From positions 3,348,001 through 3,412,000 of the forward strand of contig NC_087261.1 of NCBI RefSeq assembly GCF_037042905.1: 64,000 nucleotides of DNA. The letters run 5' to 3'. The stretch is from Lytechinus pictus. Lineage: Eukaryota. Of the stretch, positions 1 through 64,000 are shown piece by piece. The position numbers and the translations under genes were made by a program. Each line of letters starts with the position of its first letter. The stretch's first letter is position 1. The notes under the pieces are model-generated. The model worked only from the letters and a program-made list of their open reading frames with translations. It had not been told where the DNA came from and searched no databases.

Positions 1-278
1 GGGGCAGGGTCAAGCGCCCTCATAGCACCCTTCCCCATATATACCCATGTTATTATGACATTATAGAATTTGTGATATTTAGGCCCAATGATATATTATA
101 CACCCTTTCCCACAATTTTCTCGGTCACCCATAGGCCTAGTTATTAATCTTCAATTTTTATGAAACTGTCACGCGCCTACAGAAAATGATGATTCATCGC
201 AGTTCATATAATCCTTTTACTTTTTCTGCCCCCCCCTCCCCCACAACAGAGCAATTAATTCCTAATTCCGATAGAATG

Positions 279-560
279 GAACAAGCTGGTACGGTTTGGT
301 ACGTTTAGGAAACGGCACTATCTGTAAACAACATCATGTGATTGGTCGCGACCTCGTTCCCAAGATAACGATGACGTCATTCTTCCTATTCAACGTTGTG
401 CATACGTTTGTTTACAAGTGTATGGAACAGAACAATGCTGGTACGGCACGGTACGTTTCGGAAACGTGTCAAAATGAAACCAAAACTGCAACGTAGCAAT
501 TACGTTGCAGTATAATACAGGGAGGTATATATAGGGATAGAAACGGGTAGTATATTCATT
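279..560 (+). promoter_or_regulatory. Core and proximal promoter of the 767-1966 gene
   Basis: TATATATAG 526-534 with Inr-like TCATTC (A at 558, 32 nt downstream); perfect CRE ATGACGTCAT 371-380; reverse CCAAT 341-345; TCATGTGA 334-341; forkhead sites GTAAACA 324-330 and TGTTTAC 409-415; no ATG between 558 and 767. Confidence 0.7.
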
Positions 561-766
561 CGCTTCCTGGGTTTCAATTCGATACAATCAGAATTTGCTG
601 CTCGTCTCTAAACCTGATCTTAACCTGGTTCAATTTGTTGTTTTAGGAGAATATTCCTGCGATAGAACAGTTTACATCAGAAGTATATATTTTCAAGAAT
701 TGACCAGTCGCTAATAACTTATATTGCCCGGGTTATTTCGTAGTGAAAGAAGGAAAGAACATCATA

Positions 767-1966
767 ATGCACGATCGTGGAGCAGGAGCATCAGGCATGG
801 GGACGAAACGGAATGAATTCCCTTCTCGTTTCGAAACTGATCAACATGCGGAAGGAGATGACGGCTTGCGTCGAGCTCCGTGTGAATGGATGCCTGGTGG
901 AGGACGTGGACGACGTCGGGCAATGATGGCGATGATGATGATGAATCACTCAAGTGCTTACGGAATGAATCACGGTTTCGTCTTCGGCGGGAGAGGAGGC
1001 ATACGTGGGCACCATAGAGGTTGGTCTGGCTCCGGGGACTGGGGTCGACGACATGGACATGGTGGACGAGGTCGACGTGGATGCATGGAATATGTGGTCG
1101 ATGATGACGATGAAAATGTGGCATCAATGGCAGACCAGATGAACGAATGTCATATGAATGAGGGGCGGAAACGTCATGGAAGTGGATCGAGTGAATCGTC
1201 GTCGAGCAGCAGCAGTAGCAGCAGCAGTGAGATTGATGATGAGGAGAACGCACCCGATGGTGATGTCAAAGAACAACAGCCACACGACGAGGTTCATGAG
1301 TTGGAAGGGCAGTCCACTGACCAAGCTCAACAAGAAAGCAATGAGGCGGATAAAGAGCAAGAACCGTCATCGAGCGCTCGCCGTGGTAAGCATAGATGCA
1401 GACATGGGCGTGGTCATCAAAATCATCGCCTCGGTAAGCGTAAACATCATGGCCACGCCCATTTCCATATTACCTTGACACCTCGACCAATGGCACGTCA
1501 TCCCTGTGGATTTAACAGACCACCAATTCCTCCCATGTATCATCATCTCTTCCATGATCACCATGGCAACCACCACATGGGCAAGAAGTTTTTCAAGAAA
1601 TCCATGAAGCAGTGGTTTAAGGCACAGAGAAAAGCTTGGAAGCAACAGCAGAAGAATCACCATCAACGAAGACAGAGATCAGATGGTGACGAGGCGACCT
1701 CTGGATGCGAGAATGATGAGGAGTGTGCTCACGAAGAATCCGGATGTCAACTTCCCCCTCCATGGCTCTTCTTTGAATACGATCACCATGGGCGTGGTCA
1801 TCGACCAGGATTCTGCCGTCGTGGTAAGAAAGGAGAGAAACTCGGAAAACGGCTCAGCAAACGAAGTGGTGAACGACCAGGGACTGCTATATACAGAGGA
1901 CGCCGCGGCTACCAAGACCCAGAAGGAAGCTGTCAACGATGTCGAGAAGGTACACGAAATCCATGA
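767..1966 (+). CDS. Uncharacterised 399-aa low-complexity protein (Gly/Arg-rich, poly-Ser, acidic, His-rich); single coding exon
   Basis: 1.2-kb ORF, clearly more GC-rich than its flanks; first ATG at 767 with A at -3 (the ORF track starts at an upstream GTG); TATA/Inr upstream and AATAAA downstream. The C-terminal frame is uncertain (see findings). Confidence 0.8.
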   Translation: MHDRGAGASGMGTKRNEFPSRFETDQHAEGDDGLRRAPCEWMPGGGRGRRRAMMAMMMMNHSSAYGMNHGFVFGGRGGIRGHHRGWSGSGDWGRRHGHGGRGRRGCMEYVVDDDDENVASMADQMNECHMNEGRKRHGSGSSESSSSSSSSSSSEIDDEENAPDGDVKEQQPHDEVHELEGQSTDQAQQESNEADKEQEPSSSARRGKHRCRHGRGHQNHRLGKRKHHGHAHFHITLTPRPMARHPCGFNRPPIPPMYHHLFHDHHGNHHMGKKFFKKSMKQWFKAQRKAWKQQQKNHHQRRQRSDGDEATSGCENDEECAHEESGCQLPPPWLFFEYDHHGRGHRPGFCRRGKKGEKLGKRLSKRSGERPGTAIYRGRRGYQDPEGSCQRCREGTRNP

Positions 1967-2249
1967 CGAAAGCGACGGTGAGCACGCACCGATGGAGGCC
2001 GCTGAGTGAACAACGGGTGAAATTTAATGTGCATTGTATATATAACTTTTTGTTCTTTTGTTTATAAACTTGTGTTTCGTAGTTTCATTTCTGTGACATC
2101 GCTTAGTTTATATTTAACATGATAAAACTGCAAACCAATGATACTGATATTGATACTGATATTAATGGACAAACTCTTGATATCTTGTGTTGAAAACATT
2201 TCGTTCTAAACTAAAACTTCTTATTCAAATAATGATGATCTGTGATAAT

Positions 2250-2255
2250 AATAAA
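2250..2255 (+). terminator. Poly(A) signal of the 767-1966 gene
   Basis: AATAAA followed about 30 nt later by the T-rich tract TGTTTTCTCCTTTTCT. Confidence 0.6.
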
Positions 2256-3199
2256 CCAATCATATTTTATACGCTTGTATACAATGTTTTCTCCTTTTCT
2301 GGCCGTGCACACAATAATATTCTTTACGACAAATAAACTGGTACTTCAAATTTCACCACTCTATGAAATAGATATCCCCCGGGAAGCTAATATCTAATTA
2401 AGTGTGTTTCATGTTATGAATATGCATGTAGCGTGTAAGATAATTAAAGATTCATTTTACTCTTTTTGAACAGAATTCGGATGAATAAGTAGTATCCGAA
2501 TCAACTATCATTTAAATTGTTTTGTGTGTGTGTTTTATCAGTTTAGTCGATGTGATAATAATGACTGATAATGATTTTTTTTTAAATGTTTAATGCATAG
2601 ACACTCGCCTTCAAAAAAAGGTTTCGCTTTGATCAAATGACTCGTGGAATTTCATCAAGCCGAGTGGCAGAGACTGCAATTAATATTAGGATAATAATTT
2701 GTAAATAATGTATACATGTGGCGTAAAGCTTGTTTCTTGAAATAATGTCATAAACATACCTTTCTTGTATTACTTGTAATTAATAATGCATGAAATAAGT
2801 ATTGATTGGTAACTAAATAGTAATTTAAAAAAAGCAAAAAAGCTAGAAATAGAAGATAAAGCAAGTAAGAGAAAAATGAATTTATGTTAAAGAGCTTGGA
2901 TTCTCTTATGACAGTGCTGATCTACATGTATTATATTACTGTATTATTATGCCGTAATAAGAATTGATGAATAATTAGGATTGAAATGATATCTTTAGAA
3001 TTTAAAAATATAAAGTTTCGCTTATGGTTTATAACTTGTTCGTATAATCATGTTTATACTTACCATTAAAATAATGTATTATTGTAAATGTTGACTGAAA
3101 CTGGAATTTGTTCTCTTGGTGAAATATTTCCGATCTGATATTAATGAATCATTAATATCACATTGTAAACTAAATGAAATGCATTTATGATGGCGATGT

Positions 3200-4225
3200 G
3201 AGGGGGGAAGAAGAGGGGGGAACAGAAAGGGTTTAACGGGAGGAGATGGGGATGGAGAGAGAAGGGAAGGAGGGAGAGAGGGGAGGATGGTGTAGGAGTG
3301 AGAGAGAGAACGGGGGGGGGGGGGAGCAAATTGGGAGGTAAAAAGGAGAAGGGAAGGGATTGGAGGGGCTCTTGCACATGTGTAATTGAATAAAGCAAGG
3401 ATAAAAGTTAGAGGAAATAAAGAGAGAAAAAATATGGAAAGAAATGGGCATGTGTGAGAAGAAAGACAATTCTAAGCTTGGAAGATAAATGAATGTAGAC
3501 CCATGATAAATATTTTCGATTGCGTGAGTGAATGAAAGAGAGAGAGAGGGTGTGTGTGTGAGGGGGGGGGGGCTGTACAGATATCTCAACCATTCTGAAA
3601 TTTGTGAAATATGTTGTTTGGAAAGGATTGTTCCATTTGTTATAGTTTGACTCTACCCCTCCTATACCAATTACCCCCTTTTAAGCCAGATATTTGCATA
3701 AACTTTCACTCACATTCTTACTGAATTATTCCCATCTATCTGTACCCGGCCTAGCTCCCTCTACCTTCACACCACCCACCCCCGTCCTCTCATATCCCAG
3801 TCAGTCCATTTTCATCATTTCAACTCTTTTTCTCAAGTACTTTTTTATTTTTCTTTCTGCCCCCAACTCTCACTTCCTCCCTTCCTTCACTCTGCCCCCT
3901 TCTCTCTCACCCCTCCCCCATTCCCTTTCGTTTACCTTATTTCCTCCCCCCCCACTCCTGTTTCTAACCTCTCCCTCGCAAACTCTCTCTCTCACACGTT
4001 CCAGTCCCTCTCTCCCTTTGTTTCGCTAAGCCTCCTCCCCCTCTCTATCCATCTTTATTGCTCTTTGCATTTTCGTTTCCTAATTTCCGACCCCACCAAC
4101 TCCTTTCTCTAACCGCTCCCCGCAAACCCTCTCTCTCAACAAGCTCCAGCCCCTTTCCCCACCCCCTCTCTCTCAATATCCCCCCTCTCTCTCAATATCC
4201 CCCCTCTCTCCAATCCCACCCCTAT
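3200..4225. repeat. Low-complexity purine tract (3200-3575) followed by a pyrimidine tract (3740-4225)
   Basis: GA/G-rich then CT/C-rich degenerate microsatellites between two convergent gene ends. Confidence 0.85.
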
Positions 4226-4274
4226 GCTTACCAGCTTGATATCAGAATCTACATTGGAAACAAAAAGTGGGCAC

Positions 4275-5030
4275 TATTTTAAATAATTAAATCGTTTATT
4301 TTAACAATATCTTTTACACCAACATTTTTTGAGAATGGAATTCTTACAAAATACATGTAGGAATAATCATAACGGACCGTTCCAGTATAAAGGGTATGTA
4401 ATTGTCTTATATCAACAGAAAAAAAATATAATTTTGTCAAAATGTAATTAATAAATGATAATAACAGCTACATGATTGTTGAATATGACTTTATGGCTTT
4501 GTAAAAGTAGGACATTTCAAGGGAACTTTATTGGAATCGAATTCTGGACGATGAAACATTGCTGCCACCATAACCGGTAATAAACCGACCTCTGATCTTG
4601 GACACTTATGCTGTAATGCTATAGTGACACAAACAAAACTGACCTCTGACCAACCAAAGACATTACATTGTCCCGGAATAGCATATCATCGGCAGGGTTT
4701 AACTTTGAGTTGGTTCCGTAGGTGGGACTCTAGCATTATGGTCAACAACATTCTGTTAGGTTACAAAGATGGTTATGATAATATTGGAACCAGGCACTTT
4801 TCCTGGAGACATCGTGGCACGTTCACACTGAAGAAGATTGTATGTCTTGCACCATGCTACCATTGGTAGATCCTAGGACTAGTGTGAACACTGCACATCG
4901 TCTGTTGCTGAAGGGGAATGCCAGTTGGTTTGAGGAAGAGGTTACTTTCATCTCAGTCATCTGAACATGATGGTATCCTGTTGATGCTCATGTAGCACTG
5001 GTGATTCACAAGGGGGTCATAAAATTCAAT
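4275..5030 (-). other. OST4: OST4 exon 3 (3' UTR only)
   Basis: Minus-strand acceptor TTCTCTCTTTTCTGTTCTTGGTAG|ATT (AG at 5032-5031); AATAAA on the minus strand at 4532-4527 and 4300-4295; 3' end approximate. Confidence 0.65.
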
Positions 5031-5080
5031 CTACCAAGAACAGAAAAGAGAGAAATTTACAAAATTTCATTCAATGATTT

Positions 5081-5557
5081 CATAAGCTTCAGAATGCAGC
5101 TGCTCGCATCGTCACTTTGTCAAATACCGCTAAACGTGTTCATATCACTCCCATCTTGAATTCGCTGCACTGGCTCCCTATCGAAAATCGGATTATCCTA
5201 TAATCGGATATTATAAGATTTTGTTGCTTGCTTTTCATAGTATTCTTGGATCAGCACCACAATACAGTCTTTCATTTATCAATTACTACAGACCAAGCAG
5301 GTCTTTGCGCTCATCCACTTCTGGCTTCCTTGTTATTCCAAAGGTTTCAAAAACCTGGGGGTAAAGATCATTTGCTTTTGCATGCCCCACTTTGTGGAAT
5401 AGCCTTCCTGAAGACATAAAAAATGTACCTCTGTGAGGCTCTGTCGAAACTTTCAAAAATCTTCTAAAAACTTTTTTATTTAACTCTTAGCTCTTTATGC
5501 ACCTTGAGCACTCTACAGAGTGGATTTGGCACTTTATAAGTCACATTATTATTATAA
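5081..5557 (+). mobile_element. L2-clade LINE, 5'-truncated 3' fragment
   Basis: Degraded ORF2 C-terminus LQNAAARIVT...HITPILNSLHWLPIENRI...YKILLL...APQY...RSLRS...LWNSLP...FKNLLKTFLF, then a typical 3' stem region and (ATT)n tail. Confidence 0.9.
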
Positions 5558-5979
5558 CAACAATGTTACTGCTAAGCATTATGGTAAGTAGTTTTGAAAA
5601 GCCACTGCCTTGTATTGTATGATTACCAGTCTTAGTTGTACAAAATAACAAGCACATTATGATACACATTATGAGACATACAAGAAGATTGAGTAGAAAT
5701 AGTCGATGCACAATATAAATTATAAATAGATACATAAACAAATACATATAAACAGATACATATAAACAATGTTGAATTACATGTACACCAAATTTGAAAT
5801 CTCCTTCATGAATTTCACAAGACACAGTTTAGTTTAAGATAACATACCAATCATGCATGAAGTTTCTATTTATCACATGGTCTGAAATAATTCAGAAACT
5901 GTTCTATGAATAAAAACTGTTCAGAAGTACTTTTATATTTATAAACCTTCAAGTGCATATTCATTCATTATTCCTTCAA

Positions 5980-7440
5980 AAAAGTGTGCCGGGCCAAAAT
6001 CCAAAAGGGCCGCCAACCCCCCCCCCCCCCCAATATCACATTTTTGGCTACAACTTCCTTATTAGGTGGTCTTTTTCTCTGGTTTTGGTGTCTATACAAT
6101 TTGTTTTTCCTATAGGTAGTACTTTTAAACCATTATTTGTAGAGTTAAAAGGTGATTTTACTTAAATTTACCAATATTTAGAGCCTTTTTTCAGTCAAAA
6201 AGTAGATTTCATCGTCTTGTGGTTCTTGGGTATAAGACAATACCTGTTGAACAGTAGTAAGCTGCTTCATATAGCTACATGTATATTGCTTTTATTCCTC
6301 TAAATTGGGGTTTACGGATATTTTCAAAATATATCTTATCAAATAAAAGAAAATGTCATTTATCCATAGGGGCTATACGATATACAATGTACTGTACCAT
6401 ACTACAGGGACATTGCATATATCCATGCATTGACCACCATGACATATAACAAGGCCTGTATATAAACTATAGTGTCATGAAAATGAGCTTCTGAGGTTTA
6501 GAATTAGAGTGTGAATTTGATTGCTTGTCAGCTGATGTACATGATCTAACATGATGTAACATTAATTGCACATAAACATCATATACGTACATCACAATTT
6601 TAGCCATATCTACTTCATTTGGAGGTTTTGGTTTTTTTTTTACCTGGTTGTGGTGTCTAACCCTATGTTTATGAGGTTGGTAATGCTGATCAACAGCCAA
6701 TCAGAATCAAGGATTTCATGCAAGTTACCATTCATTGGATTGCAAAGTAACCATAATGGTAAATTTTATGCAACGGGGCACAGAATAGCTACAGTGTAAA
6801 ATGTAAATGCCATAATGTGGGGTTGACTATAATACATTGTTAATAATATAATACCTCTCTTCGTTTCCTGAATTAGCATATTTGATAAAAGATGTCTTCA
6901 ATTTCTGAGACAAAACATATCTTCAATTTCTGAGGCATCTAATTATAAACCTAAGAGCTTCTTTCTATGACACTATAGTTTATATACAGGCCTTTTCATG
7001 GTGGTCTATGCATGGACATCCATGTGTGGATGCAGTGCAGTACATTGTATACTGTATAGCCCCTATGGATATTTATAGATATATTTCGCAAATATCCGTA
7101 AAACCCAAAGTAGAGGAATAAAAGAAATATAGCTATATGAACCTGCTTGCAATTGTGGAGCTCGCTTCATCTGAAATCCAAGAACCACAAGACGATGAAA
7201 CCTACTTTTGGCTGAAAAAAGGGTCTAAAAATGAGTAAATTTAGGTAAAATCACCATTTAACTCTACAAATAATCGTTTAAAAGTACTAACATTAGGAAA
7301 AACAAATTGCCTGCCCCCCAAAAATATATGAATAGACACCAAAACCAGATAAAAAGACCACCTAATAAAGAAGTTGTGGTCAAAACTGCGGTTTTGGGGG
7401 GTTTGAGCGGCCATTTTGGATTTTTGCCCGGCACAATTTT
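5980..7440. mobile_element. Foldback-type non-autonomous element with ~500-bp inverted arms
   Basis: 5984-6505 is the reverse complement of 6937-7433 (GTGCCGGGCCAAAATCCAAAA / TTTTGGATTTTTGCCCGGCAC; TTTCATCGTCTTGTGGTTCTTGG / CCAAGAACCACAAGACGATGAAA); a small MITE fragment lies in the spacer (6680-6780). Confidence 0.85.
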
Positions 7441-7619
7441 TTCTCGGACCAGAGACAAAAAATATTGTCATTTCGTGTTGAGATACATTACAAGAAGTGA
7501 ATAAAAACTGTTACCATATTAAAATGACCAAAAAAGTATTTTTGACCAACGTATAGCCTACTCCTATTTCAATCTAGCTATCAGGCAATAAAAACATAAT
7601 TGGCATGTTCTGATATACA

Positions 7620-8125
7620 CAGGGGACAGGTCAATCTGCCCAATTAAAATCTCTTTGGACTAGTGAAATCTGTTCAACTTTAAATCATGAAAAAAAAATC
7701 AAGTTCAAAGAAAGAAATTAGACATCCTTTGCATAATCTGGACTGAAAATTTGCTCTGAATTGGCAAATACATGTTCAACTACTCAACTGGAATTTACGC
7801 ATGACTTGATGTTTTATGTGTCACACTTAACTCTTTGTTGAACATCACAGAGATTGTGCAAAACATCTGTTGAAAATCGATTGTATATATATATATATAT
7901 ATATATTATATTTATGCATACATGTATGTTTTACTTGTTTCTTGTCTATACATGCACTTTGTAATGTTAATTTAGTACCAGCAGAGGCAGAATTTCTGTG
8001 TCCTTGCAGACAAATAATATAATGCATCTGACTTTTGAATCTTTTACCTCTGAAGCAAAATTTCTCCAGTCAAGCAGATTTCTCTAGTCCAAGAAAATTT
8101 GACTAAGGCAAACACACTTGTAATC
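7620..8125. mobile_element. Degenerate MITE
   Basis: Inverted match TTGGACTAGTGAAATCTG (near 7655) and CAGATTTCTCTAGTCCAA (near 8075); ends approximate. Confidence 0.45.
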
Positions 8126-8190
8126 TCAAACCACAAGAGAAATTATAACAATCTTACCTGTACAGGATATTTACACCTAGAGTACTGAGC

Positions 8191-8307
8191 TCATTCCGTC
8201 TTGCTCTTGGGATTGTTGACAGCGACAAAATGATATAAGACAACCAGGAGGAATAGACTCACTCCTAGGATGTTGGCAAAGATGGCAAGTTGCACGTCGG
8301 TCACCAT
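8191..8307 (-). CDS. OST4: Dolichyl-diphosphooligosaccharide-protein glycosyltransferase subunit 4 (OST4), 38 aa
   Basis: [38 protein letters not shown] is nearly identical to vertebrate OST4 as I recall it ([37 protein letters not shown]); exon 8308-8158 is bounded by the acceptor CTTTTCTTTCTCTTTCAG and the donor CAG|GTAAGA. Confidence 0.97.
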
Positions 8308-10167
8308 TCTGAAAGAGAAAGAAAAGAGGATGCAGAATTCAATTACTGATGATGGCTCACTATAACTGCACATTCCATGGAAAATAATTATACAATTAAC
8401 ATATTCTGGGCTAAATTCTGAGATCATCAGACCAAATTTGCTACATTCTCTGGACCTGATGGGAATTCAGGGGCAACTGTAAAGTTGTCCATGTCTTTCA
8501 GAGCTTCAGGGATGAATTTTCATAAGCCTTGTGTGCATGTAGATCCCCCCCCCCACACACACAATTATGTAGGCCTCCACATCTATTGGAGTAACCAGGT
8601 GTAACATCATAATACCCTGATTTTGCATTTTCCCAGAGGAACATGTTAAATGTAGAATGGGGGTAGAGTGTCCGGACACTCAAGAATTTTGAAGCCTTCT
8701 TTTTTTCTTTATCTTTGGATTATACAAAAATTATTAATTCAATTGTTGAAATGTTTTTTCACACAAAAAATAAGATTGTAAATAATTATCATTATATAAT
8801 AATTATTTAATAAACAATAATTTTTATCTATGAATTGTTCTTCAAAGCGGCACTTCGTTGCATAGCTCATCGAAGCTACGTCATATCGAAGCGGTTCAAG
8901 GGTCAAGCCTATTGCATTTGCAGTGTTTACGAATGGATACATGAGATCGATCTGGTAAGAAACCACTCATTTTTCTTATTGTTTGTGTGAAATAGTAGTA
9001 CCTTTATACGCATTAGGTGTATATAAAGGTATGTAATATTTAATTTACCGGTAGTCGAAAATTCGTTGGATGGTTACAATGTTAGATATGAAGGGAATTC
9101 TCTTCATGTTCACTAGGTTACAGTCCTTATATGCATGTCTAAGGCCTAGGCTCCGTGAAGTAATGACAATATCAAAATCATAAAAAATATAATCACGGAG
9201 TCCTCTAGGCTACTCAGCACCACTCATCCGATGTACCAGTCACGTTCAGGTGCACATTTTCTCACACTCACACAAGTCCAGGGTAACTAGACATCCCGTA
9301 TTTCCCGGGATCGTCCCGTGCTCTGCTCCTTTGTCCCGGCGTCCCGACAAACCCTTCCCGGGACGCCCATTTGTCCCGTATTTCAGAATATTGAACGAAA
9401 TAAAATTAATACATAGAAAAGAGAAGAATTTTCATCAAATAACCAACAGTTGACGAAGCAGAGACAACAATAAAATCGATAACTGTAAACATTTGCAAGT
9501 TCTGCGGTCCAGCTGCGGTCATTTTCTTTCTCCCCAATACATTGCAAACAAATAGTTACAAAAAAATTGTCTTCGATCTACACACAAACATACAACCACG
9601 TAAAGTCAGCATACACATGTACATGTACTAGCTGCAGCATGCACATGGCTTGCACTGGCCTCCTGCATGTGTGTGGTAGGATTGGAGCAGATTCTCATGG
9701 TGCAAACAATCTCAACATGATAAACAGTTTTTCCACCAAAATAATCACAAAATCAGCGGGAAATTTTTATGCTTTATTATGGATTCTCAGATTAATGATT
9801 TGGTGATGTAATCGGAGGAGCAAGCCTATTATTGAATTTTCATTACTAGATCTAGTTGTCTCAGCTTCCGTTTTGAGTCTTGTTGTGATCAGTGCCAACT
9901 TGTAATGGGATGAGAGATGCCTGTGTGTGATGCCATGACGTTTCATCTAATTTTAAAGGGGAATCCAGCCTTGATCACAAAATGTTGTGTTGGAAAGGAT
10001 AATAATAAATGAAACAGAACGGTGAAAGTTTGACAAAAATCGGACACGCAATAAGAAAGTTTATGGCTGATTTAAAATCGAGATCCCTAAGACTATGTAG
10101 ATTTCAAACTGGGTAAGTAAATTATAACAAGGGGCAAGGACAACTTTCCCATAGGCCATGTACTTCA

Positions 10168-10765
10168 AGGTCAAGTCCACCCCAGAAAAATGTTGATTTG
10201 AATAAATAGAGAAAAATCAAACAAGCATTATGCTGAAAATTTTATCAAAATCGGATGTAAAATAAGAAAGTTATGACATTTTAAAGTTTTGCTTATTTTC
10301 CACAAAACAGTGATATGCACAACTCAGTGACATGCAAATGACAGTCGATGATGTCCTTTACTCACTATTTCTTTTGTTTTTTATTGTTTGAATTATACAA
10401 CATTTAATTTTTTACAGATTTGACAATAAGGACCGACTTGATTGAACCATATAGTATCAAACAATGCTATTTGCACATGTTCAGGGAGAAATTAATCCTT
10501 GTTTCATAGGACAACAGGTGGAAAATTGGAATATATCACATTTCATATAATAAAATACAAAAGAAATAGTGAGTGAGTGATGTCATCAGTCTCATTTGCA
10601 TACCGACAAGGATGTGATTATTACTGTTTTGTGAAATTAAGCGAAACTTTAAAATGTCATTCTTATTTATATTTTACATACGATTTTGATGAAATTTTCA
10701 GTGTTATGCTTGTTGGATTTTTTTTTTTTATTCGAATCAACTTTTTGTTGGGATGGACTAGTCCT
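10168..10765. mobile_element. TTAA-AGG (Kolobok/T2-type) MITE, family B, nested in family A
   Basis: TTCA|AGGTCAAGTCCACCCC ... GGGATGGACTAGTCCT|TTAA; the empty site is visible in the 26287-26880 copy (GCCATGTAC TTTA TTATCAGGG). Confidence 0.88.
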
Positions 10766-10829
10766 TTAATTATCAGGGATTTGTGGTTTTCTCCTAAGTT
10801 CCTATTCCCCTGGGGCAGTAATCAAATAT

Positions 10830-11231
10830 CTTGTCTTGTCTTTCCATTAATGCCCACAATCATTATATTGATTATTATGGCATATGAACGTCAAGATTGA
10901 CTTGACCTGAATTTTGCCGGGACCCGCAGGTGCAATACACCGGGTGAACACCCTACTCTTTGACGAATAGTGTATTGGTTTTAATGTGCACAGGTTGTGA
11001 TTCTCCTATACACGGGACCAACATTTGCGTCCTTATCGATGGACGGAGTGTTTTCCAACTGCATTCACACCTGCACTGAATACAGTGGTGAGGCACGCTA
11101 ACACACAACGCTATAGCATCAGATTTTTTGTCAGACGCGTTTCGGCATGAGCGGGACTCGAACCCCTCACGTTGAGATCTACGATCTTATCCGAAACATG
11201 CGCTTTTACCGACTGAGCTATGCTGCCTCCC
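10830..11231 (-). mobile_element. tRNA-derived SINE with Nin/Deu-like central domain
   Basis: Minus strand: A box TAGCTCAGTCGG, B box GGTTCGAGTCCC, central GGTCCCGTGT...CATTAAA...TTCGTCAAAAGAGTAGGGTGTTCACCCGGTGT, GACAA-repeat tail; absent from the intact family A copy. Confidence 0.85.
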
Positions 11232-11699
11232 TGATATATATAACTCAGGTAGTATATTATTTTCTGTCCTCATGAAAGAAAAATAAAATTTGAAGTAAAA
11301 CTTTAGAAAAAATGTCAGTTTTAGCCATTTTATGTAATGGAGTACATGGAAGAGTAGTCCTTGCCTACATCACTATGAAATTACATATGTGGGCAATTTG
11401 AAGTCTCCATGTGTATAGTGATTACCTATATTTACAACTTTTGAAAATTCATAACTTTCATATTGTTTGTCCGATATTGTTCAAACTTCCACATATCAAC
11501 TTGTCTGTATTTTCTTTTCCCTCTAAAACCAAGTTTTTATTTGGGTTGAATTCCCCTTTAAGTTTGACAATGTTTCACTATGATATTTCATTCATTTCTA
11601 AAACATTTTAGTATTTTTTAAATTTTAAAACATATTGAAAAAACAAACAAATATCATTAAGATTTTTGTTAGATGACTGGATTTTTGTTTGTTTGCTTG

Positions 11700-12400
11700 A
11701 AGTTTGAACTTTTTTCCTCTTTCTTCCTTTTCTATCCTACTTTCTTCATCTTTCTATCCTTCCTGCTTGCTTTTTTTTGTTTCATCTTTATTTCCAATCT
11801 TTCCTAGCTTTCTTTCCTGAACCTTTCTCTCTCTCGTTCATTTTCTTTTTTTCCTTCTTGTTTAAATTTCCATCTTTTATTTCCTTCATTCTTTCTTTAC
11901 CTATTACTTTCTCCTCCCTTCATCTCCTTTTTCTTTTCGTTCTTTCTCTCCTGCCATTATTTTCTTTTTTTTATTCTTTCCTCCCTCTCTTTCAACCTTT
12001 CTTTCACTATTTTTCTTTTTTTCCTTCTAATTCCTTTCCCTTATTCTTTCCTTCCCTTCCTTCCTGTTTTCTTCTTTGTTTCTTTCAAAGAATGAAGGAA
12101 ACATTTTTATTTCCTTCATTTAACTCCTTTATTCTCTCTTCCACACAATTATTCCTCTTCCCTTCCTTTCTTTTTCTTTCTTACTGTATTAATTTCAAAG
12201 AATGACGGAAAACTTTTTTTTCTTTCTTTTATTCTTTCTCTCATCCTTTTATTCTAACTTTCTTTATTTAAAAAAAAAATGTTTCCTTCATTTCCTTTAG
12301 GGCCTACTTCATTTTTTTCTGTATTTCCTCTCAATTCATCTCTTTTCTTTCCTTCCTTCATTCTTTTGTTCACCCTCCCTTCCTTTTCTTTATAGACTTT
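11700..12400. repeat. CT/T-rich low-complexity tract
   Basis: Degenerate (TTTC/TTCC)n. Confidence 0.85.
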
Positions 12401-12914
12401 AGTATACATAATTTTTACATGTAATTTTTTTCACAAGTCTAACATTGTGGAACCTTCTTTGACTTTGATTTTTATATTAATATTATAATATTCAGCCCCA
12501 GCTCGGTCGATCCGCTCGTGCAGCGTGATTTGACTTAGTCGATTGTCCCGTATTTCATTTTGTGAAATCTGGTCACCCTGCACGAGTCACAAAAATGCAC
12601 AGAACATGCCAGGCTAGGAGTACCCAGCCAGCAGCCCTCACTCAGCTCAGCCGGCCTGGCAGCCTTCAGCTCAGGTTAGCCAGAACGAAGGGCAGGCTGC
12701 ATTGCTTGCTAGCGGCGCGGCTCTGCGCCTAGGCTACGCGAGTCCCATTCACAGAGTGACACGTATGCAACTGATTCACTTTGTGCGACTTGAAAATGAG
12801 AGCAATTTATACATTTTAAAGCAAATTTTGCACTAAATGAAAACGCCACAATAAATAACATAGAACAATCATACGTTACCATGTATGAATAAAAAAACAG
12901 AAAGGTGTTTTTAC

Positions 12915-12990
12915 CTGATTTCTTGGCTACAATCTGATCAAAAACATCAAAAATCAGTCAAGAGCAGAAGCTGACGTCGGGGTAAGAGGT
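12915..12990 (-). other. OST4: OST4 exon 1 (5' UTR)
   Basis: Minus-strand donor CAG|GTAAAA with the intron starting at 12914; next to a GC-rich first-intron island (12590-12790) and promoter motifs; transcription start approximate. Confidence 0.6.
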
Positions 12991-13250
12991 CATGACCCAG
13001 GAACTAATCGTCCTCGTGTGTTTGCATGCATTTTGTGATTACTCCACGTAGTATTGATGCATATTCATTTTCACATGATAAAGACAAAGTTAAGTTTTGT
13101 CGACCAATAAAAGAGTAGAAAAGGGACGAGCCTCTAACGCAATCGACCAATCAGAAGCTTCCTCTCGCTCTCATCAAGCCGATGATCGCGAAACAAAGGA
13201 AAACAGTGTCCGTGGCGGGAAGATTGTGATAGCATGAAAGTCTTTGTAAG
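12960..13250. promoter_or_regulatory. OST4 promoter, probably bidirectional
   Basis: TGACGTC at 12972, CCACGT at 13044, two CGACCAAT boxes (near 13101 and 13144), E2F-like GGCGGGAA 13214-13221, + strand donor AAG|GTAAGA at 13251. Confidence 0.6.
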
Positions 13251-13970
13251 GTAAGAATGAATGAAAACACAATGAGATTTTCACCCCCACAAAAATAAAG
13301 AGCTCAACAATCAAAGCAAGGGCATACAAATTTCTCCGTCAAACATGGTAAAATACTTGGAATATCATATGAGGAATAGAAATTATTTCATACCAAGTTC
13401 TCCATCTCTGATGCATTTTGGATATCAGAGCATCTCATTGGCGTCGGGATTACGGAAATATAGTGGATTTTCATTGTGTTGTCATGGTAAATGTCGTCTG
13501 CAAAGGAAACCCCCGCAACCACGTGGATGTTATTACCTCAGCGAGTGTTTTGTGTGTCAGTGTGTACAAAGCGAAGGCCATGGTCAACCCAGATTGGATC
13601 ATTATACGGATAAAATATCGGATTATAACATTTTTCTTGGAATAATGATCGGATATCAACCCAACGATTGTATCTAACATGATATGAGATAGAAGGTAAA
13701 ATATTTCCTTGTAATATTTCCGCAGGATGAATTTTTGAAATGCTTTGTTTGTGACTGAGTAATGAAATCTATTGTTGTCACAGGGGTATCCCCGCGTTCT
13801 ATTTATAGTGCGGCTCGAGATATCCCCGGTCAACCAAAATACAGGTTTGCTTATCGAGCCATATTTCTTTTTAAATACCGGCCTTTCAAATAATAAATAT
13901 ATAAAATTAGCCTTCATCATGAGTCTTATCTATATTTTCACATCTTAGTGTTTCTATGATTTTATTTTAG

Positions 13971-14009
13971 TTCGTCCAACAAAAAAATTTGAATAATGTC
14001 CTGATATTG
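13971..14009 (+). other. Candidate non-coding 39-nt exon
   Basis: Acceptor GATTTTATTTTAG and donor TTG|GTGAGTAAG. Confidence 0.4.
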
Positions 14010-17000
14010 GTGAGTAAGTTTCTAATGCTTTGTCCCAGCATTATTGCTTTGTCTGTGGGCGTGTCAATTAAACTCGTGAATAAAGAAATCGAAAGTGCTT
14101 GTTTATATATTTTTATGGAATGTATTTTATAGCCAGACCTTCTTTTATATGAATAAATTATATGATAGGGTCTGATTTAGTTTTTTATTTTGTTGTGGAC
14201 TTGTTGTTCATTCGTTTTTTATTATTATTGTTTTCCTTTTTTTATTATACAAACGATTTTGTTCGTTTTGTGTATTTTTTTCAATATTTTCTGATATGAT
14301 TCTCTGAAAGTTGGTAAAGGAGTCTAATTTATTGCACTATCACACATGTATTTTCGTATTTTAAGATTGAATTGAAATGATAAATAATCAATGTAAATTA
14401 GTTCCCTTCGTCGTCTTGCACAAAAGGCATTGCATTTGTTTGTTTCTTTGTTTTTTTTTATATATATATCTCAATAGCGTACTGATGAGGAGGGAGCTTG
14501 GGGTCCTCCCAAAAGTATCATGACCAGGGAAAAGGGAGGAAGAAGAAAAGGAAAAGGAAAATAGGATGAAAATGTGATGTAATTTTTCTGAATATATACG
14601 TTAAAATCTATCACAAATTTAGATATTTTTTTTGCTTTATTTCTATTTTTATTATTTTATTTATTTATCTTTTTTTTTTTTTTTTTTGGGGGGGGGGGGC
14701 TCACGACCCCACTGATTTATGAGTCTGACACCTGTGAACTTTCTAACATGAAATAATAATAAAACAAAGCCTAATAACGTCAAGAAACTACTCTTACTAT
14801 TAAACGGAAAGGTGGATGGAGGATATTATATTCAGATTAAGTGACATTGCGAGATAAATGAAATCATCTGTTTATTTCAAATCTCGTTTTGTTAAAGTAA
14901 GATTATACACAAAATAAATATATGTATATGACTACCCCTTGACTCCATAAAAACGAAAATGAGTCTGCCGTTCGCGCTATATAAATCTCTCATTGTGTCG
15001 TTTTATAAAACTACACTACCTCAAAATTTGAGTAATGGAAAACAAAATTTCGACAAAACTATATAGGATATTGAAGCAAATCAGATTGGGGGTATACAAT
15101 ATCTGGTTATGGAATGGATGGTAATTTGAAATAAATTCAGTCAAACTATCGATTGATTTAGATTCATGTATTACCATTTAAATCATTTTTTTTTTGTAAT
15201 AACCTTTAGGATTTAAATTCAAATCCAAAGTACACTGACAAAGACTGTTACGACCTAATACAACCGAATTTGATTATGTTAAATCCCTGTAATTTACAGT
15301 GTGCTGGGCAGTACTAATAAAGAAACAGGAAAATTCTTTTAATGGACTCATGAATTTGAGAGGAGAATCGATTAAAAAAAAACCTACATAGGGGGAAGAT
15401 GATCTCATCGGCCAGTTCCGTGCTATGCTTTATAGAAACACGATGTCAATTAATGCTGCATGGAACTATATCCGAAAAGTTAGATTCTCACTAATATACT
15501 TATCAAATTTATACATTATGTAACTTGTACAGTTAAAATCTTCTGTCGAAAAATTCATAACGTTATGGATAATAACTCAGATTCGAAATTAAAAAGTATC
15601 AGTAGATGAATTGAACATCATTTTCTAAGCAGTTGGTTAATTCAATCCTTTTTTATTCATTCGTTTACTTGTTTGAATCTTGACTAAATATCACATTTCA
15701 TATTTCAATCATTAAATAAACATCGAACAACGACGTCGTGTAAGAATCGTTGAATCTTTCGGATATTAGTAAAAAAAGACAACTATGGAAAGGGGGGAAT
15801 CAAAATAAATCCCTCATTTTCAAGGTTATAAGCAAACTGCAGTATACTTAATATTGTTAAAAAATAGAATTTATACAAAGCAAAGCAAACAGTGTATCTT
15901 TTTCATAATAAAATTCACACAATGCTCTTTGTTATGATCCTGTCGTCACACCCAAAGATTCATTTTGTTAATGAAACCAATAAGAATGCATCTGCCGCTA
16001 ATTACTTAGCTCTCTGGCTTTGTTTTGGCGCGCCTTTTTCGCGCCAGAAAATTAATGAAAAAATCAGGGTCTTTGTCTTGAGAAGGGGTGAATTTCAATG
16101 TCATTTTCATGAGGTAAATGACTCATTGTCGCTTTTTAAACAATTTGAATGCGTTGTATTCCTCAACGATATTTTGTGTGATGAAAATACTAGTATCAAC
16201 AAAAAATTATAACAGTAAACATTTGATTACAATCTATACAAATAGGTCTACACTTGTTTTTTTTTTTTGGGGGGGGGGTTATAATTATAATTATTATCAT
16301 AAACTGTTCCCTATGGATTTTAATTCATAATGGTCATTAAAAATGATATATAGCCGATGCTTCCTTTGGCAAAATTATGTTATTTTAGTGACGATTATAA
16401 ACTTTAGAGTTCCTTAATGGCCAAAATGAGGATAATAATTAATTTTGTCACATTTGTAGTCAAAGAAGAGGAAGGAAAATATGGGAAAAGGGAGAAAGAG
16501 AAAGCAATATTGAAAGAAAGAATATAATTGTACATTAAATCAAAGAAGAGAACTGAATGTTTGTACTGAATCATGCATATCACATCGTTTTGACTTCTTA
16601 GACAATGAAAAATAATTCATCATCCCTTATTTTTATGTCATGTTATTATGTATTTTTTAAAGCGAAATTGATGATAAGCATAATATTTGAAGACATAGCA
16701 TACATTATTTCTTCAGTTGATAATTTCCTGTAACAAAGACTTGGACACAAAGGACGAAGATCATGCATAATATTAATAAATTACTTGGCGTCCATCAAGA
16801 ATGAGATATCATCCTCAAGCCTCGATGCCCTGCCCCTACCCCCAACCCTCCCCGCTCTCCACCCGATCCTTTGTTTCCCCCTCTCTGCGGTCTTTGGTTC
16901 AACGAGTTTGCTAGCTCGACCAGCTGGTCACTGAGCTATACCCGACCACGGAGCATCCAGGGTCTTTGTCCCCGCCCCTTCCCCTTACCCACCAGCAGTT

Positions 17001-17389
17001 TACCCTTATTCCTTGATCACAAACAAAGAGGGGGGGGGGGGTTGGTAGAAAGAAAAATGCACCTAAATAACATGAAATAATTTTGGGCACATAATGCGTT
17101 ATTACAATCATGGCAACGAAGAATAATGATTTAAAAAAGGGGTTCACTGTTTGATATTTTGTTGAAATAAGGGGCACCTTGGAAACAATACTCTGATTAT
17201 TATCATGGATACCCTGTTTAAATGAAAAGAAATTAATGAAAAATATAAATAAATGAATGAATGATGAATAAATGAATGAATAATGAATTAATGAATAAAT
17301 AAAGAAACAAATAAATAAATTTAAAAAAAAAAAATATATATATATATATAAATAAATAAATAAATGAATGAATAAATGAATAAATGTAT

Positions 17390-17518
17390 NNNNNNNNNNN
17401 NNNNNNNNNNNNNNNNNNNNNNNNNNNNNNNNNNNNNNNNNNNNNNNNNNNNNNNNNNNNNNNNNNNNNNNNNNNNNNNNNNNNNNNNNNNNNNNNNNNN
17501 NNNNNNNNNNNNNNNNNN
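17390..17518. other. Assembly gap within an (AAAT/GAAT)n microsatellite
   Basis: Run of N. Confidence 0.99.
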
Positions 17519-17904
17519 AGTATATTAATAAATCAAATAATATATTAATTAATAAGTAAGTATATTAATAGAAAACCTTTAAGATAAAATTAAGAAAAAA
17601 TTACAAAAATAGAAGGAACGAAAGAAAGAAAATGTTAGTCTTTTATTGACCCAAAACACAACAAGAGATTTAAATCCCGCTTCCATGCTATAGCCATAAT
17701 CACGCTAATATTAGAAAGGGGAAAAAGAAATAGGTAAATGATTTACGATTCTATCGAAGTGACATTGATTTCTTAGACAATAATAATTTCACCAAAATCA
17801 TTATAATCACCCCATTAAACATTTAGGATAAACCCGAAATTGACTTTTTGACAGTACATCGTAATTTGCATAAATCATTGGGTTTAGTTTAATATTTTGA
17901 ACGC

Positions 17905-18190
17905 AATAATGTACAGATGGGGGAGCTTTAGCCATGGACCCCCCCCCCCCCCCCCCCGATGAAAAAAAATATCAGGACTAAGAAAACTAAGGGAAAAGAA
18001 ATAAAAAGGAAAAGGGCTGAAATGTGATATCGTGTTTTAATATTATGCTAAAATCTATTACAAAATCAGGTTTTTGTAATAAAAATGTCAACATTTTTGC
18101 TAGCTCGCTACGCTCACTCGCAGCCTTTTATAAATATTGTCCCGTACGCGATGTCTGCCCCTTAAAATTTCTTGGCTCATTACGCCAATC
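17905..18190. mobile_element. Degenerate hAT-like MITE (related piece at 14475-14630)
   Basis: Right end TACGCCAAT of CAGTGGCGTA type; shares the AAATGTGAT...AAAATCTAT(T/C)ACAAA block with 14570-14620. Confidence 0.45.
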
Positions 18191-18272
18191 ATTGAAGGCA
18201 CTGACTGTTCATCATCTATGCTGTTCATGCACCACCGAAATGCAGCTCCGAAAAGTGGGATTTGAGGACTTA

Positions 18273-18286
18273 CCACTAGATGGCGC
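18273..18286 (+). promoter_or_regulatory. CTCF core motif
   Basis: CCACTAGATGGCGC matches CCASYAGRKGGCRS at 14 of 14 positions. Confidence 0.6.
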
Positions 18287-18522
18287 TCGAGCAGATTTTG
18301 GCAAGGGAGTTATTGATAATGTTGATGGCGTAGCGAATTACTCTGCACAAACTTCGATGAAACCATCAGATGGATCTACTACAACTTCAATGGCATTATG
18401 ACTGATGATCAGGGTTCTTTTGTGTGAGGGTTTGCAGGTGTGTGTGTTTGTCTGTGGCCGAAGGGGGGGGGGGGTGCGTTACAGAATTATTTAAGGTTTA
18501 CAAACTATATTGTTTGTTGATT

Positions 18523-19728
18523 GAGAGCTTGATTCCAAAAGGGGCTAAATCCACTTTTGACCAAAATTGATTTAAAAAAAATACAAATATATGTTTTTTA
18601 GACGTGGGAATCAAATGCAACATATCGCATTTGAAAAAAGAAATTGGAAAGGTTTGGAAAAATTGATTTCAAATTTGAGTTTTGTTCCAAAAGGAGCTAA
18701 ATCCACTATGCGGTTATTTAAAAATGTTTTTTTTTCCTATTTTACATAAAGTTATGCATTCAATTTTTAGGTACATGTTGTGGATACAAGTTCACACCAT
18801 CTGTGCAAATTTTGCTGAAAATAACAGAATTTTACAATTTTTATGAATATTTTTGGATTTAGCTCCTTTTGGAATTAAATGTTGAAAGTTTTTTTTTTCT
18901 TTTTGTACTTTCCCTGGATAAACATCAGAAAGATGTTACATGTATACTCTGCTAGACATATTTATGTGTTCGGTGTTCATTTTCCAATATTAAACAAGTC
19001 TAAATTGGCAAAAATTGACATTTTAATAATAATGATTCACAAAATTAATATAGCTCTTTATACGAAAGTTTCAAAGCGCTAAGAAAGAAGGGGGGGGGGG
19101 AACAATACAAGAAAATTTTATCTCAGTAAAAGAGCAACAAAGAAACTGAAAGTGAAAACACCATTACGAAAAATTAATTATACGTATAAATAAAGAGATA
19201 ATCGGCGAATATACAACTTAAATGTAACGGGTCGATAATCATGTATGTAAATTTAAATAATCCTAATAACTAAGAACACAATCCGACTTAAAAAATCTGA
19301 ACACAATATGATAATACAACTTAACTGAGGGGTATAATTTTATACAGAACACAATAGAAGAGAAATGCAGGAAAGTGAAATTATTAAACAGTTCTGACGA
19401 TAATGAATCACGTGCATTAATGGGGAAATAATCCAGAGCTTCGGGGCAATAACTGAGAAGGATCTGTCACCTTAGTTGGTTACTAGTTTTACTAGGGTTT
19501 TGTTAAAAAGGGAGCTAAATCCATGAAAAATAACATTTAAAAAATTATTTAAAACTTGATAATGAATGCTAGATTTTTTAAATCATGATTTAATTAATCT
19601 AAGATGGTAGTACTATCATATATATCAAAATAAAACAGCAGTTGCTGAGGGAAAGTGGTGAATAAAAACCCTTGAAATTACAGAAAAATACCAAAAGTGG
19701 ATTTAGCTCCTTCTGGAACAAAACTCTT
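18523..19728. mobile_element. Non-autonomous DNA element with ~37-bp TIRs and internal copies of the TIR motif
   Basis: GAGCTTGATTCCAAAAGGGGCTAAATCCACTTTTG / CAAAAGTGGATTTAGCTCCTTCTGGAACAAAACTC; the GG(A/G)GCTAAATCCA motif recurs near 18690, 18855 (reverse) and 19510. Confidence 0.8.
19360..19495 (-). mobile_element. L2/CR1 LINE 3' remnant inside the 18523-19728 element
   Basis: Minus strand translates to GDRSFSVIAPKLW, a typical L2 ORF2 C-terminal motif. Confidence 0.6.
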
Positions 19729-21022
19729 CGTATACATATTTGTTGCCCCCATTGAAATGACATTATAATCTTACTAACACTGGTTCTGTAATGAACGTCT
19801 GAATCTAAATTGTGGTTGAAAAAAACCACCATATATTTATTATACAACAAAAACGACAAAAAACAAAACGAATACAGCCTCTAGTGCGAAACAAATAAAA
19901 GTAAAATATCAAAAGTCGTATTCAGAAGGAAAATTCATAAAAACATAACTACATGTACAAGTAATGCATTTAAAATCTCGCCCGAACGCTAGCATATCTA
20001 ACATAGCAATTAGAACAAGATTCATTAAGTATTTATGATTATGACTAATTCAATTTCTTGGTCGCTTTGTAACTACCATGGCAACAGGTCTCAGCAGCCA
20101 ATCACAATCAAGGTTTCTATGGTAGTTACAATAATAACAGTTTTACCATAGAAAACAGACCCTTGACACTGCCATCATATCAGGGATCAACAACGCTTGC
20201 TAGGTAGAACCATCTGCCTGATAAAAAAGCAGATCCATAAATTGATTAGACTATACTCCTGCTTAATAAAACATTTAGTATTGTTTCCATTATTACAACC
20301 GATGCCTCTACTGAGTCAAACAGACACTCGCTGCAGTAATTCTGTCAAAGTGCAATAGCGCCACCTGACGTTGGAACTTGTGAACATTTCAAAGAGAATT
20401 AGAAATTTTATCTGACCCATCAATGAACTCATATTTAAACTCAGTTCTGTGAGATCCACAGACCTTAGTGACGTAATGATGGTTTTCAATTTTCTTGTTT
20501 ATGCTTCTTTCGCACACCGTGATGTTTTCACCAGTTGGAACAAAAAAATAAGGCTGGTCGCCCCTCTCCGCCCCCGCTGTGGATGTATTAAGAGGCCGAG
20601 AAAGGTGTTTGGTTTTATTTGGTTAATTAATTAATTAATGAATAAAAAAGGGGTCTCGTCGACACTGTTCTCAAGAGTAAGATATCACTGAATTGATAAA
20701 CTAAAAGAAAAGGGGTTACCACAAAAGAAAAAAAATGTTATCACGATTCTAGCGGGGGGGGGGGGGCTTCTATTAGCGTTGATTTGCATAATTCAGTGGC
20801 AGCCCAGAATAGGTACATGTAGAGACCACGATCGGCCACGGCATGCACCGCCAAATGTTTCTTTGATTTTGTTCTCCAATCGTGCTTTAATTCTTGTAAA
20901 TATTGTGATTTTCATGATTATTTTTAAATAGAAACAAAATTACATTAAAAAAAATATTGACACATGACCCAATATATGGCCTTGATTCGACACAGAGTTT
21001 TTTTTTTTTACTACTACTATGT

Positions 21023-23697
21023 ATGGGAAGCGTTTCATCAACATTTTTGTCCGACAAGTCAGGTCCGACAACTTTCTTTGATAGCGATTGGCTGCATGGG
21101 CGGAAATCCCAGGGGGGACAGGGGGGACGTGTCCCCCCTACCAAAAATAGTAGGGGGGACACAATATCAAATGTCCCCCCTACTATTTTTGGTCTTTTAT
21201 GATGGAGAAAAATGCATCATTCACATTCGAAATAATACATGTATTTTGGACTAAATGACCTTACATTTTGGGTGAAAACCTTTGTTTATTTTGCTTGTCA
21301 AATTTTCAAGAGTGAATAAAATAAGATGAGGGGAAAACTTGGAAAGAATCTATCATGTCACTATATAAAATTTTCGCTCGCGCTTCGCGCTCGCATTGCC
21401 TGTTAGGTGATTTTTCAATATGGAGCTTAAATATCATGTTTGGAAGTCAATATACATTATACATTTCACCTCGGAAATCGAACTTTCATTGTTTTGTGTG
21501 ATTTACAAACGGCTTTTTAAAAAAGTGATCTATAAAAGTTACAGTTTTATGGTCTGAATATTGGCATTTTCTACTCGCACTGAGCGCTCGCAAAATTCGA
21601 TTTATTCAGTACCTATTATTTTTGTGTATTCCATTTAGATTGAAAATATCCCTTTTCAAGTCTGATTGTCAAAACGTAGCAGATAGTGCTACTTGTATTT
21701 TGATTGGCGATTTATGTATGTCTCAATATTGATTCTCATGACAGTTTATCAAAGATTTTGGCTCGCGATTTGCGCTCGCATTGATGGTTAAAAATATTTT
21801 AACTGATGCATTTTATTCCTAATTACAAAAGTGCTTGAAATGTCCAGTTTTCAGGCCATAATATCATCAGATTTCTCGCCCGCAAAATGCGTTAATAAAT
21901 AAGATATAAATTTAATGATTAAATTGTCCCTTTTGTTTCATCTCGCGCTTAGTAAGAGGAATAGGAAGATAGTCATCATTTTCATATGACTTGTCCTATA
22001 AGGATGTCCCGGTCCTATGTCAAAACTCAAATAATAATGAAATATTAAGTGTGATCCATATCCACCTCACAATTTTCCTACAAAGTGCATGAAATATATA
22101 GCTGAAGTTGACTCTTTTTTTTTTCAGATCAGAATATCAAAAAGTTTAAGCTCGCGCTTCGCGCTCGCTGATAGAAGTGTAAAATGCCGAGATTCTAGGT
22201 CTAAATCTGAAAAACGCTTATGTTTATTCAGATATTCAATTTGTTCTCTATTTAAATCATTTTCCAGTTTCAGATTACAATATCAAAAATTTTGTGCTCG
22301 CATTATTAATGTAGAAAGATCCCCTATTACTCATCCTTTTCATGATTTACAAAACATGAGTGTCTCGTTTTTAGGTCTAAAATTCGATTTTTTCTGCTCA
22401 CGCTTCGCTTACATCAATTGTTTAGTTATATAGCTACCCTGTTCACGATTACAAAAAATTGATTAAAATTTTCGATTCTTTTTGAAAAAATGTCAAAAAT
22501 GTTCAGCTCGCGATTCGCGCTGGCATTGATTGTTGAAATATGTAACGTCTTCATGGCTAAGTGCAAGCAGTCCTCACTACCCATGCAAAAACGTATCTTT
22601 GCACCCCCTGACGGGCTTGAAAAACCTTTTTTGCCCCCCCCCCTGACGAGCTTTAAGACCTTCAATGCCCCCCTGACGAGCTTGAAGACCTTTTTTTTTT
22701 TTTTTGCTTGTCAATTTTTTTCTGGTACGAAATCCTTTATTTGTGATCGAAGACCTTTTTTATTTTTTTTTTGCTTGTCAATTTTTTTCTGGTACGAAAT
22801 CCTTTATTTGTGATCGAAGACCTTTTTTTTTTTTTTTTTGCTTGTCAAATTTTTTGTGGAAAATCCTAGGTACGCCACTGGCAGTCCTTAACAAGTACCT
22901 TTTCGATCAATTAAAATTAAACGTATATGAACATTTTCTGGCTGCATTTTGCACTCGCTTTATTTATGTAAGGACCGGGTGTAAGAAAGACCCCCAATTT
23001 CTCATCCTTTTCATGATTTACAAAACATGAATAGAGTGTCTCGTTCTTAGGTCTAAATCTCAAAACTTTCCGCTCGCGCTTCGCGTTCGCATCGTTTAGT
23101 TATATACCTTTTATATGTTTAAGTTACAAAAAGTGCTTAGAATTTCCAGTCTTTAGGTAAAAATTTCAAAAAATTTCAGCTCGCGCTTTGCGCTCGCATT
23201 ATTTGATTGTTGAAATATGTAACGTCTTCATGGCTAATTGCAAGCAGTCTTTAACAGGTACCTTTTCCATCAGTTAACCTCTGCTCGCACTTCGCGGTCG
23301 TGGTAAATATTTAGTTGTATATACATCTTTTCCAGGATAACAAACATTGCCCAAAATGTTCAAATTTTAGGAAAAAAATGCATAAATTCTCCCAAAAAAC
23401 TTTGCTCGCGCTTCGCGCTCGCATTATATAAATAAGGACAATGATATCATATATTTATGTTGATTTATAAGAATAAAGCTAAAAAGTGACCATGAGGACT
23501 ACTCCTTCAATGAAACAGACAAAAATTACCTTCGAGCGGCCGATCGGGGATTAACATATGGCTGAAAATGTTTTTGCCCCCCCCCCCCCAAGGCTGGATC
23601 AGCCCGTTGTCCCCCCTACCTTTCGGGACAGATTTCCGCCCATGATTGGCTGGAGAGTCACTGTTACCAAAGTAACTGTCGGATTCTGACAAGTCCT
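21023..23697. mobile_element. Short MITE split by the 21095-23644 insertion
   Basis: GCGTTTCATCAACATTTTTGTCCGACAAG...GATTGGCTG continues after the insertion as GAGAGTCACTGTTACCAAAGTAACTGTCGGA. Confidence 0.55.
21095..23644. mobile_element. Non-autonomous hAT element, 2.55 kb
   Basis: Perfect TIR CATGGGCGGAAATC / GATTTCCGCCCATG; perfect 8-bp TSD ATTGGCTG; about 10 internal CTCGCGCTTCGCGCTCGC-like motifs; tandem duplication at 22684-22850. Confidence 0.92.
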
Positions 23698-23739
23698 CTC
23701 GACGGTCCCCTGGTTCGACACAGAGTAGTATTAAATAAA

Positions 23740-23904
23740 AACAGGTCTAGCGCCATCTGTAGTTTATTTCGATAACATAAACAATCGAATTCCACGTGTG
23801 TTTTTATTTTGTGCTGTTGGGCAGCCTGAACAGGAATGCTGAGAAATACGAGGGAAGCACAAATAAATGACGAAAGTCCATCTTGTAAAACATTGATTAG
23901 ACAG
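23740..23904 (+). promoter_or_regulatory. Candidate promoter and non-coding first exon of a + strand gene
   Basis: TAGCGCCATCTGT, CACGTG, strong donor CAG|GTGAGT at 23905, followed by a GC-richer first-intron-like segment (24000-24170). Confidence 0.5.
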
Positions 23905-24360
23905 GTGAGTTGCACTAGTGTGATATTTGTAAGTTGTAGAAAAAATTTGGCTTATTTTGCGATGGAATTTTATAGACATGGACATGGTAAATAGAGTCCT
24001 GTTGGCTGTTGTTGTTGGTGAACGACGCCAACTTTGACCGTAGTCACTAGTCTGTCCAAGAGTGATATCTCCTTGGTCTGTCTATGCGATGCTGGGAGAG
24101 CTGCGGCAGCAACTATTGCGCTTTCCCGTTTACTTCTTTACCTGAGGCCCGTGCTTGGCGCTAAACCTATGTTTTTTCTGTACGTTTTCACATGCCGCTT
24201 ACATTTGTAATGGTTTCCCACATGAGAAGAAACAGAGTAGCCTATTGACCCATGGTAGAGCCTAGAGGCATCCAAGAAGGGGGGGGGGGGGGGAGGGGGT
24301 TACATAAAGTCATAACATTATATGGATCAACAACAAAAAATGTCATGGGGGGGGGTACAT

Positions 24361-25603
24361 CCCACTGGGCATTTTACCCGATATTACCCGGGTTGTAACA
24401 GGTAATAACGTAGTTATTACCACGGTAACACCAGTGGGTAGTAACGGGGAAATAGTAGACCAATCTTTCCCCGTTATTACCCGGACCCGATATTACTCCA
24501 TTTACCCAATATTACCCAGTATGATGTAACCGATATTTCCAGCATTTTAATGATATCACCACCTCATATTACTCTGTTTACCCAATATTACCCAATTAAT
24601 GTCGGCTCATTAAAAAAACAATTAGTGTCATTAGGGTCACTGAAGCACATTTTTACAACTCCATACTCTAAGCCATATCATCTTATCCTATCCTAAAATC
24701 CTACATCCTAATCCTAATCCTATCCTACACCTATCCACCAAACCCTGTCATTTACTTCTATATATTGAGCGAGTTTACAACACTTGACAAATTATGGTTA
24801 ACAATTATTCAACCCTAAAACATTTTTCTAAAATTAATGTCATGATTATGACTAATATGATATATAAACTACACATTTTTCTGAAAATTTTCTGGGTGGA
24901 ATAATTGCATAAACATAAACACATTAATTATTACAGCTATATTAGCTAAAATTTTGGCCATTTATTGTAGTAATGAATATTCATGAGTAACTAATATTCC
25001 CAGCATTTTCCTGATATTACCATCTGATATTACTCCATTTACCCAATATTAATGGGTTCCGCATGGGTTGGAGCTAGGTCTCGTTTCCATCTGAGTCCTA
25101 TCTGGGCACCATGTGGGTTCAAGTATATGTTTTCATCTGGGTTCCATGTGGGCCCATATGGGACCCAGATATCCCAGATAAGAACCGTATGTGATCCAGA
25201 TACTTTGCTGTCTGGGAATGGAAGCGTTTCAACATTACCCATTACCCCTTATCAACCTGTTTGTAACTGGGTAAAATGTTGGTTTCATCAGGGTGATAAC
25301 AGTAATTTTTTGGACTTTGAAAATTTCGCTGGGATTGCTGTAAGATTGCTCTTATTACTAAAGTTTGCAATGTTATAACCAATCAAAGTCATTCAACATT
25401 ACCCTTATTACCCCTCATCACCCTGTTGTAACTAGGTAAATGTAGGTTTCATCAGGGTGATAACAGTAACAGGTATCAACAGGAATTATAATTTCGGTAA
25501 TAACATGGTAATAACGGTAATATTTGGTGTTACTCAAATTTCCGGGTGATATTACCGGTAATAACCGGTAAAATTGGTAATCGGTAACAAATTGCCCAGT
25601 GGG
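24361..25603. mobile_element. Non-autonomous CMC/EnSpm-like element
   Basis: TIR CCCACTGGGCA / TGCCCAGTGGG, 2-bp AT flanks, many subterminal TATTACC/GGTAATA repeats; the right end of a second element (...GCTGTCTGGG) is nested at 25052-25216. Confidence 0.8.
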
Positions 25604-25824
25604 ATGTACATCCCAATATTTTGATAATTGTAACATTTTAAGATTAAAAATATAAATGAAAGGCATTGGTACCATAATTTTTGTTGATCATTTATTAGGG
25701 GTTTACACATATCATTACATGATATGAAACATAACTATCTTATCTTTATATTTTAGGCTATTCATAATGGCTCAACCTTGTCCTTGATAAAGTATAATCA
25801 TTCTTTGTAGGCCTATGCTCCACC

Positions 25825-27500
25825 AATACCACCACCATCGTGATCATGATCATCACCACAATCATCAACTCATCATTATCATCATCATCTTAATCATCAT
25901 CATCACATCATCTAATAATCATATTCATCATCATCTTTGACATCACCATCATCTTAATCATCATCATCTTAATCATCTTCATCATCATCATCTTCATCAT
26001 CTTTGACATCATCATCCTGAAGCATCACTACTGCGATGCACCATCATAACCACCACTACCACCAACATCAACATTATATAACACCATTAAATTGTGTGAT
26101 TGGTAGTGGTTGTGAACACTAGCATCATTGTCACAGATACCACCACCACTACCATTATCTTCATCAAAGTAACCACTGCCATATCATCTTAACCACCCCT
26201 TTACCACCATCAAGCCACCAACATCACTATCACGAATTACCAACGTCACCATGTCCACATTATGAATACTCTATTACCACCATTAAAGGGGAATCCAGCC
26301 TTGGCCATAAAATGTTGTGTTGGGAAGGAGAAAAATAAATTAAACAGAATGGTGAAAGTTTGACAGAAATCGGACAAGCAATAAGAAAGTTATAGCTGCT
26401 TTAAAATTGAGATCACTTATACTATGTAGATTTCAAATTGGCAACTGGGTAAGTTAATCATGACAAGGGGCAAGGACTACTTTCCCATAGGCCATGTACT
26501 TTATTATCAGGGATTTGTGGTTTTCTCCTTAGTACCCATTCCCCTGGGGCAGTAATCTAAATATAACCCAGGTAGTATATTATTTTATGTCCTCATGAAA
26601 GAAAAATATAATTTGAAATAAAACTTTTGGGAAAAATGACATTTTAGCCATAATATGTATTGGAGTACATGAAAGAGTAGTCCTTGCCTTACATCACTAT
26701 GACATCCCATATGCGGCCAATTTGAAGTCTCCATGGGTATAGTGATTACCAATATTTACAACTTTTAAAAATTCATAACTTTCTTGTTGTTTGTCCAATA
26801 TTGTTCAAACTTTTACCTATCAACTTGTCTGATTTTTCTTTTCCTTATAAAACAAGTTTTTATTTGGGTTGGATTCCCCTTTAAAAATCAACCTCATCAC
26901 TGCTACCATTAGCATCATCATCATACATGTAACCACTGCCATCATTGTTTGCCAGCATAACCACCACAACCATCACCCTCATCATCACGAACACTAACAA
27001 CACCACGATTACAACCATAACCACCACCACTACTATCATCAAAACCATTTCATTTATTAACCATCACCACCATAACAAACACCATCATATAAAGGCCACC
27101 GCCACCAGTCAACCACCACTACCACCACCATCATAACCATGACCAGCATATATACCACCACCAAATAATGCTGCATCACCACTACAACAACCAACATCCA
27201 TTCCTACCACNNNNNNNNNNNNNNNNNNNNNNNNNNNNNNNNNNNNNNNNNNNNNNNNNNNNNNNNNNNNNNNNNNNNNNNNNNNNNNNNNNNNNNNNNN
27301 NNNNNNNNNNNNNNNNNNNNNNNNNNNNNNNNNNNNNNNNNNNNNNNNNNNNNNNNNNNNNNNNCACCACCGCCACTACTACCACCATCATCATACCACT
27401 ATCACCACCACCGCCACTACTACCACCATCATCATACCACTATCACCACCACCGCCACTACTACCACCATCATCATACCACTATCACCACCACCATCAGT
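25825..27500. repeat. Degenerate (CAT)n/(CAC)n tract including a 41-bp x3 minisatellite at 27365-27490 and a gap at 27211-27364
   Basis: Direct inspection. Confidence 0.9.
26287..26880 (+). mobile_element. TTAA-AGG (Kolobok/T2-type) MITE, family A, intact 594-bp copy
   Basis: TTAA|AGGGGAATCCAGCC ... GGTTGGATTCCCCT|TTAA. Confidence 0.93.
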
Positions 27501-28092
27501 GTCGTGAATCTCAACAGCAAGATGAATACCATTGTCCATTCTCATTGTTTTTCATGATCTAGACCCGAAACCTACAACATGTACAATGTGGGCCCACAAT
27601 CAAAAGGTTAGGCATAATTTATTATCATCAGCTTCAGAGATGCGCTCACAAAATCCTTCAAAGTTAGGCAATACTAATCCATGAAGGTGAGCTTCATGCT
27701 GCTGCTCTGTTCAGATAGGCATCCTTGATCTTGCATGGTGTGAGAATGATTGTGAGAACTTATAGTTAGGCAAGATATTCATCTTGTCATTTCAGATGAT
27801 ATGATTCTGGCTAATCAATGGCACATTGTGAATTCTGTATTAAGCCATACACACTGAATGTGCATTTCACATGGTGGTCGTTTCACCAAATTAAACTCAC
27901 ATTCAGCCGCACTGATCAGAACTCAGTGCCATTTAACCAGGGAATCTTAACTCCCACTTCCCCGATTTAACTTCAAAGCCATAATAGAATGGATGCTGAT
28001 GTGTTTGTGTTGTACGATACACGCTCCCCTAGAAACCTCCCTTTGAGAAAAAACGATTGTAAACATTTTGTGAGTTTGCAATCAGCTTTTTT

Positions 28093-28275
28093 CAGGGGTG
28101 TGAGAGTTCAGATTTTTATCTGATTTCAGATTTTTTGTTTTGATTTTCAGCTTAATTTCAGCTTATTTTTGGCCTTCCTCTGTACAAAAAGAATGGGAGC
28201 TCTTTCTATTTCAGACTTTTTCAACACTCTTCAGCTTTTTTCAGATCTTTTTATTTGTGACCAATCACACCCCTG
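28093..28275. mobile_element. Short MITE (hAT-like ends)
   Basis: TIR CAGGGGTGTGA / TCACACCCCTG; internal TTCAG(A/C)TT repeats; TSD unclear. Confidence 0.7.
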
Positions 28276-31200
28276 TTTTTTATGAAAAACGAAAGTATGA
28301 TTTTGCATAAATCTTGAAATGGGTAGCATGAATTCACCCCCTGTAGGCTTGGATTGACCAAGTACTGTGTATCACAGTTAGTTTATCTCATCATTACACT
28401 AAGCTGCTAAATCTATATAGTTAGGCATTCACTTTTAGATCATCGCATCAGTGGAGTATACAAAGTATGTACTTAGGTCTTTACAGTTAGGAACAGATAT
28501 ACATGTATGCACAGGTTGCTGCATGAAATTTTTCTTTGTTGAATGGAAGTTGATAGGCACCTCCCCCTTCGACAGCTGGACAACAAAGACTTGGAAAAAC
28601 TTGTAGCCCCCCTTCCCTTTCATAAGAATATGAATGAAACTTTGTGAAGGTGATTTTGTTATACAAGTCTCTGCATGTTAAGTGTAAAGCTGTGTTGTGA
28701 TTTAACACTATCTTATGCTGGATCAATGTACAGTACCTCAATTTTTATTTCTTTTTTTTAATGAAATTTGTTTCTGCAGAAATTGCTAAAATTAAATAAA
28801 GAAATTGTATTCAATACAAAAATGTTTTCAGAACGGTCAGAGCGAATTTTGAAGGAAAAGTTTTAAACATAGAACAAAGTTTTTAGCTCATTTTGAAGAT
28901 TAATCACCAAAAACATGTTTAGCTTTTCTGAAGATGCCGGCAAAACTCTGCAAAAACAACAGCATTTTCTTCAATCAACCAAAGAAGATTGAGACCCCTT
29001 TGTAAAATCTTGACTGAATATGAAAGCAAAATATTGAACCCTATCCACGAAACATGATGTAGCATACAGATGAGTGTGATATTATTATCTGTAAGCTTTT
29101 GTGTTCATTTCTTCTTTCTAGCAATAGCAACAATTATAGTTGTGAAATTAAAACTTAATTAGTGCACACATTACCAAAGGATGGATGTTCATGTTGCTAT
29201 GCTAGCTCACGAACAGTTAGAACATGGAGTAAATCTGAGTAGTATTTTATAGTACAGTTTAACCTTCAATTTAATTGTGTTTAACAACACATTTCCCCAG
29301 TGTAAGAATTCCAGTGAATGATACAGCATGCACAACTACCTGTACATGTAGAGGTGAAATAATTGCAATAATATAGCAAAAAATATTGTGCATATACATG
29401 TAATATGCCGATGCGATTACAAGACTTTGATAATCCATTCATGGATGCTAATAAAATCCTTAGACATGTTAGAAGTAAAATGTTCGATTCATTTGATGTG
29501 CTTTAGTAAAAGCTACTGTTACGAAAAGGATCCCCATCGTTCATCATAGTAATTCTACTATAATGATTGTTCTGAGGTTTTATACTACAGGGAAGTGTAA
29601 ATATACATTTCATTATCACATTTGTAAAGTAAACCATTGATCCAAACTTCATTGATATCGAGTATACACTGTACCACACCCTCGTATCCAACACCGCACC
29701 CTCATATCCCATGCCCCACCCTCATATCCAATGCCCCACCCTTTTCTTGCCAGAATTAAGATGCAAGAAGAAGCCCTGCAATTCCTGTTTTCATAGAATT
29801 TATCATCATTTGATTACTAAAATCAAAACCAAAAACAAAATTATGAATGAATGTTTAATTCTTATTCAGCAAAAGTAATATCCTTGGGTGAATGTTATTC
29901 TGTAAATGGGGGAACTGCTTACAGTAAAGGTAAACTTTATTTCCAAATCAATTCAAAGTATTTGATAAAAACATGTAATCACAAATCAATAGAAATTTAC
30001 AATAATAGGTTAACAAAGACAGCAGAAAACAAAACAAAGGTATTATTTAACACAAAAAAAAATGCAGCGTATTTGATTGGAAAAATGGTGTACTATGAGA
30101 AAGCCAAGGTATGGCTTGTATAAAATACACCAAAGAGATGAATAACCAAAGAATTGAAACAAGTGAAACAACTATTAATAACATGAAATGACAAAAAATA
30201 GACAAATATACAAACACGAGGGGTAAAGAGGAGTATTTATATATATGTATTGTGTTTGTAGTACTGTGTGCTTAACTGCTTATATCTAATTTAATTTTTA
30301 CTCTGATCAAGTTGATGTTATTGGACTTGGCATCAAAGCAATGAATAATTCATTGACATAAAATATGCATAATCGCCAAATGGAAAAGAGGAGGAATTGA
30401 CGTGAGAACCAGAACAATGTTGAAAAACCCGAAAGCCAGTTCGTTGGTGCTGCATGACTTCAAAATTTTGAATAGAAAAAAAGATAGAAAGAATACTATC
30501 AAATAAATAAAAGATAGAAGAGAGAGAAAAAAGGGGTAGAAGAGAAGTCAAAGAGAGAGGGGGAGAGAGAAGTCAAGTGAGAGAGAGAGAAGAGAGAAAG
30601 AATTATAGAAAAAAAGAGGGAAAAACAGAATGGGAGAGAGTCAAATAAAGTTGGGGGGGGGGCATTTACCACAAGAGTACATCTGCTAACACACACTGTG
30701 CATACAATAAGCATTCAATGCATTCAACGTACACACATAAGTCTATTTGCCATAGAATGTCTGTGTAATTACTCCATAACAGATGGCTGCCGATCTTCAA
30801 TAACAGGGCCATTTTCTACCACTTTTTTCCCCCACCACTTTTCTTTTATCCTCCTTTTTCTCTCTCTAAGCATCATTTCTTTGAGAGGCTTTTATTCTTT
30901 AGTCCCAGTGGTTTCTTTCAGATGATTGTATTCGTGGCCAGTCGTGCAGAAAGCGGCACACGCCAGGGCGCATGGCCTCATTACCATGACAAAGCGACGC
31001 AGCGGCAGGCTCATTTCTCTCCTCTCTCCTCACCCCCTCCCATATAGACCACTGGCTTCGAGGTGAATCAACTGTTTGTCTTGTTTTTTTCTACACCTTT
31101 TGCTCAATCGTTTTTTCGCTTCTTTTCTATGATCCCAATCCCACTCTCCATCGCTCTTATTCCCCCTCTCTCTCCCACTTTCTCCCCTATTTCTCTCCAC

Positions 31201-31724
31201 CCCCCTCTCTCTCTCCCTCCCTCACCCTCTCTATCATTCTCTCCCTCTCCTTTATATTTTCTCTATCTTCATTTTTCCTATCCCTTCTCTCTCTCCTCTT
31301 TCCCTCAACTTATACAAAAGCGATCTGCATTTATTAGGGACCTATTCAAAGATATTGTTGTTTCTTGGTGCACCATATATTATGTCGGCAGAATCGATTT
31401 AGAGCTCGGGAGATATGTCTACCAGATCAAAACTATTATTCTATTCTTTTCTTGATCTATATCTTCTCTCTATGACAGTCAGCTGTCTATTACAATGGGT
31501 GCATGGGGAGGGAAAAAGAGGAGAAAAGTGTCAATTATATTTTTAGGGTTTCATAGAAAATCTATTCAGATTGTAGTCTGTTGTTGTCTCAAATGGTATG
31601 GAAACAAATTAATCTTTGCTATTTTTCGAATTTCATGTTTTGATGTCATTGTTAGTAGCACGTATTCATGCTATATTATGTGCCATGTAGGAAGTAGGTA
31701 ATGTGAAAGACCATTACAGAATCT

Positions 31725-32202
31725 AGGTGGTTTCAAACCGCCTCGATCACAAGAATCCCCGTTAAATTACGAGAACTTTTTTAGGCTGAAAAATACCCAT
31801 TAATTATTCCTGCATTCACACCGCCCTGAAACATACCCTTCGGGATAAGTTCCTGAAGTTACGAGCATGCGCAGTATGGTCTGATAAGCAGCAAGGCGCG
31901 AAATTCAAAATCACTAACCCAGCAGCAACCCATGCACGGCGCCGCACCCAACGACACGCTGGGCTAAAAGTTCCCGTAATTTGCTTTCAGACCGCCAAAA
32001 TACCCACGACCTTGGAAAAATCCCCGCGAAAGTTCTCGTAATTTCGCCAAGTACCTACTATTTATCGGGTATTTTCTTTCGGGGATATTACGCGTAGTTT
32101 GCTTTCAGACCGCCAAAATACCTGGTATTTTCTGATCGGGGTAAATTTCCCGATCAGAGAATACCTGGAACTGGCGAACTTCGAGGCGGTCTGAAACCAC
32201 CT
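31725..32202. mobile_element. PIF/Harbinger-like MITE
   Basis: TIR AGGTGGTTTCAAACCGCCTCGA / TCGAGGCGGTCTGAAACCACCT; internal TTTCAGACCGCC repeats. Confidence 0.85.
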
Positions 32203-33207
32203 AATGTGGATGTATTTGTTTTGTGGTACAGTAATAATGCAGGTGGATCTATTTTATTATCAGTTAAAATATCAAACTAATGTGATGCATTCTCTTGTAG
32301 TCAGGAGAAGAAATTATTGAACAGTACCACCTCATGATACATGGAGATCAGACATCTTTAAGTGGCATTCTTTGAGAAACAACTTGTACCTCGACTTGTC
32401 CCTAGATATTTGATGCAAATAAATGTGCCTTAAATCTATAAATAGCAAAAAAAGAAAAGGAATCAAAATTATTTTTGATGAGTAAGTTCTACACTGCATT
32501 TCCCATTTTAGGGAATGTCATATATTGTTTTATATTTGATAGTCTGCTTTCATCACCACCCCTCCCCGCCTCTTTCCCCTTGCTCCACCTCAATCCTCAT
32601 TCCCTCTCCCCCTCCCCTCTCCCCCTCCCCTCTCCCCGTCCCCACCCATCTACCCTGACAATGTCTATTCCCCTTACAAAATAATTGTGTATATTGATGC
32701 ATTTGGATGTATGGTGTAGAGTTGCAAATAATCAGAACATTGCTTGCAGTCTTAGCGCCCTGGTATTGAAGGAAAGTTTGGGGATTTTTCATCTTTTAAA
32801 CATGAAGCGCAGTATGCGCGTTGAAGAAAGTAATTAATGACTCTTGAGGTTTGAGAGGGGTTCAAATTGTAATTTGGATGTGAGCTCTGTCAGTATGTCA
32901 CACTATCTAGCTGTCTGTCTGTGCATTATTCCTTCTCTTCCAACACTCCCGACCTCCCCACCCCCCCCCCACACACACCTCCAAGTTAGAGAAGGAAAGA
33001 ATGAAACTGAAAATGGAAACACAATATACTTTTGTTTTCAGTTTCCAATAATGCAAAAGCTGCTTGATTGAATTAATGAAATGAAGACATTGAATGCATT
33101 TTGTTCAAAATTGAAATGTCTGTTAAAACTGAACATTTTCAAACTTTATTAGGATAAGATGATGGAAGAATTATAATTATTGATAGATTGATCGATAAAC
33201 AGACCTA

Positions 33208-33522
33208 NNNNNNNNNNNNNNNNNNNNNNNNNNNNNNNNNNNNNNNNNNNNNNNNNNNNNNNNNNNNNNNNNNNNNNNNNNNNNNNNNNNNNNNNNNNNN
33301 NNNNNNNNNNNNNNNNNNNNNNNNNNNNNNNNNNNNNNNNNNNNNNNNNNNNNNNNNNNNNNNNNNNNNNNNNNNNNNNNNNNNNNNNNNNNNNNNNNNN
33401 NNNNNNNNNNNNNNNNNNNNNNNNNNNNNNNNNNNNNNNNNNNNNNNNNNNNNNNNNNNNNNNNNNNNNNNNNNNNNNNNNNNNNNNNNNNNNNNNNNNN
33501 NNNNNNNNNNNNNNNNNNNNNN
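33208..33522. other. Assembly gap next to a (GGAT)n microsatellite
   Basis: Run of N. Confidence 0.99.
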
Positions 33523-34885
33523 GGAGAAGTGATGGATGGAAGGATGGATGGAAGGATAGATGAATGAATGGATGGATGGAGAAGTGATGGATGGAGGCAA
33601 AGTAGAAGAAGTGATCAAGAAGAAGAACTTTCTTTGACCTGCCCAAAAGCTAAGATCATAGGTTGTTTTTCTCTCCCAAGTAGTGAGTATAATGAAAATG
33701 AAAACCCCAACCAGGCCCAACTCCCAACAATCACAACTAAAGAAACGGACGGGATAAATTCAGAAAAAGACAGGGATTTGGAAAAACATTTCTTTCACTT
33801 CAAAATTTGACAACCTGTATTTCCACACCATCAAATCAAGCCAATATTTTGTTAATCTGTGCCGTTTATGGAGCTGGACGGACGGTGCGACACTCGATAC
33901 CACCCTTCGCCTGCCTGGATTTGACGAAACTCGTTTAGCTAATGCACCCGGCACGTGGCCTAGAGTCTCTGGGGTAAATAATAGGGCTCCTTTTGATGGT
34001 GAATACACACATACATGAGAGGGGTGCATACAGTCCTCCACCCCACCCTTCATAGGCCTATATAACCCCCCCCCCCCCCCCCGTACCCCTTTGCAGTTTG
34101 TTTTGTCATGTAGTGCAATTTTGTTTGAAAGGAAAGAGCAAAGAGTGGGGTTCTTGGTTCTAGAATGTTAAGAGATTAAGTCATTTTTATTAAATGATTA
34201 TTTTTTTAACAAATTGTATCCTATTAATTTCCAACATGATTTATATTTAATTCCATTCATCACTGGTCAGTTTGACATTGGGTTTTCGATTATTGTGATT
34301 ATTGTCTCTGTATTTCTTTTATATAGAGTATAGCAAGTTAAAATAAAATTTTGGACAAAATCCTGGATACAAATTATTGATAAGTGGTCAAATATGCTCA
34401 CCCATTTTATTTCTCACATCATTATTCGGAAATAATACGCTGTATTTCTTCAGAAGTCTTAATTGATTTTGCTAACTATGCCACGGACAGACTATTACAC
34501 CCCAGATAGAAAAGAACCTGCTAAACAATATTCATAAGTTTTTGTACCAAAGATGTACTTTTTGTCTATTTTTATGGTCTTGCATTTCACGGTTTTGCTT
34601 CAGTGAGGTGTTGCCCATTTCAGTAACCAATGGGCCATCACAGAATCAATTAAACAGTGTTAGGGTCTTTGAGCAGCTTTTGTCTACTGTAGTACCGTGT
34701 AGGGGAAAAAAAGTATTTTTTATAGTTTAGCATGATAAAAGGGGTACCATGAAAAGTAGGTTCCAATTAAAGCACCATATGTCCATAGTTACAATACTCA
34801 GGAAACACAGTGTGAAAGGAACATTATTCTCTGCTCATTTCAGACTTCATGGATGGCTGCATGCAGACTAAAAAAAAAAAAATTA

Positions 34886-35034
34886 TGGCGCAGTCACATT
34901 TCCCTTATGGCAGCCATACAGCGAGTCAAAAGCGTTTTACATTTTTTGTACCAGCTACATATAGGTGGTTTGAATAAAATTGAATGAAACGGCTGTTTTC
35001 GACTCGCCGTATTAATGGAAATGTGACTACAGCA
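34886..35034. mobile_element. PIF/Harbinger-like mini-MITE
   Basis: TIR TGGCGCAGTCACATTTCC / GGAAATGTGACTACAGCA with 3-bp TTA on both sides. Confidence 0.75.
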
Positions 35035-38000
35035 TTACCCTTGTCCTGGCATATTAGAGAATCTTCTTTTGGATGGACTGTATTTTGTAACTGAATGATT
35101 CAAAGTCTACATATATTTATATTATACCGAAAATTAGTTACTTATAACGAAAAGAGGGGGGGGGGGCAGGTTGGTGAGATAGGATGGATTGGATGGTAGT
35201 GGTGGCCTGGTGGGGTAGTAATAGATTTCAGTTCAATTTAATTTTTTTTTCAACCAGTAAAATAGTAAAAGCAAAATCCATAATACAAGACAATGGAATT
35301 GTTAGGCAGCCCTTAAACACCATGGCTTGTGACCTGTCCCAAAAGATAACAAGTGAATCTTCAGTGAGCCATTTACCATTTCCAAAGTTGTTAAGAATGG
35401 CATATCACTTTTGCTACTTCTTTTTCTATACTTGTTTAAATTATAAACATGCCCTTGATGAATGAGCTAGGCATAGACAAATTGTAAATTAACTGATTTC
35501 CCGCCACAACCTTGTTGAACATGTACAGAAAGTATTTTAGATGATAGATATTCCAGAACCTTGTGGAAAATAAATAGTATGAACTATGATTGAAATTGAT
35601 TTTTAAAAATCATTAGAAAGGGGTAAAACAGATAATTTTCATCATCTGCTTATTGGATAGGGACAATGAAACAGATCAGTCATTACAAAAACCACTGGAT
35701 GAAGGGGGAAGGGGGGGGGGGGTCATGGAGGTGTAGCTTGCACCTGTTAGCTTATGATAGTCGGCCATTTACTATAAAATGAATTTTATCAATTGATCTA
35801 ATTGGGGTATCTATCGACTCGGTATATTGAACCAGTTTTAGCTTATTAGTTTCCCTGATACCATTGAAAAGAGTTTTTTTTACAGATCTGAAAATAAAGG
35901 ATGTAATCCCTCTTTTCTATTGTCAGTAGTGGTAATAGTGGGCTTTATTTTCTTATCACCTTTAATTGTTTCAGCTTCTGCCTTTTCTCTTCTTCTTCCT
36001 CTGTCATTTTGCTATCATTATCATCTTAATTATCCTCTTGTCCTTTCTATAAATTCTCAAATTATTCTCAAGCCCCACTACATCTCTCCACCCCCCCTTC
36101 CTCACTTTTCCCCTCCCTCACCCTCCTCCTCCTCCCCTTGTCCCTCCCTCTTTCTCCCTCTCTTCGCTCGCTCGCTCTCTCTCTCTTCCTCCCTCCCTTC
36201 TCTCTATTTGCTTCCCCCTCTCCATGTCATCCTACCTTGTCTTCTCTCCATCCCCCTTCCTCAGTCTGTACACAATATACACATATACTCTCTCTCCCTC
36301 TCTCCAAGCAATTTCATCTGTCTTCCATTTCTTTCTCTTCCTCTCACCCCCCCCCCCTCTCTCTATCTATCTTTCACTCTGTCTGACAGCACGCCTACCA
36401 TCTGCTCCTTAAATTCCAGTCACTGGGGCAGTGCCTCTTCCAGCTTCTGTTCCACTTCCCCTAACCAATTGGAATCATAAATCGTGTGAGCACTTGTTTT
36501 GTTTTGAATTCTCGACAGTGATGAGATTGTGTATGTGATTAGGTCTGTTATGATCGTGCTTGAGCTTGGGGATGTATACAAAAAAAATCCAGGTTTGTAA
36601 AAACCACAAAATAAATTTAAATCAGTTAATTGTTAACTTTAATAATAGTGTTTACAAATCAATAACTTAATATAATATTATTAATGTTTTTTTTTTTTCT
36701 TTTATTATTTTGTACACATAAATATAATAACAATCATTTGAATCAATCTGCAGGCCTACTAAAAGTATGAAATAAAGTTTTCATTTTTACTCAAACTTGA
36801 TATCTTGTTACTATGCATGTTGTTAGGTGGAAAGTATTTTTTAAGGAATGTTTTATTAGAAAACTAATCACTTCTAAGGGCCTTTTTATTTTAATTTTTT
36901 TATCATTGATGATATGATTGTCCCCCATCCCATCTCATAGAGTCCTCAAATTTCAGTATCTTTAGGGGGAAAAGCACCGAAGGGGGGGGGGGGGTGCCCA
37001 AGAAAGGGGGCATTTGCAGACATCTCCAAAGCCAATTAGATGGGCTATAAAAGCCCAATCAAAATGGCATCAATGGTTTTGTCTTTTTTTAATAGTGGTC
37101 TTGGATTAATTCATGCCCTGTATCTGATTTATGATTTTTTTGGATAAAAAATTCGAATTAATTTATGTATGTCAAGATGAATAAAGAAACGGAAAAAAAA
37201 TAATGTAGGCCTGTTTCAGAAATACAAAAAACAATTATGGAGATGTCACTAATATATATTATGCTGAAATATTTTTTCTTCAAAATGTTTTCTTTAATGA
37301 TTAAATCACATCTAGTTTACGCCCCATCGCCTCTTTTCATGTCGTTGAATCCTATAAAGTCAGAGGATTTACATGTATGTGAGGGAAAGAAAATGAAAGT
37401 GAAAAGAGCTTCCCTTCACCCCCTAAAGTACATTGTATTAGTCATTCCGCTTAAAACGTGCAATTCTTGGGCGATCACAAGCAAAATTCCATTTATTATA
37501 AGTACCCGATTCACAAAATCATCGCTTTATCAAGATCAATGGGGGACTTATTTCACTAACATATCGTTGTCATGGTAACAATCTCTTAAATTCGGAGTAA
37601 AATCTGTTGCCTGGGGCTAGTAATTACTTGAGAGTACACTTCATGGTTTTAATTTGCTTTTATTATGATATACTGTTTTTTCTTATCTATGCTGTTGTCT
37701 CTTTCTCCCTTTATAATTGTTCTCTCTCTCTCTCTCTGTCTGTATTTCTGTCTTTCTGTACCTATATGTTTTTTGCTCTTTCTCTTTTTCTCTCCATCCA
37801 TATTTTTTTCCTCTCTATCTTGTTCTCTCTCTCTCTCTGTTTCTTTCTTTCTTTCTTTCTTTTTTCTTTCTTTTGTTCCTTATATTTTTGTAATTTTTCT
37901 CAATTTTTATCTAAAGGTTTCTTGTGTTTTATAGTGTAATTCCATTTGGCCTATTTTTGTAAACTTGTGGGTGGAGGGTGAGATGATTTACAATGACTTG

Positions 38001-38142
38001 AAGTGTGACAGTGTAAAATTAATGTGCTTTATGTAAATGTTACAGTACATGAGTCTTCCTAATTGTAATGCGGTATTTAGATTTTAATTATTGTTATTAT
38101 TAATATTACAAAATAACATTCATGTCATATTTACCATATATA

Positions 38143-38455
38143 GAAGTGTTGATGTGTAGCAGTTCTGACTCTTGCCTTGTAATCAATTGGCCTAGCATCC
38201 TTTGGCAAGGCCTCAATCCAAACTCGGCCACTCTCCACCCAGGTTTTAAATGGGTTCCCAGTAGGATGCGAATGCCTATAACGCCTAGTCTTGGAACTCA
38301 TGGTGGAATGGAATGCTCCCCAGGGAGTGGAGGAGGACATGTGCATGGGCATGTCAGGATCCTACGACTGTGACAGTATTATATCTGTAAAGCTTTCTTT
38401 GTAGACATTGTTGCAATGTTTAAAGAGCTATCTATATAGAAGCAGAATATTTTAA
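38143..38455 (+). mobile_element. Degraded tRNA-derived SINE with CORE-like domain and L2-like tail
   Basis: CCTTTGGCAAGGC...GCCACTCTCCACCCAGGT...AAATGGGT block, shared in reverse with 51955-52020; tail TGTAAAGC...TAAAGAGCTAT. Confidence 0.7.
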
Positions 38456-41400
38456 TTGACAATACAAAGAAGGAAACTGTGAGCATGCTTCCCTTAGCAT
38501 GTTTTGAACAATGATTTATTCAGCAATGAATTTAGGTGCAATTTAAGTCACTCTTATTATTTTTGTTTTATCCAAGTTTCGTGCTTCAGTGATGAAAAAT
38601 GCCAACATTTTAAAAATTCATTTACTTGCGCTTTTCACTTTCTGAATGACTTTTCTTCTAATACGCCTTGAAAATATCTCAATTGGATTTTCCCCCCATT
38701 AAAAGGATGAGATTTATGAATGGCATTTGGGGCTTATTTTGTTTTTCTTTCCCTTCCTTGAATTTAAGCAGCAATAAATTAAGCTTGCATAACAATGAGC
38801 CAAGCATCGAAACTGCTCGCTGGAGTCCAAAATTTTGCAAAGCTAATAAGCTTCCATACCACGCTTCAGTTGCGAATGATAGGAACTCTGCGTCTTATTC
38901 CACTTGGGGAGAGAGGGAGAGAGAGAGAGGGGGGATGGAAGATGAGGAAACGGAAGACCAGAGAGAACGGTAAGGGATGTGTAAGAGGGAAAATGAGGGG
39001 AGCAAGTCTGTGTTGAATGAAAATATAAGAGGGGAATTATATTCCCTCAGTGGTTCGAAATTCATCTTGACTAATTGCATGTAGTCCAATTATGTAGCAC
39101 AACTGATGCTGATATAAGAGTGATGGAGGGATGTAAGGTTAACCCCCTTACTACCGGTCTCCAACGCCAGCATGCTCCTTTCCATGCCCAAAGGGTTAAA
39201 GACAGGTAGATGTAATACCCTTTCATAGACCATACAAAGTGACTGTTGGTTTATTATTGAGAGTCGTTTTCAAGTCAGGTATAAAATCAAATTAGTCTTA
39301 ATTTAGGGTAGAGGGGAAGAGCAAAGACGAGATGAAAAGATTTGGTATGGAAGAGCCTGGATAGAAGCGTTGGTAGGCAAATGGCATCATTTATCACTTC
39401 TTTGTATATTTTATCTTTAATAGGGTTTGAAGGGGAAAGAATCTTGGAGCAGAATAAAAATTCTGACAAAACTGATGAATAAATCACCAGAGGGAGATTC
39501 AAGGTGGATTTATCAAAGAGCATTTTATGGTACTTCCATAATCGCAGTTGTCATGCCTTTTATTGCAAGGCTGGTTTGAAGAAATGTATCAATTTATTCA
39601 TGGGAATAGATTATATTCTATGAAGGCCTTATTCCTCTTCATTACTTGATGAATTTGAATATTCCGGGAAAAGAAGTAATTTTTTATCCCTTCTTGGAAT
39701 AATTTTCCTGAAATCTTAACTCATCCTGAGATAAACCATCTAGATACAAATACAAGCAAGGATAAAATAAGGGATCTGTTTCGCTTTGCTTTGCTCTACT
39801 CTTTGTAAAAGAGTTCACGCTGTAATATTCGTTGCCGACACGTCCAGTAAATGAATATTGTTTCGTATTCTAACTAAAAGTGCAATCTTACATTTTGCAA
39901 ATACTTGTTTATACTTTCAAAGTGAGGTTTCAGGAAGAGAGGAAACATGCATTGCATGAATATATCATTGATCAAACTATGCACATAAAGGAGTAACAAA
40001 CAACATAACAAAAACATTAACAAAAAAATCATCTCAAAAGACTGAAATTGTCATAAATTTAACAAAGCAAATGCAATTGCTTCCAAAATCAGACAAGCAA
40101 GCAAAGAAAAGATTATCAATTGAAGGGGGCACTTTCCAGAAAAAGAAGAAATCACTTTAGCAATATTTAGCAAGTGGGTAAGGGGGGGGGTTGCAAGTTA
40201 TGTGTCTGTCCCCCCCCCCCCCATCTTCGCCTTCATATACATGTACATAGTATATCAAAAGAAAGATACATGTGTGTGTCCTTGGAAACTATAGCCAATT
40301 TAAACAAAATATAGATTTAAAAAAAATTGAAAAATAAGTTAAAATGCAGACCTTGATAGAAAACCTTTTATCAAGGTTTGCATCTTAACAAATTTTGTCT
40401 AAGTACTTTTATAATTTCTTTTTTTTCTAGGTTTCAAGTATACATTTCCCTTCAAACTCATTTGTGAATGTGATTTCAAAAATGAATTTCGAGGGAATTT
40501 TCTAATCAAGATGCTAATAAATCAATAATGTCCCAATTTCTCTCAAACGAGGGTGATTTGTTCTGTTCAAACAGAGCTTGTTTACACAGCCGTAAAGAAA
40601 AAAGCGGCCCTCATCCCCAACAGCACACGTAGCAACTCAAATTGTAGCACATCGCCACATTCACGATGACATGGTTTTGATTGCGAGAGAGGATTAAATA
40701 TTAACCTCGAAGTGTGACCAAGAATATGATGAAGATGCCATTACTTGATTGCGTATTATCAATAACTGGCTTTTAGAGGTCTGTAAAGTGAGTTAAGATT
40801 GATCGTTGGTTGTCCAGGATTGAGACGAGTCTATGGTCTTTTGCAATCTTCTAATAAAGAGTCCTTGTGTAAACTTGAATTGACTCAGCTTAAAATGGGA
40901 TGCACATCAAGAGCTCGGAGAGACAAACTGGCCAATTTTTGGCCCGTCTCGTGCTTTATGTTGATTATACATTTCTTGATTCTGAACATGAATTTATATG
41001 TCACATGAGGGGCCATTTTCCAGCTGTGTTTTTTCTTTCCAAATTTTGTTTTGTCTTGACCCGAAAACAACTTCTTTAACACATACTTGTAGCGCTTGCA
41101 CAGAATTTTCATGGCATTTTAATAGCTTTATTAGATTGTACACTTTCTCTTTGTAATTCATTAATTCATAATCCAAACCAAATCGCGCAGCTGATTTCAT
41201 AAAGAGTGTCGGTGTATAGGTGTGGTATCCGTTACATAATCGTACAGATAAAGTTTAAGAAAAGAAACCAAGAGAAAAAAGTAAAACAGCGACAGAAAAC
41301 AGACAAGATGAGAGGAAAAGGAAAAAGTAAATTGTGAAGTTAAGATTACCTGACAAACATGATTTTTTTTAATTACCATTTATATGGTGATCTTTTATCG

Positions 41401-42565
41401 AGAGAGCTTTTAGGCTTCTGGAAAATACATGTTTCTTGATGACTAGAAACTTCTTTAATTGTTGCAGAACCATTTATGAGAAATGTGAAGGTTTTTACCC
41501 TCATAAAAATCAAAACAATTTTTAAGTTATTCATTATTTGATATATTATATGAAATGTGTTTTATTTACCATTGTACAATGAAAGCTACCAGCAAAGTGA
41601 AGAAGATAGGGTTTCTTGCCCTTTCCAATGTTATATATATCCCCACTGAATGTATAGGTAAATGCCCTTCAATGTCCTTTTGAACTTTTCTTTAAAAATT
41701 GTATTTTTTCACATAAAATCAAGATGTTTACTGCACAGTATACATGTATACCAGCAGTAAATATGCTTCACATACAAACATGCTTTTAACCCTTTGCAAG
41801 AAAATTTTTAATTTTTAGTTTAATTAGTTTTCTTCTTTATCTCTGTACCAGCGAAGCTTAGTGATAACTTTTCATATTTCAGTACCATAGATCTACAAAA
41901 TAACTGGTAGTATTGATGGTGCAATAAGGAAAATAAATTTCAAATAAAACATCAAAGAACAATATTTGTTATTATTCCTTTAGAAATAATTCGGCATGCA
42001 AAGAGTTAAACATTGACACTCCCTCCGGAATTCTCTCGGTATCACTTAGAAATATAAACTTAAAAGTTAAACAGGAAATTTGAGAAGTAATATATGAGGG
42101 CATAGTTCTATATGGAATAATGAAACAAACAAAAAAAATGCTGCAAAAGTGGATAAAAGATATAAGTAAAATTGGGATTAGTGACAGACTGTTTGGATGA
42201 TTGATCAATTTGAGTTGCCGAGAGATGATAGAATTGCTGGTATTTTTTAAATTTTGTGGTTATGCTGGGTTTTGTTATGTTAAAACAATTGTACACTATA
42301 TCACATGTAAAACACATGTATGTTTGTACAATTTTATCAAAATTTAAAGTTGAATTGATTTGAACTCAACATTGCAAATGTACATTTTTAAAGGACATTT
42401 GAACTTGGGTAATCAACCACTTTCAAGAAAGTAATGCAATGTATGTATCTGACTTCTTCAGGGCCCATTGCCAGCAAAATTCTGAGAAAATACATGTAGC
42501 CCCCCTCCATCTATCACTTCTCTCTCAGTCTCTCTCTCTCTCTCTGCCTACAAACATATTGTACA

Positions 42566-42762
42566 CACTTGCGGATCCAGGGGGGGGGGAAGCCAGCCCG
42601 TGCCCCACCCCCCCCCCTTTGAGAGGCGCAACTGAAATTTGTAATGTAAAAATGCAGTTGAAATAGAAGTGTGCCCCCCTTTTGAAAGTAAAGACCATTT
42701 TATTTTTTTATTTTTTTCTTGTCAAAATGTCCCCCCTTTGGGAAATCCTGGATCCACGTTTG
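42566..42762. mobile_element. hAT-type MITE
   Basis: TIR CACTTGCGGATCCAGG / CCTGGATCCACGTTTG; perfect 8-bp TSD ATTGTACA. Confidence 0.88.
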
Positions 42763-43376
42763 ATTGTACATGTACATTAACATCATTTGCAGTTATTTTC
42801 ACTGTGCATTCTCAAACCCAAATCTTCAACTAAGGATAGGGATATTTGTTCCTGTTTTCAGAATGTTGAATAATCTTGTCATCTTTTAGCTAGATTTTAG
42901 AGCAAGCGCCATGAGCGCCCAGCAGAGGCGCTTACCGCCCCTATACAAGAGCCCATCATCATCCAAATCAGTTGTCTGTATGTACAACCATAATGAACAT
43001 GTAGTTTGTGTCATTGCAGCTACCATAGCAAAGTTTCCTGAGCATGAGCGCATGAGTGATAAAATCAGATTTGAGGCAACCATTGAGCAAAGACAAACAG
43101 AAGAAATATGTCTTCAAAAAAATGTGATGTTTCAACTCGGCATATTGACACGAGAAAGGACAGATTTAAGGCAAGACCCCACTTTTTCTTATTTGATATC
43201 ACAAGTGAAAGAAATCTAGATTGCTTTTATCTAGGGCAGTTATTTCTAGCGATCTTTTGGTACCCTACCCTTCGCGCGCTGTGACCTCAGCTCGGGGCAC
43301 TCATCCAATGTCCGAGGTTATGGCAATCGCATGCACTGTACTACTGTAGTTGTTAGGTATGACACTGTCTCTGATA

Positions 43377-43837
43377 TGCTTTTCACACTGCACATATTTT
43401 CCTTAACCCTGGGAAATTGGTGGAGCTAAGGGGGGGGGGTGGGACTTAGCCCCACCAATTTCCCGGGGTTAAGCTTGGCCCACTTCGCTTTCAACAAAGT
43501 GGGCTAGCACAACAGTTAATAGGATGGTACTATCTATCTGGCCCTGCAAAAAAGCAGGGTTAGCCGGCCTATTGCAGTGCTATAGCACCACAATTATGGT
43601 GCTAAGAGATGCGATATGAAACAAAACCAGGCTAAGAAAAAGTGGGGCTTAGCATTAGCCAATCACAGAAGTCGAAATTGCACGTTTTGTATGATAAAAT
43701 CATCAATATTCATGAGCCGTGCGATAGTCAGGGATTAAGGCGTTAACCCCGGGTAAGCAAATAGTATGGGGTTAAGAAAGACCGTGTGAAACCCTCAAAA
43801 GATGGTATGGGGTTAAGGAAGTGCAGTGTGAAAAGCA
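43377..43837 (+). mobile_element. MITE family C, copy 1
   Basis: TIR TGCTTTTCACACTGCA / TGCAGTGTGAAAAGCA flanked by TA; inverted relative of 61620-62106. Confidence 0.9.
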
Positions 43838-45567
43838 TATAACTACCCTTATAACCATGGATACATACATCTCAATGCTGTGTGTAAATAGATCCATGTA
43901 ATTGTTATTGAATTATTACTGTATGTAATTTTGAAAGACATGAGCCTGTTTCTGTTTCCAATATTATGCAATGAAGAAGAAGTTAGAACTTGGATAGCCA
44001 GTCTCTATCCATTTTATCAACATTTCTTAACATGTCTCTGACAGAGGGTGTAAAATGCAGAATGCATTCATGCCTTCTGTAAACCTGTCAAAATTAATTA
44101 TATATTTCATAAAGAGCGTTGAGAATCTTGTTTGAGTCTTAGTTCAGCGATCGATGCTCTGATGGTGAAAGTCTCTCCCAAATCAATACAAGATCCATCC
44201 TTCTACAAAAATGTCTCTAAACTCTATTAGCCAGTTTTAAAATCATGCAATTAAGCGGAAAAGGTAAATTGGGGAAGCCCTCGGATCCAATTTACGACAC
44301 GACAGGCTTTCCAGCTTTGCTTGCATTTAAGTATTGATTAATTTTGAGCGTGCTAGAACGAAGCATGTTTACTCTGAAATTGTCCTCTGATGATGATGTG
44401 ATTAATATTCGAAGACCCGGCTTCTGTAGTCTTTGCTAGGCAGCCTCAGTTTGTATTCATTTTCATATGAAATTAAATCTTTCTTTCTATCACTTACACA
44501 CTGCATCAAATTAGATCCTGCATCTGAGTTCATTTTTAACCTTATATCATGATTTTGCTTTCTTAAATGTACAATTCATGTTATCTGCAGTAGCAAGATT
44601 TGATCAGGAAATTTCACATGACTCAATAATTTGAATGACCCCCCCCCAAAAAAAAAAAATGCTTAAACCCTGTATCTCTTTACTACTACCACCACCATTA
44701 CCACCACCACCACATGGGGGGGGGGGGGGGGGGTTACTTTGGGGCTGGCACGATTCTGCCCCCCAAAATGGTTTAAAGAGCCCTGAAAGTCCTCATTAAC
44801 TTCAATGTCAAAATTTATCCAATGTTGCAGATTCCATAGGCAGTAGGTTGCGACAATTACCTCTCCCCCCAAAAAAATATTAAATGAATAAAAATTTTAA
44901 AAAGTAGTATATTTTTCCTGCTAGCTAGTGATGCTACTTTAATATATACTACTGCTAGTAGTATGATACTTCTAATTATCATCTATATAGAGCGTTTCAG
45001 CCATACATTAACAACGGGTATTTTGGTCTGCATCAATTGCCTGTGCAGAATCAGAGCGCATCCCTAAAATGATCGAAATCCGACGAATGTCCAACAGGCT
45101 CCTGTACAAAATTTGCCGTTGAGTATGAGACCATATTCAACAGTCTAGTGCGCATGTGTAAATGCGTGAAATATACAACACGTACAACAATGAGAGCAAT
45201 GCAATGCGCAGCATAGATCACAGTTATATGTACGCCATAATGAACTACAAGTAAGTCGCATGTCAATGACCAAAATTGATCCTAAAGTGATGATGCCATT
45301 TCTCCCCCCTTTTTTTTGGGGGGGGGGTTGTATAGATGATAATAATAATATTGGATGGCTTTATTTCATGAAATACCAGAAATATTCCACTCGTTACGGC
45401 CAATATTTTCCCAAACTCGTGGAATATTTTCCAAAAAAATCTTGGAATATTTCTGGTATTCCATTCTGGGCCATCCAATATAATATAATTATTCCCTGCT
45501 ACATGTACATACATCTAACATAACTTTTATCATTACTGTCACTTCTTATACTCTTCTACATCTAAGA

Positions 45568-45700
45568 CTACTACTTCTACATCTACTACTGCTAGTAATA
45601 TGTAAGTTGCTTGTATTCCTAACATCACTACTTCTACATCTACTACTGCTAGTACTATAAGTTGCTTGTATTCCTAACACTACTATTTCTACATCTACTA
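45568..45700. repeat. ~58-bp tandem repeat, about 2.3 copies
   Basis: CTACTTCTACATCTACTACTGCTAGTA...TAAGTTGCTTGTATTCCTAACA repeated. Confidence 0.85.
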
Positions 45701-46819
45701 TACTTTTACATAATTCCACATTTTCATCAAACTGTTGCTAGATTCTATTGCTTTATGGTACTAGAAAATGCCACAAGATCATTGATCATATAGAATTCCT
45801 TATCTTAAAATAATGCATTATTTGTTACAATTTTTCAAGTTTTCCTGTCAAGTATATATTGTGTGATTTCCAAACAAGAGTTTCACTATCTATTTTCTGT
45901 GCATGGATCAATGCAAATTGTAAAATTGATTATTTCATAGTTGTGACTTACAGTGTCATTTATCTCTCTATATATTGCTTCAGTTCACCTTTGCTACCAG
46001 AAGGTTTATTTTTATTTTTATGGTCTCATTTGTGCAGACTATTCTGTTGAAGACATGAAGTATGATACAAAAAAATCATGGCCTTACAATATATTTTTCC
46101 CCCATAAATGCACAATAAATGGTCTCTCAAATAGTGAAAACATTTTTGCTGCTCTGTTAATTACACTAAAAAAAGGCCCATTTATCATTTTGAATCACAA
46201 CAAAGTCTGCAAGTCGAGACTTGGTTGCCTGTGTACACAACAGACACATGTCGAGGTCTTGCATTACACAATGTCGCACAATAGCAGTGGATGCGGAGTC
46301 CCCTGCTTTGCATCATCAAACGGCTTTCATGCTCGTGTTGGCTCGTAAATGAATCCCATCATTCAATAGAATGCTAAGGAAACAGCTGCGAGTGGCAAGC
46401 GAACGCTTATAATGTTTGAAGATCGCCTTTTCCCATGGATTTGAAAGTTGGTACAGGGCGTGCTAACAAAAACAAATATGAACGAAACTGGACTTCGATA
46501 TCATCTTGATTTCCATGTAATCAGTTATATAGTTATATAGTTATAAAACTTATATATCATAGTTACGTACATGTATGAAGATTTGATTTGTGTGGTGCTA
46601 AAATCCCATAAATTCAAAGGATCATGTTTATTGCTTCATTGACTCTGGTGTTTTTAACTTGTACAAGGTGTGAAAGAATGTTCAAAACCTGTGAAAGACT
46701 GTACACCCAATCAATAAAAAAATATGCTAATAATCTTATTTTTGAAAAGAAGTTTAATAGGAAGCACAAATATGATACTTAGTCATTTTATAAAGAAGTC
46801 TTACATATGTGTATGCTAA

Positions 46820-47205
46820 ATTTTAAGGATTTAAAATAAATCCAGATCTGCTGTGAAATAGTGACCGGCTGATAATTGGATTTATTTTTTAATCTTAAGG
46901 ATTGAATCACATCCTTGTAGCATTGCCAATGGGAGGATCTCCATAGCATTAGTGATTGCAATATTCAAATGCTCATAACTTTCTCATTATTTGTCCGATT
47001 TTGCTAAAACTTTCTTTGTTCTTATTCTTTGATTTTTCTGTTTTGACACAAGCCTACTTGCTCCAAAGGTTTCATTCCCCTTTAAATTGAAATCTGTTTA
47101 AATGTAGCTTTATATTTAAATCCCAAAGGTTTAAATCTAAATCTGATATTCTGATGGTCACTGTTCACAGCTGATTGGGATTTCTTTTAAATCATTGGAA
47201 TTTAG
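46820..47205. mobile_element. Old hairpin MITE with a Kolobok-type right-end fragment (46950-47085) inside
   Basis: Inverted arms GATTTAAAATAAATCC...GCTGTGAAATAGTGACC / GGTCACTGTTCACAGC...GGATTTCTTTTAAATC; internal ...TTCCCCTTTAA end. Confidence 0.55.
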
Positions 47206-47782
47206 AGTGCATATAGAGCAATGACACCATTGTGTGGAGATGAGCTGATCAGCGCTGACCCATTTTATTTCTTATTGTACTCACAGGTTTAATGATAAAC
47301 TGCTTAATCATGTACAATGTATCTGTATTACACTGCCCTTATATTTATACAGTAGACGAGCTATAAAATAGTCATGAGTTTACATGTACAACATTCTTTC
47401 GAGAGGGATAATCAACATTCCAGTTTCACATCAACATTAGATAACATACAACCAAAAAAAATTCTGAAGTGCATTTCCTTTTTATCATTTGATGGATAAG
47501 CAAAATATATGACAACAAATCTGAGAAATTTGTGTTTTATTTGCAACTATAGTTACTTCAACATTATGGGAAGTCACTTGTAATTAAGGCTTTAATAGAG
47601 AACTATGGAAGATAGAAAAATTATGTACATCTTTATGAAAAGGGCTTTTCTAGAAATAATTTAATTGCAAATTAAAAGAGAAATTGTTTTAGAACTTGTT
47701 TAAACGGTCCATTTGCCTCAAGGCACTATTGTTCTTTTCCAAAGAATGGCCTATCTAAAGAAGTTTGATCATTTGAGACTTA

Positions 47783-48267
47783 CCGCCCTTTCACACAGTA
47801 CCAAAATCGTAATTGAATGATGATTCCAGTGAAAAATAATTCTAATGACAAATTTTTAGCACGTGTGAAACCAAACTAGAATCACTCATGAAAGCTAATC
47901 ACAATTGCAAATTCAAATTCTACTCTTGGAGGTGAATTCCAGTTAAGTTTCACTCAAATTACGGTACGAATTTTACGTCTCAAAGGGTTGACTTCCAAAA
48001 TATCTTTTGAGGGGCGGAGCTTACGTGACCTTTCAAGCACTTCCGTTGATAATACAATTGTCATGCACTCATCATAGTTTTTTTTTGCGATGCAGTGCTT
48101 TGATTGGGTTTGATTGACAAGTCACCAAGGACACAATACCGCCTTTGCTCAGGAATTCGAATTCAAATCACAGTTTTTGAGTGAACGTGTCAATGGTACA
48201 ATGATTCTAAAGAGGAATTGCAATCATCATCACAAAGACGATTCAAGATTCTCGTGTGAAATGGCCC
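47783..48267. mobile_element. PIF/Harbinger-like MITE
   Basis: Ends GCCCTTTCACAC / GTGTGAAATGGC with TTA/TAA flanks. Confidence 0.7.
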
Positions 48268-49895
48268 TAAAAGTATTTTGCAGACAGGACATCAGTCCAT
48301 GATGTCTTTTTATCATATCTGAAGCTATGAACCTGTTTAGGGCCACTTTGCCCAAGATATGATTTTTTTTCTTTTCGAGAATGACCTTCAAATTATAAAT
48401 AAAGTCTACAAGAATTTTATAGATGGGACACTAGACCATGTCTACATAGTCCTCTAAACTTTGCTTCATTAAAAATTAAGGCAAGTCCATCCATCAACTT
48501 CATTCCAGCCTTCTTTCATCTTACCGTCATCTTAATAGCAAACCGGAATAATTATAAACCCCCCCCCCCCCAGCTTCAGTTTAATGATAACAGCACACAT
48601 TAGTAATAAAACATGCAGAGTATATGATGATATAAATTGGGTTGATAATGCATCAAAATTTGCTCAAAAATCAGAGGAAATGTATACAAGTACTATCAGT
48701 ATCACTTTCATGAATACAACATGCAGTTTTGATCATTAATACTCTTTACAAAATTGCTGTATTTTGAGTTGTAATTAAACTTAAAAAAATTGAACTATGT
48801 ACACCATGATTTAATGAGATAGGCCTGTTTGTTCAGTCAGATCTCTTTCAATATCACTTACGATAATTGCATGCAATTTATCTTACACATTGTTTTTATT
48901 TTGTCCGCCTAGCGGTATAGGTGTAATTACTCCTGAAACTTGCTGTGTGAAAGTAACTGAGGAAGCGCACTTAAATGAAACAGATCACTTTTGTTTTGGG
49001 AATAGCATGCTGAGGATGATTTATTACATGTGAGGGTATATCTCTGTAGTATTTATAGTAGTTTATACCTTTAATACAATGCTGTGTTTTAAGTGCTCTT
49101 AAAGCTGGTAATAAAACTACAATATGCAGGGCTGTAATTGTATGCGCACCAATCATATTAGATATAGATGTACATTGTACGTGTAGGCCTACAGTTACTC
49201 CAGTGTTTTTATATTGAAATAGTTCTTTTCAAATCTAAGGTATTGGATGTTAAGTACTTTGTTTACTAAAAAAATACCAACAGGAAAAATAAATTCCATA
49301 TACATTTTACAAATCATCGTCAAGATTGTGAATTCATAATTCTTCTAAAGCAAAGGCAAACCATTAATGATGATTGCATTTTCAGCTTAAAATTTAAACC
49401 TCTGCTTTCTTTGTTTTATGTAATGGACCAGTAATATGAATTTTTATTGAACCCCTCAATGTGGTTTTTTTTTTCAGATAACACAGATAAAAGAGGCTAC
49501 ATACTTTTCTACTATGAAAAATTGTAACCAGTCAGTTTTTATACATGAGAGGTGTTTGCAATGGCTTGGAAGGTTGAGTTATTTAAAGTTTTTATACATA
49601 GTTCATTATGCACATGCTATTTAATACATGTAGCTTCATCTTTGAACCTCTTGTAAATAATACACATAGATTTGCAAGACAAAAATATTTAATATTGAGC
49701 ACAATATATATCAGAAATATTGCATTAATTAGGGTGAAATTTAAAAATTATTTGAATCAAAGAAGTGCAATATTCATGCTCATGAATGTAATGTATCTGA
49801 TACACCACTAAAGAAATCCAATATTATTATTAAAATATTAGTAGTAGTAGTATTATACACACCACTTTCTGGTATTATTAGGCTTGGATACAATA

Positions 49896-50203
49896 GGCTT
49901 GTATCATCACATTGGGTCAGTCAATCGCGTAAACCCGACCATTAAGAGAAAAGGGCCCCCTGAATTCCCGAAACGTCGGGTCCAGCTTACTTGACCATTC
50001 GAGAATGTTGCTTTAACTTTCACAAGACATCGGGTAAACTGGACCCTACCTATTGGGAATTTTCGGTGCCCTTTTCTTGAATGGCCAGGTAAACTTGACC
50101 TGACGTTTTGGAAAATTAGGGGACCCTTTTCTTGAATATGTTGAATGATCTGGTTTACGCAATTGCCCGAACCGTTGCGATACTTGATATGATGACACAA
50201 GCC
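49896..50203. mobile_element. Palindromic (hairpin) MITE
   Basis: Left half (GGCTTGTATCATCA...CAATCGCGTAAACC...AAAGGGCCCCCTGAATT) is the degenerate reverse complement of the right half (AATTAGGGGACCCTTT...GGTTTACGCAATTG...TGATGACACAAGCC). Confidence 0.75.
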
Positions 50204-51854
50204 GATACAATATACATGTACCTCTCATTTGTTATATAGTAATAATTGTTTAACTTTGAACAAAGATAATCCATCCATTTGATACATTGTAGCCACCAAG
50301 TAGCACCATACACGTACATATGATATACGTGCATATAAATCACATTTCATTGGAATTTTTCCTACATGTTTAGAATGATACTAACCTTTATTTCACTTGC
50401 ATACATTTTTGCAGAAAACTATTTAAGAAGAAAGCCATCATACAAAACATAGAAAATTAAATGAATTGATAAACCAAATGATCCTCATCAAGCTTCTGAT
50501 ATCTGAGCAACCTTGTAGATATGTGCATGATCACAACCATTAGCTAAAGATGATGAAGCCTCTCGGGTACATAATCCAGTATCACGCTTTTATCCAGAAA
50601 TGAACATTAAGAGCTTGTGAGACGGATTACAGCTGGTAGTACATCCCGGAAAAATCCTTGCGTAGATGATATGTACAGGTAGTATATGCTTTTCTCTTTG
50701 TTGTAGCTGCCGTATATGTATATATCCCAAGTTAGAAGCTGTAGCAGCATATACCGGACCTGGAAAGTCAGCTGTTAAAGAATTTCCACAGTTTTATTCA
50801 GTATACCATACCACATATAGGTAGTGTAGCTCTGATTGTCATGGTTGACGACAATGGTAATTCCAATTATACAGCAAGAATGCTTAGTATTAACTGGTGG
50901 TTGTTCTGAAGTGGGGTGCTAATACCTGTTCTAAATGCAAGTGTGCATAATTAGTATTGATTGTAAAACAGTCACCTGACGGCCGGCTAACGGAATGCGT
51001 AGAGTCTGCGGACGCACTCCCCCCACCTGTGCGGTGGGGCAGTGTCAGCTGTAGACCTGCACTATGTGTAGTAATACAGTATATGCATGCATGTAGAACA
51101 TGTAAACAAATTTACTGAATATATTAGCCAATTGCATATAGGATCTTGTTGTTTGATGGTAAATAGTGGTTATTGTGGTAATCCATGGATATAATGCATG
51201 CAACTTTTTAACACTTTGGGATAGAACGAGTACATGAGGTGTATCTATTGAAATCATTTGACTTGGGCAGATAAATCTATAATGATTTTTATTTTCATAT
51301 TTCAAGTTTCTTCAATTATTCTCTTTGATGTAGGGAGTGATGTTTAATGAACTAGATATGGTACATGGATCCTATAAAAAGATATTGGTTTTTGTACATT
51401 TTTCAATCTATTAGGTCTCATTATCACACCCTATTTAGAATATTGATTATCAGTATTTGTTCTAAAATTATTAGTCAAACAATGTACATTAAAAAGGTTA
51501 AAAATCAATTGTAGATATTATTCTTATCTCATTATAAGTCCAATGTTGTTGAGCTGTCTTCAGTAGATCTAAACCTATTATTTACCAAATGCAATGAAAC
51601 AATGATTCAACACCCAATTGATGCTCTTCTGTACATTACTAGTATATCAACAGTAAAGTGTTAACATTTATGGTGTAATATTAAACACATGAGATATACA
51701 GCTCTCACACAACACCGACTGGTGTTTTTAACACTATAATTTACACTGCTTACTGCTACAGGGAGGAAGGGGGGGGGGTCAAAGCTTGTTGACTTTTTCA
51801 CTGATACATAAAATTTCCCTAATTACCATCTGATAATTTATATACATGTACAAC

Positions 51855-52096
51855 GTTTAATACAATGTTCTTAGCGCTGCATACTATTACCCCAGCCTTA
51901 CATGTAGCATACCCTGATCGGTCGCTGGAGCATTCATGAAATTTCTTCCTACCAGGTACCCATTTACTTCACCTGGGTGGAGAGTGGCAAATGTAGATAA
52001 ATTCATGCCTTGCCAAAGGACGTGAGTGCTGAGGTGGGATTTGAACCCGGAGCTTGTGGTCCAAAGTCAGGAAACTTTTCCATTGAGCCACAACAC
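51855..52096 (-). mobile_element. tRNA-derived CORE-like SINE
   Basis: Minus-strand B box GGTTCAAATCCC (52047-52036), then CCTTTGGCAAGGC...GCCACTCTCCACCCAGGTG...AAATGGGTACC. Confidence 0.8.
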
Positions 52097-53929
52097 AATG
52101 CCCGTTGTGTCGATCTCATGAAGATGTGGACACACTGGGCTAGACAAGCTTGTGATGATAGAGGGAGCTTCCTCACATTTCTGAAAATTATTTTATTGTG
52201 GTTTGGACCACTTTTGACACAGAGCCCTACGGATAAATCAGAATGAAAGGGATGAAATATATATGCATTGCTTTTCTACAAATTGGTCAAAGGGTACTCA
52301 TCTTTTGCATTTACACAGGAAATTCATGTTGTAGAGTATAATAAAAACTAAAATACAGTCAAGTTGTGAGTTTAGCTCATTACTATTTTTTTGTTGATTT
52401 TGGTCATATTTCATGCTTTTGAACAACCCCTTTAATTGGTATATTGGGCAATGATAGAAGAAAAGGGTTGGGGTTGTGAAATGGGAAGGCCAGAAGCCAA
52501 TAGTCAGTGAATTTGAAATTAAGGAGTCTGGCTCGGTGCCAGAAAGTGAATTTACTGCTGCCCGCATTATAACGATGATGTATTTTAGTCATCCAAGAGA
52601 TACATTTCCATTCAAAAATCAGGGTTAATCATCCATGTAGGGAGAGAGGGGAGAGATGGGAATGGCTGGGGGGGGGGGGTGAGAGAGGGGGAGGGATAGA
52701 TGGTAATGGATAGAGGGGGGAGAGTGAGGCAGAAATAGTGAATGGAAGAAATATTGGAGAGAGACAAGTAGAGAGAAAGTATGGTGTGTGCGGGGGGGGG
52801 GGGGAGGGAATAAGGATGGAGGGGGAGGGGGAGATAAATGTATAGAGAAGTAATAAGCAGATATCTTGAAAGAGGGATTGTTATAGAGAGAATCTTTAAA
52901 GAGGGAGTGTTATAGAGAGAGTGATTGTGTTTGAGAGAGAGGGAAAGAGTGTAGGAATATCATGTCGCATGAAATAGATCAAAGAGTTAACCTTTGAAAT
53001 TAGTTGGAGATCAAAAATTAGTTGAGATAGGTGTGAACATGAGAGCACAGAAAATGATAGAAGAAAGAAAATATAGAACTTGTAAAAGAATAGTAGTGGT
53101 GGATAAAAGGGAAGAGAGAGAGATCAGGAAAAGAAGAGAGAAACAGAGGGGGAGGGGGTGAGGAAAAAGTGAGAGAGAAAGTGAAAGCATTAAATCCTTT
53201 CATAGATGTGTTCATTGAAGCGTGAATAATGCCTGCATCCACGCAACCAGACACATGCAGTCACAAAAAACACACGTTTTCTCATAAACACAACCTCAAC
53301 TGTCTGGTATAATGAGAAAAACCTTGTGAGCTGGCATGAAACATTTTAATGGAATACATTTATTATTAAAGATGGCTTCACCAATTACCTTTTTCATCTA
53401 CCGGTATATATAGTGTAGAGTTTTTGGCTCCAATAACTTAGTATTGGAAATGCATTACTATGATTATGATGCTTAAGTTCATAATGCCATTTGTGAGTTT
53501 GGGGGGGGGGCTGCCTCTGGAGACATGACCTAGTTTATAAAACATATAGTTTCAACTCTTGCCAAATTGTTGTTTATTCTTTAAATTTTAAGAATAATGA
53601 AATAATGGTATTCATATTCAGTGTAAGGTGAATTGCACCAATCTTTTATAAATTAAATAAATGAAAAGTGTAAATACAGCCATACTTGATGAGAAATAAA
53701 TAACAAAATATATACAAAGCACACAGACATATATATGAATCCAAAAATACCCTTTTGGGGCAATATTAATGAAATTCATCTGCAAATGGATTTATGGATC
53801 TTTTTAATTCTTTGAAAATTCATTGAAATCGTGGAACAAAAAAAACACATCATTAGCAACTCCAAGGATACACCCTTATATAATTGCTATATATGTGAAA
53901 TTCTAGCTTTCTGAAATTAATTATCTTCT

Positions 53930-54110
53930 CCGACATCATTAGCAATCTTTCCAACTCCTCATCGCAATGAGAGAAACGCCTCCTGCCTGATTTGCATAAC
54001 AATACACTGCCACTCAGCCGTGATTGACGGGCATAATTTATGCCGTCGCCGCCGTGCAGCTGTTCTCCTCAGTGGCGTAGCTGGCATAAATTAGGCACCG
54101 TTTATTTGTG
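53930..54110. promoter_or_regulatory. Candidate enhancer with a Sox-Oct composite site and POU/PBC-type sites
   Basis: ATTTGCATAACAATA 53990-54004; TGATTGACGG 54021-54030; inverted GCATAATTTATGCC / GGCATAAATTAGGC. Confidence 0.55.
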
Positions 54111-56007
54111 AGATGATATTGATGTATGACTTTGTTTTGTCTCTCATCTTTTTGAGTAGCAAAGTTGATTTCAGGCAGAGATTAAATGTGAAAAGCTAGA
54201 ATGTTTTGTTTGGCAGGTGAATGGGATGTGGACTGTATTAGTTGTTGAATGTAAGAATAGCAATGCCAGATGATATATGTTATAGTGTGGGATTACTGTC
54301 CCCAGAGGTGAAGAAGGTTATTTATTTATGGGTACTTTTAATAGGTTTATTCATTCATTACACAGTGACAGGTATTGATTAATCCAACTGCTTCAGAAAC
54401 ATGAGTTGATCCATTTGACCATTTTTGTATAAATTCCATTTTAATCCAATTCAATTCATTTTATTGTCATATACTGTATGTATAAATTGTTATCAGACTC
54501 TTGATTGCATTGATAAATGTACAGAATAGTGCATGGGGAAAAAATATATTGCAGTTGGAGCACAAATCACAAGTACATAGATTAGAAATAGAAATAATAA
54601 ATGAAAAATCCTCTTACATGTCTCAGATGACAATTATGTAATAAATACAACTTAAATACATTTTTCATTTAGAAATGTAAAATATTTTAATATTGTAATA
54701 AAATGAAAATGAAGAATTGGGTTCAATGAGAGAAAAGAGTAACTTGTGGAGTGTAAATGAGTCAGATAAGTAGGGAAACATTGTATAATGAATTCAGAAA
54801 TTTGGAATGGGTGATCTCATTATGATGTCACCATGATGTCATGATATAGAGGAGCCTGGATGCATGAGAGTCAAGTAAAATTGTTGTATTCGTATTGAAA
54901 TTGTCAAAACTTTTCTTTCTTAATTCCTCAAATTGGAAAGCTATTATGAGAAAGTGAAATAGAACACCAGACTTTGTACTATTGCAATAACTTAGTCATC
55001 TAAAAAAAAGAGTAGGGGCAATATAAGCAACAACAAAAAAGAAGAAGTTTAGAATGATTCAGAGTTCCCTCTCCACCCGTAGAAAGCCTTCATGAATTTA
55101 TAACTTAGAATTAAGAGGTCATTATCCACTTTGAGCTGTATTCTATTTATAGAAATGACATCACACCCCACTGGTCCTGTGTCAAGGTGACTTCATCATT
55201 TATCATCAATATTTCTTTTTCAGACCCTGACAAGATGAAGTAATACTTACCCACCACTTTTTGAAATGGTCTAATGGTCCCTTGGCCCTGTTGCATATTA
55301 AACTTACTAGCACAATTTACATTCTAAATTCTGAGGATTTATAACAAATCTAGATTGGCTGTATAATAGTGACATAGTTAAATATTAGATTAAGATTCAA
55401 ATTGTGTGGATTTAGATATGAAGCTAAAATATCTTTTGAGATTTTGATTCAAAGTTAATACCCAAGATTAAAAATAAGTCCAATATTCGGCGGGTTACCA
55501 ATTGCGGCTATTGGATTTTTATAATTCTTGAAATTTAGAGTTTACCATTCATGGTAAAAGTTTAACAGTAACTTCAAGTTTGACTAATTGGTAATTTAGA
55601 GTACCAATTTCATGCAAAGGAAATGCATCGCTCGATTTGTAAAACAGAGTCTGATAAGATAAGACTAGTAACATGAGTAAGGAGACAGAATAAACAATAA
55701 CATTGGCATCTTAAGGATTGGTGACATCACAGAGGTATCATCCAGTCATGACATCTCACAACCTTACTGTCTAGCCAATCACAGCACAGAGAAACAGTTA
55801 TTGGACGAGCGTTCAATCACTTTGTGGTACTTCACAATTTTTTTTTTTTTTTTTGGGGGGGGGGTGGTAGACGTTTTTGTTCTCAATTTTTTCTTATAAT
55901 TTGAGTAATGATTAGTCATCATTTTCTTTACTTTTTCTGTTTCAAGAAGTATGTGAAGTAATGCTTAGAACTCATTAGCCCTAATTTGGCTTTCATTGTT
56001 TATTTAA

Positions 56008-56402
56008 AGGTAAATGCTAGTTTTGGTAACGATATCAAAATGAGTTCGTACAAAATCCAATGAAACGACCACCAAAGTGGATGTTTGTATAAATAAAACG
56101 CATGTGCCAAAGGATTCTGGAAGAAATTGTGTAATTGCTGAGAAATCAGCAAATAAGCACAGGATTCGGGTAGAGCGTCGGGCCCGACGCTCAAAGCAAT
56201 AACTATACACTGTCCCACGTGCGCTTATCTGTGTTGGGGAAGTTCAGTCTGAACATTTTTCAGCGTAGATTTCAAGATTTCACAAAGTTCAGTTTATGTA
56301 ACTGTACCAGATCTAGATCCTCGATGATATACTGACAATTAAGCCTGGTTTTACAGACTTTCTCATGAAATCAGTGTTTACTGCAACTACTGGAATTTCT
56401 CT
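56008..56402. mobile_element. TTAA-flanked (Kolobok-type) MITE
   Basis: TTAA|AGGTAAATGCTAGT ... ACTGGAATTTCTCT|TTAA. Confidence 0.75.
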
Positions 56403-59400
56403 TTAATGTCGAATGGATTTTTAAAAATCATAAAAGATTCTTTTGAATGACATTAATTGAATAACTGTTGGTACTTTCAGTATGAATTAATCGAATAATT
56501 TTCAGAATTCTAAATATGTCATAGTAGGAAAAAACCCTCTCACAGTGAGAAAAAGAAAATTACTGATGACAAGTCTTGGGATATATTCTTATAATGATCT
56601 GTTGCAATAGTCAAAATGCAAATGACAGATATTATTTATTATCATGATAAACAGTTTGTGAATTTATATTGTTAACAAAACATATGAATGGATTTACAAT
56701 TGTTCCTCTTGGATAAAAATCAAGTTTGTTTTATATGTAATCACACACTAAAATGCATTTTCTTTCTTCTTTTTTGTTCTTTTCAAGGAACTCTGATCAT
56801 CACAAATCTCCTTAATGACCTACTACAGCTAGGGTCCTGAGTCGTTTTGGTCCAAAGTGTTTCAGTTGAGGTAACTATCAAACCAGCATTCAATGATGTG
56901 ACAACCAAGATGCAAGCATGTGAACATAAAACAAAAATAAATATATAAATTTATATGTGCCAAATGGTTCTGGAGATGCAATTCATCTTGATTTTTAAGA
57001 TTTCCAAACGAATATATGTAATACTTGCCGCCAACTTCTTGAGTTAAGTTTCTAAAACTTAAAATCAAACAAATTTTTATCCTAACGAAATTGTATGTAT
57101 GATAATTTAGATATTGTCCCGGGCTACTTGGGGGACCAACAAACTTGCCAAAATTTATATACACCATTAAAAGCTGAATTCTAATGTATGATAATTGTTC
57201 AGTTTTTGTTTTCTTTTCACTTCTGGGATGAATTTAACCCCAAACCTGGGTGCATGTTCTGTTCATACATCATTGTTACGATTCCTTAAAAATCTCCCTT
57301 TTCAAAATCTTTTTTTCCAATTTACTCTATGAAGACCTAAATATTATCTAAATCTCAAAACCATCTATTTCTCCCAGCCAGGGATTAAATCTTGAACCTA
57401 AAACGTTCATGCTATCAACAAAAAAAAAGATGACACCATTTATGACTCATGGAACATTTATTTTGACAATAGATGGTCATATATCCCTATTAACCATCTG
57501 CAGAGGCCAAAAGATTGCACCACATAGCAACGCTGACAAATCCTTCCTCATCGTTTCTAATTAATTCTTGCGGTCGTCGGGGGGTTCATCTTGAAATATT
57601 CTCACAAGTTTCATCACCGATCAATTCCAATCAGACGGTTATTCATCCGGGCTGTGGAGTACCCGTCCATTATAGCCCAGAAAATAGACACTTTATCATA
57701 TCATCACCTTCAGTGATGTCATCATAAACTTCTGGTTTATACATGTAGTCTTTCTGTTCAGACCTTCCCATTGGTTTTCAAGTGAATTAGCACATCTTCG
57801 AAGCCAGACAGACATTGAGTCACATTCAGAAAGAGAGTTTTCCACTGAGACAATAAAATGTCTAATATATTTTTTCTAGGAAAGACTGATGTCAGATATC
57901 GTCAAAGTCTCATGTTTCAAAGATTGCAAAGTAATCATATTTTCAAAAAGATACATAAAGTAGAAACATTGAAATAAAAATATGTAATTTACAAGGTATT
58001 GATGAGATTAACAGCAATACTTAGAAAGAATACCAGGAAAGATTGAAGATAAAATGGCTCTCAAAATGATTTAGGTAGCACAAAGGTTTACAATTTCATT
58101 TATGCTTTAATAGTGCACTAAATGAATATGGTAGATTTGTATCGTCTTTTAATACAAGGTTAACATTTTTATTAATTAGTCTTCTTCAATTCCCAGAGGT
58201 TATTGTTTATTTTGAACAAATCATCCCTGGAACATGTTTTGCCTGTAGCGAGGAACTTGAGATATCGTGTATCACAGCTTGTCTTACTCACCTTCATTAC
58301 TCATCTGCTTTATAGTTAGCGCGCCATCTCTTCTGATTCACTCTGACATCATACAGGGGAGATCCCCTCAAACACCATGTCCTATAAATAGACAATGATG
58401 TCACTGTGATGATGATGAGATGAGCAGAAAGGACAGTGACCATCCATGTAAATAACGCCTCCCAGGGCAGCCAGGATGATCCACTTGCGATGACAAATCG
58501 GTCAGATGTTATTAAACGGTGTGTCTGGTTCGTCTCGTTGTGGGACGTATGACATCATCCCGCTGCCCCGGCGATGACCGTCGTCGTCGAGTGGAGCGAT
58601 GCGGGACCTGTGAACGGAATACTTGTTACATCCTCATCCAGTTGTTACATTAAAATGGAAGAAGAGGGGTAGAGATGAGTAATGAACTGATGAGGAATGC
58701 TTCATGAAGTGGCTTATCATCATCTCAAGAATCCTAGTGACAATTGATGAAGCCCTCTTGGAGAAACAAGCCATTGTGTTGGGGTGCGTATTTTAACATG
58801 ATTGCGCAATCATAGGTATTTTTAGTCATATTTGTATTTGGAAATAACATCACTTTTTTTAGAAGAGTTATAGTGATAGAAGAATGGATGTCTTGCATAT
58901 GAATTGGAAGGATGGCTATGAATATGAGGAAAGATAAGTAGAGGGATGAGTTGAGTAAGAATGATATTGATAGAAGGAATGAACATTGATAACTACTGAT
59001 TAATAAAGAGTAGTCTAATATCAATTTTATAGAGAAAATGAAAGAAAAAAATAACTATCATGTGAAGAGAAATAAGGGAAAGGTAAAGAGTAGGGGACAT
59101 TGCATGTAAAAAAAGAGGATGAAATGAGGAATGAGAAAAGCCAGAGAAGTAGATGAATATAGGCAAAGACAGGGGCAAAGTGTGAAAAGATAAAATGTTT
59201 GAAAAAAGAAATCAGCAAAGAGGAATTATTCAATTAAGGCAAAGGGGGCGAGTTTTAAAAGATAAAATCTATGAAAAAAAATTAGGGGAATGGAAGGGGC
59301 AATGAGCATAGGAAAGTCAAGAACATAATACATTTCCTAGTAAATATACATCTAGTTGTTTAGAATTGCAGGGTTTGTATTACGGATGGGGAATTATTGT

Positions 59401-60467
59401 TCATAATTCGAGTTTTAGCCTGGTGGTTCCTAATCACCTTGACTCATGATGATTAATACTTGATCTGTGAATACGCTACCATCTATTAAAAATGATGTAA
59501 TGTTAATAAAGCTGACGTTATACAAACATTGCAGTGACATCCTATGACAAAAAACCAAGCATCAAATGGAAGAGAGAGACAAACAGACAGAGAGGGGGGG
59601 AAGAGAAAGGTGAGGGGGAAGAGAGAAACTAAAAGATGGGCAGAGATATAGAGCATACATGTAAAGATCTTGAGCAATAAAGATAATAATAATAACTCAT
59701 GAAATACTTAGATAAACACCAAAAATTTGTTCCAAACATGAAAAATTCTCCAGAAAAGAGAGAGAGGGGAGGGGGGGAAATTGATTTAGTAACACCACTT
59801 TCAGTCAAATCACTTCTGACATGAAATGAAAGAAAAACAATTTTGAAAGTATATGAGGCGAGATTGAGGAAGAAAGAAATAAAGAGAGTGGAGGTGGTGG
59901 TAGAAAGATCGAGAAGAGAGAGAGAGAGGAAGAGAGCGAGAGGTAATCCATGTTGCACATGCTCCGACATCTGCCGCAGCACAGGCGGGTGAGTTGATAG
60001 TTAGCATGATTCACCGAGACCTGACATCATCCGCAATCGATGACAAGTCGCTTGGAACACTGATGAGAAAACAGTTTGCCAACGATCGCATCCCCCATCA
60101 GAGCTTAATTGTCAAGAGTAAGCGGCTTGTCTTTGCCCGCGATTATTGATTTGCTCAGGATTGAGTAGGGTAATCAGTGACTTCGTGTATACAGTCGTTT
60201 TCGACTCTTCCATCGCTTTGAATCCTCATTATTTCTCTCCTTTTCACAATATCTACAGATAATTTCAGTTCCAAATTCATATCCATGTCACACATCTTGT
60301 GGTATTCTTTGAACGATTTTGTCTGTCTCCATTTTCTTTAAATTAAATTCAGCTACCGGTGTCAAGTTGAACTGCAAGTAAAATCAATGACTGCTCACAG
60401 GTGAATGAATAGAATTCTAAATCCTACTTTCATATTTTTAATATTATTTCATTATTACCAAAATGTA

Positions 60468-61531
60468 GTGGTATTCTGACTAATATCTCCCATTTTTGTG
60501 TCTCGCAAAAGTTTGTGTATATAGTTCAAGATAAATTTGGATACCTATTCGGATGAATTGTATTCACATCACATTTTTTTATTTACTAAGTATAATCCAT
60601 GACCTCATATTAGTTAATAATTTTACTCTTCTGTAATTAAAAAAATATATTTTCAAATAAGCTCTACCAAGTCTTGAATATAAGAGGCAATAGTATATTA
60701 AATTCCTATTTCCATGGAAACATAATAGTTGTATTTGGGCGATTTTATCAATGTGTTTTTTAAGCCCTCATAATTATCTTTGAATGATAAGTTCTTGATT
60801 CTAATAGGAAAACATGAGTACCTGCATGATGAAATTTATTTTATTTAGTGTTCTGTTTAACTTTGCTTAATGTAATCATGGATAAGGTTTTACATTCCTT
60901 TATAAATGTCTATGTTTTTTTCTGGGGCCTGTACTATAATTCAGGCAATATGAATAAAAATATTGCATCCACTGTGTATGAATGATCAGTGATTTATTTT
61001 TTTAATGTAGTATGCAGGAAATTATTATAAAGGAAATTGTTATACGTGAAAGTAATAAGAAAATGAAGCTTTTTACCAGAAATATATATTATGTTTTCAA
61101 ATGTAACACAATGAAATTATATAACAGGTTGAACTCGTGTGTGCATTAATTGAAATCTTTGTTTTTGGTTTTGAATTTCATGCCACTTTAATATCAACGA
61201 ACATCCAGATAAAATCACCGGAATGCAAACTAATCATTTTTTCATGGAAATAGGAATTTTAATATCATTAAGCCTCTTCACTTTGTAGAACTTCTTAATT
61301 ACCCTTTGGAAAATTACTGGATTACACCAGAGATTAATCATCATACGGTTCCTGTATATGAGGTTTTCGGATTATATTTCCTTCATGAGCTAATTTGAGA
61401 ATTTTCACAAAATTGTGTGAATACAAAGTCAAAATGGACATTATCAGACTTGTCCCTATAAGCCATATGAAAATTGAACATTACCCTAGTGACTACCAAA
61501 AAATAGGGGAATAATGGTTAGAATCTGTCAC
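60468..61531. mobile_element. Old degenerate foldback element
   Basis: Inverted blocks AAATTCCTATTTCCATG (near 60700) / CATGGAAATAGGAATTT (near 61243) and TGTATTCACA (near 60559) / TGTGAATACA (near 61416); ends approximate. Confidence 0.6.
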
Positions 61532-61619
61532 TTATGTGGCCAATTTTTTTTCAAGCTTTTCGTTTTCTCTGAACCCACCACATGAACAATTTCTTTTCCA
61601 AATCAGTGGTTTTGTAATA

Positions 61620-62106
61620 TGCTTTTCACACTGCATTTCCTTAACCCCATACTATCCTTAACCCCGGACTATCCTTAACCCCATACTATCTTTTTTTCGA
61701 TTCACACTGTCTTTCTCAACCCCGTACTATTGCTTAGCCGGGGTTAACGCCTTAACCCCGGGCAATCACACAGCTCATAAATATTGATGATTTTACCATA
61801 CAGAGCGCAACAAACCTGCAATTTCGACTTCTGTGATTGGCTAATGCTTAGCCCCGCTTTTGCTTAGCCTTGTTTCGTTTCACACTGCATCTTTTAGCAC
61901 CACAATTGTGGTGCTAGCACCACAATAACCGGCTAACCCTGCTTTTTTGCAGGGCCAGATAGTACCGTACTATTTACCGTGCTAGCCCACTTTGCTAAAA
62001 CGTAGTGTGAAAACGAAGTGGGCTAAGCTTAACCCCGGGAAATTGGTGGGGCTAAGACCCCCCTTAGCCCCACCAATTTAAGACAAAAAGTGCAGTGTGA
62101 AAAGCA
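61620..62106 (-). mobile_element. MITE family C, copy 2
   Basis: Same TIR as 43377-43837; body in the opposite orientation. Confidence 0.9.
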
Positions 62107-62414
62107 TACTAGTATACTTTCATAGTTAGAATTTGTTCACTGGGCGTAAATGCGAGAGAAAATCCATTTTAATGAACAAGGTCGCCTGTCAAATCGTGTA
62201 GACTGACTGCTTTATACTCGAGGACACGGGAGAATACACACAACGCTGTAATTTAATCAATCACATCATTTATAGATTGTATTGATGTGGTAATTAATTA
62301 ATAAAAATTATCAGGCACTGATAGTATAGCTACACTAATAGACTACCTTTTTATCTAGTAGTCTTTGAGAAACAGACCCAAATTGGATTTTTTATTCCAT
62401 GACATAGACACCAT

Positions 62415-62795
62415 CATAAAACTAGTTTACTGGAAACTAGTTTAGTGGAAACTAGTTTAACGTGTAATGAGAACAGTCGAAATGATCTTGGAAGTGATCT
62501 TCCAAACCAGTTCAGAAAACCACCTTGTGATGTAGTTTTGAAGATCGCTTTGCCTCGTTAAACTGGTTTTAGCGTGAGGACACAACCGTTCTTCATAAAG
62601 CAATCTTCGCACATTTTGAGCATGCTACCCACTGTGTGTAGAATGCCTATGATGCGGTTTCGAATTTAGCACGAAACATGTCACCCCACTGAGAGCGTTC
62701 CCATAGCAACAAGATCGCTTTACGTGAAGTGATTTTGAAAACCACTTTTGGGTGATCAAATGGGAACGCTAGCAAAGAGATCTACCAAACTGGTC
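62415..62795. mobile_element. Truncated MITE body
   Basis: Repeated AAACTAGTTT and AAGATCGCTT/AAGTGATCTT motifs; termini not recognisable. Confidence 0.5.
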
Positions 62796-63691
62796 CCTGG
62801 GGCCACTGATGTTACTGTTACGGATGCTAGCAGTTATTTGTTTAATATATTTTCAAGCTAACGCATCATTGGCATCAAGTACATGTGATGAAATAGCTAC
62901 CCACCCATGTTACCACATGTTACAGGTTTGTGACATTGCAGGCCAAAACATGGTTGGGACAACAAATTGTGATGTTTTCTGAGAATGATCCTGATATAGA
63001 ATGGACTGAGTATATTATCACCACCAACACCACGACAGAGATATCTTTAATTAACACCACACTATCCTGGTCTCTACCCCTCTCCTTACATAGTACTACC
63101 CAGGGGCAAACTATCGTCCAATTACATCTAATTAATCGAGGGAGTCAAATCCGCTACCCACACCTATTCGTCAACCTCGGCTCTCATTTGCACGCTGATA
63201 AATTGTTCCGCAACGTTGTGTCAAACACGCAATTATTGAGTTTACACTCCAGTGGACTAATATACCACCATCTATCATATTGCACCTGTCTCTTCTTCAG
63301 GAGCTGAAAATGAATATCAGCTTTTTTAAATGTTTGCTTATTGGTATGCGAGCAGGATGCTGGAGCATCAGATTTTTTTTGCAATCAGTATTTTTTTCGT
63401 TATTGGAATTGCGATATGAAGTGGGAAAATGATTATTTGCGCATTGAGACGTGGCTAATTGGAACTGGATTAATTGAAACCCTGCAAAGTAGATTACTTC
63501 ATTTGAGAGCAGAAACCATATCAATTTGTACTGAAAGTTCACTGTTTATATCTATCTTTTGCTCATTAGGCAGTAAGATCTCATCAGGGTAACCTTCCTC
63601 TTTTGTGATCTAAACTTGCCATGTTTTTTAAATATTAAGGTATATACTTACTTGAAAGGCTTCCCAGTAAGGGTTACCAACCTTTTAATAT

Positions 63692-63826
63692 CTGGGCTCC
63701 GTAACACAAATGCTAGCGATTGATCGTACGCTTGATTTTCATGATTGATTGTACATTTTAGTCAATGCAATCAATCGTAGAAAATTGTTCTACGATCATT
63801 GCGAAGCTTTGTGTTACAGGCCCCAG
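63692..63826. mobile_element. Short hairpin MITE
   Basis: TIR CTGGGCTCCGTAACACAAA / TTTGTGTTACAGGCCCCAG. Confidence 0.8.
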
Positions 63827-63833
63827 ATCTTCA

Positions 63834-64000
63834 TTTTTTGTCTCGCCCACCAGAGGTGGAGGCGAGACTTTGGGATCCAAATGTCGTCCGTCCGTCAAAT
63901 CCGTCAATTTCAAATCAAACTTGGGTTGTAGCTGTACTTAGGAGACCTTCATTGTGTTCGCAGGTCACATGGTAGGGTCAAAGGTCATTTTGAGGTCAAC
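63834..64000 (+). mobile_element. HINE/DINE-1-like (Helentron-associated) element, runs off the window
   Basis: T-run start, hairpin GTCTCGCC...GGCGAGAC, (CCGT)n microsatellite, AGGTCA repeats. Confidence 0.6.

Follow-up and report, generated by a model that had tools for sequence, protein, structure and literature searches.

The window analysed here, a stretch of 64,000 nucleotides from Lytechinus pictus, holds near its left end a bona fide protein-coding gene with one coding exon, which extends from a predicted start at position 558 to between about 2100 and 2280. Its open reading frame (ORF) is the longest in the window. The original prediction had described a TATA box, an initiator, a leader free of ATG and one intronless ORF. 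All of these are present, and the gene model can be laid out as follows:

526..533, + strand: TATA box TATATATA; S. purpuratus has TATAAATA at the same aligned position
555..561, + strand: initiator TTCATTC with predicted start A558, 32 nt past the TATA box; CATTCGCTTCCTGG is invariant in both species
558..766, + strand: predicted 5' UTR of 209 nt with no ATG (1.3% of shuffles likewise have none)
767..1966, + strand: ORF as it stands in the window copy, 399 amino acids plus stop, 94-97% to its paralogues
2063..2068, + strand: TATAAA, candidate poly(A) signal; at this aligned position, 61 nt past the stop, the S. purpuratus copies have their sole AATAAA
2250..2255, + strand: AATAAA in the window copy only; the site reads CATAAA in copies A and B

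A complete transcription unit had been proposed, and its promoter, leader and ORF stand, but the 3' end of the ORF is not the one native to the family, owing to a 4-bp insertion described below. Similarly, the ATTTA and AATAAA motifs reported for the 3' UTR do exist, but the two ATTTA copies (2022 and 2112) lie at chance level, with 2.0 expected in shuffles, and the AATAAA is found in this copy alone. Where the predicted transcript ends is ambiguous, because the S. purpuratus AATAAA matches the TATAAA at 2063-2068 and not the AATAAA at 2250; from its aligned position, the TATAAA may serve as the poly(A) signal. A 5' UTR intron with an acceptor-like TTTTAG/GAG at about 649 was considered and rejected, the AG context being lost in a third species and a good donor being absent. 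Searches of Rfam (including the histone 3' stem-loop) and for tRNAs returned nothing.

In eight sequencing runs of the same species, whose contig sets comprise only 89-193 M letters against a genome of 811 Mb, 49-87% of the words of the stretch are present. Since sets of this small size fit transcriptomes, these runs are a possible, indirect sign of expression. Twelve runs from a sister species, drawn from four studies, hold a constant 14-16% of the words. Logan contigs encoding P0005 were also weighed as RNA evidence and set aside: one (L008) holds promoter sequence upstream of the predicted start, another (L007) continues for about 1 kb past the stop, and they look genomic.

The window gene is the third of three tandem copies, which match its ORF at 94-100% (100% being its match to itself), with a repeat unit of 7.3-7.7 kb; copies A and B lie just upstream of the window. 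The S. purpuratus orthologue, XP_030839518.1 (LOC587965, automatically named 'hornerin', UniRef A0A7M7NP15), is collinear over its full length, and XP_011673117.1 and XP_011664983.1 are older models from that species. BLASTP aligns the window protein with that of S. purpuratus at 56% identity (E 3.7e-123, 94% coverage), and the corresponding alignment of copy B gives 65%. Two intact tandem copies about 7.1 kb apart are found in S. purpuratus, together with one decayed copy whose promoter is displaced, and a further family copy is present in a third, strongylocentrotid-like species. The ORFs of all intact copies are uninterrupted, as a single coding exon. A distant homologue (P0002) in the ENA assembly ERZ26222911 is 38% identical (E 5.7e-26) and has its blocks in the same order.

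An exhaustive HMMER profile search of 1.84 billion proteins matched two clusters of this family and nothing else, and region-restricted protein searches yielded zero further homologues. The lineage-specific character suggested originally is thus borne out, with sea-urchin relatives and the one ENA sequence as the only members among 1.84 billion representatives. Sequence searches support a lineage-restricted family; the libraries searched may contain few echinoderm proteomes, so that the family could be wider than it appears. Among known families, PDB sequence profiles gave compositional matches only (weak ones to MPP10, E 0.42, and NDUFV3, E 0.013, both on the low-complexity acidic/Ser part) and the ESM Atlas gave nothing. 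Exact-protein look-ups for the products of the window copy, copy A and copy B found no record, and tblastx of the flanks, covering 40 kb on the upstream and 17 kb on the downstream side, detected no synteny with the S. purpuratus neighbour, a PARI_N gene. In the literature library searched, no paper mentions the locus, the accessions or 'hornerin' as a sea-urchin gene; the LOC587965 family is predicted in S. purpuratus and is not known to have been studied. The tandem array, the S. purpuratus gene models and the frameshifted C-terminus had all been absent from the original prediction.

Between species, dN/dS is 0.29-0.33 at a dS of about 0.7, and between paralogues it is 0.40-0.46; in these comparisons the coding sequence and its block order are shown to be under moderate purifying selection. 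A homologue search and dN/dS had been named beforehand as tests, and their outcome is an ORF kept in other urchins, a ratio of about 0.3 and no match to a characterised family. It could be argued that a chance ORF in GC-rich, low-complexity DNA, with no gene behind it, would account for the low-complexity composition and for the missing known domain. Such a reading is barely credible and, at the level of sequence, appears to be effectively refuted already by conservation: an open frame of 399-415 codons is retained by six sequences representing three species, as well as by the 38%-identical homologue, under the constraint just described; it is unequalled in length over the 64 kb and lies behind a conserved TATA/initiator promoter.

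That promoter is the best conserved of the regions compared. Identity to S. purpuratus falls from 83% in the promoter to 77% in the coding sequence, 58% in the 5' UTR, 48% in the 3' UTR (which does not align between the species) and 47% further upstream. The elements of the module, which occurs in the genome at the three copies only, are:

271..556, + strand: conserved proximal promoter / cis-regulatory module, 83% identical to S. purpuratus over 282 aligned bases
285..331, + strand: composite element copy 1 (GCTGGTACGG..GGTACGTTTAGGAAACGG), direct repeat D1
334..341, + strand: E-box TCATGTGA, candidate site, kept in 4/4 promoters
372..379, + strand: perfect palindromic CRE/ATF site TGACGTCA inside ATGACGTCAT, kept in 4/4 promoters
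437..483, + strand: composite element copy 2, direct repeat D1, containing the palindrome ACGTTTCGGAAACGT plus, at 464, an RCGTG core
485..511, + strand: perfect 11-nt inverted repeat ACTGCAACGTA / TACGTTGCAGT with two ACGTWGCA units, largely kept in S. purpuratus

The two copies of D1 are 47 nt long, are spaced by 152 nt and share 74% identity; the core of copy 1 does not vary among the four promoters compared, which represent two species, and the 16-mer GTACGTTTMGGAAACG is confined, in the 811-Mb genome, to these promoters. The E-box would be of the MITF/TFE/USF type, judging by its consensus. No conserved HSE, MRE (TGCRCNC), NF-kB, STAT, ISRE or antioxidant element was found in the promoter. 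The proposal that the gene is inducible has accordingly lost its footing, since the ATTTA motifs that formed part of its basis are at chance level and unconserved and none of these elements is conserved in the promoter; a role as an inducible stress or immune effector is unsupported. What emerges instead is a promoter of 290 bp more conserved than its own coding sequence, with a duplicated element unique in the genome. This conservation and the gene-specific duplication suggest a compact, testable cis-regulatory module, and reporter assays are routine in sea urchins.

The protein is predicted to be mostly disordered, in a family known so far from sea urchins only. AlphaFold models agree with the disorder originally proposed (mean pLDDT 40) and contain one helix, which in copy B spans residues 271-308 with pLDDT 60-74. 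By inspection, the hydrophilic N-terminus, MHDRGAGASGMGTKRNEF, has no hydrophobic leader, and a Pfam search of the protein found no domain, with compositional noise only at E <= 1, in line with the earlier statement that neither a signal peptide nor a recognised domain is present. The protein can be divided into the following blocks:

875..943, + strand: conserved APCEWMPGGGRGRRRAMM plus poly-Met block; P-C-x-W-M and GRGR are invariant, P0002 included
986..1081, + strand: RG/RGG- and His-rich basic block, from composition and alignment
1178..1366, + strand: poly-Ser/acidic tract (CK2-type by consensus) and a Gln-rich acidic linker; the net charge is about -15
1376..1576, + strand: His/Lys/Arg-rich block, then Pro/His-rich block, from composition and alignment
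1577..1678, + strand: basic amphipathic helix, no other structure being predicted with confidence; KKSMKxWxKxQxKAWK is invariant
1745..1801, + strand: CQLPPPWLFFEYDHHGRGH block; Q-x-PPPW-x-F is invariant, P0002 included

All the sequence motifs singled out originally were recovered. The window-copy protein contains PPPWLFF and the helix KKFFKKSMKQWFKAQRKAWKQQQK as well as HGRGH and RRGK, each twice, and the 16-mer CATGGGCGTGGTCATC does lie at 1403 and 1787; it is kept in 3/3 L. pictus paralogues and degenerate at both S. purpuratus sites. This pair is the sole internal repeat, TRF having detected no tandem repeat over 767-2009. The best-conserved 50-nt bin, 1751-1800, shows 96% nucleotide identity to S. 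purpuratus. The hydrophobic moment of the helix, 0.64, is matched by 0.3% of shuffles (p ~0.003) and is 0.67 in P0002; a predicted homodimer of the helix scored 0.03, which speaks neither for nor against dimerisation. RG dipeptides number 13 in the window copy, with one strict RGG, and cluster at residues 44-51 and 74-105. The balance K+R-D-E is about +1, with 35 His in 415 amino acids, and the protein contains no canonical NLS or RNA-binding domain.

The C-terminus sets the window copy apart from its relatives, and two features define it:

1888..1891, + strand: frame-shifting 4-bp insertion TATA, placement ambiguous within 1888-1893
1893..2009, + strand: ancestral acidic C-terminal tail, out of frame (+1), 38 codons plus TGA

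The stop at 1966 is reached because this insertion, which is missing from paralogues A and B and from three strongylocentrotid sequences, shifts the frame; 25 unrelated basic residues thereby take the place of a conserved 38-residue acidic tail. Close by, copy C is further marked by the variants C1899, G1905/C1906 and A1921. The tail, whose conserved end is ...APMEEAAE, is in frame in copies A and B, in the two intact S. purpuratus copies and in the copy of the third species. With the 4 bp removed, for alignment only, the window copy would read TEDAAATKTQKEAVNDVEKVHEIHDESDGEHAPMEAAE followed by a stop, two residues from copy A and with the PMEE motif in common with P0002. Such a small divergence of an out-of-frame tail suggests that the event is very recent or else an assembly or polymorphism artefact, and the exchange of tails would make the window copy a recently altered or decaying allele, or the product of an assembly slip.

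A young pseudogene or non-functional allele in a birth-and-death family, with function residing in copies A and B, is a possibility to be taken seriously, if tentatively and as an unlikely one. Conservation of the lost tail reaches out to the 38%-identical homologue, through PMEE, S. purpuratus too has a decayed copy with a displaced promoter, and the AATAAA and other differences in the 3' flank are peculiar to this copy. Against decay, the promoter shows no damage and neither do the first 373 codons, the window copy (C) has a dN/dS of 0.44 against B, similar to the 0.40 of A against B, and a truncated protein could still work. A 73-nt GT-AG intron (1824-1896) that bypasses the frameshift, so that the conserved tail is still made, can be drawn from GG/GTAAGA at 1824 and a TATACAG/ ending at 1896, with the frame open to 2009. 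We consider this extremely unlikely: it would remove the conserved basic block GKKGEKLGKRLSKRSGERPG, the donor site in S. purpuratus is GAGAAG, without GT, and an intron that copies A and B do not need would be very short at 73 nt. The C-terminus of the window copy is best described as a frameshift product and not as a second exon.

A single explanation that combines a conserved gene, a tandem family and an altered tail in the window copy with a disordered, nucleic-acid-binding scaffold of the nucleus or RNPs has, in our estimate, an even chance of being correct. The scaffold itself, nuclear or RNP-associated, charge-blocky and rich in RGG and His, is the best reading of the protein, with its localisation and RNA binding inferred from composition. 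The product would be an intrinsically disordered, charge-blocky polyampholyte whose blocks run from RGG/His basic through Asp/Ser-acidic, His/Lys/Arg basic, amphipathic basic helix, acidic and basic to the acidic tail. Its site of action would most likely be the nucleus, nucleolus or RNP granules, where it may act as a multivalent nucleic-acid-binding scaffold. RNA would be bound by the putative RGG boxes and basic blocks, while the phosphorylatable Ser/acidic tract and the acidic tail may compete with RNA as intramolecular counter-ions, and the many histidines could make this binding respond to pH or metal. Against this reading, the helix has a wide aromatic face that would suit an interaction with membranes or calmodulin as well. 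Recurrent tandem amplification, together with an intronless gene and a TATA promoter, suggests that the gene has to be expressed quickly and abundantly, with control of the CREB/ATF type.

The same histidines lend themselves to another explanation, in which the protein is a cytosolic Zn/Cu/Ni buffer or metallochaperone that binds through His-Gly-x-Gly-His, His runs, a few Cys and an N-terminal Met-His, the rest being spacer. The His/Cys richness suits metal binding equally well, an HGxGH-type motif occurs at two positions in both urchin lineages (HGHGH / GGHG in P0002), and Cys39 and Cys130 are invariant. This explanation is nevertheless improbable, as the promoter is devoid of a conserved metal-response element, most Cys are not kept in P0002, and a metal-binding role does not account for the amphipathic helix, the putative RGG boxes or the Ser/acidic tract.

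Extending the nuclear or RNP scaffold further, the family might constitute a scaffold of RNPs or condensates that exists in sea urchins alone and is switched by pH (or metal), a proposal that we regard as very unlikely to be right. Cytoplasmic alkalinisation across pH 6.8-7.4 activates sea-urchin eggs and sperm, and with a charge balance near +1 and so many histidines the net charge of the protein would drop steeply over that range. If so, RNA or partners would be held at low pH and released at activation, and a dedicated regulator would act through the deeply conserved, gene-specific elements of the promoter. Taxon-restricted disordered proteins are common and are seldom assigned a function. 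This gene stands out among them for its clear constraint, its tandem amplification in two urchin lineages, a promoter that outconserves the coding sequence and a duplicated element unique in the genome.

The known system first invoked for this gene was Transformer (185/333). SpTrf genes are split into two exons, of which the first codes for a hydrophobic leader, and in their products an RGD motif separates the Gly-rich from the His-rich region; the roughly 50 members are element mosaics with diversifying variation (PMC5491942). Similar to these, the L. pictus gene belongs to a sea-urchin-restricted set of small clustered genes for disordered proteins in which a Gly-rich precedes a His-rich region. 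That order is the part of the analogy that stands; every other structural criterion differs, the L. pictus gene having no leader, one coding exon, three copies and purifying selection, and no RGD occurring in the window-copy protein. An immune effector like SpTransformer, or a protein from which a cationic antimicrobial helix is released, would draw on the Gly-then-His order, on the cecropin-like character of the basic amphipathic helix and on the clustering of a small, intron-poor family. It is highly unlikely given the structural differences, selection that is purifying and not diversifying, the absence of an element mosaic, and a promoter with no conserved NF-kB, ISRE or STAT site. Nor did Transformer proteins, or anything resembling them, appear among the matches of the profile search of 1.84 billion proteins, which together with the published description forms the basis of this comparison.

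Closest to the window copy is S. purpuratus LOC587965, with a single coding exon, tandem copies and promoter elements in common; unlike the window copy, it retains an intact acidic tail. Its automatic name, 'hornerin', arose because of a Gly/Ser/His/Arg-rich composition, which is the only likeness to hornerin and filaggrin (S100 fused-type proteins of vertebrate skin); the urchin protein has no S100/EF-hand head and no long tandem repeats and is 10-fold smaller in length. Both this name and 'POU domain class 3 TF 2-like' are low-complexity artefacts of annotation pipelines, and the misleading database name is hereby corrected. Further counterparts, as an analogy of mechanism only, are nucleolar and RNP scaffold proteins of the RGG-box or acidic-Ser kind (nucleolin, Nopp140 and Ddx4-type charge-blocky disordered regions), with which the urchin protein shares RG dipeptides in putative RGG boxes, a CK2-type Ser/Asp/Glu tract, alternating charge blocks and predicted disorder. 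It differs from these in having no RRM, helicase, other folded domain or homology and in being unusually His-rich, and it offers a tractable candidate for a His-tuned scaffold.

When the 811-Mb genome that the window comes from was searched in six frames, three copies of the gene turned up on the same strand of contig C17, with spacings of 7.3 and 7.7 kb and 94-97% identity between their proteins.

Gene copies on contig C17
3333757-3335004: copy A, intact, 415 aa, 14.2 kb upstream of the window start (L003, the stretch around it, 1501-2748)
3341097-3342344: copy B, intact, 415 aa, 6.9 kb upstream of the window start (L002, its own stretch, 1501-2748)
3348767 (start): copy C, the window copy

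By self-comparison, whole repeat units, non-coding DNA included, are 90-94% identical over 2.5-3.7 kb, and the tandem array extends to approximately window position 4600. After the gene, 3000-3252 and 3291-4600 consist of low-complexity DNA with strong strand asymmetry (GC skew +0.64, then -0.42 to -0.48), within which CT-rich repeats of 18-19 nt and 145 nt lie at 3926-4223. This DNA is repeated behind copies A and B at 76-82% identity, and a comparable CT/GA-rich stretch follows the second S. purpuratus copy (locus L006, ~20000-20500).

Within the family, the window copy carries a frameshift. Copies A and B, both intact copies of S. purpuratus and the copy of a third, strongylocentrotid-like species all close with a conserved acidic tail, ...TEDAAATKTQEEAVNDVEKVHEIHDESDGEQAPMEAAE. 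In the window copy an extra TATA at 1888-1891 converts the reading to IYRGRRGYQDPEGSCQRCREGTRNP and a stop, so that the ORF end originally predicted is not native: a 4-bp insertion has replaced the tail kept in the intact copies compared. Read in the +1 frame, the old tail still runs uninterrupted between 1893 and a TGA at 2007-2009 and differs by just two amino acids, which points to very recent slippage, the alternatives being a polymorphism or an assembly slip. A 73-nt GT-AG intron reaching the tail (sites at 1824 and 1896) was rejected: it would remove a conserved basic block, S. purpuratus has GAGAAG at the donor position, and the paralogues reach the tail without an intron.

Gene model of the window copy
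526-533, + strand: TATA box
558, + strand: A of the initiator TTCATTC, 32 nt downstream of the TATA box
predicted 5' leader, + strand: 209 nt, no ATG (ATG-free in just 1.3% of shuffles)
767-1966, + strand: ORF of 399 aa, the longest in the 64-kb window

The TATA box, initiator, ATG-free leader and single ORF of the original prediction are thus all seen in the sequence. The reported 16-mer repeat at 1403 and 1787 occurs in all three paralogues, and degenerate versions are recognizable at both S. purpuratus sites, identifying it as an old internal HG(R/C)GH motif pair. The 3' end fared less well. Its ATTTA motifs number 2 against 2.0 by chance, in a 3' UTR that is unalignable across species; the proposed AATAAA is present at 2250 but private to the window copy, the S. 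purpuratus AATAAA aligning instead with a window TATAAA (2063-2068). The 3' flank of the window copy alone bears a 12-bp tandem duplication at 2139-2163 (TGATACTGATAT x2.1), and a few bases past that site copies A and B carry a 14-nt GA-rich insertion.

The most concrete lead is the conserved promoter.

Identity of the window to S. purpuratus, by region
1-270: far upstream, 47%
271-556: proximal promoter, 83%
557-766: 5' UTR, 58%
767-2009: CDS, 77%
2010-2290: 3' UTR, 48%

Promoter elements invariant in four promoters from two species
285-331 and 437-483: two copies of a 47-nt composite element containing GGTACGG, GTACGTTT and GGAAACG (invariant footprint); copy 2 holds the palindrome ACGTTTCGGAAACGT
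334: TCATGTGA
372: perfect CRE inside ATGACGTCAT
464: a single RCGTG
485-511: perfect 11-nt inverted repeat (invariant footprint)
Also: four GGAA cores; TATA and initiator

Genome-wide, the promoter module is unique to the gene copies, as is a 16-mer from the composite element. No conserved HSE, MRE, NF-kB, STAT, ISRE or antioxidant element was found among the four promoters. With factors named from consensus sequences, the conserved CRE and gene-specific footprints, together with that absence, argue for tight, specific and possibly cAMP/ATF-linked control, rather than for classic heat, metal or immune pathways.

A word-indexed search of 5.8 billion proteins matched a single cluster. Its representative, S. 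purpuratus XP_030839518.1, is automatically named 'hornerin' (this gene's earlier models are called 'uncharacterized LOC587965' and 'POU domain class 3 TF 2-like'), and one member derives from Logan contigs of a species with DNA 91-94% identical to S. purpuratus. An exhaustive HMMER profile search, covering 1.84 billion representatives, yielded just one addition, P0002, a 407-aa protein from one 8.4-kb contig in ENA assembly ERZ26222911, with 38% identity and unchanged block order: MHDxG, PCxWM-GRGR, RGG, DDE..SM..C, poly-Ser/acidic, His-basic, Pro/His, KKSMKxWxKxQxKAWK, QxPPPWxF, GHG, GxRPG and an acidic tail with PMEE. As a query, P0002 matches just the same three copies in the window's genome. 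No paper mentioning the gene was found in a literature search; this is a real gene family, predicted but never studied, so far found only in sea urchins.

In S. purpuratus the locus comprises two intact copies in tandem, at a spacing of 7.1 kb. Similar unit lengths in the two lineages, with copies clustering by species, fit either an old array that unequal crossing-over or gene conversion has homogenized, or independent duplications comparable in size. A third copy, inverted and decayed, lies on the minus strand at L006:4095-5308 (AAGJ06000013.1, ~26.92 Mb), its ORF halting at 158 aa with broken similarity beyond; part of the conserved promoter, also inverted, sits ~2 kb away (L006:7262-7486), as though an insertion had separated the two. 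In the third species, contig L007 has unrelated sequence (1-148) in place of the promoter and first ~35 nt of the leader, which could reflect an additional, rearranged copy or a join made in assembly; another of its contigs, L008, has a normal promoter.

In eight same-species runs, 49-87% of the stretch's words were present in contig sets of merely 89-193 M letters, sizes compatible with transcriptomes and so an indirect hint at expression, the run types being guesses; twelve sister-species runs from four studies gave a steady 14-16%. Between 4700 and 64000, no ORF of at least 130 aa matched Pfam, and no tRNA, or Rfam family at gathering score, was detected; a single-ORF scan outside the gene found no further long ORF with a recognizable domain.

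As originally proposed, the protein shows no signal peptide on inspection (the window-copy N-terminus is hydrophilic) and no recognized domain, with Pfam, PDB profile, ESM Atlas and Rfam yielding nothing beyond compositional noise. AlphaFold, given a six-sequence alignment, returned a mean pLDDT of 40 and one moderately confident element, a helix at residues 271-308 (pLDDT 60-74). This helix is strongly amphipathic (hydrophobic moment 0.64, matched by 0.3% of shuffles), with F/F/M/W/F/A/W on one face and Lys/Arg opposite, a property kept in P0002. Intact copy B (415 residues) contains G 52, R 43, E 39, H 35 and S 31; charge alternates in blocks of +4 to +9 versus -5 to -15, for an overall K+R-D-E of +1.

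The putative RG/RGG clusters, the CK2-type Ser/Asp/Glu tract, the Lys/Arg/His blocks, a blocky charge pattern and the single sticky helix are features that scaffold proteins of the nucleus, nucleolus or RNP granules show, and such a scaffold is tentatively the most likely mode of action. The histidines could then serve as a pH or metal dial, and the acidic tail, absent from the window copy's frame, as an internal competitor. Metal buffering as the principal role appears unlikely, and a membrane-active or immune role highly improbable; the original reading as an inducible immune or stress effector is unsupported, given the lack of any conserved heat, metal or immune promoter site, ATTTA motifs at chance and non-diversifying selection. 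Nei-Gojobori dN/dS is 0.29-0.33 across the two lineages (dS ~0.7) and 0.40-0.46 among paralogues, values indicating purifying but relaxed selection, a pattern characteristic of disordered proteins and different from that of diversifying immune families.
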